Shown here: positions 1-64,000 of the stretch, one piece after another
Numbering within the stretch: position 1 is the first letter of the stretch
How the letters are laid out: each line of letters starts with the position of its first letter
Source: an uncultured Gammaproteobacteria bacterium
GTDB taxonomy: Bacteria > Pseudomonadota > Gammaproteobacteria > JAURND01
Assembly (NCBI GenBank): GCA_963797335.1
Contig: CAWCOU010000001.1
Location: 10,963-74,962, forward strand
DNA length: 64,000 nt
Direction: 5' to 3'
Position numbers and translations under genes: made by a program
Notes under the pieces: model-generated
The model's input: the letters and a program-made list of their open reading frames with translations, nothing else
What the model was told of the DNA's origin: nothing
Databases searched by the model: none

Positions 1-75
1 AGCGATCCCACTCAAAATCTGATCGTTCATGCCATGAAAGATGAGTGGTGACAATTTTAGCAGGAGCTACTCTAT

Positions 76-885
76 ATGTTTTTCCTTCGCCAATGGCAAA
101 GTCCTTTCTGGTTTTTATGGTTCAGCGGCTTTGTTATCTCTGCGGTTGCGGATGATAGTGCAGATCCGTGCGCAGGCTCAAACGCGCTCTTGGCCATCAT
201 CGATAGGCCAACAGTAGCCGACAGTGCTTGCGTGGTTCCCTACAATCAGGTCACACTTGAAACCGGTTGGCAATACCAACAGCTGACATCACCCGGCCAA
301 CAATATAATTTCCCGGAAGCGGAATACCGTGTCGGTTTACCGTTTCATACGGAATTTGTTTTCCTGCCGCCTAATTACATCCACCAAATGCACCCATCGT
401 TGTCAGGGTATACGGCAGCGACTATGGGGATTAAACATGAAATAGGGTATACCGCGCATTGGCTGGCCGCCGCTGAAAGCTTATTTACGATTCCTTCTGG
501 CAGCAACGAATTTGGCACCCAAACCGTAGAAGAGACCGTCAACGGGATAGTGACTTATACAGTCAATCCTGCGGTTAGCCTCTCCGTTATGTTGGGTACC
601 AGCTCAGAAACAGAGTCCAAAAATAATGGCGGCGGCCATTTTGCCAGTTTCAATCCCGATCTAGTCTTTTCATGGTTACCCACGGAAAAGTTAGAATTTT
701 TCGGCGAAATCTATGGTCAAACCAAAACGGCCCCTGATCAAGGCAGTGGGTATAATTGGAATGGAGGCATTGTTTATCTGGTGAGCCAAAATCTAGCTTG
801 GGATTTGGAATACGCCCAACGCCTGAGTGGCAACTTAGATGGCTTTGAACATTACATCGGCACCGGGTTGTCGCTCATTTTCTAA
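76..885 (+). CDS. Outer-membrane beta-barrel 'transporter' (putative MetA-pathway of phenol degradation-like family)
   Basis: Signal-peptide-like N-terminus, IDRPTVADSACVVP motif, amphipathic beta strands, terminal Phe (GLSLIF). Confidence 0.6.
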   Translation: MFFLRQWQSPFWFLWFSGFVISAVADDSADPCAGSNALLAIIDRPTVADSACVVPYNQVTLETGWQYQQLTSPGQQYNFPEAEYRVGLPFHTEFVFLPPNYIHQMHPSLSGYTAATMGIKHEIGYTAHWLAAAESLFTIPSGSNEFGTQTVEETVNGIVTYTVNPAVSLSVMLGTSSETESKNNGGGHFASFNPDLVFSWLPTEKLEFFGEIYGQTKTAPDQGSGYNWNGGIVYLVSQNLAWDLEYAQRLSGNLDGFEHYIGTGLSLIF

Positions 886-968
886 GGGGTCAAGTCTGGA
901 TTTATGCCATATCAAAGGCAAATGGCTGATTTTCTGAAAATAAGGCAGAAATCCAGACTTGACCCCTT
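884..968. repeat. Palindromic repeat family C (20-bp perfect inverted arms)
   Basis: AAGGGGTCAAGTCTGGATTT (884-903) and AAATCCAGACTTGACCCCTT (949-968), between convergent genes; near-identical copy at 44951-45006. Confidence 0.9.
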
Positions 969-973
969 GTCGC

Positions 974-1330
974 TTACAGCGATTCTTGGATGGCTGCTAA
1001 AGCCACTTGTGGCAACCGGGTTTCGTAATCAGCAACTAGGGTAACTTCACCATCGGCTTTTACCTCCAGCAGTTCCGAACGCAATTTCCGCATGACGCTA
1101 AAAAATTTCGTCTCCAAACCAGGGTATAGCTGAATAATGCCGCCGAGCTTAGCGCGAATCGCTTGCCAGGCCGGGGTCGAGATCGTTTCATCAAAAAAGG
1201 CATCATCTTGAATTTGCTGCGCTTTATAAGTCGACATTTTTTGAAGATGCTCACGGAGAATAGGGGAGACCTGCTGTATCATCTTCTGGGCACCCATCAG
1301 ATTCGCCATTGCGCTCAATTTTCCCAGCAT
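974..1330 (-). CDS. Hypothetical protein (~118 aa)
   Basis: ORF track 974..1396; ATG at 1330 (MLGKLSAM) has an AGAGG SD; no family recognised. Confidence 0.55.
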   Translation of the reverse strand: MLGKLSAMANLMGAQKMIQQVSPILREHLQKMSTYKAQQIQDDAFFDETISTPAWQAIRAKLGGIIQLYPGLETKFFSVMRKLRSELLEVKADGEVTLVADYETRLPQVALAAIQESL

Positions 1331-1401
1331 AAAACCTCTGAAGTAACAATGAAATAGAACAAATATTGTAAGTAGATTAGTCGATAATAGCAACAAGCCC
1401 T

Positions 1402-1537
1402 GCCCAAGTAAGCATGAAGTATCCCAGGGGCTGGCTGCAAACCCTCTAATTCATGGAGGAATTAGGGAGATACGATTGACGTATTTATGCGTGGTTGCAG
1501 CCAGCCCCTGGGATACTTCATGCGCGAAGTGGCTCCT
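1402..1537. repeat. Palindromic repeat family A, copy 1
   Basis: Perfect 29-bp inverted arms 1412-1440 / 1495-1523 (GCATGAAGTATCCCAGGGGCTGGCTGCAA) around an inner hairpin; near-identical copy at 59562-59693, partial copies at 16224-16263 and 59727-59752. Confidence 0.92.
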
Positions 1538-1577
1538 CGACTCCCCCCTTCCCCCCGGCATGTACTATACTTATAGT

Positions 1578-1686
1578 GAGAGGGAAGAGATCCCACAGAA
1601 CATTCCAAAGACAGTTTAGAAGGTTGTGCCCCATTTGGTTTCAGCGCGGTTTGACCGGAGCAGAGGCCAGGAGGGGCATTTTTTTT
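1578..1686 (+). ncRNA. Candidate small RNA or long terminator hairpin
   Basis: TATACT -10-like hexamer at 1566-1571; long interrupted stem TGCCCC..TGGTTTC..CGGT-TTG-ACCG..GAGGCCA..GGGGCA (1627-1678) followed by T8; no convincing ORF. Confidence 0.25.
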
Positions 1687-1929
1687 GTCTATGATTTTAC
1701 AAGCTTTTTTCTTCAAACCCCTGCAACCGCGATGACGAAAACGGCCTGCGCACCGAGCATTAGGTCAATGGACTACATTTTTGTAACTAGGATTATGGTT
1801 AAATAAACTCCAATAGATGGTCACACGGGTTAGTGATTCTGGGCCGTAAGGTTCAGTAAGCATCAAGTGAAGGTGGCAGGGAAGCATTTTAATTCATATG
1901 GTTTACAAAATAGTTAGTTGGAGGTATGT

Positions 1930-2085
1930 ATGTTTGCAGGCTTACCAAAACCACTGCAAGAAGAAATTATCTGCTATATGCAAGCTGATAATTTTCGTGC
2001 CGCTAAAAAACTTTACGACGATTATTACCAAGAATCTAGCTCATCAGTAGAAGTAAAGAACGAAATAGAAGAGTCTGCTGCGTAA
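1930..2085 (+). CDS. Small protein, 51 aa (MFAGLPKPLQEEIICYMQADNFRAAKKLYDDYY...), below the ORF-track cutoff
   Basis: GGAGG SD at 1920-1924, ATG 1930, TAA 2083-2085; fills the gap just upstream of the YihY gene. Confidence 0.55.
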   Translation: MFAGLPKPLQEEIICYMQADNFRAAKKLYDDYYQESSSSVEVKNEIEESAA

Positions 2086-2102
2086 TTACCAAGTTATCCT
2101 CA

Positions 2103-2942
2103 GTGAACGCCATAAAATCCCTCTTTTTCATATTAAAAAAAACCGTAATTCGTCTATTTGCAGAAGACTATGCCTTTCGCGCCAGTGCTTTAGCATACAC
2201 CACTTTATTGTCCCTAGTACCCTTACTTTCTGTACTCGTTTATCTGCTCACCTTCTCACCACCATTATTTACTCGAATCATCAACCTTACCCGAGATTAC
2301 TTAGTAGAAAACTTTATTCCCAGTGCCAATATCACCATTGAAGGGTACCTGCAAAATTTTATCGATCAAGCCGCTCGGTTACCGGCTCTTGGCTTTATTT
2401 TCCTAGTAGTCGCTGCCGTTTTATTAATCATCACGGTGGATGGTGTGCTAAATGAAATTTGGCAACAGGACAAACGTAAAAAAAGAATCATGGGCTTTGT
2501 TTGGCGCTGGCTGGTGTTATTGGTGACTCCCTTAATTATTGGCATTAGCCTCTTTATCAGTTCCTATGTATTAAACATACCCTGGATTCTAGAATTAATT
2601 AATCGCCTGGGCGTACAAAAATCCTTATTAACCCTATCCTCATTAGTACTTAATACGTTGATTTTCACCATTGTTAATATGGTGGTGCCCCGTTGTAAGG
2701 TAAAATGGCGTGCAGGCTTATTGGGTGGTTTGATGACGGCGTTATTATTTGAAGCAGCGAAATCCCTATTTGCTTTTGTGATGAAACACTCCACATACCA
2801 AGCCATTTACGGGACTCTGGCGATTATTCCGGTTTTCTTATTTTGGTTATATGTTTATTGGCTCATTGTGCTTTTTGGGGCTTTGCTTGCCCACAGTCAG
2901 CAACAGCTTAAGCTGGCCACGCCAACTTCCCCTCCGCCTTAA
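2103..2942 (+). CDS. YihY/BrkB family inner-membrane protein
   Basis: ASALAYTTLLSLVPLL and YQAIYGTLAIIPVFLFWLYVYWLIVLFGA motifs; multiple TM helices; GTG start. Confidence 0.9.
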   Translation: MNAIKSLFFILKKTVIRLFAEDYAFRASALAYTTLLSLVPLLSVLVYLLTFSPPLFTRIINLTRDYLVENFIPSANITIEGYLQNFIDQAARLPALGFIFLVVAAVLLIITVDGVLNEIWQQDKRKKRIMGFVWRWLVLLVTPLIIGISLFISSYVLNIPWILELINRLGVQKSLLTLSSLVLNTLIFTIVNMVVPRCKVKWRAGLLGGLMTALLFEAAKSLFAFVMKHSTYQAIYGTLAIIPVFLFWLYVYWLIVLFGALLAHSQQQLKLATPTSPPP

Positions 2943-4123
2943 TTTTTGGCGTTTGGCCTCACAAGGCGGACTTTAATAACACCCTGGATGCTGGCAATTT
3001 CCTGCACTAACTCCTCGCTCACCGGCCCATCGACGTCGATTAACGTATACGCAATTTCATCTCTGGATTTATTTAAGAGATCGACAATATTAAGATGTAA
3101 TGAAGCGAGTTTCGTCGAAATCTGTGCCACCATATTGGGGATATTGGCATTGACGATAGCAATTCGTACCCCGGAGATAAACGGCATGTCAACCGAAGGG
3201 AAATTAACGGAATTTTGAATAAGGCCAAATTCTAAATAATCGCGGAGTTGATTAGCCACCATCACAGCGCAGTTTTCTTCTGCTTCTGTTGTCGAGGCAC
3301 CCAAATGCGGCAAAGCAATAATGCGATCATTGCCCAGCAAGGGTGCGCTGGGAAAATCGCAAACATACATGGCCACTCGTTTCTGAGCCAATGCCGCTAA
3401 CAAAGCAGTGGTATCGACAATATCTTTGCGCGCAAAATTGAGCACTACCACCCCTGGCTTAGTGGCCTGCAATCGAGTTTCATTGAGAAGGTGTTGAGTC
3501 TGCGCTGTCAAAGGTACATGTAGGCTGATAAAATCTGCCTGGTTCAACAATTGCTCCAAGTGACTGACAGACTCGACACTAGCGGATAATTCCCACGCGC
3601 GTTTGACGGTAATGGCAGGGTCATAGCCAATGACGCGCATACCGAGCGCAATAGCGCTATTGGCCACTTTGACACCAATGGCGCCAAGACCAATGACGCC
3701 CAGCGTTTTTCCGGGTAATTCAAAGCCAGCGAACTTTTTTTTATGATTCTCTACCTGAAGATCGATATCGTGATCATCGGCAGTCAAATGCCTAACATAA
3801 TCCCAGGCCTGGCAAAGATTGCGGCAGGCCAGTAACATCCCGGCGATGACCAGCTCTTTCACCGCATTGGCGTTGGCCCCGGGCGTGTTTAAGACCGGAA
3901 TTCCCAGGCGAGTCAATTTTTCCACAGGGATGTTGTTAACGCCGGCACCGGCGCGACCAACGACGGTTAACCGATCGGAAAAAACATGATCGTGCAAAGA
4001 AAAAGAACGCACGAGCAAGGCATCGGGATCGGCTACATTCTCAGCGACAAGGTAATCGGAGGGGAATTGTTGTAAGCCACGGGCAGCAATTGAATTTAAT
4101 AATTGGATTTTATACATGGTCAT
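2939..4123 (-). CDS. serA: D-3-phosphoglycerate dehydrogenase with C-terminal ACT domain
   Basis: RAGAGVNNI, GVIGLGAIG NAD-binding and LPHLGAST motifs; ATG 4123 overlaps the serC stop (TGATG). Confidence 0.92.
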   Translation of the reverse strand: MTMYKIQLLNSIAARGLQQFPSDYLVAENVADPDALLVRSFSLHDHVFSDRLTVVGRAGAGVNNIPVEKLTRLGIPVLNTPGANANAVKELVIAGMLLACRNLCQAWDYVRHLTADDHDIDLQVENHKKKFAGFELPGKTLGVIGLGAIGVKVANSAIALGMRVIGYDPAITVKRAWELSASVESVSHLEQLLNQADFISLHVPLTAQTQHLLNETRLQATKPGVVVLNFARKDIVDTTALLAALAQKRVAMYVCDFPSAPLLGNDRIIALPHLGASTTEAEENCAVMVANQLRDYLEFGLIQNSVNFPSVDMPFISGVRIAIVNANIPNMVAQISTKLASLHLNIVDLLNKSRDEIAYTLIDVDGPVSEELVQEIASIQGVIKVRLVRPNAKN

Positions 4124-5205
4124 CAATGAAATTTAGTAGCAAAATCCTGCATGAAAGCAATTAACTGATCCACCCCAGATTCAGGCATGGCATTATAAAT
4201 ACTGGCACGCATACCGCCGACTAATTTATGTCCTTTCAGATTCGCCAGGCCTGCTTCTAACGCAAGTGTTAAGAACGTTTCATTTAAGTCAGGATTAGTC
4301 AGGCTGAATGGTATATTCATCCAGGAACGGCAATCCGGATGCACAGGATTTATATAAAAAGGATGTTGGTCAATAAAGCGATACAGTTTATCGGCCTTAC
4401 GATGATTGCGCTCGGCCATGACCGATAAACCCCCTTGTCGTTTTAACCAGGCAAGCACCAGGCTGGTCAAGTACCAACTATAAGTAGTAGGTGTATTGTA
4501 AAGTGATTTATTTTTTATTTCGATGGGATATTGATACAAAATAGGCGTATGCGGTAGGGGCTCTCGTAAGCAATCCGGATTAATGATGACCACGGTAATG
4601 CCAGCGGCACCCATGTTTTTTTGGGCGCCTGCGTAAATAATGCCGTATTGGCTAACATCGATGGGTCGCGACAATAGTGTCGAAGACATATCGGCGACTA
4701 AAGGCACGGAACCTGTCTCGGGCAGCCAATGGAATTCAACGCCGTTAATGGTTTCATTGGGGGTGAGATGCAAATAAGCTGCCTGCGGATTTAAAGACCA
4801 TTCACTTTGGGGTGGAATGGTGACTTGAGGGGTTTTTTCACATTCGGTGACGACATTGACGTGACAGTATCGTTGTGCTTCAGCAATGGCTTTTTCAGAC
4901 CATTGACCGGTATTCACATAATCGGCTGTGGTGTTGTCACCCAAGACATTTAAGGGCACCATCGAGAACTGCGCGGTAGCACCCCCAGCTAAAAACAACA
5001 CCTGGTAATGCGCCGGAATAGCCAATAATTCTCGTAAATCCGATTCTGATTGCTCGGCCAATCGCGTAAACTCTTTGCCACGATGACTGACTTCCATCAC
5101 CGACATACCGAGATGGTGCCAGTCACGGAATTCGGCTTGTGCCTGTTCCATTACCTCCACAGGTAACATGGCAGGTCCGGGGCTGAAATTGTATACTTGG
5201 GGCAT
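4123..5205 (-). CDS. serC: Phosphoserine aminotransferase
   Basis: YNFSPGPAMLP, YAGAQKNMG (PLP lysine), GHKLVGGMRASIYNAM. Confidence 0.97.
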   Translation of the reverse strand: MPQVYNFSPGPAMLPVEVMEQAQAEFRDWHHLGMSVMEVSHRGKEFTRLAEQSESDLRELLAIPAHYQVLFLAGGATAQFSMVPLNVLGDNTTADYVNTGQWSEKAIAEAQRYCHVNVVTECEKTPQVTIPPQSEWSLNPQAAYLHLTPNETINGVEFHWLPETGSVPLVADMSSTLLSRPIDVSQYGIIYAGAQKNMGAAGITVVIINPDCLREPLPHTPILYQYPIEIKNKSLYNTPTTYSWYLTSLVLAWLKRQGGLSVMAERNHRKADKLYRFIDQHPFYINPVHPDCRSWMNIPFSLTNPDLNETFLTLALEAGLANLKGHKLVGGMRASIYNAMPESGVDQLIAFMQDFATKFH

Positions 5206-5290
5206 AAATTCCTCAGATTTTAAATCTTTCTCCGGCCTCGCAAGCGGGCCGATATGTTCTACCGAACATCATAACAAGGAAACAGCATTC

Positions 5291-6049
5291 ATGCGAAGAA
5301 AAGATTTTCATCCCCCCGTACCATTCGAAGCCATTATTTTTGATTGCGACGGCACGCTCAGCCATATCGAAGGAATTGATGAATTAGCTAACGCCCAAGG
5401 TGTAGGCGAACAAGTGAAACGTTTGACAGAAGAAGCCATGGGCCATACCGGATTAAATCCGCAATTGTATGACCAACGTTTGCAATGGGTAAAACCCAGC
5501 GCAGATCAAGTTCGATTATTAGGCGCTCAGTATTTTCAACAAAAATCGCCGGATTTATTGGCGGTATTGGCGATATTTCGATTTTTACAGAAAGAAATTT
5601 ATATTATTTCAGCAGGCTTGACGCCGGCTATTTCGTCTTTTGCTAATTTATTAATGATAGAGAGCACTCATGTTTTTGCGGTGGATATTTATTTTAATTT
5701 ATATGGCGAATACAGCGACTTTGATCGCCAGTCGCCGCTAGTGCACAATGATGGCAAGCAACGGATCATACAACAATTGCAACACAAATTTCGTGAGATG
5801 GCTTTAATAGGCGATGGTTTAAATGATTTTGCGGCCAGTCACTTAGTGCAGCGATTTATTGGTTATGGTGGTGCTTATTATCGAAAGAATATAGCCGACC
5901 AATGCGATTACTATCTGAAGACCGCGACCATGACGGCGTTATTACCGCTTTGCTTAACCGTAGAAGAAGTGGCGAGGTTAGATAAAAAAGCAATGAAATT
6001 ATATGAGACCGGGTTGGAAATATTAAAACAAGAACTCATTAAACAATGA
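5291..6049 (+). CDS. serB: HAD-family phosphoserine phosphatase
   Basis: FDCDGTL motif I, GIDELA, TEEAM, IGDGLND motif IV; divergent from serC-serA; start placed at ATG 5291. Confidence 0.8.
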   Translation: MRRKDFHPPVPFEAIIFDCDGTLSHIEGIDELANAQGVGEQVKRLTEEAMGHTGLNPQLYDQRLQWVKPSADQVRLLGAQYFQQKSPDLLAVLAIFRFLQKEIYIISAGLTPAISSFANLLMIESTHVFAVDIYFNLYGEYSDFDRQSPLVHNDGKQRIIQQLQHKFREMALIGDGLNDFAASHLVQRFIGYGGAYYRKNIADQCDYYLKTATMTALLPLCLTVEEVARLDKKAMKLYETGLEILKQELIKQ

Positions 6050-6233
6050 ATTATTAAATGCGAAATTAAGAAAAACTCTTGATAAAATAATTGAAATGAC
6101 GCTGTTAAAAGAAAAGTATTTTGGTTACAATAAAAAACTCTATGGATTTTAACTGATTAATTAATTAATTCTAATATTGCAAAACGAGCGGAGATAGAGA
6201 TGGGTATTTTTAATAAAAGAAATTAATTTAAGA

Positions 6234-6506
6234 TTATTCTGCGCATTCCACGTTGTTGCTGTTTGTTGTCGTAGTTTGCAGGAAATAAGCAGCAATATCA
6301 GGGCGTAGTAAATATTTAGAAATAATTCGATCAGGGGTATGCAAGCTGCTGGCTTCAGTTAATCGTTCTGCCAGGCGCCAGCTTGGTTTGCTATGGCCTC
6401 TGGCAATTTGCCATAGGTAGGCAATAGTAGTCCCTGCCATTCTTGCGACATCTTCACGTTGCTGAATGGTGGATTCATGCATCCATTGTCTCAAGTTTAT
6501 TTCCAT
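6234..6506 (-). CDS. Cro/YdaS-like small HTH regulator
   Basis: QREDVARMAGTTIAYLWQIARGHSKPS HTH and terminal LRPDI motif typical of lambdoid Cro/YdaS proteins. Confidence 0.8.
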   Translation of the reverse strand: MEINLRQWMHESTIQQREDVARMAGTTIAYLWQIARGHSKPSWRLAERLTEASSLHTPDRIISKYLLRPDIAAYFLQTTTTNSNNVECAE

Positions 6507-6513
6507 TTTGTTA

Positions 6514-6532
6514 GTTTAGCCAAACGCTAAAC
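6514..6532. promoter_or_regulatory. Putative operator between divergent cro and cI
   Basis: Perfect dyad GTTTAGC-N5-GCTAAAC, 8 bp upstream of the cro ATG; second weaker dyad GGTGC-N9-GCACC at 6562-6580. Confidence 0.55.
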
Positions 6533-6603
6533 AGTTTGTCAAGTGGGTGTTGGTGGTTTTCGGTGCAAATTTAACGCACCACAAAAGTGAATGACGTTAT
6601 TTT

Positions 6604-7248
6604 ATGGAAAGTAAAGAAATTAGATTGATTAATCTACGCAAATTGCTCAAAGAAGCAAAAACAGCTGCCTGGTTAGCAAAAACAGCCAAGACCAGCCCGG
6701 CGTATATCAGCCAAATTTTGAGTCCTAGATCGAAAGGTAATATTGGCGATAAGCTGGCTAGAAAATTAGAAAAAGCAACCGGCAAACCAAAAGGATGGTT
6801 GGATTCTCTGCACGATGAGCGGTCACCTCGCACCTCGTTTACCCAATTCGTGCCTTTACTCGAAGCCAAGCAAATTTTCGAATGGTTTGCGGGGAAGGGT
6901 TGGCCACCGATTAAAATGATCCGTGTGATTGACCCTATCAGCTCACAGGGTGATAATGTCTTCTCTATTGAGGTGAGCGGTGATGATATGGTCTCCCACA
7001 CCAGTGTGGCTTCGAGTATTTGCCCAGGGGACATAGCCATTATCGATCAAGATTTGGAGCCCGATCTAGGAAATATCGTCGTGGTCAATACCAGTTGTTC
7101 GATTAAACTGAGGCAGCTTTCTCTGGATGGTGATGAGCAGGTCTTAAAAGCCTTGAATCCTCAATACCCCATTTTGCCGTTTTCCAAAGATTTCCAGATT
7201 CTCGGCGTGGTCTTTGAGGTCAGGCGAATTTTTAAGAACACGGTGTAA
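6604..7248 (+). CDS. CI/LexA-like repressor (XRE HTH + S24 domain), catalytic dyad apparently substituted
   Basis: SPAYISQI...IGDKLARKLEKATGKPKGWLD HTH; S24 fold with LKALNPQYP and ILGVV; GDDM instead of GDSM. Confidence 0.88.
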   Translation: MESKEIRLINLRKLLKEAKTAAWLAKTAKTSPAYISQILSPRSKGNIGDKLARKLEKATGKPKGWLDSLHDERSPRTSFTQFVPLLEAKQIFEWFAGKGWPPIKMIRVIDPISSQGDNVFSIEVSGDDMVSHTSVASSICPGDIAIIDQDLEPDLGNIVVVNTSCSIKLRQLSLDGDEQVLKALNPQYPILPFSKDFQILGVVFEVRRIFKNTV

Positions 7249-7325
7249 ATGGTCTTATCAAATGGAACGCTGAAAGCAACAGTTCTTTCAGTGACTAACC
7301 CTTAATCAGAGGAAAGGAAAACCGA

Positions 7326-7691
7326 ATGAAAGAACAATTGCCAACCCGAGTTCCGTCAAAACAAACATCCACCCTTAAAACGATTGCAATCGCTATTGCC
7401 TTGATCGTTATTTGTCTGCTGGTATTCCATTTATTTTTTCCGATCTTTGGCGCTGCGGTCATCATCAGCGCTGCGGCTTGGGGCATTATCGTTGCCAGTG
7501 TAGTGTTGTTTTGTTTAGTCTTATTATTACTTTTTCTTTTTTCAGGAGCTATTGCCACTACCGTCTTGGGCTTGCTTGCCTTTGCGTGGTTAATCGTTGC
7601 GCTCATTATATTTCCGATTGTCTTCCCATTAATTATGCCTATTTTTATTATGATCGTAGCCATTGGTTTTATTCTTCGACGTAGAAAATAA
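7326..7691 (+). CDS. Small multi-pass membrane protein
   Basis: 121 aa, almost entirely hydrophobic, basic C-terminus; AGGAAAGGA SD. Confidence 0.75.
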   Translation: MKEQLPTRVPSKQTSTLKTIAIAIALIVICLLVFHLFFPIFGAAVIISAAAWGIIVASVVLFCLVLLLLFLFSGAIATTVLGLLAFAWLIVALIIFPIVFPLIMPIFIMIVAIGFILRRRK

Positions 7692-7694
7692 AAA

Positions 7695-7772
7695 ACCCCT
7701 GGCAGCTCAGATCACTAGCCCACAAAAAACTAACAATCGCTTTTTCGTGGGCTAGCCCCGGCTGCCAGGGGT
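7695..7772. repeat. Nested palindrome (family E) or bidirectional terminator between convergent genes
   Basis: ACCCCTGGCAGC/GCTGCCAGGGGT outer arms and CTAGCCCAC/GTGGGCTAG inner arms; the same CCCTGGCAG arms recur at 14237-14277. Confidence 0.7.
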
Positions 7773-7791
7773 AGGGTAAGAAGAATCAGAA

Positions 7792-8253
7792 TTAGGTATT
7801 GTCAGGAATCAAACGAGTACGTGGTCCGTAGATCACCAATACTTTTTGGCCAACGAACAAGTTGGTATCTTGCGTTTGCGTCACGGTAATCACATTGTGA
7901 TTTTTCAAGCGAATCACGTATTCATAGCCAATTTGGGAATGAATCGATTGATCCAAAGAATTGCCTATCACCCCACCTAACACCGCGCCGCCCAATGCCC
8001 CAGCAATTCGGGCCGTAGGATTTTGGCTGATTAAAGACCCGGCTAATGCGCCACCACCAGTGCCCACCAGGCCACCCACTCGGCTATTGTTATCAATTTG
8101 CACTGCTCGTTTAGATAAAATAACCCCAGACGCAGTTCTGTTAACCGTGCCTACCTCTCCGGCGTTAAGGGTGTTAGAAGATAAATTAGGGCTGCAACCG
8201 ACCAAAACCAAGCTGATCAAGAGTAACGGAAGTAGTGTAAAGATTTTTTTCAT
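7792..8253 (-). CDS. Glycine-zipper 2TM outer-membrane lipoprotein (SlyB/17-kDa antigen-like)
   Basis: Start re-placed at ATG 8253 (MKKIFTLLPLLLISLVLVGC lipobox); GGLVGTGGGALAG and GALGGAVLGGVIG zippers. Confidence 0.85.
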   Translation of the reverse strand: MKKIFTLLPLLLISLVLVGCSPNLSSNTLNAGEVGTVNRTASGVILSKRAVQIDNNSRVGGLVGTGGGALAGSLISQNPTARIAGALGGAVLGGVIGNSLDQSIHSQIGYEYVIRLKNHNVITVTQTQDTNLFVGQKVLVIYGPRTRLIPDNT

Positions 8254-8345
8254 GATAAATTTATCCAAAAAATAGGTAAATATTGATTTTAACACACGCC
8301 AAAGATCGATAGGCGCTAGTTGCCGAGCGGAAGTATAGAGTGAAG

Positions 8346-8363
8346 ATATTAAAATAATCTTAA
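8346..8363 (-). promoter_or_regulatory. Conserved 18-bp motif, PmrA/OmpR-type direct-repeat box candidate
   Basis: ATATTAAAATAATCTTAA, identical at 35973-35990; on the - strand reads cTTAAgatt-N2-tTTAAtat with 11-bp period. Confidence 0.5.
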
Positions 8364-8376
8364 GTAGGAAAATGCG

Positions 8377-17860: not shown

Positions 17861-19240
17861 ATGACAATAGAAATCATGATAATAGAAGACATGGTGATTT
17901 TAAGATTTCGTGAAATTAAAAGAAGATGTTACTCAGTACCAATAAAACCATATTATCAGATGATCAATCAGCTCATAGATGAGTATCAGACTATTTCTGA
18001 AGTTCCCGATTCTAAAGCTAAATCTTTATTTGGTTCCATCCCTAGGAATGAGCACCCAACACGCATTTCATACCAAAACTGTAAATATCAATTACTGGTT
18101 TTAATTATCAATGAAATTCTGGAACTTGCCGACCCATTGTCTTTGTTAGCGCAACAGGCAAATCAATATCGAGAAGTCCTTTCTACGCTAATAGACACTT
18201 TGGGGGATCGTGATTTTTCAAGATTTAAATTTATCTTCCTTATCGTTATAGGAATAGTTGGATTAATTGGAAGTGGAATTTTGGGAGTTTTAACAGCAAA
18301 AGAGTCAGATAATCGAATCACAAACTCTATCTTTTCAGGTACTCCAGGATTGTTTGGTTTAGTTGGCCTTGGCTGTTTTTTTCACTTTAGGAGGCATGCT
18401 CTCGAACAGCAAGGACAAGCAGAAACGTTTATTGCTCAATTGCAACAGCTACCTCTCCATAAAATAGCATCAACTAGGTACAATGTGCGCTTGACTGACT
18501 TAGTGCATGATACCAATTTTGATATTCTACGTGTTATTGATTTGCTGCATAAAAATGAAAACCTAAGGTGCATGATACAGGCATGCTTGCAATCGGAGGA
18601 TGAGCTTCCTGAAACTGCCGCATCGAGTTCGTCAGCCAGTTTCTCTGAAGAAAAAAAATCCGTAATGCCATCCACTTTAGAACCTGGAGTCAATCAGGAT
18701 TTAGAACTTTATTTCATCAAGACTCAAGGGGAAAATATCTATGGTGGCCCTTATTGTGCGTGTTGCATTTCCACTCATATTCAAGCACAAAAAGTTCAAG
18801 GCATAACCCCCAATGATCCGCAATCTCGAAATCCAATTGTTTTTGATAGAGGAAGACCTATTTTTTACCCGTTGAACCATATTCTCAGTCAATGGGAAAA
18901 GGTTGTAAAAAAGTATCCTTTATTATTGAAGCCAGTCATTTTTTCCAGCGCTACGGAAAGTAAAGACATGAAAGTTACAACAACCCTACCAGAAGAAACA
19001 AAAGAAAATAAAGTAACTACAACCATCCCCGTAATGGTCGAAGAAGAAAACTCTACGATTCCTATCAGTGCAATTCGCACAAGTGAACACTCTGGATTAA
19101 CGAGAATACCATCACGTTCTTCCTTATTGCTTCGATTCCTGGACGCAAAGAACGCATTAAAGAATACACAAACAAACTCAGAAGATGAAAAAAACGAAAC
19201 CACAGACAATCATTATATACGCTTAGAGTCTCCAGATTGA
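17861..19240 (+). CDS. Hypothetical 2-TM protein, effector-like
   Basis: Two adjacent TM helices, CACC motif, S/T/E-rich C-terminus; AT-rich; exact start uncertain. Confidence 0.7.
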   Translation: MTIEIMIIEDMVILRFREIKRRCYSVPIKPYYQMINQLIDEYQTISEVPDSKAKSLFGSIPRNEHPTRISYQNCKYQLLVLIINEILELADPLSLLAQQANQYREVLSTLIDTLGDRDFSRFKFIFLIVIGIVGLIGSGILGVLTAKESDNRITNSIFSGTPGLFGLVGLGCFFHFRRHALEQQGQAETFIAQLQQLPLHKIASTRYNVRLTDLVHDTNFDILRVIDLLHKNENLRCMIQACLQSEDELPETAASSSSASFSEEKKSVMPSTLEPGVNQDLELYFIKTQGENIYGGPYCACCISTHIQAQKVQGITPNDPQSRNPIVFDRGRPIFYPLNHILSQWEKVVKKYPLLLKPVIFSSATESKDMKVTTTLPEETKENKVTTTIPVMVEEENSTIPISAIRTSEHSGLTRIPSRSSLLLRFLDAKNALKNTQTNSEDEKNETTDNHYIRLESPD

Positions 19241-19249
19241 TTCACATGA

Positions 19250-19545
19250 TTCCTTCTGTACCAACAGCTGCTGATTGGCCTGTAACTTGCGAGCTCGATT
19301 GGGCTGCAACTTGTTTTGAAATGGTGGCTCCAGGCGCTGGGCTAGTGTGGTTGCGAGTATTTCCAATAGGACGACGACGAAACGATGAGGTGTGTCGTGG
19401 TAAAAGGAATTGGAACGAAAGCCGAAGCCTCAGAGCGCCATCGTATCTAGGGTGAGGCGGGTCATGTCCGCGTGTACATCGACGGCATCATCCGGGTTCA
19501 GCCATTCTTTTCAGTATTATCGGACTGATGTTGAATATTCATGAC
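19250..19545 (-). pseudogene. Decayed fragment of a CYP102 (P450-BM3-like) cytochrome P450
   Basis: Minus-strand frame reads [41 protein letters not shown], compared with BM3 [43 protein letters not shown] (recalled); TGA at the Cys codon (19430-19432), frameshift upstream. Confidence 0.8.
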
Positions 19546-19605
19546 CGTGCTCCTCATCTGGATGATGGAAATTTTTTTCAGAATAGGCTTTTATTTTACC
19601 ACAGC

Positions 19606-21417
19606 TCATTCCCGAGAAGCCCGCTTCCTGTCAGTTTCTTTTAACCACTTCTTGCGTAAACGAATAAACGAAGGCGTTACTTCCACCAATTCATCGTCAT
19701 TAATAAATTCCAAGGCTTGTTCTAAGGACAAACGAATATGCGGAGTGAGGATAATGTTTTCATCGGCACTGGCGGCGCGGATATTGGTTAATTGTTTACC
19801 CTTAATCACGTTAACCACTAAGTCATTTTCTCTGGAATGAATGCCGACAATCATGCCTTCATAAACTTCCGTTTGCGGTGCGATCAGCATGCGGCCGCGT
19901 TCCTCTAGATTCCATAACGAGAAAGCCGTGGCTTTACCGGCTAAGTTGGCAATCATCACGCCATTTTTCCGCTCACCAATGGCCGCCTTTACCAACGGGC
20001 CGTAGTGATCGAAGACATGGTAAATCAGGCCGGTACCGGAAGTCGTGGTGAGAAATTCGGTGTGGAAACCAATTAAACCACGGGTGGGGATAATATAGTC
20101 CAAACGTACCCGACCTTTACCATCGGGTATCATATCGCGCATCTGGCCTTTTCGCTCCGCCAATTTCTCCATGATCGCGCCTTGATTCGCTTCCTCAATA
20201 TCCACCAATAAATTTTCGTAGGGCTCTTCCTGAATGTCGTTGACGGTACGAATAATCACTTCCGGTCGCGACACGCCCAGCTCAAAGCCTTCGCGACGCA
20301 TGGTTTCAATCAAAATACCTAAATGCAATTCACCACGACCCGACACGCGGAATTTATCCGGATCAGCCGTATCTTCGACGCGCAAAGCCACATTAGCGAT
20401 CAACTCCCGTTGCAAGCGATCGCGAATTTGCCGGCTGGTCACGTATTTACCATCACGACCCGACAAGGGCGAATTATTGACTTGAAACGTCATGCTCACC
20501 GTGGGTTCATCGACCGTCAGCGCCGGCAAGGCTTCCACACACGTGGGATCGCACAGCGTATCGGAGATGCGTAAATTCTCGATGCCGGTTACCGCAATGA
20601 TATTGCCGGCTTCGGCTTCCGGAATTTCTACTCGCTCTAAACCCTGATAACCCAATACCTGTAAAATACGCGTGGAACGGATTTTACCTTCGGCGTCGAT
20701 CAGTTGAATGGGTGTATTCGTTTTAATTTTGCCACGACGAATACGGCCAATACCAATGGCGCCGACATAGCTGGAATAATCCAAGGTACTGATTTGCATT
20801 TGAAACGGACCGTCGACATTGACATCTGGGGGGCATACTTTATCGACAATGGTTTGCAACAACGGCTTCATATCCGATTGGGGATTATTGAGGTCTAAAG
20901 TGGCATAACCCATTAACGCCGAGGTATAAACAATGGGGAAATCTAGTTGTTCGTGCGTTGCCCCCAAACGATCGAACAAATCAAACACTTGATCGACGAC
21001 CCAATCGGGGCTAGCGCCGGGTCTATCGATTTTATTGACGACCAGAATAGGTTTCAAACCGTGCTTAAATGCTTTTAGGGTCACAAAACGGGTTTGAGGC
21101 ATGGGACCGTCAACGGCATCGACCAGCAATAATACCGAATCCACCATCGATAAGATACGCTCCACCTCGCCGCCAAAATCGGCATGGCCAGGCGTGTCCA
21201 CAATATTAATTTGGTAGTCTTGCCATTGGATAGAGGTATTTTTACTCAGAATGGTAATGCCGCGCTCTTTTTCCAATACATTGGAATCCATGATGCGTTC
21301 AGTCTGCGCGACACGACCTTTGACGGTGCCGCTTTGTTGCAGTAATTTATCGACTAAGGTAGTCTTGCCATGATCCACGTGGGCGATAATGGCGATGTTT
21401 CGTAAGTGATTATTCAT
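19606..21417 (-). CDS. typA: Translational GTPase TypA/BipA
   Basis: [35 protein letters not shown] motifs; 603 aa. Confidence 0.98.
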
Positions 21418-21581
21418 GATAGGTTAGCGATCATTTTTGGGAGTCAGTCGGGCGGCTAGTTTAGCCGATTATTGAAAGAAATACAGCAATTTGCCATATT
21501 AAATCGTCACTGCTCACTTTCAAATAGCACACGCCATCCTCCTCCCAACTCCCAGAGGTGATAGTGTACAAAGGAAAACCT

Positions 21582-22895
21582 ATGTTAGAAAATGCCCAAG
21601 AATACGCCAAACGGCGCGCCCAGCTTTGCAAAGCCATCGGTTTTGATAGCATTGCCATTATTTCATCCGCAAATGAGTACCTACGCAACGGCGATTCCCA
21701 TTACCTGTTTCGGCAGAACAGTGATTTTTATTATTTGACCGGGTTTGCAGAACCGGAAGCAGTGGCGGTATTTGTGCCAGGACGAAAAGAAGGTGAGTTC
21801 ATCCTCTTTAATCGCGTGCGCGATCCCTCTGTCGAAGTATGGGATGGTCCGCGTGCCGGCCAACAGGGTGCCAAAGAAATCTACGGAGCCGATCAATCTT
21901 TTCCCATCCATGAATTGGATCAACACTTACCGCAGTTATTAGAAAATCGTCACAGTATATACTATCCCATTGGTCGAGATATGGCCTTCAATCGCCGCGT
22001 TTTATCTTGGCTTGCCAAAGTTCAGGCCAAGGTACGTAGCGGTATTCAAGCTCCCCAAGGATTATTTAATATCGAAAGCATTCTCCACGAAATGCGTTTA
22101 ATCAAAAGCGAATCAGAACTCAAAATCATGCGTGAAGCAGCAAATATCTCGGCTGCGGCTCATACTCGAGCGATGCAACAATGCCGCCCGGGTATGAAGG
22201 AATACCACTTAGAAGCGGAAATACAATATGAATTTATCCGCCGTGGCAGCCGTGCACCAGCCTATAGCTTTATCGTTGGCACTGGCCGTAACAGTTGCGT
22301 TTTACATTACAATGATAATAACGCCACTATCCAAGATGGCGATCTGGTCTTAATCGATGCCGGTTGTGAATACCAACACTATGCTTCCGATATCACCCGC
22401 ACGTTTCCAGCCAATGGCCGTTTTACGGAACCGCAGCGGGCGATATACGAAGTGGTATTGGCTGCTCAAGAGGCCATTATTGCCGAAATAAAACCCGGTG
22501 TGGCCTGGAATCATCTGGAAGCGACCTGCGACCGTGTTATATCGGAGGGCTTGGTCCGCGTCGGATTACTTCAGGGTGATGCCAAAGAATTGGCCCAGCG
22601 GCAGATGCATAAACGTTTTTACATGCACCGCTTCGGGCATTGGCTGGGTATTGATGTCCACGATTGTGGCGCTTATAAAGTGAAAAACGCCTGGCGAACC
22701 CTAGAACCGGGTATGGTGTTCACGGTGGAACCTGGCATTTACATTCCGGAAAACAGCGAAGGCGTGGCTGAAAAATGGTGGAATATCGGTGTGCGCATTG
22801 AAGACGATGTTGCCGTAACCGCTACGGGCTGTGAGGTGCTGACCAAAGCCGTGCCAAAAACTATTTCAGAAATTGAAGCAACCATGGCAAACTAA
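21582..22895 (+). CDS. pepP: Xaa-Pro aminopeptidase
   Basis: FRQNSDFYYLTGF, DAGCEY..YASDITRTFP, HWLGIDVHD, EPGIY, RIEDD; ATG 21582 with AAGGA SD. Confidence 0.97.
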   Translation: MLENAQEYAKRRAQLCKAIGFDSIAIISSANEYLRNGDSHYLFRQNSDFYYLTGFAEPEAVAVFVPGRKEGEFILFNRVRDPSVEVWDGPRAGQQGAKEIYGADQSFPIHELDQHLPQLLENRHSIYYPIGRDMAFNRRVLSWLAKVQAKVRSGIQAPQGLFNIESILHEMRLIKSESELKIMREAANISAAAHTRAMQQCRPGMKEYHLEAEIQYEFIRRGSRAPAYSFIVGTGRNSCVLHYNDNNATIQDGDLVLIDAGCEYQHYASDITRTFPANGRFTEPQRAIYEVVLAAQEAIIAEIKPGVAWNHLEATCDRVISEGLVRVGLLQGDAKELAQRQMHKRFYMHRFGHWLGIDVHDCGAYKVKNAWRTLEPGMVFTVEPGIYIPENSEGVAEKWWNIGVRIEDDVAVTATGCEVLTKAVPKTISEIEATMAN

Positions 22896-22915
22896 AGACT
22901 AAGAAGGAAAGCTTT

Positions 22916-23704
22916 ATGATCCAATATGCCAAATCACCTTTATCACTGAGACAAACCATTGAATCGGTGCTTCTTGCCTATCCGGTGATCTTTCGTGTCA
23001 CTTTTCTATTAGTTATCGTATCAGCCGTAGGTCACCTCATCGTACCGGAGTTTTTTATACTCAATACCGCGTTTGGTGCAGTGGCCACATTGGCATTTAT
23101 ACTGTACACCTGGTTTTTCTTCACCGCGATTTTATCGATAGGGCATGTGGCGTTGCAGGGCGGTCATATGAAGTTTAAAGCTGCTTTTCGCATTGCCAGG
23201 CAGCATTATCTGTGGGTGCTGGCCAGCAATATTTTATTTTTTGCCATCGGTTTATTTTTGCTGTTAATTGAATATGCGTTAGACCTGCTGTTCGATATTT
23301 TCCAACAACACCCAGCATTCGCCGTGCTAAGCGTGATCATCGATGTCTATCTTTTTGTGATTCTCTACTTCGCCATTCCGCTGATTATTTTAGACCATGC
23401 GCGTGTGATAGAAGCCTTCGAGCAAAGCGTGCGCCTGGTCAAACATAATTGGTGGCGAACCTTCATCGTGCTAGCCTTTGTCGGTTGCGTGATGCTCGGT
23501 TTTGAAGCACTGGGCATTTTATTCAGTGGCAAAGCCAGGATATTATTATTCACCGTCGGTCATTTTTTATTAGAAGTGATTTGTTATCCCTTAATCGTTT
23601 CTGCCACACTGATTTTATTGCATGATTTGAAACTGCGATTTCAAGCCAAGGAAAATATATCGGCGTCAACCCCTATGAAAAAACACAGCCATAGTCACTC
23701 GTGA
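22916..23704 (+). CDS. Multi-pass membrane protein (YciC-like), paralog of 45125..46012
   Basis: AFEQSVRLVKHNWWRTF and terminal HDLKLR, shared with the 45125 ORF (QSFYLVKGRWWATF; HDLKVR). Confidence 0.75.
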   Translation: MIQYAKSPLSLRQTIESVLLAYPVIFRVTFLLVIVSAVGHLIVPEFFILNTAFGAVATLAFILYTWFFFTAILSIGHVALQGGHMKFKAAFRIARQHYLWVLASNILFFAIGLFLLLIEYALDLLFDIFQQHPAFAVLSVIIDVYLFVILYFAIPLIILDHARVIEAFEQSVRLVKHNWWRTFIVLAFVGCVMLGFEALGILFSGKARILLFTVGHFLLEVICYPLIVSATLILLHDLKLRFQAKENISASTPMKKHSHSHS

Positions 23705-25020
23705 AAACGATGAGGCAAGAAAATACATTTGATCTGGTCATCGTCGGCGGCGGTTTAGCCGGCGCTAGCTTGGCGTTGGCGCTAGTCGATCAGCCGCTAA
23801 AAATAGCGGTGATTGAGGCAAAAGACGAACTGCGACCCGATGACAGAGCCCTGGCGCTTTCTTTCTCCAGTGCGTTGATCTTAAAAAATATCGGCATCTG
23901 GACTGCGATTGCGCCCCAAGCAACGCCTATTCTCTCCGTGCACGTCTCGGATGCAAACCATTTTAATCGTGTGCGGATGACCGCGGCGGAATTAAATACA
24001 CCGGCATTGGGCTATGTCATCTTAGCGCAAGCCATCTTAAACCACGTGCAACAACAAGTACGGCAACGTTCGGAAATCACCTGGATTTGCCCGGCGCAAT
24101 TGCAAGCTGCGCAACGCAGTGACTCCGGTTACGAGCTACAATTGGCCACTGCACAAGGTGATCGTACTGTCCATACTCGATTACTCGTTGCTGCCGATGG
24201 CAGTGATTCACCGACACGACAGTGTTTGGGGATTACCACCAGCCAGCAGGAATACCCGGAAATGGCGGTTTCTTGCCGTATCACAGCAGCAGAACATCAC
24301 GGTGTTGCCTTCGAACGTTTTAGCCCAGCGGGAATACTGGCGGCGCTGCCAGTCGCTCCGCAGGAGCGCGTCGTCATTTGGACGGTGCCACGCGCGAAGG
24401 CGGAACAGTTGTTACAAATGGATTCGCAGGCTTTTCAAGAAACCTTGCAACAGGCCTGGGGTTATCGTTTAGGCGCCATCCGCCAGGTGATGTCTCGTCG
24501 CGCATTTCCTCTGCGCAGTATGAAGGCAAATCAATCGATACTACCCGGTGCGCTGTTGTTGGGCAATGCCGCTCATACCTTGCATCCGGTTGCTGCCCAA
24601 GGTTTCAATTTAACCCTGCGTGATATCGCGGTATTAGCGGAAGTCATTGCCAATGCGGTGAGCGCGGGAAAAAATCCCGGTGATTTATCGGTGTTAGAAG
24701 AATACCAACAACGCCGCAGCGCCGAGCAACAACAATTACTGTGGGCAACCGATGGCTTGGTTTCTCTGTTCTCCAGCACTTGGTTGCCCTTCGTGCTCGG
24801 CCGCAATATGGGCTTACTCGGCCTCACGGTATTGCCTCCGCTCAAACGAGTGTTTGCGAAAAAGGCCATGGGCCTTTCTGGCGCTCTACCGAAATTAGTG
24901 CGTGGGGTTGCTTTGTTAACTGACCCCATAGGTGACAAATCACTTCTTTCTTCTTTTACTAAATCAGGAGATCAAATCAATGGAAACATCCAAGCAAAAA
25001 AAACTATCCAGTCTCGATGA
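23701..25020 (+). CDS. ubiH: 2-octaprenyl-6-methoxyphenol hydroxylase (UbiH family FAD monooxygenase)
   Basis: IVGGGLAG, LLVAADG, LGNAAHTLHPVAAQGFNLTLRD; follows pepP; extended C-terminus overlaps the next gene. Confidence 0.9.
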   Translation: MKTMRQENTFDLVIVGGGLAGASLALALVDQPLKIAVIEAKDELRPDDRALALSFSSALILKNIGIWTAIAPQATPILSVHVSDANHFNRVRMTAAELNTPALGYVILAQAILNHVQQQVRQRSEITWICPAQLQAAQRSDSGYELQLATAQGDRTVHTRLLVAADGSDSPTRQCLGITTSQQEYPEMAVSCRITAAEHHGVAFERFSPAGILAALPVAPQERVVIWTVPRAKAEQLLQMDSQAFQETLQQAWGYRLGAIRQVMSRRAFPLRSMKANQSILPGALLLGNAAHTLHPVAAQGFNLTLRDIAVLAEVIANAVSAGKNPGDLSVLEEYQQRRSAEQQQLLWATDGLVSLFSSTWLPFVLGRNMGLLGLTVLPPLKRVFAKKAMGLSGALPKLVRGVALLTDPIGDKSLLSSFTKSGDQINGNIQAKKTIQSR

Positions 25021-25522
25021 CATAAAAAAAATGGCCCGGCAATCCATCGAAGATGGCGCTGTGACCAAAGACTATCCCTTGGATTTGGAAAAAGCATATC
25101 AGCTACTCAATGCGGCACTGGGCACCGAAATTATGTGCGTTCTACGCTATCGCCATCACCAAGTCATCGCCAAAGGAATCGACCGTCCCCAGGTCGCTGC
25201 AGAATTCGAAGAACATGCCATGGATGAAGAACGCCATATGATGATGATCGCCGAGCGAATCAATCAACTCGGCGGAAACCCCGACTTTAATCCAGCCACC
25301 GTTGCGCAACGAACGGCCACAGAATACGGCCAAGGCACTGATATACTCAAATTGATTGAAGAAGACCTGGTAGCCGAAAGAATCGCCATCATGGTCTATC
25401 GAGAAATGATAGACTGGTTCGGCACCGACGACCCCACTACCCGGCGCATGCTCGAAGAAATTCTAAAAGACGAAGAAGACCACGCCGACGATCTGGCTGA
25501 TTTATTAAACATCAAAAAATGA
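24980..25522 (+). CDS. Ferritin-like/bacterioferritin-family di-iron protein
   Basis: ALGTEIMCVLRY, DEERH, EDLVAERIA, DEEDH di-iron motifs; ATG 24980 with AGGAG SD. Confidence 0.88.
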   Translation: METSKQKKLSSLDDIKKMARQSIEDGAVTKDYPLDLEKAYQLLNAALGTEIMCVLRYRHHQVIAKGIDRPQVAAEFEEHAMDEERHMMMIAERINQLGGNPDFNPATVAQRTATEYGQGTDILKLIEEDLVAERIAIMVYREMIDWFGTDDPTTRRMLEEILKDEEDHADDLADLLNIKK

Positions 25523-25527
25523 CCCCT

Positions 25528-25702
25528 GGGTTGGGGGAGGGCGAATGGATAACGCGAGACTTTACCCTCTCCCCTAACCCTCTCCCGCGAATAGGTTTGC
25601 AGCTTTTGCCCAAACTCCTCGCGCGAGAGAGGGGGTTTACAGTGCTAATCGTTAATCCAGTGCCTACTCAGTTGACTAAAAAAGATGTGTGCATACCTTA
25701 GG
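25528..25702. mobile_element. Half copy of MITE family B (one TIR)
   Basis: Matches the reverse complement of 59233-59410; ends in a degenerate TIR ...GATGTGTGCATACCTTAGG abutting the Rpn stop codon. Confidence 0.85.
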
Positions 25703-25703
25703 C

Positions 25704-26546
25704 CTATAATTCCTCGATTTCCTCAACAGAAAGCTCAATAAGCGAAGCAATTTCTTTTTTGTCTAGACCCTTATTCAACAATTTACGCACAACTCCCTGT
25801 TTTGCATGAAGCATGCCTTCTTCCCACCCTTTTTTCTTGGCTCCATAAACCAATGTTTTTTCAATACTGACGGCATCCCAATATTTGTCATATGATGTTA
25901 ATTCGGCAGGCGTATAAGCTGATTCCTCCGCCAAATCCACCGCTTTTTTAATTTCTGGAACAGTTAACCATTCATCGGGAATCTGTTGGGATTTTTCATT
26001 TAATTCCGACATAAAACGCAACCACAAAATATGTAATTTTTTTTCTTGAATATTCTTCGCCTTAAATTTAGGCAGTTCAATAAAAATTAACTGCAAATCT
26101 TTAATTTCAGCTTTCTGTGGTTTGGCGACATTCACGATTTTATAATGATGGTACCAATCGCTGTCATCGGGCTCAAATACCGTATTAATTAATCCCAAGC
26201 CATACACAGGTCTTAATAACTCATACTGTTCTCCTTTCTCCAATTGGGTCACATAGGCTTTACTGGCATTAAATAGCATGCGTTGCATAAAACCAGTGGT
26301 CCACTGGATTTGCATTTCGACAATAAATACGCGGCCTTGTTGGTCAGTACATCGCACATCGACAACGGTATATTTGAAGCTGGGGATGCGTGGCACTTGT
26401 TCACTGGGTAGGTATTCTAGATTTTGGATCAAACCATCGTAAGGAAGAGGGAGCACGGAGTTGAGGAAGCTCTTCAACAACTCCGGGTGTTGACCAAAGA
26501 TTTTTTTAAAAACGATATCGGTTTTTGGATCAAGGTAGCGTGCCAT
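25704..26546 (-). CDS. Rpn family recombination-promoting PD-(D/E)XK nuclease/putative transposase
   Basis: YLDPKTDIVFKKIFG, VDVRCTD..GRVFIVEMQ, FIELPKF; ATG 26546 with GGAGGA SD. Confidence 0.92.
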   Translation of the reverse strand: MARYLDPKTDIVFKKIFGQHPELLKSFLNSVLPLPYDGLIQNLEYLPSEQVPRIPSFKYTVVDVRCTDQQGRVFIVEMQIQWTTGFMQRMLFNASKAYVTQLEKGEQYELLRPVYGLGLINTVFEPDDSDWYHHYKIVNVAKPQKAEIKDLQLIFIELPKFKAKNIQEKKLHILWLRFMSELNEKSQQIPDEWLTVPEIKKAVDLAEESAYTPAELTSYDKYWDAVSIEKTLVYGAKKKGWEEGMLHAKQGVVRKLLNKGLDKKEIASLIELSVEEIEEL

Positions 26547-26656
26547 AAAATCCTCCATGGGTAACCAACTAAATGATTCCCTGAGAATGTCTGGTTAGCC
26601 ATGAACTGTCAATACCGTATTTCCTGAAGCTCCCTGCACATAAAATCCGTACTTAA

Positions 26657-27832
26657 TTATTTTAGGCTGGAGCTACTGGAAGAGGATGAGCCATTATTGG
26701 GTTCAGGAGATTTTCTTTTACGAGTTTTACCATCCGGGGTTGGAATAGGTGGAAACAATGAACTAGTTGAGCTACTGGAGAATTGGCTTCGGCTTGAAGA
26801 AGAACTCCTGCTGCTGGAAGAGGAATGGAGTAACGGTAACGGTTCAGTTCGTGTGGAATAGGTTGTGTTGGCACGGAAACTTGGATGCGGTGTGGAGGAG
26901 GAACGCGAAAATTTCAGATCGTTGTGACCTTGGGCTGACGTAGAAGTAGTTAAGGATTGGCTTTGGTCATTGACGCTGTGTGCCTGAGGTCTTCTGGTTC
27001 TCTTTTTACTATCCTTGGATTCTGCTGAGCTTTGAGTTGGTTCTAGCTGAGCAGCACTTTGGCGATCCTGCGCAGCTAATTCTGCCTGTCCTAAAGTTTC
27101 ATAGGCTATGGCTCGTCTAGCATAATAATCAGAATATTCAGGACAAACACGAATACAGGCAGACAGGGTATGGATGATGGCGGGCGCATGATCTGGATCC
27201 TCTAGTTCCTCTTCTCGCTCGGCTAGATAGTTACACCAATGGTCTAAGTTACCTCGATCTTCGCTGGAGTATTTTTCATTCTGCATCCTAATGTCAGCTT
27301 CTGCGTAATCCCTCTGACTTTCGGAGCTCCTGCCCGTCAGGGCATAAGTCAGTGCACGAAAGAAATAAAATTCAGCTTTAGGCTGAAATTGAATAAGTGT
27401 CGTCCATTGATCAATCGCTGCTAGGTATTTATCCATCACTATTAAGTTTAAAGCTCGAAGCTTCTGAGCAACCATATTTTGGGGATTATATTGGAGAGCT
27501 TTATCAAAATCATGAATAGAAACATAACTGTCAACTTCTAGCCCATCCAGGCAAAACTGTCCTCGTAGGCAATAACAATCACTTAATATTAAAGAATCAT
27601 ATGAAGCGGTTTCCTTTGTTTTATGCGACTCCATTAATTTGATTGCCCTATTAATATCAACTTCCGCGAGACGATCATCATCACCTGCCACCATAAACTG
27701 CTTACCTCGTTTATAATAAACCCTTGCCAATTGGAACGCTTGATCGTGAAGTTCACTGCTAAAATTAGCGATGACCTTAGCGCTTGCTGGATTGAGTGAT
27801 GACGGGGCTTCTGAATGAGTGTCCATAGACAA
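26657..27832 (-). CDS. TPR protein with Ser-rich tail and basic cluster (effector-like)
   Basis: TPR helices (YYKRG, YCLRG, FYFFRA, YYARRA); C-terminal poly-Ser and KTRKRK. Confidence 0.8.
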   Translation of the reverse strand: MSMDTHSEAPSSLNPASAKVIANFSSELHDQAFQLARVYYKRGKQFMVAGDDDRLAEVDINRAIKLMESHKTKETASYDSLILSDCYCLRGQFCLDGLEVDSYVSIHDFDKALQYNPQNMVAQKLRALNLIVMDKYLAAIDQWTTLIQFQPKAEFYFFRALTYALTGRSSESQRDYAEADIRMQNEKYSSEDRGNLDHWCNYLAEREEELEDPDHAPAIIHTLSACIRVCPEYSDYYARRAIAYETLGQAELAAQDRQSAAQLEPTQSSAESKDSKKRTRRPQAHSVNDQSQSLTTSTSAQGHNDLKFSRSSSTPHPSFRANTTYSTRTEPLPLLHSSSSSRSSSSSRSQFSSSSTSSLFPPIPTPDGKTRKRKSPEPNNGSSSSSSSSLK

Positions 27833-27889
27833 TATCCTCTCAGCTAGTTTACAGTAATAATTATTATCAGGGCTTAGTTTTTTTAAAAA

Positions 27890-29979
<2,090 letters not shown>

Positions 29980-30053
29980 GTCTAGCTCCTGATTTCAATG
30001 GTGTCACAACGGGTAGTCTCACGCCGTCGTCACGCGACGACGACGTGAAGGGA

Positions 30054-32891
30054 TTATTGACATGCTTCACAATCGGGGTTGTCGATGGCGCAGGCCGCAA
30101 CCGTTGTCGATACCTTTACGGCATTTAACGTTTGCGTGGTTAAGGTCGATTTCTCGGCATTAGTCGCGCCTAAGGTGCGTAGGTAATACGAGGTTTTTAA
30201 ACCGCGCAGCCAAACCATGCGATAAAGCGTATCGAGTTTTTTACCGGAAGGTTCTGCCATGTATAAATTTAACGATTGCGCTTGATCGATCCATTTTTGT
30301 CGGCGCGATCCGGCTTCTATCAACCATTTCGGTTCAATTTCAAAGGCCGTTGCGTAAATGGTTTTTAAGGCCTGAGGAATGCGATTGATTTGAGTGATAC
30401 TGCCGTCATAATATTTTAAATCGTTGATCATGACTTCATCCCACAAATCAGCCGCTTTTAAATCACGCACTAAGTAAGGATTCACCACCGTGAATTCACC
30501 GGAAAGGTTCGATTTCACATACAAATTTTGATACGTGGGATCGATGGATTGTGACACACCGCAAATATTCGAAATCGTGGCGGTGGGGGCAATCGCCATG
30601 GTGTTGGAATTACGCATCCCTACGGTGGCGACGCGTTGACGTAAACTAGACCAATCCAGTGTTTGGCTGCGATCTTGTTCCAGGTAATCACCGCGCGCCG
30701 CATGCAAACGTTCAATCGAATCGATGGGTAGAATGCCTTGGTTCCACAAAGACCCTTCATACGTGGGGTAGCAACCGCGTTCTTCGGCTAAACGACTAGA
30801 GGCTTGAATCGCGTAGTAGCTAATGGCTTCCATACTGCGATCGGCAAACTCCACCGCTTCAGGAGAAGCATAGGCGATGCGTTGATGATACAAAGCATCA
30901 TGAAAACCCATCAGCCCCAAACCCACAGGGCGGTGCCGCAGATTGGATTGTCGTGCTTGCGGAACCGTATAGAAGTTAATGTCGATGACATTGTCTAACA
31001 TGCGCATCGCAATATTGACCGTGCGTTCGATTTTAGCCATATCTAAACCTTTGCCTTCAGCAGACAAATGATTGACTAAATTCAAGCTGCCCAAGTTACA
31101 GACGGCAATTTCACTGGCGGAAGTATTCAACGTAATTTCAGTGCATAAATTGGAACTGTGCACCACGCCCACGTGTTGCTGGGGTGAGCGGATATTGCAA
31201 ACGTCTTTAAAGGTGACCCAAGGATGGCCGGTTTCATACACCATGCTTAACATTTTTCGCCATAGCGTCACGGCCGGAATGGATTTACTGCGTAATTCAC
31301 CTTTTTTGGCTTTTGTTTCGTAGTCACCATAGGCTTTTTCAAAATCCAGACCGAAGCGATCGTGTAAGTCCGGAACGTCGTTAGGAGAAAACAGCGTCCA
31401 GTCACCATTGGTGAACACGCGTTTCATAAACAAATCCGGTATCCAGTTGGCGGTGTTCATGTCGTGGGTGCGGCGGCGATCGTCACCGGTGTTTTTACGT
31501 AACTCTAAAAATTCCTCGATATCCAGATGCCAGGTTTCTAAATAGCCACATACAGCACCTTGTCGTTTACCACCCTGGTTTACGGCAACGGCGGTGTCAT
31601 TGGCGACTTTCATAAACGGCACCACACCTTGCGATTTGCCATTGGTTCCTTTGATGTGTGCACCCATGGCTCGCACCGGTGTCCAGTCATTGCCAAGCCC
31701 GCCGGCGTATTTAGAGAGCAGGGCATTGTCTTTGAGGGCGGAATAAATGCCGTCTAAGTCGTCGGGCACGGTTGTTAAAAAGCAGCTGGATAATTGTGGT
31801 CGCAGCGTGCCGGAATTGAACAACGTCGGTGTGGAACTCATAAAGTCGAAAGAAGACAATAAGTGATAAAATTCAATGGCGTGTTGCTCACGATTTTCGG
31901 TTTCACCTAAAGCTAATCCCATGGCGATACGCATAAAGAAGATTTGCGGTAGTTCAAATCGGGTGCCTTTTACGTGCAGAAAATAACGATCGTATAAGGT
32001 TTGTAAGCCTAGATAGGTAAATTGCAAATCGCGTTCAGCGACGATGGCTTGGCTGATCTTGGTTAGATCAAAACTTTTCAGTCGCGGATCCAATAGTTCG
32101 GCTTCGATACCGCATTCCAAGTAACGGTGGAAATAATCGGGGTAAATGACCTGCATTTCTGCGAGGTTGAGGTGCTGCTTGGGCATCCCTAAAAAATCCA
32201 GCGCTTCTTTGCGTAAGATGTCCAGTAATAGGCGAGCGGAGACATAACTGTAGTTAGGTTCTTTTTCCACCAAAGCGCGAGCGCTCATAATCAAGGCTTT
32301 TTGCACGTCGGAGAATGACGCACCCTCAAATAGTCCCCGTCTTGTGTCGTCGATGATGAGTTGAGGTTCCACCTCAGTTAGGTTATGACAGGCATCCGCC
32401 ACGACTTGGTTGAACCAGTTATCATCTAAAGTGATCTGGCTGCCGTCTGGTAGCGTCACTTGAAATGCAGCAGGGGAGGTAGACTGGTCGGTTGGCTGAT
32501 TTTCTGCAGCTCGTGCTTTGCGACGCTCCTCACGATACAGCACGTAGGCACGCGCAACCTTGTGCTCACCGGCTCTCATCAGCGCCAGTTCTACTTGGTC
32601 TTGAATAGATTCGATATGAATCGTGCCGCCTACCGGCCATTGGCGATAGAAAGCAGCGCTGATTTGTTGCGTCAATTGTTGAACGATGTGATATACCCGT
32701 CCAGAATCAGCAGCCTGGTCGCCTTCTACGGCCAGAAAGGCTTTTCCTAACGCAACGTTGATCTTGGTATCATCGTACGGCGTGACGTCGCCGTTGCGTC
32801 GAATGATTCGTAATAACCCTGGACTGATGGCGGTCATTCGTTGTTGTTCTATGGCAGTTTTAGTCACGGCAATAGGTGTTAAGGTTTCCAT
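30054..32891 (-). CDS. nrdA: Ribonucleotide reductase class Ia alpha subunit with N-terminal ATP cones
   Basis: STPTLFNSG, SSCF, SNLCTEI, AIAPTATIS, C-terminal CEACQ. Confidence 0.97.
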   Translation of the reverse strand: METLTPIAVTKTAIEQQRMTAISPGLLRIIRRNGDVTPYDDTKINVALGKAFLAVEGDQAADSGRVYHIVQQLTQQISAAFYRQWPVGGTIHIESIQDQVELALMRAGEHKVARAYVLYREERRKARAAENQPTDQSTSPAAFQVTLPDGSQITLDDNWFNQVVADACHNLTEVEPQLIIDDTRRGLFEGASFSDVQKALIMSARALVEKEPNYSYVSARLLLDILRKEALDFLGMPKQHLNLAEMQVIYPDYFHRYLECGIEAELLDPRLKSFDLTKISQAIVAERDLQFTYLGLQTLYDRYFLHVKGTRFELPQIFFMRIAMGLALGETENREQHAIEFYHLLSSFDFMSSTPTLFNSGTLRPQLSSCFLTTVPDDLDGIYSALKDNALLSKYAGGLGNDWTPVRAMGAHIKGTNGKSQGVVPFMKVANDTAVAVNQGGKRQGAVCGYLETWHLDIEEFLELRKNTGDDRRRTHDMNTANWIPDLFMKRVFTNGDWTLFSPNDVPDLHDRFGLDFEKAYGDYETKAKKGELRSKSIPAVTLWRKMLSMVYETGHPWVTFKDVCNIRSPQQHVGVVHSSNLCTEITLNTSASEIAVCNLGSLNLVNHLSAEGKGLDMAKIERTVNIAMRMLDNVIDINFYTVPQARQSNLRHRPVGLGLMGFHDALYHQRIAYASPEAVEFADRSMEAISYYAIQASSRLAEERGCYPTYEGSLWNQGILPIDSIERLHAARGDYLEQDRSQTLDWSSLRQRVATVGMRNSNTMAIAPTATISNICGVSQSIDPTYQNLYVKSNLSGEFTVVNPYLVRDLKAADLWDEVMINDLKYYDGSITQINRIPQALKTIYATAFEIEPKWLIEAGSRRQKWIDQAQSLNLYMAEPSGKKLDTLYRMVWLRGLKTSYYLRTLGATNAEKSTLTTQTLNAVKVSTTVAACAIDNPDCEACQ

Positions 32892-32999
32892 CTAGATTCT
32901 CCTTCTATTGATTGAACATCGCATATCCTTGGATGTGTATGGTGTAGAAAAACGAGAGTCATTTTTTATGTTGAAGTTAAGTTGACCAAAAAATGGTAA

Positions 33000-33047
33000 A
33001 CGCAATATATTGTAGTTGGCTTGATGATAAACCACAAGATAATGTGG
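33000..33047. promoter_or_regulatory. Tandem NrdR boxes upstream of nrdA
   Basis: ACGCAATATATTGTAG (33000-33015) and CCACAAGATAATGTGG (33032-33047), 32 bp apart; both match the acaCwAtATaTwGtgt consensus. Confidence 0.8.
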
Positions 33048-33256
33048 AAATGTTGTAAAACTTCCGGACATTGTTCAGCCTATCTTATTAAAAAATAAGA
33101 GACTTTTTTTTCCGGACAAATGGGGTTGGCATTCCGCTTGAAGTTGTGTAAAATGTGCACAAATTTAAATTGTGTAAAGTAATCAATCGGTTAGAAATTT
33201 TTCATCTTTTGCCTTATTGGCATTGTCGCGCTGAGTGTAGCCCACCGGAGATTTTT

Positions 33257-33967
33257 ATGAGCAAATGGCTGATTGGAATTTTTTTGAGTATGGGCATGTT
33301 GAGTTTGGTTGCTCTCAGTGCCAGCGGAGCTACCCTGCAAAATGTCGATCAAATCGCCCCGACGTTGAATGCGAAGTCGCCGCACTTAAACCCCACCGTG
33401 TTGAAGCTAGCATTGGAAGCGTATAATTGTGCAGCGCTGTCAGGGGTTCCGAAACGACCCTTGCTGACCATCATTGATTATTCCTTACCCTCCGCCGCAA
33501 AGCGGATGTGGGTTTTTGATTTATCCCGCGACAAATTATTATTTAACAACCTGGTAGCGCATGGCCAAGGTTCTGGCAGTGCGACTTCTCGCTATTTTTC
33601 CAATCAATACGATACCCACGCCAGTAGTATTGGTCTTTATTTGACTGAAAATGCGTACTTGGGTCACGATGGTTTTTCATTACGTTTAGCAGGATTAGAC
33701 CGAGGATTTAACGACAAAGCGTTATCTCGCGATATCGTCGTTCATGGTGCTTCTTATGTCAGCGATCAAATAGCCAGATCTTACAATATGATCGGCCGAA
33801 GTTGGGGATGCCCAGCCGTTCCCAAACCGTTAGCTGCGCCCATTATTAACACGATCAAAGACGGGACATTGATATTCGCCTATTACCCCGATAACCGATG
33901 GCTAAAAAACTCACGCTACCTGCATTGCACAGGTAATCTCGCGATGAACAAGCCATTGGAGGCATAG
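33257..33967 (+). CDS. Murein L,D-transpeptidase catalytic domain protein (YkuD_2 family)
   Basis: IIDYSLPSAAKRMW, LVAHGQGSG, HGASYV, GRSWGCPAV; signal peptide from ATG 33257. Confidence 0.9.
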   Translation: MSKWLIGIFLSMGMLSLVALSASGATLQNVDQIAPTLNAKSPHLNPTVLKLALEAYNCAALSGVPKRPLLTIIDYSLPSAAKRMWVFDLSRDKLLFNNLVAHGQGSGSATSRYFSNQYDTHASSIGLYLTENAYLGHDGFSLRLAGLDRGFNDKALSRDIVVHGASYVSDQIARSYNMIGRSWGCPAVPKPLAAPIINTIKDGTLIFAYYPDNRWLKNSRYLHCTGNLAMNKPLEA

Positions 33968-33981
33968 TCGCTCTCAGGGAC

Positions 33982-34947
33982 TCAGGCCGCCCCTTCTTCG
34001 GGTTGGTTGGCAGGCGTTCTCTGGCAAATATCTTGGTGTGGAGGCAAATTATCGGGGAGATTCACGATCGCTTCCAAGCTCGATTCAATGAGTTTTAATA
34101 CCGAGCGCATGGGGTTGGCGCTGACCGCACCGCTATCTCGGTTGTTAAGCGTCACCGCCAAAGTAGCGCAGTGATGCCCCAGGATTTTCCCCAGACCAAA
34201 CAGTGCCGAAGTTTCCATCTCGAGATTGAGGATTTGTTCCCCCTGGAAGCTAAAATCATGTAGATGATTCAACAAATTGGGAAAATGGGGTTCGGCACGC
34301 AACCAGCGGCCTTGAGGGGCGAAGAAACCAGGGGATGTGATGGTAATTCCGGCCTCACAGCCTTTCTTTAATCGATGGAATAGGTAATCGCAGCCTTGCA
34401 CAAAATACGGCTGAGTGATCTGTTTGACTTCCGGTAAAATCTCTAGAAAAGTATTCAAACCGGCAATTTCATAGTCATTAGGCTGAAATTTATAGAAGTT
34501 TAACAAAGAATCTAGGCCAATAGCCGAATGGCTAATGACGATGGAATCGACCGGTAGCGCTTTGGCCACACCGCCGCAGGTGCCTAGGCGAATGATATTC
34601 AATACCCTTCGGGTAGTATTCAATTGGCGTTCGGTGAGGCTGACGTTTACGACCGCATCCAATTCATTCATGACAATATCGATGTTGTCAGTGCCAATCC
34701 CGCTGGAAACGACGGTGAGACGTTTTTTATTTAATACGCCGGTGTGGGTGATGAATTCGCGGTGTTGTTTCTTTATTTCAATCTCATCGAAATACTGACT
34801 AATAGTGGCGACGCGTTCGGGGCTACCGACACAGATGACGGTATCCGCTACATCCTCCGGGAGCAGAGCTAGGTGGTAAATGCTCCCATCGGGATTTACC
34901 ATTAAAGCGGCCGGATCTATAGTCCTGGTCATATTTCTACCTTTCAT
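33982..34947 (-). CDS. Nucleoside (uridine) phosphorylase, PNP_UDP family
   Basis: NPDGSIYHL, GIGTDNIDIVMNELDA, IIRLGTCGG, NLEMETS. Confidence 0.88.
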   Translation of the reverse strand: MKGRNMTRTIDPAALMVNPDGSIYHLALLPEDVADTVICVGSPERVATISQYFDEIEIKKQHREFITHTGVLNKKRLTVVSSGIGTDNIDIVMNELDAVVNVSLTERQLNTTRRVLNIIRLGTCGGVAKALPVDSIVISHSAIGLDSLLNFYKFQPNDYEIAGLNTFLEILPEVKQITQPYFVQGCDYLFHRLKKGCEAGITITSPGFFAPQGRWLRAEPHFPNLLNHLHDFSFQGEQILNLEMETSALFGLGKILGHHCATLAVTLNNRDSGAVSANPMRSVLKLIESSLEAIVNLPDNLPPHQDICQRTPANQPEEGAA

Positions 34948-35163
34948 TGCATGTATTCAACCAGAAAGCCCACTTGCGGGAGAATCGTGTTTTTCTTCGA
35001 GTGACTAGGGACAGACTAATGTGGTTGTGTGATCGAAAATACCTATACCTAGGTAAAACAACGACCGATCACTTGTTTCTCCATGAGCAAAATTTAATCG
35101 GATGACTATCTTTCGCCAAACGTATTATTATAATACAAATTCCTGGGAAGTAAAATGAGCAAA

Positions 35164-35190
35164 TGTAGGGGTCAATAACTGACCCCTACA
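35164..35190. terminator. Perfect hairpin downstream of the second L,D-transpeptidase
   Basis: TGTAGGGGTCA-ATAAC-TGACCCCTACA; GGGGTCA/TGACCCC arms resemble family C. Confidence 0.6.
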
Positions 35191-35213
35191 AATAGCCCAT
35201 GCCTAAGGGATTA

Positions 35214-35948
35214 TTACGCGGCTTGAGTGACGGCAGAAGTGGAATTCTTAGCCATCAAACTACCCGAGCAATTGAGGTACTTGGATTCTTTTAACCAGGT
35301 TGGGTCTGGGTAATAAGCAAAGACCAAGCTACCATCTTTAATCGTGTTAATGATAGGCTGCGCCATGGTTTGTGGCACTGCCGGACAACCCCAGCTACGG
35401 CCGATGCGGTTAGTGGTTTTGGCAATAGTATCGCTCACATAAGTCGCGCCATGTACCACCACATTTCGTGAAAAGGCTTGGTCATTAAAACCCTGGTCCA
35501 AACCTAATAATTTTAACGATTCACCGTGCTTACCAATATAGGTATTACCTGTTAAGTACAAACCAATGCTGGAAGCATGACTCTGGCCTTGGTCAGAGAA
35601 GGTGGTAGCCATGTTGTTACCCGAACCTTTACCATGAGCCACCAAATTATTAAAAACGACTTTATTCGTAGCTAAGTCAATAACCCACATCCGTTTTTGC
35701 GCAGACGGCAATGAATAGTCGATCACGGTTAATGTTTGGGTTTTCGCCTTACCGGATAGTTCTGCACAGTGGTAGGCGTCTAGGGCCAGCTTCAAGACAG
35801 AGGGGTTTAAACCGGGGGTTTGGGCTATTATGGCGGTTACTTGATTATCAGCGGCAGTAGTTGTTGTCGCAGGAGTTGTATTCGCTATATCACCTGCCAG
35901 TGCCACTTGAGCACAACCAACCAATGTCGTTATAAATAATCGCTTCAT
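35214..35948 (-). CDS. Second YkuD_2 L,D-transpeptidase paralog
   Basis: VIDYSLPSAQKRMW, LVAHGKGSG, HGATYV, GRSWGCPAV; signal peptide from ATG 35948 with GAGG SD. Confidence 0.9.
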   Translation of the reverse strand: MKRLFITTLVGCAQVALAGDIANTTPATTTTAADNQVTAIIAQTPGLNPSVLKLALDAYHCAELSGKAKTQTLTVIDYSLPSAQKRMWVIDLATNKVVFNNLVAHGKGSGNNMATTFSDQGQSHASSIGLYLTGNTYIGKHGESLKLLGLDQGFNDQAFSRNVVVHGATYVSDTIAKTTNRIGRSWGCPAVPQTMAQPIINTIKDGSLVFAYYPDPTWLKESKYLNCSGSLMAKNSTSAVTQAA

Positions 35949-35972
35949 TACTATACCTCGCTTCAGTACCAA

Positions 35973-35990
35973 ATATTAAAATAATCTTAA
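35973..35990 (-). promoter_or_regulatory. Second copy of the 18-bp PmrA-like motif
   Basis: ATATTAAAATAATCTTAA, identical to 8346-8363, 25 bp upstream of the start. Confidence 0.5.
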
Positions 35991-36168
35991 CAATCCATCG
36001 CTTCAACAATTGGCATAAATTGTAACCAATTGATTTTGTAGAGTTTCGCTTATTTGTATATATTCTACACAGTTTCTTACCTTAAGGCAACCTTTATTGC
36101 TGGTTTTGGAGGACAAGGGGTGGGTAATCTATAAAGTCTATTTATTTCAGTAGGTTATCTTTATGTGC

Positions 36169-36401
36169 CTGTGAGTGAGCATTTGATTAGAGGTTAGCAC
36201 TGTAAGCCTCCTCTCCCGCGCGAGGGGCTTGAATAAAGGCACTGAACTTGTTCGCGGGAGAGGGTTGAGGAGAGGGCTAATGGATAGCGCGAGACTTTAC
36301 CCTCTCCCCTAACCCTCTCCCGCGAATAGGTTTGCAGCTTTTGCCCAAACTTCTCGCGCGGGAGAGGGAGTTTACAGTGCTAATCGTTAATCCGGTGCCT
36401 A
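36169..36401. mobile_element. MITE family B internal core lacking both TIRs
   Basis: Matches the reverse complement of ~59270-59500 with scattered substitutions. Confidence 0.85.
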
Positions 36402-36741
36402 TGGAGATATTTAGGGATGAGAGCCGCCAGCATTTCCAGGGAGTGTTTTATTTCGCATAGAGGGGCTTTCTTTCGTAGAGGAAAATCCAGCCTTTGGCGA
36501 TACGATAAATAACCCAAATCAAATCCAGAATCAGGATGATGAAGCCAACGAAAATCCAGAAGGAAATTAAGCCGAGCAGACCCCACAGCAAGCCATACCA
36601 GAACGTGCGGATTTGCCATTGGAAATGAGAGGCAAGCCAAGTGCCTTTGATGGGTTCTTTGTCCACACAATAATGCATAATGACAGCAATAATAAAAGGC
36701 AGGCCAAACACCAGGCCGGCTGCTTGTAGAATGTAAATAGT

Positions 36742-38524
<1,783 letters not shown>

Positions 38525-38624
38525 TTACGGACAATGTATATACTCACCGGCTTTGGAAATCTAGTTTTCCTTGAAGGGGTTAAATTATAACGCTGTGGTA
38601 ATTCTAACAAACGAAGGATAAAGG

Positions 38625-40142
38625 ATGCACACGAAAAAGTTATGCCTCAGTTTATTATCTTTCTGCGGGCTGAGTGTTTTATTGCTAATTTGTAGCGCAG
38701 CCTCCGCACAAACCGCGAATTCAGCTGAAAAATACCCCGATACCAACTACCCGGTGATCAATTATGGCACGGGCGAACACGCCGACAGTATTAAACGCGG
38801 TGAATATTTGGTGAAAGCGGGCGATTGCATTGCCTGCCATACCACCCCCGGTGGCCAGCCTTTCGCGGGTGGCTTACCGATTAAAACACCGTTTGGCACT
38901 ATTTATTCCCAAAATATTACCCCGGATACTCAATACGGGATCGGCAAATGGACTGACGATCAATTTGTACGCGTATTGCGAGAAGGCATTTCCCCTAAGG
39001 GTCGCTATTATTTCCCGGTATTTCCTTACCCTTATTTTAATAAATTGACACAGCAGGATGCCTTGGATATCCGCGCCTATTTGGCCGCCATACCCGCAGT
39101 GCCCTTAAAGAACCGTCCTTTAGATATGCCATGGCCGTTCAATGTCCGATTATTGCAGAGCTTCTGGCGCTTTTTATTCTTTGATTTCCATAAGGGGGAA
39201 TTCCAGCCCGACCCCAATCAATCGCCGGAATGGAATCGGGGTGCCTACCTGGTGCAAGGATTAGGGCATTGCAGCCTTTGCCATTCCCCTTTAAATAAAT
39301 TAGGCGCGCCTATCCAGAAATACGAGTTAGCTGGCGGTTTTATCGAAGGTTATTCCGCACCCAATATTTCCGCTACGGGTTTACTCAACGTGCCCACCGA
39401 CAAAGTGCTGGATGTGTTCTTGAAAGATCAAAAATGGAATGGTGGTCAAGTGCAAGGCCCGATGCTACAGGTGAATCACGACAGCTTACGTTACCTTAGT
39501 ACGCAAGACCTCACTGCGATTGTCACGTATTTACGCACCGTGCAAAGCAAAACACCACCCGCGCCCAGCGTAGGTACTGGGGCTAAAGCTGGAGAAGCCA
39601 TTTATCAAAAATATTGTACCGGCTGTCACATGGCTGGAGGTGGCGGGGCGCCCAAGTTTGGTGATTCTGGGCAATGGGCACCGTTCTTAAAGGCAGGTAT
39701 GGATACGGTCTATAATAATGCCATTAAAGGTATTGACGGTATGCCTGCTAAAGGGAATTGTGATGCCTGCTCCGATGAACAAATAAAGAGCGCTGTCGAT
39801 TATATCGTCGGTCAAAGCAAAAGCGGTGGCGGGGCGGCGGCAGCAAATACCACAACCCTGGAGCAGAAACAAACCTCACTGGCCAGGGGGCAGCAGGTTT
39901 ATCAGCAAGTCTGTTCCATTTGCCACGCGGATGGTAAGCTAGGGGCGCCGAAATTAGGTGATAAAGCAGCCTGGGTACCCTTGGTAAAAACCAATCTAGA
40001 CGTTCTCATCACCCGAGCGATTCAGGGTTACAAAGGACACCCTGCCAAAGGGTCGTGTTATGAATGCACAGATGCAGATATTATTGCAGCTGTGAAGTAT
40101 ATGGCACAGCAGAGCGGGGCAGGTAATTATACATTATGGTAA
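38625..40142 (+). CDS. Multiheme cytochrome c (dehydrogenase-type diheme domain + two c5-like domains)
   Basis: Four CxxCH motifs (CIACH, CSLCH, CTGCH, CSICH); c5-type CDAC and CYEC pairs; signal peptide. Confidence 0.9.
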   Translation: MHTKKLCLSLLSFCGLSVLLLICSAASAQTANSAEKYPDTNYPVINYGTGEHADSIKRGEYLVKAGDCIACHTTPGGQPFAGGLPIKTPFGTIYSQNITPDTQYGIGKWTDDQFVRVLREGISPKGRYYFPVFPYPYFNKLTQQDALDIRAYLAAIPAVPLKNRPLDMPWPFNVRLLQSFWRFLFFDFHKGEFQPDPNQSPEWNRGAYLVQGLGHCSLCHSPLNKLGAPIQKYELAGGFIEGYSAPNISATGLLNVPTDKVLDVFLKDQKWNGGQVQGPMLQVNHDSLRYLSTQDLTAIVTYLRTVQSKTPPAPSVGTGAKAGEAIYQKYCTGCHMAGGGGAPKFGDSGQWAPFLKAGMDTVYNNAIKGIDGMPAKGNCDACSDEQIKSAVDYIVGQSKSGGGAAAANTTTLEQKQTSLARGQQVYQQVCSICHADGKLGAPKLGDKAAWVPLVKTNLDVLITRAIQGYKGHPAKGSCYECTDADIIAAVKYMAQQSGAGNYTLW

Positions 40143-40281
40143 ACCGTTAGAAGTGGACGTGCTGCTCGCGTTCGCAGAGGTAGCAGCGTTCATTAGAACA
40201 GGGCGCTAAAAATGGAATTGTTGTTTTAAACGACTGGCCAAGGATGGGGAGGAAAACCAGAAAAAAAAAGAGACCAATACC

Positions 40282-41472
40282 ATGCAATTCATGCGTAAAT
40301 TTAAATTTTTTTTAGGACTGCTGTTCAGCATAGCTGGGATCCCATGCGCTTACGCTGATTACACATTAAATTTAACCCCCGGCGTCACCCCCATCAGCCA
40401 AGACATCTATAATCTCCACATGACCATATTTTGGATTTGCGTGGCCATTGGTGTGGTTGTATTTGGCGTCATGTTCTACTCCTTATTTGCACATCGAAAA
40501 TCACGAGGCATAAAACCAGCCACTTTTCACGGCAATACCCGCGTTGAAATATTCTGGGCGGTGGTGCCGTTGATTATCTTAATTATCATGGCCGTTCCCG
40601 CAACATTAGTGTTGATGCGCATGGAAGACAGCAGCAAAGCGGATGTCAACATTAAAGTCACCGGTTACCAATGGAAATGGCAATACGAATACCTGGATGA
40701 AGGCATCAGTTTTTATAGCAACTTAGCCACGCCCCCCGAACAAATAAAAAATAAAGCGCCGAAAAACAAATGGTACTTATTGGAAGTGGATAACCCCGTA
40801 GTGGTGCCCATCCACAAAAAAATCCGATTCTTAGTGACCGCCAACGACGTCATTCATTCTTGGTGGGTACCTGACTTAGGCATTAAACGCGATGCCATTC
40901 CCGGTTTTATCCACGAAGCATGGGCGCGTATTGAAAAACCAGGCATCTATCGTGGCCAATGCGCGGAGTTATGTGGTTTAAACCACGCGTTTATGCCGAT
41001 CGTCGTCGATGCTCGAACCGAAGCGGATTACGATAAATGGGTGCAAGAGCAAAAATCCAATGCTGCCCAGGGCGCGGGCGCCTCGCAGGCGTTGCCACAG
41101 ACAGAAGTCAATAAAACCTATACTTTGCAAGAATTAATGCAGCAGGGCGAGCAAGTCTATAATTCACGCTGTGCCGCCTGCCATAAACCCGATGGTAAAG
41201 GCATGCCACCGGCTTTCCCCGCGCTAAAAGGGAGTGCCATTGCCACCGGCCCGGTGCAGAACCACATTGATATTGTTCTCAAGGGCAAGCCCGGAACGGC
41301 CATGGTTGCGTTTGGACCGCAATTAAATGATGTTGATATTGCTGCCGTCATTACCTACGAACGTAATGCTTGGGGCAATGCGGATAATAAAAATAATCAG
41401 AATGCCGGTGGCCTAGTTCAGCCGGCCACTATAGCTAATAATCGCCAGTCACAGGGGGGCAGTCAACCATGA
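40282..41472 (+). CDS. coxB: Cytochrome c oxidase subunit II with C-terminal cytochrome c
   Basis: DVIHSWW, Cu[20 protein letters not shown]. Confidence 0.97.
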
Positions 41473-43124
41473 GCGATAAATCCATTAATAACCCCATCAC
41501 GGAGCATGATGCCGGACATGACCATGGTCAAGGTGTCACAGAAAAAGGACTATGGCCGTACATTCGCCGCTGGGTTTTTACCACCAACCATAAAGACATT
41601 GGTACCTTGTATTTATGGTTATCATGCATCATGTTTTTTGTGGCAGGCACTATGGCGTTATTGATTCGCGCCGAATTATTCCAACCCGGTCATCGCTTGC
41701 TCGACCCTGACTTCTTCAACCAAATGACGACCATGCATGGTTTAATCATGGTATTTGGTGTGGTCATGCCAGCCTTCGTCGGTTTAGCGAACTGGCAAAT
41801 TCCGCTGATGATAGGCGCTCCCGATATGGCGTTGCCGCGCTTAAATAACTGGAGTTTCTGGATTCTACCATTTGCGTTCACGCTATTACTCAGCACCTTC
41901 CTGCTGCCGGGATCTGCACCTAATTACGGTTGGACTTTTTACGCGCCACTGTCCACTACTTACGGCCCGCCCAGCACTGACTTTATGATTTTCTCTATCC
42001 ACATGATGGGCTTGTCTTCCATATTAGGCGCCATCAATATCATTGCCACCATCCTTAATATGCGTGCACCTGGCCTTAAGTTTATGAAAATGCCGGTGTT
42101 CGTGTGGAGTTGGTTGATTACCGCCTTCTTATTGCTAGGCATTATGCCGGTATTGGCGGGTGCAGTGACCATGATGTTAACCGATCGTCATTTTGGCACT
42201 ACCTTTTTTAACGCCGCAGGTGGCGGTGACCCGGTGTTATTCCAACACGTGTTTTGGTTTTTCGGTCACCCGGAAGTGTATGTATTAATACTACCGGCCT
42301 TTGGTGTCATGTCGGAGGTTATCCCCACTTTTAGCCGTAAACCCTTATTCGGTTATTCATTCATGGTGTACGCCATCATCGCCATTGCCGTGTTATCCTA
42401 CATTGTGTGGGCGCACCACATGTTTACCACCGGTATTCCCTTAGCGGCGCAATTATTTTTTATGTATGCCACCATGCTCATTGCCGTGCCGACCGGTATT
42501 AAAGTTTTTAATTGGGTCAGTACGATTTATAAAGGCGCATTAACGTTTGAAACCCCGATGCTATTTGCCATTGCCTTTGTGTTCCTGTTTACCATCGGTG
42601 GATTTTCGGGGTTAATGTTGGCGATAGTGCCGGCGGATTATCAATACCAGGATACGTATTTTGTGGTTGCCCATTTCCACTATGTATTAGTGCCCGGTTC
42701 CATTTTCGGTATTATGACCGGCGTTTATTACTGGTTACCGAAATGGACTGGCCGCATGTTTAGCGAAAAGTTGGGGAAATGGCATTTTTGGTTGTCGGTC
42801 ATTGGCTTGAACATCACCTTCTTCCCCATGCATTTCCTGGGCTTGGCCGGTATGCCACGACGCATTCCCGATTACGCCTTGCAATTCACCGATTTTAATA
42901 GCATTGCTAGTGTGGGTGCCTATATTTTTGGCCTATCCCAATTATTATTTATTATCAATATCATCTGGACTATTCGCAAAGGTAAGCCGGCCACCGCACA
43001 GGTATGGGAAGGTGCGCATGGTTTGGAGTGGGAATTACCCTCACCGGCACCGTATCATAGTTGGGTAACACCACCTGACCGACAAACGATTGATAAGATT
43101 AGTCAATGGCATCCACCGCAGTAA
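41469..43124 (+). CDS. coxA: Cytochrome c oxidase subunit I
   Basis: [32 protein letters not shown]. Confidence 0.98.
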
Positions 43125-43142
43125 AGCAGGAGTGATGATAAA

Positions 43143-43745
43143 ATGTCGCGTTCTGATTTCAATACTCCTGAAAAATCGCCCCAAAAGAAAACGCAACGGT
43201 TGGCGCTTATCTTGTTGATCTGCGCCGTTGCCATGTTTGGTTTCGGTTACGCCCTGGTGCCTTTGTATGATGTGCTTTGTAAATCGTTGGGCTTTAATGG
43301 CAAGACCTCCGGACAGGTGAGCAGTGCCGTGAGCTCGGTCGATATGACCCGCCTGGTGACGGTGCAATTCCTCGCCACTAAAAATGCCAATTTACCGTGG
43401 AAATTTTATCCGTATCGTACGGTAGTGGAAGTTCACCCCGGGCAAAATACCCATGTCGCGTATTTTGCCAAAAATGACAGCGACCATACGATGACGGTGC
43501 AAGCCATTCCCAGCGTCGCGCCGGGACCCGCAGCGAAATACTTGAAAAAGACAGAATGTTTTTGCTTTGCTCAGCAAACCCTGGCCAGTCACGACACCAT
43601 GGACATGCCGCTGATATTTCACCTCGACCGGGATTTGCCAAAGGATATCCACACCGTGACTTTATCCTATACGTTGTTCGATGTGACCCATATGAAGAAA
43701 ACATCCACGCAACCACAAAATAAAAATAGCTTTCAACAATCGTAA
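43143..43745 (+). CDS. ctaG: Cytochrome c oxidase assembly protein CtaG/Cox11
   Basis: VPLYDVLC, KTECFCF, LSYTLF. Confidence 0.95.
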   Translation: MSRSDFNTPEKSPQKKTQRLALILLICAVAMFGFGYALVPLYDVLCKSLGFNGKTSGQVSSAVSSVDMTRLVTVQFLATKNANLPWKFYPYRTVVEVHPGQNTHVAYFAKNDSDHTMTVQAIPSVAPGPAAKYLKKTECFCFAQQTLASHDTMDMPLIFHLDRDLPKDIHTVTLSYTLFDVTHMKKTSTQPQNKNSFQQS

Positions 43746-43840
43746 ACTTTAAACCGTGAGCCTGGCCTTCAGTTGTTGCTAATGAGGAAAAATTAACAGA
43801 AAATAATTCATAGTTGAACCTGGTAGCGCGGTCTAAAATA

Positions 43841-43869
43841 TCTCCTTCTCCCCTTGTGGGAGAAGGAGA
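43841..43869. repeat. Family F hairpin within the cox operon
   Basis: TCTCCTTCTCCCCTTGTGGGAGAAGGAGA. Confidence 0.8.
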
Positions 43870-43915
43870 ATTAGCCCGCGCTCCCAGGTAAAACATACTT
43901 ATCAGGAATCATCCT

Positions 43916-44797
43916 ATGTCATCACATTCCAAAGGGAGTTACTACCTACCTGCGCCCAGTCATTGGCCCATCGTCGGTTCTATCGCCTTATTCTGCATCA
44001 TGTTTGGTGCAGCCAACTGGTTGCACCAAGTCTCCTACGGCCCGATATTTTTTGTCGTCGGAATTTCCCTGCTCATCTTCATGCTATTCGGCTGGTTTGC
44101 CACCGTGATTCGCGAAGGACAGCAAGGTTTATACGACAACAAACAATTAGACCGATCTTTCCGCTGGGGAATGTGTTGGTTTATTTTCTCAGAAGTCATG
44201 TTCTTCGGTGCCTTTTTCGGCACCTTATTCTATGTCCGCGAATTTTCCGTCCCCTGGCTTGCCGGAGAAGGCCATGGCGTCATGACCCATCTATTACTCT
44301 GGCCCAATTTCACAGGCGCATGGCCGGTACTACAAAACCCCAACCCAGCCGCATTCGTTGCCCCCAAAAGCGTCATGGAAACCTGGGGCCTGCCAGCATT
44401 AAACACCTTAATTTTGCTCACCAGCGGCGTGACCATCACCATCGCTCACTGGGGTATAGTCAAACACAATCGAATACAAGCATTAGTAGGCCAAGGACTA
44501 ACCGTACTACTAGGCCTATGCTTCCTGACGATGCAAGCCCACGAATACACCATTGCCTACCTAGAAAAAGGATTAACCCTAGGCTCCGGTATCTTCGGCA
44601 CCACCTTCTTCATGCTCACCGGCTTTCACGCCCTACACGTCACCATCGGCACCATCATGCTGATCACCATCTTCTTCCGCATCTATCGTCACCACTTCGA
44701 TAAACACAGCCACTTCGCCTTCGAAGCCGTCTCTTGGTATTGGCACTTCGTCGACGTCGTCTGGTTAATGCTATTTGTATTCGTATATTGGATGTAG
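43916..44797 (+). CDS. coxC: Cytochrome c oxidase subunit III
   Basis: FIFSEVMFF, TGFHALHV, WYWHFVDVVW. Confidence 0.97.
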   Translation: MSSHSKGSYYLPAPSHWPIVGSIALFCIMFGAANWLHQVSYGPIFFVVGISLLIFMLFGWFATVIREGQQGLYDNKQLDRSFRWGMCWFIFSEVMFFGAFFGTLFYVREFSVPWLAGEGHGVMTHLLLWPNFTGAWPVLQNPNPAAFVAPKSVMETWGLPALNTLILLTSGVTITIAHWGIVKHNRIQALVGQGLTVLLGLCFLTMQAHEYTIAYLEKGLTLGSGIFGTTFFMLTGFHALHVTIGTIMLITIFFRIYRHHFDKHSHFAFEAVSWYWHFVDVVWLMLFVFVYWM

Positions 44798-44817
44798 TAT
44801 GAGACCTGCCACCTTGA

Positions 44818-45112
44818 GAGCTTGTCACTAACAGAAGGGGTGGCGCGGAGGGGAGCCTTATTTTTTGCGCAGCAAAAAATGAGTACCGCAGCGACAGGAC
44901 CCCGGATGCACCTAAGCAATTAAAGGGGTCTTAAGGGGGTCAAGTCTGTTAAGGGGGTCAAGTCTGGATTTAAGCCGTATTAAAGGCAGAAATCCAGACT
45001 TGACCCTTTTTCGGGAGCTTGTCACTAACAGAAGGGGTGGCGCGGAGGGGAGCCTTATTTTTTGCGCAGCAAAAAATGAGTACCGCAGCGACAGGACCCC
45101 GGATGCACCTAA
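44818..45112. repeat. Composite: two identical 98-bp direct repeats (family D) flanking a family C hairpin with stuttered left arm
   Basis: 44818-44915 = 45015-45112; the 18-mer TTAAGGGGGTCAAGTCTG occurs twice (44931-44966); right arm 44990-45006. Confidence 0.93.
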
Positions 45113-45124
45113 CAAGAACCGCTC

Positions 45125-46012
45125 TCAAACACTTTTTTCCAAAGAAGGAACTACCACATTAGCATGAGTCAAAGGCTGATGCTTTCGCACTTTCAAATCA
45201 TGAAACTGAACCAGAAACACAGCAGCTATCCAAGGATAAATAATCGTATCCGCCAGAATATTCACCAGCACATTCGCGATAGGAAACGGTGGCGATATAA
45301 CCAAGCCTAAAACCAAATTCACCAGCTGATTAATCACAAAACCAAAAGCCAAAGGAATCAACAACACCACAAAAGTAGCCCACCAACGCCCCTTCACCAA
45401 ATAAAAACTCTGCTTCAACGACTTCACAACCGGCCAATTATCAAGAAGAATCAGCACATTGACCAAACACAAATACGTCCCCACGACAATCCACACCAAG
45501 GCCAGTACACCAATAGCACTAATCGACAGCGCTGAAGGAGAGAAAGTAGCCGTTTTAGCCACCAATGAAACCAGCAATAAAATAACGCCTATCACCAACA
45601 TAAGTATCAATAAACAAGCCAAAATCACCAAATTATTGAGAATAAAACCGCCAATCACCGGAAAGAATTTCTTCCCAGCCATTTTTAACGAGGTAATCGG
45701 AGTGGGAGCCGCAGCTGGATCAACAGCGGCCAGCGTTTGCATGCGGTGCAATATAAACGTTTCCCCGTAAATTAAAATCAGCGTACCGATGATGCTTAAA
45801 ATAAAATCAGTCGTGCTAAAAGCGTTTAATCCTTGCGCTTGAGTTGCCAATAAAGAAAAATTGCCTGCCAATTGCGGAGAAGTCAGTAACAGCAACGGCA
45901 GTAGCCAGAGTAGCTGCCAACGCCAGATACGGCTAAATGTATACTTGTACAGGCTAAAACTGTCCAATAACACGCCAGCAGGTGTTTGTGGTTCCTTCGA
46001 AAAATTAAACAT
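45125..46012 (-). CDS. Multi-pass membrane protein (YciC-like), paralog of 22916..23704
   Basis: Six or more TM segments; SLKQSFYLVKGRWWATF, FHDLKVR. Confidence 0.75.
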   Translation of the reverse strand: MFNFSKEPQTPAGVLLDSFSLYKYTFSRIWRWQLLWLLPLLLLTSPQLAGNFSLLATQAQGLNAFSTTDFILSIIGTLILIYGETFILHRMQTLAAVDPAAAPTPITSLKMAGKKFFPVIGGFILNNLVILACLLILMLVIGVILLLVSLVAKTATFSPSALSISAIGVLALVWIVVGTYLCLVNVLILLDNWPVVKSLKQSFYLVKGRWWATFVVLLIPLAFGFVINQLVNLVLGLVISPPFPIANVLVNILADTIIYPWIAAVFLVQFHDLKVRKHQPLTHANVVVPSLEKSV

Positions 46013-46041
46013 ATCTCTTCCTCTTCAATTGTCAACAGACC

Positions 46042-47343
46042 CTAGTCTGCTTTAGGGCCTTTTTTAGGGTAGATTTTCACCAACAAAATTCGTGGCCCCT
46101 TCAATTTAAGAACAACCACGTCAAATTCCTTAAAACTAACCCGTTCATCGGCATTTGGCAAGCGTTCTAGCTTCAGTAATAATAATCCAGCGATAGTGTG
46201 GGCGGAAGACTCGGGTAGCACGATATCCAAGGCTTTTTCTAATAAATAAAGCGGAGTTGTACCTTTCATCAACAGCGCACCGTCCTTGGTCAGAGACCAG
46301 TCAGGGCTGGGTTTGTGGAACTCATCTTGAATTTGGCCAAGCAGAGCTTGGAGAATATTCTCCAGTGTCACAAAGCCTATGGGTTGGCCGGTTTTTTGTT
46401 TAACGATAGCCAATTGCGTGGCGCCGCGTCGGAACCGACGGAACAACGCCAGCGCCGGCAATTCAGGATCAATACTCAACACCGGCCGAATCAATGGTCG
46501 CAATGATTGCTGATCTTGGCTGGCAAAGAAAATATCTTTGACATGAAGAATGCCGATGATTTGGCTTGGATCTGTTTCATACACGGGGTAACGGCTAAAG
46601 CGATATTCCTTCATTCGTTGCAACAGGGTTTCCGTTGGCTCGTTTAACGACAACATCACTAACTCTTCAGCGGGACGCATCAGATCAGCGATTTGTAAAT
46701 CGGCAAAATCCAAGACATTATCTAATATCTCCGCTTCTTCTTTTGCCAGCTCACCGTGTAAATGGCTGACATTGAGGATGAGCTTCAATTCTTCCGAAGA
46801 ATAAAAGCTGCTTTCATTTTCGAGTCGGTGACTGCCCAGGGATCTTAATAACAAATTGGAACTGGCGCTTAATAACCAAATGAAGGGATACATCAACCAG
46901 TAAAAATAAAAAAGAGGTAGGGCTGTCCATAGCGACATGCGTTGTGGATTGGTGATGGCCAGCGATTTAGGGGCCAATTCGCCGACGACGATGTGGACGA
47001 AGGTGATAATAAAAAAGGCAAGAAAAAAACTAACGACGGTGATGGTATTCGGAGAGGTTAAGCCTATCGAATGAAAAAAAGGTTCTAATATCTTAGCGAG
47101 GGCGGGTTCACCAATCCAACCTAAACCGAGAGAGGCTAGGGTAATGCCTAATTGGCAGGCTGAGAGTGAAGCATCCAGCTGAGAATGCACTTTCGCTAAA
47201 ATAATACCGCGAAAACCATATACGGATTTAATGGCTTCCAAACGGGTGTGCCGTAATTTGACTAGCGCAAATTCGGCAGCGACAAAAAAGCCGTTCAGTG
47301 CAATGAGCAACAATGATACAACGATCAAGACCAGATTGGTCAC
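46042..47343 (-). CDS. CNNM/HlyC-CorC family protein (DUF21 + CBS + CorC)
   Basis: LNGFFVAAEFALVK, QLGITLASLGLGWIGEP, VGELAPKS, FSRYPV. Confidence 0.93.
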   Translation of the reverse strand: MTNLVLIVVSLLLIALNGFFVAAEFALVKLRHTRLEAIKSVYGFRGIILAKVHSQLDASLSACQLGITLASLGLGWIGEPALAKILEPFFHSIGLTSPNTITVVSFFLAFFIITFVHIVVGELAPKSLAITNPQRMSLWTALPLFYFYWLMYPFIWLLSASSNLLLRSLGSHRLENESSFYSSEELKLILNVSHLHGELAKEEAEILDNVLDFADLQIADLMRPAEELVMLSLNEPTETLLQRMKEYRFSRYPVYETDPSQIIGILHVKDIFFASQDQQSLRPLIRPVLSIDPELPALALFRRFRRGATQLAIVKQKTGQPIGFVTLENILQALLGQIQDEFHKPSPDWSLTKDGALLMKGTTPLYLLEKALDIVLPESSAHTIAGLLLLKLERLPNADERVSFKEFDVVVLKLKGPRILLVKIYPKKGPKAD

Positions 47344-47373
47344 TACACGCGTCCTCGTTGCTAGGTTAACTCA

Positions 47374-47661
47374 TTAACGGCGCATACCGCGGTATGCAAC
47401 GTCTTCTTCATCGGGCACAAAAGAAGTGATGGTGGTCGCGGAATTGAAGGCTTCTTTCGTAATTAACCCAGGGTATCGCTGAGTGATTTGGCGTAATAAA
47501 TAACCACCTTCTTCTTGTAAATTTTCCTGGATACGTTTGATGGAGGGTTGGATATCGTTTAGCACATCCAAAAAGACTTTTATTTCTTCGTTGATTTTAG
47601 CCGCCAATGCTTGCCCGGCATGTTGTGGGTTTTCCGTTTTAGTTGCAAATGGATTAAACAT
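47374..47661 (-). CDS. Hypothetical protein
   Basis: 95-aa ORF co-oriented in an operon-like run; no family recognised. Confidence 0.6.
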   Translation of the reverse strand: MFNPFATKTENPQHAGQALAAKINEEIKVFLDVLNDIQPSIKRIQENLQEEGGYLLRQITQRYPGLITKEAFNSATTITSFVPDEEDVAYRGMRR

Positions 47662-47673
47662 AGCGTGACTCGA

Positions 47674-48495
47674 TTAAAGTAGTTTTTTAACAAAACGCAC
47701 TATCTCTTCCTGCTTATACGGCTCTTGTCGCCGAGTGTAATTGGAATAAATAGCTAAGTAGGTTTTTAGGCGAAAATAAGTGGTGTAATCGGGAGCCTCC
47801 ACTGAAAAAGCAGTGGGTATCTCCAATTCGAGTTCTTGATAACGCATGAGAATTTCCGACCAGGTTTCTTGATGTAGTAAGGCGGCGGTTTCTTCTTCGT
47901 TTAAAGAGATATCTATTTTCGTCAATTCATGGGGGATTTTTTCTAAATAGTGATGACGGTAGGTATCCCATTGTTGATCAAATGAGGGAATCAGTTGTTC
48001 AATTTGTTGAATTTTTTGTAATAATTCTTCTTGGTATTGTTGTAGATTTTTTTGCAGTTCCACGGTTTTTTTGCTGGCTGCTTCTAGTGCGGCGATGGAT
48101 TCTAGTAGTTCTTTTTCTTGAGCGGCATTGGAGTCAGCTAGTTTCTGGCGTAATGAAGCTAGGGTATCTTTCATTAGGCGGCGTTGGTTGTCGGCGAGTT
48201 CGATGCTGGATAGTACTTCTCTATGCACTTTGAAGGCTGAGATGTAGGCGTGCATGCTGGGTCTGATGGCTGTTTGGGGGTTTATGAGTGCTTCGTTGAT
48301 TTGGGAGTTGCTCAGCAGGTTGAACATGCTGGTGTCTAGTTGCGGTATGGTTCCTTCGGTGGGAACAGGTTTCGGGCGGGAGTACTTCCGAATAAGCGTG
48401 GAGAGGCTTTTGATCTCGCTTAAGAGGGTCCTAGCATAACTGGAGTATCCAGTGGTGGCAGGGCTTTTTTTCATAAGTAGGTATCTGACTTGCAT
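47674..48495 (-). CDS. Hypothetical coiled-coil protein
   Basis: Central heptad-rich L/E/K/Q segment. Confidence 0.7.
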   Translation of the reverse strand: MQVRYLLMKKSPATTGYSSYARTLLSEIKSLSTLIRKYSRPKPVPTEGTIPQLDTSMFNLLSNSQINEALINPQTAIRPSMHAYISAFKVHREVLSSIELADNQRRLMKDTLASLRQKLADSNAAQEKELLESIAALEAASKKTVELQKNLQQYQEELLQKIQQIEQLIPSFDQQWDTYRHHYLEKIPHELTKIDISLNEEETAALLHQETWSEILMRYQELELEIPTAFSVEAPDYTTYFRLKTYLAIYSNYTRRQEPYKQEEIVRFVKKLL

Positions 48496-48711
48496 TTAAC
48501 GTGGTTTATTTTAACATTTTTTTCGGTAATGGCGATAATTATTTAAAGAGGGGGCGGAGCCACCCTACGCATGCTATATAATGATTAACCTTTCTTAATG
48601 GAGAAGCTCAGGGGCTTGCAAGCAGCTACGCATTGGCTTAGGATACGGTATGACTGCCTTGTATAATCAATAAGTTGCCCTCTCTCATTTCGCGTCGATT
48701 AGGAACGTATT

Positions 48712-50094
48712 ATGCTAAATTGTTTTGCACATGCATCTGGCCAAGCTGGTATCCCCATTATTCCGCTTAAAGAAAAGCAGTTATCGGTTTGGGCGGAGCG
48801 GCAAACGCAGTATGTGAAGAATTGGTTGAAATCAACCGGGTATCGAGCCAAGGCTGGGGCGATTGGGCTGATATGTAATTCAGAGGGGTTGTTGGAAACG
48901 GTGTTGGTTGGCTTAAATCATGCCGAGGACTGGAATGTTTTTGGGCAATTGGCGACTCAATTGCCGGAAGGGGTTTATTTTATTGCCGAATCTTTGCCGC
49001 CACGGGCGCTTTATTTGGCTTATCTTGCGTTTGGCGCAGGTAGTTATCAATTTACTCCTTACAAAAAGGCTACTCCTTCAGGAGCGAAGCTGTTATTGCC
49101 TAAACAAGATTTGAATATTGCTTGGTTGGAAGCGGTGTTGCGGGCTACTTACTTGGTTCGAGATTTGATTAATACACCGGCTGAGGATATGACGCCTTTG
49201 GATTTGGCGGCGGTGGCGGTTGGTCTGGCTAATGAGTTCGGTGGGGTTGCTAGGGTTATTGAGGGGGATGAATTACTGACCCATAATTTTCCTGCCATCC
49301 ATGCGGTGGGTCGTGCCAGTCGTCATGTACCTTGTCTGATTGATTTTACCTGGGGCAATGTCAAGCATCCTAAAGTCACATTGGTAGGGAAGGGTATTTC
49401 CTTTGATACGGGTGGTCTCAACCTGAAGAATGCTGCCGGTATGGCATTGATGAAGAAAGACATGGGGGGGGCGGCTCATGTGCTAGGGTTGGCAGTGATT
49501 ATTATGACGCTTGGCCTGCCGGTGCGATTGCGGGTATTAATTCCTGCGGCGGAAAATGCGGTTTCTGGTGCGGCTTACCACCCGGGTGATGTGTTGATGA
49601 CTCGCAAGGGTATTACCGTGGAGGTTACTAATACCGATGCGGAGGGACGTCTCGTGCTCAGCGATGCTTTACAGGCCGCTGTTGAGGAGACTCCGGAGTT
49701 ATTAATGGATTTTGCGACGTTGACGGGGGCTTCTAAAGTGGCCTTAGGGACAGACATTGCTGGTTTATATTGCAATGATGATTTGCTGGCCCAGGAAATT
49801 GTCGGTTGTGGTGATGCAGAAAATGACCCAGTGTGGCGCATGCCACTTTACGCGCCGTATCGTAAAATGTTGGATAGTAAAATAGCGGATATCATCAATG
49901 CCCCGTCTTCCGGTTACGCTGGCGCTATTACCGCCGCGCTGTTTCTGAAAGAGTTTGTTCCAGATAGCATCCCCTGGGGTCATTTCGATATCATGGCTTG
50001 GAATGTCAGCAGTAAACCAGCAGCTCCGGAGGGTGGCGAAACGTCAGCGCTACGAGCCGTCGCTCAGTATCTATATCAACGTTACAAATCTTAG
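48712..50094 (+). CDS. M17 leucyl aminopeptidase family protein
   Basis: VGKGISFDTGG, MKKDMGGAA, NTDAEGRL, ATLTGA, HFDI. Confidence 0.95.
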   Translation: MLNCFAHASGQAGIPIIPLKEKQLSVWAERQTQYVKNWLKSTGYRAKAGAIGLICNSEGLLETVLVGLNHAEDWNVFGQLATQLPEGVYFIAESLPPRALYLAYLAFGAGSYQFTPYKKATPSGAKLLLPKQDLNIAWLEAVLRATYLVRDLINTPAEDMTPLDLAAVAVGLANEFGGVARVIEGDELLTHNFPAIHAVGRASRHVPCLIDFTWGNVKHPKVTLVGKGISFDTGGLNLKNAAGMALMKKDMGGAAHVLGLAVIIMTLGLPVRLRVLIPAAENAVSGAAYHPGDVLMTRKGITVEVTNTDAEGRLVLSDALQAAVEETPELLMDFATLTGASKVALGTDIAGLYCNDDLLAQEIVGCGDAENDPVWRMPLYAPYRKMLDSKIADIINAPSSGYAGAITAALFLKEFVPDSIPWGHFDIMAWNVSSKPAAPEGGETSALRAVAQYLYQRYKS

Positions 50095-50101
50095 TTTTGA
50101 T

Positions 50102-50136
50102 CTTATCTCCTATGCCCACAAGGGGAGAAGGATAAG
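50102..50136. repeat. Degenerate family F hairpin
   Basis: CCCACAAGGGGAGAAGG, the reverse complement of the family F core. Confidence 0.6.
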
Positions 50137-50164
50137 GATATAAAGGCTTTTATAGAGAAATCAC

Positions 50165-52609
50165 ATGACTTGGATAGATGGCCTGGCATTTATTATTCTC
50201 ATCTGGGCGCTTATTTTTCATCGCATGCCAACCAAAATTTGGCTACCCACCGTAACTGTGGCCTTATTAGCAGTGACGTTCCTCGGTCATTTGCCATTGC
50301 CGCTTCTGATAGTGAGTTGGTTAGTATTCCTTCTGATCGTCGCTGCCACACAGATCACCATGGTTCGTCAAGCCTGGCTAATCCGGCCGATGTTGCGCCG
50401 ACTGCAGAAAATCCTCCCCCCTATTAGTGCAGCGGAACGCGAAGTTGTCGAAGCCGGGGATGTCTGGTGGGAAAAAGAATTATTCTGCGGCCGCCCCGAT
50501 TGGCGCAAGCTCGCCGCCATTCCCTGTCCGACGATGACAGGAGAAGAACAGTTATTCCTAGATCAGCAAGTAGAAACACTGTGCACGCTAATAGATGATT
50601 GGCAATGCCTGAACGGCCAAACCAACGATCTGCCACCCCAGGTGTGGGATTATTTAAAAAAAGAAGGATTCTTTGGCATTAGTATCGACAAAGCTTACGG
50701 CGGTAAAGGTTTTTCTTCATTGGCGCAATCGAATATCGTCACCAAAATTGCCACTCGCAGCGTCAGCGCTGCCATTACGGTCATGGTACCCAATGCCTTA
50801 GGCCCCGCAGAATTCCTGCAGCACCACGGCACGCAAGCTCAAAAAGAGTATTACTTACCACGCCTGGCTACGGGTGTGGAGATTCCCGCCTTCGCCTTAA
50901 CGGCGCCAGAAGCAGGTAGTGATGCCAGCAATATCTCCGACAGTGGCGTTATTTGCTTACAAGAATACGAGGGCAAATCAGTGCTCGGTATTCGACTGAA
51001 TTGGTCTAAACGCTACATCACGCTCGCACCGGTGGCAACCCTACTGGGTTTGGTCGTGAAGCTTTACGATCCGGAACGTTTATTAGGAGAGCAGGTGAAG
51101 CTAGGTATTACTTTATGCTTAGTGCCCACCGCATTACCTGGGGTGGACACAGGGCAACGGCATAACTCCGCGGGATTGGCTTTTTTAAACGGACCTACCC
51201 GCGGTCAGCAGGTGTTCGTTCCTCTCGATCACATCATTGGCGGTCCGGCCATGGCTGGCAAAGGCTGGCGCATGATGATGGAAGGGTTGGCTGGTGGCCG
51301 GGGTATTTCCTTACCCGCATTGAGTTCCGCTATTGCCAAACTCTGTTATCGGATGACGGGCGCTTATGCCGTGCTGCGCCATCAGTTTTCGCAATCGATA
51401 GGGGAATTTGAAGGCGTGGCTGAACGATTGGCGCGCATCGGTGGCTTGACGTATGTCTGCGAAGCAGGGCGTTTATTCACCCTCAGTGGCATTAACCATG
51501 GCGTGAAACCGGCGTTAGCAGCAGCTATCAGTAAATACCACCTCACCGAAATGGCCAGAGTGATTATTAATGACGCTTTAGATATCCATGCCGGCCGGGG
51601 GGTGCAACTCGGGCCTAGTAATTACCTATGGCCTTTATATCAAGCTATTCCCCTCTGCATCACCGTAGAAGGAGCGAATATTTTAACGCGTAATTTAATT
51701 CTGTTTGGTCAAGGGGCGATGCGCTGTCACCCCTATATTCATGCCGAGATGTTGGCGTTGGCAGATCCTAACCCACAACAAAGTTTGCAGCAGTTTGATG
51801 GTTTGTTACAAAAGCACATCGGTTTTGCGTTGAGTAACGCGGCACGGGTTTTATTCCATGGGCTGACGGGTGGACTATTGGTTCGCAACACGATTGTGCC
51901 GCGAAAATCCCCTCACCATTATTATTTTCGACAATTGACCCGCATGAGCGCGGCCTTAGCGTTGACGGCGGATATGGTCATGATGCTATTGGGTGGGCAG
52001 TTGAAACGTAGCGAAAACATCTCAGCTCGCTTAGGTGATGTATTAAGTCAGCTCTACTTGGCTTCCGCCATTCTCAAATACGATCAGGATTATCACCACC
52101 CAGCAACGGATTTACCCTTTTTGCATTGGGGCCTGCAACAATCGTTACATGCCGTAGAACAGGCGTTTTTAACCTTGTTTGCCAATTTAAAGCCGAATTG
52201 GTTAGCGCGATTACTACGCACAATGATCTTCCCCTGGGGGCAAGCCTATAGCCGACCCCGTGATGAATTAAGTCAAGCCGTAGCCACGACGATGATGCAA
52301 CCCGACAGCGAGCGCGATCGTTTCACTGCTCATTGCTTTATAAAGCAGAGCGAAGAAGACCTCTGCGGACGAATGGAGCTGGCATTTAAGGCCTGGCGAG
52401 AAACAGCGCTGCAGCTAAAAAAACTATCGAACGCCATTAGCCGCGGTGACATTCAGGCAGATTTGTCTTTGTCCCAACAATTAGCACAGGCGGAACAAAT
52501 AGGCATCCTGACCTCGGATGAGCTACACTATTTACAACGTAGTTTTACCCTGCGCTGGAATGCGCTACAGGTCGACGAATTTGAGGAACACCGACATGAT
52601 GAACGATAA
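50165..52609 (+). CDS. fadE: Long-form acyl-CoA dehydrogenase
   Basis: ISAAEREVVEAGDVWWE, FALTAPEAGSDA, GRGISLP, ITVEGANILTR. Confidence 0.93.
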   Translation: MTWIDGLAFIILIWALIFHRMPTKIWLPTVTVALLAVTFLGHLPLPLLIVSWLVFLLIVAATQITMVRQAWLIRPMLRRLQKILPPISAAEREVVEAGDVWWEKELFCGRPDWRKLAAIPCPTMTGEEQLFLDQQVETLCTLIDDWQCLNGQTNDLPPQVWDYLKKEGFFGISIDKAYGGKGFSSLAQSNIVTKIATRSVSAAITVMVPNALGPAEFLQHHGTQAQKEYYLPRLATGVEIPAFALTAPEAGSDASNISDSGVICLQEYEGKSVLGIRLNWSKRYITLAPVATLLGLVVKLYDPERLLGEQVKLGITLCLVPTALPGVDTGQRHNSAGLAFLNGPTRGQQVFVPLDHIIGGPAMAGKGWRMMMEGLAGGRGISLPALSSAIAKLCYRMTGAYAVLRHQFSQSIGEFEGVAERLARIGGLTYVCEAGRLFTLSGINHGVKPALAAAISKYHLTEMARVIINDALDIHAGRGVQLGPSNYLWPLYQAIPLCITVEGANILTRNLILFGQGAMRCHPYIHAEMLALADPNPQQSLQQFDGLLQKHIGFALSNAARVLFHGLTGGLLVRNTIVPRKSPHHYYFRQLTRMSAALALTADMVMMLLGGQLKRSENISARLGDVLSQLYLASAILKYDQDYHHPATDLPFLHWGLQQSLHAVEQAFLTLFANLKPNWLARLLRTMIFPWGQAYSRPRDELSQAVATTMMQPDSERDRFTAHCFIKQSEEDLCGRMELAFKAWRETALQLKKLSNAISRGDIQADLSLSQQLAQAEQIGILTSDELHYLQRSFTLRWNALQVDEFEEHRHDER

Positions 52610-64000: not shown

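Follow-up and report, generated by a model that had tools for sequence, protein, structure and literature searches.

A CI-type repressor without the residues for self-cleavage and its divergent Cro-like gene: a putatively domesticated phage-type module among core genes of a soil gammaproteobacterium

Introduction

In the textbook view, DNA damage leads to the induction of genes or prophages by way of S24 repressors. In an uncultured Legionellales-like soil gammaproteobacterium, a repressor of this type is encoded back to back with a small Cro-like protein, and its motifs for self-cleavage are altered. What does such a pair do among core genes, and can its repressor still respond to DNA damage? 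We address these questions in a 64-kb stretch of the genome (the window) and in related loci; the sequencing runs that carry the locus are soil-metagenome DNA contigs.

Results

A divergent pair embedded in ordinary chromosomal genes

The initial annotation described divergent Cro/YdaS-like and CI-like genes located outside a prophage among core genes. Both open reading frames are present (Table 1), and no Pfam-recognisable phage gene is found among the large open reading frames of the window. The Pfam scan of 45 open reading frames, which took in 43 of the 48 with at least 150 aa, yields no integrase, replication or structural phage domain, several scanned frames being without any Pfam match. 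Across the whole 64 kb, neighbours with a Pfam annotation are core or ordinary chromosomal genes, and the cro-like gene itself is adjacent to a convergent HAD phosphatase gene. Further, neither a tRNA, nor an Rfam match, nor a GC anomaly is found in the window. A lambdoid switch controls adjacent lytic or replication genes within a prophage; here, the window holds no recognisable phage genes for the pair to control.

Table 1. Positions of the features discussed, numbered within the 64-kb window.
Feature	Position	Strand	Length	Basis or remark
Cro/YdaS-like small HTH gene	6234..6506	-	90 aa	ORF and HTH matches; start ATG 6506
Divergent regulatory region	6507..6603		97 bp	
Operator O1	6514..6532			Perfect dyad GTTTAGC-N5-GCTAAAC; core TTTAGY-N5-RCTAAA at 6515-6531
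Promoter-like TTGACA-18-TAAACT	6513..6542	-		Consensus scan; faces the cro-like gene
CI-like repressor gene	6604..7248	+	214 aa	ORF and Pfam S24
A96-G97	6889..6894	+		Cleavage site proposed by the initial annotation
Codon GAT (Asp128)	6985..6987	+		Position of the S24 nucleophile Ser
Codon AGG (Arg170)	7111..7113	+		Position of the general-base Lys
TM121 gene	7326..7691	+	121 aa	Multi-pass membrane protein; 78 nt downstream of the repressor gene

Downstream of the repressor gene, TM121 is syntenic only in the window clade (L046, L047, and L048), where it evolves with dN/dS values of 0.08-0.11. It has no Pfam, PHROG, or PADLOC match. No plus-strand terminator is found between the two genes, and TM121 may be co-transcribed with the repressor gene, its membership in the unit being uncertain. 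PADLOC also leaves the repressor unmatched and gives only a weak match of the Cro-like protein to capH, a generic HTH hit; hence, a reading as a defence system was dropped.

The repressor keeps the S24 fold with Asp and Arg at the catalytic positions

The repressor is composed of an HTH domain (residues 1-69), a variable linker (70-117), and an S24-fold domain (118-209) devoid of the catalytic residues. Peptidase_S24 (PF00717) matches residues 106-204 with 50.9 bits against a cut-off of 23.3 (E 1.4e-13). By sequence and by fold, the best PDB match is the C-terminal domain of lambda CI: the AF2 model of the C-terminal domain (pLDDT about 90) aligns with 1kca at a target-normalised TM-score of 0.85 and an rmsd of 1.5 Å in Foldseek, which also matches LexA and UmuD. 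The protein falls outside the LexA equivalog TIGR00498, scoring 34.3 bits against a cut-off of 110.95 with only the C-domain aligned. Its N-terminal domain matches the CI protein of phage Evi (7nkv).

As the initial annotation proposed, the catalytic GDSM motif reads GDDM (G126-D127-D128-M129), and the lysine of the TFK motif is replaced by arginine. HMMER, MAFFT, and hhalign agree in placing D128 on lambda Ser149 (S119 in LexA) and R170 on lambda Lys192 (K156 in LexA); both the G-x-S-M serine and the T-[FV]-K lysine of self-cleaving S24 proteins are thus missing. Among 31 family members, the serine column contains Ala (19), Ser (seven), Asp (three), or Thr (two), while the lysine column is Arg in all 31. 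Judging from these columns, the catalytic loss is fixed family-wide and not peculiar to the window gene. Residual chemistry may occur in the seven members that have Ser beside Arg.

The Ala-Gly cleavage site, which was thought to remain, fares differently. A96-G97 is present, but the pair is unconserved in either of two registers. In the gapless HMM alignment the canonical Ala-Gly falls on I91-F92, and in hhalign, with a 6-residue gap, on G97-K98. The 89%-identical relative has T-G at A96-G97 and the 84%-identical one T-T; others have Q-G, L-G, S-G, G-D, or D-D. Ala occupies the A96 column in only 2 of 31 members, and the Ala-Gly pair is confined to the window protein. The linker therefore contains no conserved Ala-Gly (or Cys-Gly) bond, and A96-G97 is, as far as the alignments tell, a non-conserved coincidence or vestige of alignment-dependent register. 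Since Ser and Lys are lost and no Ala-Gly is conserved, the repressor is predicted to resist inactivation by RecA*-stimulated self-cleavage and should likewise be non-cleavable in vitro. The same Lys-to-Arg exchange in LexA, K156R, is used as uncleavable LexA (PMC5760743).

The pair is under purifying selection within a family of variable chromosomal position

Conservation differs between the domains of the repressor, with mean family identities of 75% in the N-terminal domain, 25% in the linker, and 56% in the C-terminal domain. The repressor gene shows dN/dS values of 0.06-0.07 at dS 0.95-1.6 and the cro-like gene 0.15, compared with 0.22 for the flanking HAD phosphatase gene; the repressor is thus more conserved than its neighbour. 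The gene order HAD-cro-CI-TM121-lipoprotein is kept at this divergence. A synteny comparison, suggested as a check on the domestication claim, shows that this order persists at dS of at least 1, in two other species-level relatives. Such strong purifying selection (dN/dS 0.06-0.15 for the pair) argues for a domesticated module, as initially proposed, rather than a recent remnant.

In a neighbour-joining tree the Arg family is monophyletic, and SWVxAG, GDSM, and TFK are intact in every viral or other canonical relative, all of which are at 25-34% identity. Of the 150 nearest CI-like 50%-identity clusters, about 56 are Arg-for-Lys variants. An acidic residue at the Ser position occurs in eight clusters, all eight with Arg at the Lys position. 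The Arg-for-Lys exchange is thus common among the nearest CI-like proteins; our literature search found no paper describing Arg-variant S24 repressors. Family members occupy a different chromosomal place in every genome, and so may have been acquired repeatedly.

The basal family member, P0032 (42% identity), is non-catalytic as well (Thr/Arg). It is encoded in a phage-like element (L212) that also has a lambda-P-like gene, IstB, and a GH108 lysozyme. In this element, which derives from samples of the same type as those of the family members, TTTAGT-N5-ACTAAA-type sites flank the repressor gene on either side. The Thr/Arg pair of P0032, within such an element, indicates that the catalytic loss probably predates domestication. 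Among 2.9 million IMG/VR contigs, no family member above 34% identity is found, and the best match in 50,697 GenBank phage records reaches 31%.

A single conserved candidate operator overlaps a putative cro-side promoter

The perfect dyad announced by the initial annotation, GTTTAGC-CAAAC-GCTAAAC, is found between the two genes. A dyad scan, which the annotation had proposed as a check, was run on the 64-kb window; O1 is the sole match even with two mismatches (0.29 expected), and the degenerate core TTTAGY-N5-RCTAAA is expected only 0.035 times per 64 kb. O1 forms a conserved island in an otherwise diverged spacer: compared with L046, 17 of 19 positions are identical in O1 and 11 of 13 in the TTGTCAAGTG box, against 25 of 58 in the remaining 58 bp. 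In L046 and L047 the half-sites are invariant and the inner spacer varies. Moreover, 10 of 12 family loci have TTTAGY-N5-RCTAAA at a matching distance ahead of the repressor ATG, about 84-93 nt (about 86 bp), whatever the neighbours. The two loci that lack it, L021 and L211, belong to one subclade.

O1 overlaps the promoter-like element facing the cro-like gene, which matches the consensus at 10 of 12 positions. An operator half-site supplies its -10 hexamer. This hexamer is separated from ATG 6506 by 6 nt, which suggests that the cro-like mRNA is leaderless or nearly so. The same arrangement recurs elsewhere. In L001 (MAG MFD00731.bin.1.206), an exact second dyad, 7 kb away from the repressor gene, immediately precedes a 51%-identical cro homolog and falls inside TTGACA-18-TAAAGT; the layout is TTGACA-18-TAAAGT-6 nt-ATG. 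L024 and L074 show this operator-promoter layout at their cro homologs too. The minus-strand -35 box is kept where a divergent gene is present (window clade, L014, L210, and L020) and decayed where it is absent (L012, L016, and the repressor-side site of L001 itself).

As in a phage switch, divergent repressor and cro genes share an operator region. The window clade has one good dyad; an O2-like box, TTTAGY-N8-TATTTAC, is degenerate there and kept by most other members. With one good operator instead of a lambda-like triple, the anatomy does not imply bistability. No -10 element of convincing sigma-70 type was found for the promoter of the repressor gene itself, TTGTCA-17-TTCGGT and the conserved TATTTAC box having been discarded as weak.

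The Cro-like protein resembles phage Cro proteins and is a facultative neighbour

The Cro-like protein has a weak HTH_31/HTH_3 match in Pfam, and its family profile matches PDB chains annotated as phage Cro (8co2 and 8c7k) with E about 1e-9. PF15943 (YdaS) is matched weakly by two of nine homologs (best E 0.003). A toxin-antitoxin reading, suggested by the Pfam name YdaS_toxin, was set aside, as it would rest on a weak HTH match only. The AF2 model, built from a 2-sequence alignment, is unusable (pLDDT 53). Homologs share 47-71% identity, the L046 protein being 71% identical with a dN/dS of 0.15, and their N-termini line up with M1 and not with the M9 start chosen by gene callers.

Homologous divergent repressor/cro pairs occur in L024, L051, L057, L058, L074, L081, and phage Evi, and canonical CI relatives, too, are encoded back to back with cro homologs, TTTAGC/GCTAAA operators lying in between. 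Within the Arg family, one genome has the cro-like gene unlinked, two loci have another HTH gene in its place, and in others it is not adjacent; it is no obligatory neighbour of the repressor gene. As queries in word-index protein searches, the two Cro-like proteins matched nothing outside their own clades, with one new contig (P0037) among the matches, and a locus search with a 3-member Cro alignment recovered only the L001 MAG.

Discussion

Relation to known repressor systems

A close parallel in anatomy is lambda CI/Cro. Both systems combine an HTH N-domain with an S24-fold C-domain, a divergent small HTH gene, and a palindromic operator that overlaps the "lytic-side" promoter. The lambda cI mRNA from PRM is leaderless, a layout that the cro-like gene probably shares. 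In contrast to lambda, the window module lacks the Ser/Lys dyad and a conserved Ala-Gly, has one good operator instead of OR1-3, is followed by no lytic genes, and is chromosomally fixed among core genes.

Escherichia phage Evi provides the closest solved structure to the repressor N-domain (CI; 7nkv/8c3k/8c3l; E 7e-6), 7nkv having been assigned to Evi CI through a 100% match in tblastn. Both proteins of the pair have their counterparts there: the divergent 100-aa gene of Evi is homologous to the Cro-like family (hhalign probability 98%), and the Cro chains 8c7k/8co2 probably stem from Evi or a related phage. The Evi spacer carries GTTTAGTG (TTTAGT) repeats and TTTAGT-GATT-ACTAAA, a dyad with a spacing of 4 instead of 5. 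Unlike the window repressor, Evi CI has 123 aa without an S24 domain and resides in a functional phage genome beside replication genes. Literature searches for the Evi PDB codes and "phage Evi" found no paper.

In Francisella, an intracellular-type gammaproteobacterium, a lambdoid-type S24 repressor, FddR, has been co-opted outside prophages (PMC13148647); it is autoregulated via a palindrome, has a divergent partner gene, and exists with paralogs. The window repressor likewise has a non-prophage location, a palindrome upstream of its own gene, and a predicted divergent target. The nearest outside relatives of FddR include Pantoea ananatis prophage repressors (PMC13148647), and a canonical relative of the present family is found in a P. 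ananatis genome (L025). However, ciprofloxacin induces FddR, in which Ser, Lys, and Ala-Gly are intact; the motif of FddR is GTG-N11-CAC, and its partner is no Cro-like HTH protein (PMC13148647).

Other precedents concern the loss of cleavage. LexA of Synechocystis sp. PCC 6803 provides a precedent of a pseudo-protease transcription factor; it belongs to the canonical LexA clade, with a winged-helix N-domain, no phage origin, and no Cro partner, and its published description does not list the lysine as missing. LexA K156R, an engineered Ind- protein with the same Lys-to-Arg exchange, is uncleavable and SOS-deficient (PMC5760743), but is a laboratory mutant, while the change in the window repressor is natural, fixed, and accompanied by loss of the nucleophile. 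Streptococcus mutans IrvR is a chromosomal LexA-like regulator that is reported to be an exception to RecA-dependent control (PMC7101444). Autocleavage of IrvR is treated there extensively, with 54 mentions, so that IrvR, unlike the window repressor, is not presented as cleavage-dead; moreover, IrvR is Gram-positive, and its N-domain is unrelated.

A model for the module and its alternatives

We consider it probable that the locus is a chromosomally fixed phage-type immunity module, in which a domesticated, RecA-insensitive CI-type repressor regulates its own gene and represses the cro-like gene. The repressor would bind the 17-bp dyad TTTAGY-N5-RCTAAA (6515-6531) via its nearly invariant HTH. 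As O1 fills the spacer and the -10 of the putative strong cro-side promoter, its occupancy is expected to repress the cro-like gene, which would be translated from a leaderless mRNA. From its position upstream of the repressor start, O1 could also confer autoregulation of either sign, and the Cro-like protein could bind O1 alongside or instead of the repressor. The S24 domain would be kept folded and under selection presumably for dimerisation, perhaps for sensing.

A different function is suggested by the basal, non-catalytic P0032, whose phage-like element carries related operators and comes from the same kind of samples: the family may be a superinfection-immunity cassette, in which a captured SOS-proof repressor silences incoming phages with the same operators, the local cro-like gene being a leftover target. 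The variable chromosomal positions and an HTH whose conservation by far exceeds that of the remaining protein fit this reading. Yet immunity specificities usually diversify quickly, and here members only 46-58% identical have an almost unchanged HTH and operator; further, the cro-like target is under purifying selection and keeps its operator when unlinked, and the phage collections hold nothing closer than the distant matches described above. We therefore regard this function as rather unlikely. Operators are commonly shared between CI and Cro, and in the window, L001, L024, and L074, O1 borders on the cro-like start codon, so the dyad might primarily serve self-repression by the Cro-like protein, with the CI-like protein acting elsewhere or as a partner. 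This is improbable, as O1 keeps its usual distance to the repressor ATG even at L012 and L016, which have no adjacent cro-like gene, and operator conservation follows the near-invariant CI HTH instead of the variable Cro-like proteins.

That the repressor is still an inducible autoprotease, by way of non-canonical residues such as the A96-G97 bond or an S131/K168 dyad, or with Arg as base, appears very improbable. S131 and K168 are each nearly invariant (30 of 31 members), K168 precedes R170 by two residues and shares its strand face, and hhalign places A96-G97 within one residue of the canonical register. But S131 also occurs in canonical relatives (GDSMTS) and is thus ancestral and no replacement, the Ala-Gly pair is absent in the closest relatives, LexA K156R is uncleavable in vivo (PMC5760743), and the free drift among A/S/D/T at the nucleophile column is the signature of a dead site. 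The shifted dyad was rejected on the grounds of S131 ancestry and this drift. Least credible, and already strongly disfavoured, is a recent remnant of a deleted prophage that drifts toward loss. Homology of the pair to phage immunity modules is what such a remnant would show; the low dN/dS although dS is saturating, a gene order shared unchanged with two other species-level relatives, a repressor more conserved than the HAD phosphatase, and 64 kb free of other recognisable phage genes all contradict it.

Returning to the domesticated repressor, a more far-reaching and doubtful extension, to which we give a small but real chance, is that the dead S24 domain has been re-used as a RecA-independent input. 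A salt bridge between Asp/Glu at the former Ser position and Arg at the former Lys position would lock the cleft of the old active site, and the strongly conserved C-domain would sense a protein or small-molecule signal. The family and the many further Arg-variant clusters would then form an unrecognised class of phage-derived host regulators; in lineages such as Legionellales, a signal unrelated to DNA damage would thereby be coupled to a Cro-like effector. To our knowledge, cultivated Legionellales lack LexA.

Thus, a well-conserved family appears to have given up the link to DNA damage, yet keeps the domain, the operator, and the Cro-like target under strong selection. With Arg for Lys in about a third of the nearest CI-like clusters, RecA-free phage-type switches may be common and little studied. 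With one repressor, one 17-bp operator, and one putatively leaderless target, the module offers a small system in which to ask what replaces self-cleavage. It would also add a further case, after Francisella FddR, of intracellular-type gammaproteobacteria that regulate the host via captured phage repressor modules.

Gene pair and genomic setting

Divergent Cro-like and CI-like ORFs with a perfect dyad between them, as described in the initial annotation, were confirmed (Table). The 214-aa protein matches Peptidase_S24 with an E-value of 1.4e-13, exceeding the Pfam cut-off. The protein's nearest solved matches by sequence are structures of the lambda CI C-terminal domain (E 1e-6), and residues 1-73 best match the N-domain of 'phage repressor CI' 7nkv. 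The C-domain was modelled confidently by AlphaFold with the family alignment as input (pLDDT about 90), and Foldseek placed the lambda CI CTD first (1kca, TM 0.85, rmsd 1.5 Å), followed by LexA and UmuD.

Features of the repressor cassette and its surroundings in the window
Feature	Position	Strand	Description
Cro-like ORF	6234-6506	-	90 aa; weak HTH_31/HTH_3 match
Divergent spacer	6507-6603		97 bp, between Cro-like and CI-like ORFs
Candidate operator O1	6514-6532		Perfect dyad GTTTAGC-CAAAC-GCTAAAC
Cro-side promoter-like site	6542..6513	-	TTGACA-18-TAAACT; 10/12 consensus score
Inverted repeat	6562-6580		GGTGC-N9-GCACC, between O1 and repressor start
CI-like repressor ORF	6604-7248	+	214 aa; Peptidase_S24, weak N-terminal HTH_3 (Pfam)
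Membrane-protein gene	7326-7691	+	121 aa, multi-pass
Gly-zipper lipoprotein gene	7792-8415	-	Covered by Pfam
1950-aa ORF	8377-14229	+	Sel1/TPR-type repeat-rich, judged by eye
Gly-zipper lipoprotein gene	15380-16024	+	Covered by Pfam
PDDEXK_2 gene	25704-26558	-	Solitary, amid core genes; Rpn/transposase-like nuclease
Mevalonate-pathway genes	59884-63943	+	HMG-CoA reductase, GHMP kinase, diphosphomevalonate decarboxylase

The location among core genes, away from phage genes, also held: the window encodes serA, serC, a SerB-like HAD phosphatase, bipA, pepP, nrdAB, trxB and serS, together with cytochrome oxidase, beta-oxidation and mevalonate-pathway genes, and the scanned ORFs contain no phage or integrase domain. 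The window has no tRNA, and GC content shows no anomaly at the cassette. The sequence stems from a soil metagenome, and its BipA shares 73-74% identity with Legionella and Legionellales MAG sequences; the mevalonate-pathway genes fit a Legionella/Coxiella-like lineage. The 1950-aa ORF, flanked by the two lipoprotein genes, resembles Legionellales-style effectors or surface proteins.

Replacement of the catalytic residues

The S24 serine nucleophile position is occupied by Asp128 (G126-D127-D128-M129) and the lysine base position by Arg170 (I-K-L-R170-Q-L). HMMER against lambda CI, MAFFT with lambda CI, LexA and canonical relatives, and hhalign profile comparison agree on both, bearing out the initial reading of GDDM for GDSM and Arg for Lys. 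The same Lys-to-Arg change, K156R, serves experimentally as uncleavable LexA (PMC5760743).

The supposedly retained Ala-Gly cleavage site did not survive alignment, as its register varies by method and the pair is unconserved in relatives. The canonical A-G falls on I91-F92 in the gapless HMM alignment, anchored by the 'xPL' strand and a Trp, and on G97-K98 by hhalign with a 6-residue gap, one residue off A96-G97. The latter column reads T-G in a relative of 89% identity and T-T in one of 84%, and Ala occupies the A96 column in 2/31 family members. In either register, the alignments show a pair that is not under selection.

A family of Arg-variant repressors

A search of 5.8 billion proteins returned 32 close relatives (42-89% identity), nearly all metagenomic. 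Arg170 is present in all 31 full-length members, while the nucleophile column reads A19/S7/D3/T2, the pattern expected of a dead site whose position is free to drift. The Arg family is monophyletic in an NJ tree. SWVxAG, GDSM and TFK are retained by every one of the relatives at 25-34% identity, which come from Pantoea, Thiomicrospira, Methylococcaceae and IMG/VR viral contigs. When 1.84 billion cluster representatives were searched by profile, scores fell abruptly beyond the first five or so family clusters (348-204 bits, against <=151 thereafter). Of the best 150 cluster matches, 79 are S/K and about 56 have Arg where the lysine would be (S/R 21, A/R 20, D/R 5, T/R 4, E/R 3), an Arg share biased upward because the search profile itself carries Arg; this bias notwithstanding, Arg variants clearly recur among CI-like clusters. 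In the 150 nearest 50%-identity clusters (P0038-P0184), Asp or Glu at the serine position is found only where the lysine position holds Arg (8/8), which hints at a structural salt bridge, though the clusters are mutually related. Intact GDSM serine occurs with Arg in 21 of these 150. In a 34%-identical non-family relative (L051 1496-2182 (+)), GESM is intact, yet Lys is replaced by Arg (AILRQL) and A-G by A-A; part of the cleavage apparatus has been lost independently here, with a cro-like gene still as partner.

Candidate operator and predicted cro-side promoter

Allowing up to two mismatches, a scan of the 64 kb finds O1 alone; for the degenerate motif, 0.035 occurrences would be expected in that length. 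Among the 12 family loci having upstream sequence, 10 carry TTTAGY-N5-RCTAAA (<=2 mismatches accepted) in register 84-93 nt 5' of the repressor ATG, irrespective of neighbour genes. By this register, the candidate operator type goes with the repressor family. Of the 12, the motif is absent upstream in L021 and L211, two loci of one subclade (members P0030/P0025/P0029). Within the window clade, the dyad varies in its 5-bp spacer and not in its half-sites; between the window and L046, O1 is 17/19 identical, the neighbouring TTGTCAAGTG box 11/13 and the remaining spacer 25/58. The GGTGC/GCACC repeat, present in L047 (with N11) and missing in L046, stands where most other family members conserve an O2-like box, TTTAGY-N8-TATTTAC.

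The -10 hexamer of the cro-side site is formed by an O1 half-site and ends 6 nt before ATG 6506, the start favoured by homolog N-termini over the gene callers' M9. Consequently, little or no leader is predicted for the cro-like mRNA, and a protein on O1 would occlude this promoter. No promoter of the repressor gene itself was identified at the window locus. The minus-strand -35 box is kept where a divergent gene exists (window clade, L014 with TTGACA-18-TAAAAT, L210 with TTGACA-18-TAGAAT, and L020) and decayed where it is missing (L012, L016 and L001's own site).

The cro-like gene as a proposed target

MAG MFD00731.bin.1.206 has a repressor gene without a divergent partner and, 7 kb away, a second exact dyad within TTGACA-18-TAAAGT-6 nt-ATG, followed by an 83-aa ORF 51% identical to the window Cro-like protein. 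This genome holds two family paralogs, P0015 and P0030 (L001 / L021). No partner adjoins the repressor gene in L012 and L016, and the divergent partner is a different HTH protein in L014 (7206-7511 (-)) and L210 (5003-5830 (-)). Such arrangements argue that what is conserved about the cro-like gene is its role as a target of the repressor, not its place next to the repressor gene. By eye, the L210 partner has its own S24-like domain without Ser (DDGM) and with Arg for Lys (TLFRRV), Pfam giving HTH only; these would be two unrelated pseudo-S24 repressors back to back.

Ancestry and selection

In six other loci, a Cro-like homolog and a canonical or short CI relative are divergently arranged, with intergenic TTTAGC/GCTAAA-type sites, and the Cro profile matches solved 'phage Cro' chains (E about 1e-9). 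The 7nkv chain is CI of Escherichia phage Evi; the divergent gene of this phage (100 aa) is a homolog of the Cro-like family (hhalign 98%), and the phage's spacer contains GTTTAGTG repeats. P0032, a basal Thr/Arg family member, lies within a phage-like element with a lambda-P-like gene, GH108 lysozyme, IstB and the same operator type; loss of catalysis therefore probably predates domestication. Its phage- or mobile-element-like region (L212 1-9550) also has a 1057-aa ORF and CsrA, with TTTAGT-N5-ACTAAA sites upstream of the repressor gene and immediately downstream of it. IMG/VR yielded no family member above 34% identity.

The window, L046 and L047 share one gene order (HAD phosphatase, cro-like, CI-like, 121-aa membrane protein, Gly-zipper lipoprotein); the L046 and L047 repressors are 84% and 89% identical to the window's. 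At dS 0.95-1.6, dN/dS comes to 0.06-0.07 (repressor), 0.15 (cro-like gene), 0.08-0.11 (membrane protein) and 0.22 (flanking phosphatase). Neither gene of the pair is decaying. Mean family identity is 75% in the N-domain, 25% in the linker and 56% in the C-domain. The membrane-protein gene, conserved in the window clade only, is next downstream of the repressor gene, and no plus-strand terminator separates the two; in this it resembles the membrane 'moron' or exclusion genes that lie 3' of phage cI genes.

Discussion

As the best-supported reading, we infer a domesticated, RecA-insensitive CI-type repressor that would occupy O1, from there shut down the leaderless cro-like gene, and regulate its own gene without being cleaved. 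The bistable switch initially proposed is not implied by this anatomy because the window has one good operator. The main rival of the domesticated-repressor reading is a superinfection-immunity gene kept against phages sharing the same operators; P0032 carries this operator type in a phage-like element, and the two readings are inseparable here. A recent prophage remnant is disfavoured: the pair has phage relatives, but conserved gene order and low dN/dS speak against a drifting remnant. Cryptic protease activity is likewise disfavoured; the S24 fold is kept, with Asp128 and Arg170 at the catalytic positions.

The closest published concept is Francisella FddR, likewise a lambdoid repressor that was co-opted and has a divergent target (PMC13148647). 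FddR is DNA-damage-induced and has an intact Ser/Lys/Ala-Gly set, whereas the window repressor has Asp128, Arg170 and no conserved Ala-Gly. An S24 transcription factor that cannot be cleaved has a precedent in Synechocystis LexA (PMC7567884). The window system offers a clean, testable architecture, and its relatives hint at Arg-variant S24 repressors being widespread.

Follow-up and report, generated by a model that had tools for sequence, protein, structure and literature searches.

Within the window, by which we mean the whole 64-kb stretch of DNA analysed, the synonymous sites of a zone of about 2 kb are dominated by A and C on the plus strand. The A+C fraction of plus-strand third codon positions is 0.51 across the whole window and 0.84–0.96 in this zone, halo 1, which extends over approximately 43.9–45.9 kb and covers two genes that face each other, coxC on the plus strand and a DUF7847 membrane protein gene on the minus strand. 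The bias is fixed by DNA strand and position, is of the transition type and falls almost exclusively on synonymous sites, and comparison with orthologous genes indicates that, in halo 1, it is specific to the source lineage.

43900–45900, unstranded: halo 1, with A/C at about 85–96% of synonymous sites on the plus strand, that is, G/T on the minus strand
43916–44797, plus strand: coxC, cytochrome c oxidase subunit III (PF00510)
45125–46012, minus strand: membrane protein gene, whose orthologue in the related locus L084 carries PF25231 (DUF7847)

Extent and profile of halo 1

A box fit placed halo 1 at 44000–45650, and a Gaussian fit centred it at 44905 with a standard deviation of 664. The best fit had a flat top from 44336 to 45452 and exponential flanks of 352 and 300 bp, and this model was better than a uniform one (ΔAIC about 156). 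In 150-bp bins, the A+C fraction to the left of the intergenic region was 0.53 (43650), 0.67, 0.74, 0.84, 0.83, 0.88 and 0.81, and to its right 0.86, 0.96 (45300–45449), 0.77, 0.69, 0.60 and 0.51 (45900). The bins and the model fit bear out the distance-dependent decay that the first-pass annotation had expected. When all third-position bases were permuted 2000 times, the maximum in a 200-site window was 0.685; the observed extremes were 0.885 and 0.225. At four-fold degenerate sites, A+C was 0.84 versus a background of 0.50, and G+C was 0.60 versus 0.56.

Third positions of coxC as a whole have 0.72 A+C on the plus strand (A 0.24, C 0.48, G 0.14, T 0.14), with values by quarter, from 5' to 3', of 0.67, 0.80, 0.84 and 0.85. 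The corresponding whole-gene value for the DUF7847 gene is 0.75, and its sense-strand G+T at third positions runs through 0.58, 0.66, 0.89 and 0.85 in the same direction. The earlier count for 44549–44734 in the coxC frame, with C or A ending 52 of the 60 codons other than Met and Trp, proved exact; coxA, in the same operon as coxC and previously put at about 50%, measured 0.46; and the G/T-ending codons ascribed to the convergent gene make up 75% of the codons in 45125–46012. Whole-gene plus-strand values for the non-halo genes of the window all lie within 0.41–0.67, and their sense-strand third-position A+C is 0.50–0.55 on either strand, with no effect of gene ends.

Two further halos of either polarity

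The window holds three halos, each of about 2 kb, with polarities in the order A/C, G/T, A/C. The other two are:

47850–49800, unstranded: halo 2, of inverted polarity, with a G/T-rich plus strand and third-position A+C down to 0.08
58450–60550, unstranded: halo 3, which shares the polarity of halo 1 and has a shoulder that reaches about 61200

Halo 2 is as strong as the other zones and spans two divergent genes, one at 47674–48495 (minus strand) and one for an M17 aminopeptidase at 48712–50094 (plus strand); no repeat was found at its centre. Halo 3 includes a NUDIX gene (58557–59138, minus strand) and an HMG-CoA reductase gene (59884–60975, plus strand). Its left edge is abrupt and coincides with hairpins at 58470–58545 (a double hairpin), and in this 59-kb zone, whose polarity halo 1 shares as previously noted, the bias runs on into the next co-oriented gene. 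All halos are two-sided, have one polarity each and are positioned in or near intergenic regions. Polarity flips between halos within 3 kb, and a two-sided halo occurs at only 3 of the 47 gene junctions of the window.

The bias follows the strand and not the gene

One polarity is maintained across oppositely oriented genes, and the gradients lie within genes and ignore gene boundaries, which upholds the earlier view that the bias tracks the DNA strand rather than the gene. Because it does so, and because non-halo genes stay at 0.50–0.55, expression-linked (translational) codon bias is no explanation: neighbouring genes prefer opposite codons (C/A-ending versus G/T-ending) and show strong gradients within each gene. 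The first-pass annotation had also argued against transcription-coupled bias. That argument stands for each gene's own transcription but fails for a long transcript or R-loop that runs in one direction across both genes.

Other standard explanations were rejected as well. A general gene-end effect is absent from non-halo genes on either strand, and replication-associated strand skew does not account for three zones of about 2 kb with alternating polarity on a background of 0.50–0.55 on both strands. A horizontally acquired island is contradicted by codon positions 1 and 2 that equal those of the orthologues, by synteny kept with L084 and with L001, another related locus, and by normal divergence ratios. 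The window genes contain no reverse transcriptase domain and no template/variable repeat pair, and the changes are synonymous transitions at A and C, which speaks against a diversity-generating retroelement. GATC is depleted 3-fold, and the two longest GATC-free gaps of the window are halos 2 and 3. However, a GATC desert causing local failure of mismatch repair was discarded, since synonymous-codon shuffling expects 8.1 GATC sites and 6 were observed; the depletion thus results from halo codon usage.

No known RNA or tRNA was found at the halo centres, and a search for an oriented motif common to the centres, to the starts or to the ends of the three halos gave nothing better than chance at the centres (GTGGCTCCG, TAAAGGCAGAAA). 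The 11-mer TTGGAATGKSA, a post hoc find, is present near all three halo 'ends'. The heptamer GCTGGTG, seven of the eight bases of E. coli Chi, was counted 5 times on the G/T-rich strand versus 1.0 expected, a difference that is not significant after multiple testing.

Kind of change and comparison with relatives

In the halos, C/(C+T) and A/(A+G) shift jointly while the pyrimidine fraction and G+C remain constant, and C>T and A>G have advanced about equally. This is the signature of the mitochondrial type, with both changes on one strand, at silent sites and at constant G+C. Leucine codons moved from TTG to CTA where the sense strand is A/C-rich, and toward TTG where it is G/T-rich. Codon positions 1 and 2 of the halo genes equal those of the orthologues, and amino-acid divergence in halo segments is not raised, being the same inside and outside the halos. 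Nonsynonymous transitions on the window's branch are barely directional (52 versus 38 at position 1, 25 versus 26 at position 2), and the nearest-neighbour context of unconverted sites showed no strong preference. Non-repeat intergenic DNA is weakly skewed: A+C is 0.44 in IG2, although neighbouring third positions are at 0.1–0.3, and 0.54 and 0.59 in the non-repeat parts of IG3.

Polarised spectra with two outgroups were uninformative because silent sites are saturated, and the analysis of coxC with five relatives was the only informative one. At third positions where at least four of the five relatives agree, the window's branch shows T>C at 30 of 51 sites and C>T at 1 of 13; the matching comparison in the relatives gave 8–12 versus 3–16. 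The orthologous genes of these relatives (L001, L082, L083, L084 and L086) have no halo. Their CoxC identity is 78–84%, three of them have the same neighbouring genes, and the gene content between coxC and the DUF7847 gene differs among them. The first-pass annotation had proposed examining coxC orthologues without the insert for the same gradient; we did so and found none, with A+C of 0.26–0.60 in every quarter. No comparable zone was found among about 657,000 third-position sites at 166 other loci (about 2 Mb), where an outlier from Legionella steelei was a tandem peptide repeat. In the literature we found no described bacterial equivalent and no precedent for such an amplitude.

Repeats at the centre of halo 1

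The composite of repeats that the first-pass annotation had located at the centre of halo 1 is indeed there and consists of three elements:

44818–44915, plus strand: D repeat copy 1, 100% identical to copy 2, A+C 0.51
44916–45014, plus strand: C element, with a perfect hairpin of 17-bp stem at about 44954–45009 after GGGGTC half-sites, A+C 0.43
45015–45112, plus strand: D repeat copy 2; D+C+D amounts to 1.5 units of a 197-bp tandem duplication

The block as a whole is unskewed (A+C 0.50), and within the window the D family is found only at this centre. Because the D copies are identical, the block is young, younger than the halo. The halo repeats in general are identical or at or near their family consensus. 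No plasmid or phage matches to the D-C-D block were found, and a MITE core had 0 matches in JGI metagenomes.

It is very unlikely that the repeats drive the bias, with a structured D-C-D (hairpins, G-runs) stalling replication and leaving adjacent single-stranded gaps. The composite is at the fitted centre and forms strong secondary structure when single-stranded (z = -6.25), and the centre of halo 3 also holds MITEs, one of them with a canonical G-quadruplex motif. A precedent for gap-making is provided by the replication risk sequences (RRS) of E. coli, which produce lagging-strand gaps of 0.65–1.2 kb (PMC13308219). However, halo 2 is free of repeats, and the second C copy, at 884–972 between convergent genes, has flanks of 0.53 and 0.57 and no halo; the five other repeat-bearing intergenic regions of the window likewise have no two-sided halo. 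The repeats are themselves unskewed and younger than the bias. In addition, an RRS leaves its gap on one side and without exception in the template of the lagging strand, whereas the halos extend to both sides and can reverse polarity within 3 kb of one another. The causal role that the first-pass annotation implied for the central repeats is thus not supported, and the D-C-D repeats are probably later insertions in the intergenic site and not the cause of the halo.

Recurrent single-strandedness as a possible origin

We tentatively favour C>T and A>G changes that are locally in excess on the G/T-rich strand and are filtered by purifying selection, with recurrent single-strandedness along a leftward unit of about 2 kb as their source; we consider this explanation possible, although short of probable. 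Two candidate signals bear on it:

43841–43869, minus strand: REP-like hairpin, scored as an intrinsic terminator of the minus strand
46008–46035, minus strand: sigma-70-like candidate promoter (TTGACA, 16-nt spacer, TATGTT), recognised solely by its consensus match

Under this explanation, C>T and A>G would build up on the minus strand of halo 1 much more rapidly than the opposite transitions, and purifying selection would strip nearly all but the synonymous ones. Strand-biased transitions filtered in this way would give coxC its C/A-ending codons and the facing gene its G/T-ending codons. The asymmetry would stem from the G/T-rich strand being left single-stranded time and again over a transcription-like unit some 2 kb long, whose direction would set the polarity of the halo. 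In halo 1, a putative transcript would run leftward from the promoter-like site at 46035–46008, via the DUF7847 gene and the intergenic region, then antisense to coxC, and end at the minus-strand terminator hairpin at 43869–43841. The outcome would be R-loops, or an R-loop-primed D-loop like that of ColE1 or the mitochondrial control region, and the D-C-D repeats would have been inserted later at the intergenic site.

The hairpin, which has related copies at 16078–16108 and 50106–50132, lies exactly at the step-down of halo 1 (from 0.67–0.70 to 0.53), and the candidate promoter precedes the DUF7847 gene where the halo sets in on the right; we count this bracketing in favour of R-loops. Each halo contains exactly one gene with a G/T-rich sense strand (DUF7847, M17 aminopeptidase and NUDIX), and in these genes the non-template strand is the one rich in G/T; R-loops would need antisense read-through of coxC, of the gene for a 273-aa protein and of the HMG-CoA reductase gene. 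If the flanks are ordered by the direction in which the unit is proposed to run, those at the onset have scales of 300, 499 and 499 bp and those at the end 352, 128 and 96 bp, which amounts to a slow rise and a sharp stop in two of the three halos. Somatic hypermutation profiles rise slowly after the start, and the halo onset resembles them. The strand-based gradients, the joint transition shift, the T>C changes on the coxC branch, the leucine codon shifts, the unaltered codon positions 1 and 2, the halo-free relatives and other loci, the double hairpin where halo 3 stops and the unskewed repeats also count for the favoured explanation.

Other observations count against it. Promoter and terminator scans were overall at chance level, and they found nothing promoter-like at the point where the unit of halo 2 should begin. 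Amino-acid divergence in the halos is no higher than outside them, and a burst of hypermutation fits slightly uneasily with nonsynonymous transitions that have so little direction. C>T and A>G are similar in extent here, whereas hydrolytic deamination of single strands has a strong preference for C>T. The weak skew of non-repeat intergenic DNA would require constraint or rapid intergenic turnover. Finally, other genes of the window have no transcription-linked skew, and the amplitude has no bacterial precedent that we found. We regard as unlikely the more specific proposals of a targeted strand-specific mutator (deaminase, error-prone polymerase or nickase) acting on defined units of about 2 kb, or of stable R-loop or D-loop elements of secondary replication or regulation.

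Alternative explanations

A central site-specific nick or gap in the A/C-rich strand, widened both ways or misdirecting long-patch mismatch repair, is quite unlikely. The nicked strand would be resynthesised repeatedly, and errors or lesions of the intact strand would be fixed within about 1 kb on each side. Two-sided halos of about 2 kb and single polarity, centred in or near intergenic regions, fit such a model, as do the equal C>T and A>G that G.T and T.G mispairs predict, and the orientation of the nick site could set the polarity. However, the three centres have no common oriented motif, the centre itself is unskewed, none of the window's genes was recognised as a nickase, and the predicted higher mutation rate, hence extra amino-acid change, is absent. 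It appears distinctly unlikely that silent sites are under weak selection to keep each strand pure in composition, be it to free 2 kb of RNA or of single strand from structure or to control how Rho loads onto transcripts that are antisense or read through. RNA rich in A/C and poor in G suits Rho ideally, and G/U-rich RNA evades it. The change is essentially synonymous, with no raised amino-acid divergence and no clear nonsynonymous direction, and a weak fixation bias matches this pattern better than hypermutation does. On the other hand, we know of no function that needs 2 kb of strand purity, each gene pair uses opposite codon dialects with gradients that disregard gene boundaries, intergenic sites have hardly shifted even though they should be free to respond, and the relatives lack such a bias.

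We consider it highly improbable that patches of about 2 kb were imported by recombination from an extremely strand-skewed donor lineage or replicon. The patch size is like that of transformation tracts and the coxC-DUF7847 intergenic site is variable in gene content among relatives, but the edges are graded over 300–500 bp instead of stepped, amino-acid divergence from relatives is equal inside and outside the halos, and such skew is absent from the relatives and the other loci examined. Scarcely credible is an artefact of assembly, polishing, base calling or DNA damage. Although the source is one metagenome-derived contig, the independent Logan assembly of run ERR11523675 is identical base for base over 43842–44847, which makes an assembler artefact unlikely, and the changes are synonymous and respect the reading frame, with intact proteins and strong Pfam scores. 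An exact-protein look-up for further sequence of the source genome returned a single 1-kb contig.

Comparison with known systems

In vertebrate mitochondria, the heavy strand is single-stranded during strand-displacement replication, and the D-loop of the control region is primed from an R-loop. The resulting asymmetry resembles the halos in its C>T and A>G on one strand, in silent sites of the other strand that are about 85–95% A/C with about 2–10% G, and in a protein sequence that is mostly kept. It differs in that it extends over a whole genome replicated from a defined origin, whereas the halos are 2-kb islands of either polarity, 3 kb apart, in a bacterial chromosome. No replication origin was identified for the halos, whose profile has a flat top and decaying flanks. 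Bacterial replication skew, with its G/T-rich leading strand, shares the keto/amino asymmetry, chiefly at silent sites, but acts on the scale of chromosome arms with small amplitude and changes sign only at the origin and terminus, and the rest of the window is unskewed.

With transcription-associated mutagenesis and R-loops the halos may share a directional kb-scale zone with promoter-like and terminator-like bounds and a G/T-rich non-template strand. Fusions of deaminases to T7 RNA polymerase (MutaT7 type) are engineered analogues, and AID somatic hypermutation is a vertebrate one. Unlike the halos, natural transcription-linked skews in bacteria amount to a few per cent; moreover, each halo is in one half antisense to a functional gene, and other genes are unaffected. 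The RRS of E. coli is, to our knowledge, the sole described bacterial element that programs kb-scale single-strandedness at a fixed site. It is a structured repeat that programs 0.65–1.2 kb of adjacent single-stranded DNA (PMC13308219). It differs from the halos in its one-sided gaps on the lagging-strand template and in that no compositional footprint is reported in the sections consulted (PMC13308219); the halo repeats are central and younger than the bias, and halo 2 has none. Diversity-generating retroelements and targeted hypermutation likewise produce localised, directional sequence change, but diversity-generating retroelements act on adenines of a variable region of about 100 bp, alter the protein and need a reverse transcriptase and a template repeat, none of which holds for the halos.

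Significance

Strand asymmetry in bacteria is usually regarded as weak, as spread over the whole chromosome and as a side effect of replication and transcription. The halos reach vertebrate-mitochondrial amplitude in sharply bounded 2-kb zones, their polarity can reverse within 3 kb, and the relatives do not have them. They skew predictions based on codon usage, horizontal transfer and skew-derived origins, and they generate long spurious ORFs in alternative frames. If a dedicated mutator or a selected strand property were responsible, the halos would represent a new genome-level mechanism, and a targeted mutator would be a natural counterpart of the engineered polymerase-deaminase fusions, rewriting silent sites to mitochondrial-grade asymmetry. 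If persistent single-strandedness (R-loops, D-loops or gaps) is the source, the zones would be an evolutionary record of such structures that is readable from sequence, and would offer a means of finding them in uncultured organisms.

A strand-biased zone across two convergent genes

Genes were taken from a list of open reading frames (ORFs) and then checked against Pfam. Those around the first halo, a zone of about 2 kb (approximately 43.9–45.9 kb) in which silent codon positions are strand-biased, are as follows.

Plus strand: coxB-coxA-ctaG-coxC operon (ORF list and Pfam)
43916-44797, plus strand: coxC, convergent with the facing gene
45125-46012, minus strand: the facing gene, membrane protein of 295 aa, convergent with coxC

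Our measure of the bias was the plus-strand A+C fraction of third positions in all codons but those for Met and Trp; its window mean is 0.51. The value was 0.72 in coxC and 0.75 in the facing gene, across an intergenic region (IG1) of 327 bp, and 0.55, 0.46 and 0.45 in coxB, coxA and ctaG of the same operon. The first-pass annotation had counted 52 of 60 non-Met/Trp codons ending in C or A at 44549-44734 of coxC, which was exact; it had also correctly described coxA as free of the bias and the plus strand as A/C-rich in the facing gene too. In 150-bp bins, the value rose from 0.53 at 43650 to 0.88 at 44550 on the left and fell from 0.96 at 45300-45449 to 0.51 by 45900 on the right, so that the decay with distance from the centre that it had anticipated is present. 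The best of the shapes tried was flat-topped over 44336-45452, its exponential flanks measuring ~350 and ~300 bp (ΔAIC ~156 against a uniform model), and a Gaussian fit placed the centre at 44905. When third-position bases were permuted, the largest 200-site window reached 0.685, compared with 0.885 observed. Over 43842-44847 the window matches exactly an independent Logan assembly of run ERR11523675.

Two further halos

Skew on both sides occurred at 3 of the 47 gene junctions of the window, namely at halo 1 and at the following two zones, which match it in size.

47850-49800: halo 2, plus strand G/T-rich, polarity inverted relative to halo 1; 273-aa gene (minus) and M17 aminopeptidase gene (plus)
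58450-60550, shoulder to ~61200: halo 3, polarity as in halo 1; NUDIX gene (minus) and HMG-CoA reductase gene (plus)

Third-position A+C fell to a minimum of 0.08 in halo 2 (48150-48299) and peaked at 0.94-0.96 in halo 3, whose left edge is abrupt, at a double hairpin (58470-58545), and whose right shoulder extends into the next gene. A weaker, one-sided A/C bias (0.69-0.76) was seen in a ferritin-like gene (24932-25703) adjoining a MITE (25528-25704) and a PD-(D/E)XK (PF12784) transposase-family gene (25704-26558); this may be a partial fourth halo, or simply the preference for C-ending codons usual in strongly expressed genes.

Type of substitution and restriction to silent sites

On the plus strand of halo 1, C/(C+T) and A/(A+G) increased jointly and the pyrimidine fraction remained near 0.5. 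Four-fold sites were A 0.32, C 0.52, G 0.08 and T 0.08, against a background of A 0.22, C 0.28, G 0.29 and T 0.22. Because both transition classes shift while four-fold G+C barely moves (0.60 versus 0.56), the change is a keto-to-amino shift by transitions (C>T and A>G as read on the minus strand) rather than an effect of G+C content. When five relatives, to all of which silent sites are saturated, served as outgroups, third positions of coxC on the window's branch had undergone T>C at 30 of the 51 conserved T sites and C>T at 1 of 13, whereas the two were balanced in the relatives. Synonymous first-position changes in leucine codons obeyed the same strand rule as third positions, with 12 CTA codons in coxC (3 in relatives) and 24 TTG codons in the facing gene (8-9 in relatives). 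The nearest-neighbour context of unconverted halo sites showed no strong preference.

A+C at codon positions 1 and 2 of coxC was 0.45 and 0.40, compared with 0.44 and 0.40 in orthologues, and the other halo genes were within 0.05 of theirs. Amino-acid divergence from relatives was not elevated in the halo parts of genes. Nonsynonymous transitions on the window's branch were barely directional (52 towards and 38 away from the halo state at position 1; 25 and 26 at position 2), and in the poorly conserved membrane protein the amino-acid shifts were no more than small (Ile to Val, Thr to Ala, Asn to Asp). Intergenic skew at the halo centres was far weaker than in adjacent silent sites, with A+C of 0.50 in IG1, 0.44 in IG2 and 0.52 in IG3, the central intergenic regions of the three halos. 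IG1 is recent repeat nearly throughout, IG2, like the parts of IG3 outside its repeats, is a divergent-promoter region, and the half of IG2 closest to the M17 gene contains blocks conserved with distant relatives.

Lineage specificity

The nearest CoxC proteins are 78-84% identical, and the collections searched contain no closer relative. Two relatives' loci, L001 and L084, retain the gene order coxBA-ctaG-coxC ... DUF7847-CNNM-x-x-M17-acyl-CoA dehydrogenase, in which the DUF7847 gene corresponds to the facing gene; plus-strand third-position A+C in their coxC, DUF7847 and M17 genes is 0.42-0.54. The gradient, looked for in these genes and in coxC orthologues of relatives, was absent. A frame-aware scan of 166 other loci (~657,000 third positions), including 80 metagenome loci with the same REP-like hairpin as the window, found nothing comparable. 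In relative L083, coxC (5230-6111; 81% identical) has a mild bias of opposite sign to halo 1 (0.32 versus 0.42-0.44 in its neighbours); the contig stops just past this gene.

Repeats at the halo centres

IG1 contains the following repeat block.

44818-44915: D copy
44916-45014: C element
45015-45112: D copy

The proposal that central repeats cause the bias was not supported, the key counter-example being halo 2, which has no repeat at its centre. A second C element, likewise between convergent genes (884-972), has flanks of 0.53 and 0.57 and no halo, and third-position A+C is flat at the repeat-rich regions 1397-2102, 16025-16341 and 35973-37081. The repeats are younger than the bias, since the two D copies match each other at 100% and show no skew and the MITE in IG3 is essentially at its family consensus. 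Between coxC and the DUF7847 gene, L084 has one Sel1-repeat gene (10920-13295), L001 three small genes (10879-13047) and L086 two unknown genes (3290-6123), and the window has the D-C-D block alone. Judged by these contents, the junction is a gene-turnover hotspot, into which the repeats probably inserted.

The palindromic MITE of ~300 bp (59231-59530; further copies at 25528-25704 and 36169-36401) contains, near 59350, a canonical G-quadruplex motif (GGGAGAGGGTAGGGGAGAGGG) together with the inverted, C-rich copy of it. A second MITE family occurs at 59560-59752, 1400-1537 and 16212-16259. The REP-like hairpin TCCTTCTCCCCTTGTGGGAGAAGGA lies at 43843-43869, 16078-16108 and 50106-50132, two of these copies being at or just outside the outer edges of halos 1 and 2. 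It is common to relatives (in L084, in the intergenic region upstream of M17), and its core has >120 exact matches in soil and other metagenomes. A 179-nt unit is present in three overlapping copies (36748-37118; 96-bp spacing, 97-100% identical) in a long intergenic region adjoining the seryl-tRNA synthetase gene.

Candidate mechanisms

The single polarity over both genes, the gradients that cross gene boundaries and the sign flip within 3 kb rule out codon-usage selection, coupling to each gene's own transcription and replication skew; the first-pass annotation had already argued against expression-level codon bias and transcriptional coupling. A process starting at a double-strand break or stalled fork is unlikely, because it would yield opposite polarities on the two sides. 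Three kinds of process remain: passage in one direction, a strand-specific nick or gap at the halo centre, and weak selection for strand purity. We favour the first, in which a transcript or R-loop, possibly with D-loop priming, would traverse the zone, since transcription direction is the simplest feature able to set polarity at this scale and each halo has exactly one gene with a G/T-rich sense strand. Halo 1 is bracketed by two minus-strand candidates.

46035-46008, minus strand: promoter-like site TTGACA/TATGTT, consensus match only; right bracket
43869-43841, minus strand: terminator-like hairpin, consensus match only; left bracket

The hairpin is oddly placed between two plus-strand genes. 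When the profiles are followed in the proposed direction, the rise is gradual (~500 bp) and the stop sharp (~100-130 bp) in two of the three halos, and the abrupt end of halo 3 at the double hairpin also counts in favour of one-directional passage. On the other hand, promoter and terminator scans were at chance level overall, and the promoter scan revealed no start site for halo 2. A moderate bias acting over a long time, or a fixation bias, accounts better than a hypermutation burst for the weak intergenic skew and for the absence of additional amino-acid change. Simple cytosine deamination would also not be expected to leave C>T and A>G on a par.

By-products and associated motifs

The halos contain long ORFs in alternative frames or in antisense (43963-44703, plus; 45459-45770, plus; 59802-60302, minus). 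They are by-products of the skew, because a strand nearly without T at one codon phase has no stops in the shifted frame, and annotating them as genes would be wrong. Halos 2 and 3 coincide with the two longest stretches of the window that lack GATC (48412-50099 and 59131-61077), and GATC density is 1.05 per kb in halos versus 3.2 overall. Synonymous shuffling reproduces this depletion, which is thus a consequence of halo codon usage; should the organism rely on Dam-directed mismatch repair, the scarcity could have consequences.

The motif TTGGAATG(T/G)(C/G)A occurs on the G/T-rich strand at 43922-43932 (minus), 49998-50008 (plus) and 58612-58622 (minus), within ~150 bp of the same, proposed downstream, end in all three halos, with one further match in the window at up to one mismatch (57841); the motif was identified post hoc, and its placement may be coincidental. 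GCTGGTG, seven of the eight bases of E. coli Chi, is present on the G/T-rich strand of the halos at 44419, 45263, 45320 and 60192 (minus) and 48328 (plus), five occurrences against 1.0 expected from synonymous shuffles; this excess is not significant after correction for multiple testing.

On the right shoulder of halo 3, a mevalonate-kinase-like gene (60972-62005) is split into overlapping ORFs (60972-61400 and 61373-62005), the second starting partway through the GHMP kinase N-terminal motif, which points to a frameshift, due either to a pseudogene or to a sequence error. A 1950-aa Sel1/TPR-repeat protein (8377-14229) and a complete mevalonate-pathway cluster (59884-63943; HMG-CoA reductase, two GHMP kinases, diphosphomevalonate decarboxylase) bring to mind intracellular gammaproteobacteria of the Legionellales/Coxiella-like kind, and one CoxC homologue (67% identity) is named Coxiellaceae.

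Relation to known strand asymmetries

The halos share signature and amplitude with vertebrate mitochondrial DNA; bacterial replication skew is of the same type but differs in scale and amplitude. The sole bacterial element described as making kilobases of DNA single-stranded at one fixed site is the E. coli replication risk sequence (PMC13308219); it differs in being one-sided, on the lagging-strand template only. Our literature searches found no description of such kilobase islands in bacteria. Overall, the halos belong with strand-asymmetric mutational skew, and there is a real chance that their cause is something new.

What the first reader, a model, noticed from the sequence alone, without database searches (positions are those of the whole stretch)
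47950..49800. Third halo with opposite polarity (G/T on + strand) and no large central repeat
Seen: in the M17 peptidase, 52 of 61 degenerate codons in 49081-49269 end in G or T, and the divergent coiled-coil gene has A/C-ending codons in its first ~170 codons, so the + strand is G/T-rich on both sides. The sign is reversed relative to the halo only ~3 kb to the left, which excludes replichore skew. The centre (48496-48711) holds only a degenerate REP stub (GGGGCGGAGCCACCCTAC, 48551-48568). Inference: either a scar left by an element that has since been lost, or a short cis signal sets the strand polarity. This centre is the best place to look for the minimal determinant.
Basis: partly seen in the sequence, partly recalled or inferred. 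Interest (0 to 1): 0.78.

Follow-up and report, generated by a model that had tools for sequence, protein, structure and literature searches.

The report
Local one-strand synonymous G/T skew tract
A 1.75-kb stretch spanning two back-to-back housekeeping genes has had nearly all its silent codon positions pushed to G or T on one DNA strand. This mitochondrion-like mutational footprint is real, specific to this lineage and not described in what I could search, but its cause is unknown, and the small "REP stub" at its centre does not explain it.

Summary
Between 47995 and 49734, 76% of 508 third codon positions are G or T on the + strand (p about 3e-31). Amino-acid composition explains only +0.08 of the +0.23 skew (z = 12).

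- **Not an artefact or import.** Proteins are intact and evolve at normal rates. An independent assembly is identical.
- **Lineage-specific.** The syntenic closest relative (81% identity) has no skew here.
- **Direction of change.** The shift went through transitions, A->G and C->T on the + strand.
- **Other tracts.** Two tracts of opposite sign (44188-45734, 58557-60768) and three minor ones lie in the same window. Nothing comparable occurs in 1.25 Mb of coding sequence from other genomes.
- **The centre.** It carries about 55 nt absent from the relative. That DNA is unskewed, non-repetitive and unstructured. Its motif recurs at other skew boundaries in one orientation with differing signs.
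- **The large repeats** in other halo centres are younger than the halos.

No polarity determinant was found. The best guess (confidence about 0.3) is recurrent single-strandedness of the + strand, probably from a long rightward transcript or R-loop, with deamination filtered by selection. A strand-specific nick or gap at the centre is the main rival.

The parts
47995..49734 (+). Halo 3: tract in which the + strand is G/T-rich at synonymous sites (76% of 508 third positions).
   Evidence: HMM segmentation. K3 profile. Codon-resampling control z = 12.
47674..48495 (-). CC273, a 273-aa protein of unknown function with no Pfam or NCBIfam hit. It is the first gene of a minus-strand run CC273-s95-CNNM-DUF7847. 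Its 5' portion (about 170 codons) is A/C-ending.
   Evidence: Orthologues in L082 and L083.
48496..48711 (.). Divergent intergenic centre. It is only weakly skewed (+0.11) and contains blocks conserved with L082.
48555..48609 (+). About 55 nt present here but absent from the closest relative L082. It is unskewed, non-repetitive and has no significant fold.
   Evidence: Alignment. Composition. blastn. Folding.
48551..48568 (+). A weak GC hairpin is followed by CCCTACG. It shares 10-11 nt with the hairpin elements at 56034-56057 and 58470-58500.
   Evidence: The match count is not above chance (4 observed against 3.2 expected).
48511..48539 (+). Best sigma-70-like promoter match for M17 (TTAACA-17-GATAAT, 10/12). 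A minus-strand match overlaps it at 48535-48508.
   Evidence: consensus match only.
48712..50094 (+). M17 leucyl aminopeptidase family gene. Codons in the first ~340 of 460 are G/T-ending.
   Evidence: Pfam PF00883 and PF21337. NCBIfam. K3.
47996..48030 (+). Weak extended -10-like site (TGTAATAAT) on the G/T-rich strand, at the upstream edge of the tract.
   Evidence: 8/12 plus TG; weak.
50106..50132 (-). E-family hairpin just after the M17 stop. It is an inverted copy of the hairpin at 43843-43869, which sits at the far end of halo 2.
   Evidence: I19, D16.
44188..45734 (-). Halo 2. It has the opposite sign (20% G/T on +, K3 down to -0.96) and spans the convergent genes COX3 and DUF7847. Its centre holds young MITEs at 44818-45112.
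58557..60768 (-). Halo 4. It has the opposite sign (20% G/T on +) and spans the IPP isomerase and HMG-CoA reductase genes. It ends abruptly at the hairpin pair 58470-58545.

Best explanation
Halo 3 is an in-situ footprint of a local, strand-asymmetric mutation pressure acting in this lineage only. On the + strand, amino bases are converted to keto bases by transitions (A->G and C->T). Purifying selection on the two proteins lets the change show almost only at synonymous sites.

The most likely cause is that the + strand of this ~1.75-kb tract is recurrently left single-stranded, so that adenine and cytosine deaminate. This is the chemistry held responsible for the G/T-rich H strand of animal mitochondrial DNA.

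My favoured way of exposing that strand is co-transcriptional. A rightward, R-loop-prone transcript would start inside the 5' half of CC273 (antisense to it), cross the intergenic region and continue as the M17 mRNA. This is an 'excludon'-type arrangement. Loss of C and gain of G on the displaced strand would make the RNA more R-loop-prone and less Rho-sensitive, so the skew could reinforce itself.

**Shown:**
- strand-specific;
- synonymous only;
- transition-type;
- lineage-specific;
- not driven by the present central inserts.

**Inferred:** single-strandedness, deamination and the transcript.
For: - Same + strand sign across two oppositely oriented genes, concentrated at third positions.
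- Synonymous first positions of Leu codons shift the same way in 4 of 4 gene segments.
- Both T/(T+C) and G/(G+A) rise.
- Purine/pyrimidine mismatch to L082 at 4-fold sites is the same in halos (0.373) as in controls (0.371). The shift therefore went through transitions, not A->T or C->G.
- At 4-fold sites the + strand reads G 85, T 57, A 22, C 25. That is a mitochondrial-scale asymmetry. The deamination rationale is given in PMC3269014.
- Absent from syntenic L082 and L083.
- No excess amino-acid change in this lineage and normal relationships within the halo segments. This argues for an in-situ bias rather than import.
- W-lineage amino-acid replacements lean in the expected direction, 19 against 9.
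- For the transcript version, read along its G/T-rich strand each strong tract has a promoter-like site near its upstream edge: 46035-46008 at 10/12, 60737-60709 at 9/12, and a weak 47996-48030.
- Each tract also has a hairpin element at or beyond its downstream end: 43843-43869, 50106-50132 and 58470-58545. Halo 4 stops abruptly at its hairpin pair.
Against: - No transcript data exist.
- The promoter-like matches are at chance frequency in two of the three scans, and the one for halo 3 is weak.
- The skew rises over about 450 nt rather than stepping up at a start site.
- The tracts are roughly centred on large intergenic regions (offsets 0-260 nt). A polar transcript does not predict this. 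A centre-nucleated process does.
- The intergenic DNA that such a transcript would cross is only weakly skewed. It is conserved with L082, so constraint could explain this.
- The magnitude is far above any transcription-associated skew I know of in bacteria.
- Synonymous sites between this genome and L082 are near saturation, so substitution directions cannot be polarised cleanly.
Confidence: 0.3

Rival explanations
1. A centre-nucleated nick or gap. A strand-specific nick in the minus strand within the intergenic region is widened in both directions. The nick could come from a REP/MITE-associated HUH or PD-(D/E)XK nuclease, or another nickase. This leaves the + strand single-stranded for about 1 kb each side, and deamination then gives the same sign on both sides. 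It is the mechanistic form of the reader's 'cis signal or lost element' idea.
For: - All three strong tracts and two minor ones straddle an intergenic region of at least 180 nt and are roughly centred on it.
- These regions are repeat insertion sites.
- Halo 3's centre carries lineage-specific DNA with a REP-like stub.
- An Rpn-family PD-(D/E)XK nuclease gene sits next to a MITE B copy and a minor tract.
Against: - No oriented motif is shared by the centres.
- The stub motif has one orientation but three different sign patterns.
- The central repeats are unskewed and young.
- The same repeat families occur without halos.
- L083 has a hairpin in this intergenic region and no halo.
- Skew dips rather than peaks at the centres.
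- The abrupt edge of halo 4 at 58.5 kb is not predicted.
Confidence: 0.2
2. Repeated local resynthesis of one strand. Strand-displacement or long-patch repair synthesis by a polymerase escaping mismatch repair would enrich the newly made strand in G and T, because G.T mispairs dominate polymerase errors.
For: It gives the same transition spectrum and strand specificity as deamination. Halos 2 and 3 form a minus/plus pair flanking an unskewed 2.3 kb, as leading strands diverging from an origin would.
Against: - There is no replication or repair-initiation feature in 45.7-48.0 kb, which holds ordinary CNNM and small genes.
- The zone between the two tracts is unskewed.
- Halo 4 has no plus-sign partner within 8 kb to its right.
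- There is no rate acceleration in proteins.
Confidence: 0.1
3. Selection on strand composition. One example is making one transcript direction C-poor and Rho-resistant and the opposite direction A/C-rich, unstructured and Rho-sensitive, to control antisense transcription at operon boundaries.
For: The tracts lie at operon boundaries, and amino-acid sequences are untouched.
Against: - It would need effective selection at hundreds of synonymous sites.
- No oligomer is specifically enriched beyond composition.
- The relatives with the same operons lack it.
- Amino-acid replacements also drift in the same direction, which is what a mutation bias predicts.
Confidence: 0.07
4. An imported patch. 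The 2-kb segment was replaced by recombination with DNA from a donor with extreme strand skew, or with a hyper-edited single-stranded intermediate.
For: The tract has discrete kb-scale boundaries.
Against: - Within the tract the proteins are as close to L082 as outside it.
- They are also equidistant from L083, for example M17 at 0.79 and 0.65 against 0.65 for L082-L083.
- First and second codon positions are unaffected. A one-step hyper-edited tract would have changed them.
Confidence: 0.02
5. An artefact or a trivial composition effect: sequencing or assembly error, amino-acid composition, or ordinary codon usage.
For: None found.
Against: - An independent Logan assembly of run ERR11523675 is 100% identical over 14,206 nt, including the tract.
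- The effect respects codon position and leaves the ORFs and conserved proteins intact.
- The codon-resampling control gives z = 12.
- The two genes have opposite biases in coding sense.
Confidence: 0.01

Closest known systems
Strand asymmetry of animal mitochondrial DNA (G/T-rich H strand, attributed to time spent single-stranded)
   Same: Both A->G and C->T accumulate on one strand. The asymmetry at silent sites is of similar size, with about 75-95% keto on one strand. It is seen mainly at synonymous sites under protein constraint.
   Different: Here it is confined to ~2-kb patches of a bacterial chromosome, with alternating sign. No replication origin is in sight, and single-strandedness has not been shown.
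Replication-associated GC/keto skew of bacterial chromosomes (leading strand G and T rich)
   Same: The same kind of skew: G>C and T>A on one strand.
   Different: - The sign flips within 2-3 kb instead of only at origin and terminus.
- K3 reaches 0.8-0.96 against about 0 in the rest of the window.
- It is absent from syntenic relatives.
Transcription-associated strand asymmetry (C->T on the non-transcribed strand in E. coli; T>A and G>C on the sense strand of mammalian genes) and R-loop zones with GC skew (from my own knowledge; R-loop reviews listed)
   Same: The non-template strand becomes G/T-rich. The scale is kb-sized. At least one tract ends at a terminator-like hairpin.
   Different: The sign does not follow the annotated genes, since CC273 is A/C-rich in sense. 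An unannotated antisense or long 5' transcript has to be postulated. The magnitude is far larger than reported for bacteria.
REP/BIME elements and MITEs, with their HUH (RAYT) or other nucleases
   Same: The other halo centres hold palindromic repeats. The stub resembles the 3' half of a REP-like hairpin at 58470-58500.
   Different: The stub is not a significant repeat copy or hairpin. No halo of base composition is known around REPs. Here the repeats are younger than the skew and also occur without it.
Targeted hypermutation systems (diversity-generating retroelements; AID-driven somatic hypermutation; APOBEC kataegis)
   Same: Localised, strand-coordinated base changes over roughly 1-2 kb.
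   Different: - There is no protein diversification. Amino-acid change is not accelerated.
- Both A and C are affected, not A only (DGR) or C only (AID/APOBEC).
- Pfam scans of the 40 largest predicted genes found no reverse transcriptase or deaminase domain; about 12 smaller predicted genes were not scanned.
- The pattern is a long-term composition shift, not a mutation cluster.

Membership tests
Replichore (replication) skew | The sign is constant along a replichore and switches only at origin or terminus. | tested here: not met
   Signs run -, +, -, +, - between 44 and 61 kb. Most genes have K3 near 0.
Transcription-associated skew of annotated genes | The skew sign follows the coding strand of each gene. 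| tested here: not met
   CC273 is A/C-ending and M17 is G/T-ending in coding sense. The same opposition holds in halos 2 and 4.
Transcription/R-loop tract from an unannotated long transcript (excludon-like) | A transcript on the G/T-rich strand covers the tract, with a promoter at its upstream edge and a terminator downstream. | tested here: inconclusive
   Promoter-like matches lie near the upstream edges (strong for halo 2, weak for halo 3) and hairpins lie downstream. There are no expression data.
Single-strand deamination asymmetry (mitochondrial type) | Both A->G and C->T accumulate on the same strand, through transitions. | tested here: met
   T/(T+C) and G/(G+A) both rise. There is no extra purine/pyrimidine mismatch at 4-fold sites.
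Single-strand deamination asymmetry (mitochondrial type) | The skewed strand is physically single-stranded for longer. | not testable with these tools
   This needs ssDNA or R-loop footprinting.
REP / MITE element at the centre | The sequence recurs elsewhere in the genome as a repeat family. | tested here: not met
   blastn of 48496-48711 against the window gives a best hit at E = 0.16 in a coding region. The 9-10-mers shared with repeats score E = 10-40. The 12-mer with up to 2 mismatches matches 4 times against 3.2 expected.
REP / MITE element at the centre | A stable imperfect palindrome (hairpin). | tested here: not met
   The DNA fold of 48540-48625 has z = +0.36 against shuffles. No inverted repeat is reported at the centre.
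Horizontally acquired island | Discordant phylogeny or divergence relative to the flanks. | tested here: not met
   Identity to L082 and L083 inside the tract matches that outside it. Synteny is conserved.
Diversity-generating retroelement or other targeted hypermutation | Adenine-specific changes, a template/variable repeat pair, a reverse transcriptase, and diversified protein. | tested here: not met
   Both A and C are affected. No repeat pair is present. No RT was found in the 40 genes scanned with Pfam. Amino-acid change is not accelerated.

The most novel reading that the evidence does not exclude
This bacterium has persistent, strand-specific single-strand-exposed domains (stable R-loops or D-loops, or a locally targeted deamination process) at particular operon boundaries. 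These domains imprint mitochondrial-type strand asymmetry on ~2-kb patches of an otherwise unskewed chromosome and may attract ssDNA-dependent mobile repeats. Such a form of local mutation-rate and spectrum control has not been described in bacteria, as far as I could find.
Probability: 0.2. Interest if true: 0.85.

Novelty: new variant of a known kind. Interest (0 to 1): 0.68.

Why it matters
Strand compositional skew in bacteria is treated as a chromosome-scale readout of replication, with a small transcription term. Here K3 reaches 0.8-0.96 in 2-kb patches, with alternating sign, in housekeeping genes whose proteins evolve normally.

- If the cause is recurrent single-strandedness, the sequence itself maps stable R-loops, D-loops or gaps in an uncultured organism. 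It would show that local mutation spectra can differ many-fold within a few kb.
- Per-gene GC-skew methods that infer inversions would misread such patches.
- Gene finders are also affected. The skew removes stop codons on both strands and creates spurious overlapping ORFs.
- The co-location with repeat insertion sites offers a testable link between ssDNA exposure and the targeting of REP/MITE-type elements.

Tried and rejected
- **Amino-acid composition or codon usage.** Rejected by codon resampling and by the opposite coding-sense bias of the two genes.
- **Sequencing or assembly artefact.** Rejected: an independent assembly is identical and the effect respects codon position.
- **Foreign patch or accelerated evolution.** Rejected.
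- **Shared oriented motif in the three centres.** Only a T-run and chance-level 11-mers were found.
- **Shared motif at the tract 'starts'.** None found.
- **Enriched oligomers on the G/T-rich strand.** Nothing beyond composition.
- **Stub as a repeat copy.** No significant match.
- **Stub motif GCC[AC]CCCTACG as polarity signal.** Same orientation, different signs.
- **Structure or known RNA at the centre.** None.
- **Polarising substitutions with L082 and L083.** Synonymous sites are near saturation. Sites where the two outgroups agree are biased towards constrained sites, so only the R/Y test was informative.
- **More genome of the same organism.**
  - Flanks of 5 and 7 kb held no further strong tract.
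  - MITE A was absent from the genome and metagenome collections.
  - Rpn nuclease paralogues gave nothing closer than 76%.
- **Similar tracts in other genomes.** Across 415,424 third positions of 84 loci, only short, weaker, mostly single-gene segments appeared. The Thiorhodospira candidate L058 follows gene strand.
- **Literature.** No description was found.
Full report
**The observation.** I read 47500-50300, called ORFs and measured base composition by codon position.

- In 400-nt windows the + strand keto skew, (G+T-A-C)/n, reaches +0.375 at 48001-48400. The window-wide standard deviation is 0.096, and the skew stays at or above +0.13 from 47401 to 50000.
- The signal is concentrated at third codon positions. 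K3 is +0.36 for the minus-strand gene 47674-48495 ('CC273') and +0.41 for the plus-strand M17 peptidase gene 48712-50094. Most of the 52 predicted genes lie within about +/-0.1.
- In 150-nt windows K3 peaks at +0.80 (48175-48324). T/(T+C) rises to 0.95 and G/(G+A) to 0.97.
In 49081-49269, 52 of 61 degenerate codons end in G/T, against a baseline of 48.4% (p = 3e-9). In CC273, 131 of 165 degenerate codons among the first 170 end in A/C.
- A three-state HMM on third positions delimits the tract at 47995-49734, with 508 sites, 76% G/T and binomial p about 3e-31.
- The same HMM finds two opposite-sign tracts, 44188-45734 and 58557-60768, each 20% G/T. It also finds three minor ones: 25159-25749, 55706-56365 and 58280-58433.

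**What it is not.**

- *Amino-acid composition.* I kept both proteins and resampled synonymous codons from the window's own usage. This predicts +0.082 +/- 0.012 for 47950-49800 against +0.233 observed (z = 12.2). A control gene gave z = -1.1.
- *Codon usage in the usual sense.* The two genes have opposite preferences in coding sense but the same one on the DNA strand.
- *Assembly or base-calling artefact.* A Logan assembly of run ERR11523675 is identical over all 14,206 nt from 45083 to 59288. The effect respects codon position and leaves the ORFs and conserved proteins intact.
- *An imported patch.* Inside the tract M17 is 79% identical to its closest relative, against 84% outside. It is as far from the outgroup as that relative is (0.65 against 0.65). 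CC273, COX3 and DUF7847 behave likewise. Lineage-specific amino-acid changes are not in excess: M17 21 against 19, CC273 11 against 12.

**Comparison with relatives.** The genome is an uncultured gammaproteobacterium near Coxiellaceae/Legionellales. Its best M17 matches are 81% (P0002), then 66% and below.

- The 81% relative (L082, Logan SRR24524766) and the 66% relative (L083, GCA_035546635.1) keep the gene order COX1-CtaG-COX3 / DUF7847-CNNM-s95-CC273 / M17-FadE-FadA-FadB.
- Neither has any tract by the same HMM. K3 for the L082 orthologues is +0.02 (M17) and +0.04 (CC273).
- Across 84 other loci (415,424 third positions) the HMM finds only short, weaker, mostly single-gene segments. The most similar-looking candidate, in Thiorhodospira, simply follows gene strand.
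- Another 12.5 kb flanking the window holds no further strong tract.
- The phenomenon is therefore unusual and arose in this lineage after its split from L082.

**Kind of change.**

- At 2-fold sites with a conserved amino acid, the tract shows L082 A against window G 40 times, and the reverse 4 times. For C against T the counts are 34 and 11.
- Halo 2 shows the mirror image on the + strand.
- At 4-fold sites the + strand reads G 85, T 57, A 22, C 25.
- Synonymous sites between the two genomes are close to saturation, so directions cannot be polarised site by site.
- One test is still informative. Purine/pyrimidine mismatch at 4-fold sites is the same in halos 2 and 3 (0.373 +/- 0.027) as in control genes (0.371 +/- 0.015).
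  - If the shift had gone through A->T and C->G, about 0.44 would be expected.
  - So the shift went through transitions, A->G and C->T on the G/T-rich strand.
- Synonymous first positions of leucine codons move the same way in all four gene segments examined.
- Lineage-specific amino-acid replacements lean in the expected direction, 19 against 9.
- Overall synonymous divergence is only slightly raised, with 2-fold mismatch 0.396 against 0.339.
- This is what a strong change in mutational bias would leave after filtering by selection. It is not the trace of a burst of hypermutation.

**Anatomy.**

- Halo 3 rises from about 47750 to a peak at about 48250. It dips to +0.14 to +0.38 near both gene starts.
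- It then holds +0.44 to +0.64 from 48775 to 49750 and fades by about 50000.
- Ancestral intergenic DNA is weakly skewed, +0.28 over 53 nt and +0.09 over 99 nt. It also contains blocks conserved with L082, so constraint can explain the dip.
- The three strong tracts and two minor ones straddle intergenic regions of at least 180 nt. Their midpoints lie within 0-260 nt of the intergenic midpoint.
- Only 3 of 21 intergenic regions of at least 100 nt have a strong two-sided halo.
- Read along its G/T-rich strand, each strong tract begins near a promoter-like match:
  - 46035-46008, TTGACA-16-TATGTT;
  - 60737-60709;
  - only a weak extended -10 at 47996-48030 for halo 3.
- Each also has a hairpin element at or beyond its far end: 43843-43869, 50106-50132 and 58470-58545.
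- Halo 4 stops abruptly at its hairpin pair, with a small opposite-sign tract on the other side.
- The promoter matches are consensus hits at or near chance frequency, so this is a lead and not evidence.

**The centre.**

- Relative to L082 the window has about 55 extra nucleotides (48555-48609, including most of the stub) and about 10 more near 48664-48673.
- This DNA is unskewed (0.00) and matches no repeat in the window (best E = 0.16, in a coding region).
- It does not fold better than shuffles, as DNA (z = +0.36) or as a 5' UTR RNA (z = +1.1).
- It has no Rfam or tRNA hit.
- The stub shares GCC[AC]CCCTACG, preceded by a GC hairpin, with elements at 56046 and 58489. All three are on the + strand and all sit at skew features. 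However, the count is at chance (4 against 3.2 expected) and the local skew patterns are +/+, -/- and +/-. It cannot be what sets polarity.
- Orienting the three centres by sign gives no shared motif beyond a T-run.
- The large repeats in the other centres are unskewed. The MITE B copy in halo 4 has essentially no private substitutions. The two 98-nt repeats in halo 2 are identical. These repeats are therefore younger than the skew around them.
- The same families occur at 1400-1536, 16078-16259 and 36169-36405 without halos.
- L083 has an E-type hairpin in this very intergenic region and no halo.
- The simplest reading is that central repeats do not cause halos. If there is a link, it may run the other way, with exposed DNA attracting insertions.

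**Mechanism.** Converting amino bases (A, C) to keto bases (G, T) on one strand is what hydrolytic deamination of single-stranded DNA does. It is the accepted explanation for the G/T-rich H strand of animal mitochondrial DNA (PMC3269014).

I therefore favour recurrent single-strandedness of the + strand across this tract.

- *Transcript model (favoured, confidence about 0.3).* A long, R-loop-prone rightward transcript runs from inside CC273 through the intergenic region into M17, an excludon-like layout (my own knowledge). It accounts for the kb scale, the terminator-bounded edge of halo 4, the variable sign and the lineage specificity. It can also be self-reinforcing.
- *Nick or gap model (about 0.2).* A strand-specific nick or gap nucleated in the intergenic region accounts better for the centring on intergenic regions. 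It lacks any supporting sequence signal.
- *Local resynthesis with G.T mispair bias (about 0.1)* and *selection on strand composition (about 0.07)* remain possible.

None of these can be decided from sequence alone.

**Novelty.** Full-text searches found no description of kb-scale, near-saturating synonymous strand skew patches in bacterial chromosomes. I class it as a new variant of a known kind, namely strand-asymmetric mutation pressure. There is roughly a one-in-five chance that the underlying cause is something new, such as persistent strand-specific ssDNA domains or locally targeted deamination.

**Limits.**

- Gene models are ORF-based, though they agree with the gene calls returned for L081, apart from a later start for CC273 (266 against 273 aa).
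- There are only three strong tracts.
- The closest relative is saturated at silent sites.
- No expression, read-level or physical data were available.

Noticed in passing
window 47982-48233 (+), 49575-49841 (-), 45459-45770 (+), 59802-60302 (-): Long ORFs (83-166 aa) overlap real genes inside the skew tracts. They are probably spurious. The A/C-rich strand lacks the T and the G/T-rich strand lacks the A that stop codons need. Such tracts will therefore mislead gene finders.
   Followed up: partly
window 25159-25749, 55706-56365, 58280-58433: Three minor skew tracts (28%, 26% and 75% G/T at third positions). The last abuts halo 4 across the hairpin pair 58470-58545 with the opposite sign. Along 44-61 kb the signs alternate -, +, -, +, -.
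   Followed up: partly
window 1400-1536, 59560-59693, 16233-16259, 59720-59751 (family A); 25528-25704, 36169-36405, 59231-59532 (family B); 884-972, 44954-45013 (family C); 44818-44915 and 45015-45112 (family D, 100% identical); 16078-16108, 43836-43869, 50106-50132 (family E hairpins): At least five families of palindromic MITE/REP-like repeats fill the intergenic regions. They are often nested, with D-C-D in halo 2 and B plus A in halo 4. A 23-nt core of family A has no exact match in the genome or JGI metagenome collections.
   Followed up: partly
window 48558-48569, 56046-56057, 58489-58500: The motif GCC[AC]CCCTACG directly follows a GC-rich hairpin at three intergenic sites, all on the + strand and all at skew features. 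The count is not above chance, but it may mark a small REP family.
   Followed up: partly
window 25704-26558 (-): An Rpn-family PD-(D/E)XK recombination-promoting nuclease or putative transposase gene abuts a MITE B copy and a minor skew tract. Its closest database relatives are only 76% identical.
   Followed up: partly
window 36748-37118: A tandem array of a 96-nt unit (copies 97-100% identical) lies just upstream of, and runs into, the 5' end of the ORF-called seryl-tRNA synthetase gene (37082-38479, minus strand).
   Followed up: no
window 58557-63943 and L086: A complete mevalonate pathway cluster: IPP isomerase (divergent), HMG-CoA reductase and three GHMP-kinase-family genes including a diphosphomevalonate decarboxylase. 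It is followed by a 1055-aa AMP-binding/PP-binding/aminotransferase protein. Halo 4 covers the isomerase and the 5' part of the reductase.
   Followed up: partly
window 8377-14229 (+): A 1950-aa protein with Sel1 and TPR repeats in its C-terminal part, typical of host-associated Legionellales-like bacteria. Its N-terminal ~1300 aa have no Pfam hit.
   Followed up: no
window 47374-48495 (-), 56330-58433 (+), 17861-19240 (+): Several conserved proteins have no Pfam or NCBIfam family: CC273, the 95-aa s95, and proteins of 325, 382 and 459 aa. CC273 and s95 are conserved next to M17 in L082 and L083.
   Followed up: no
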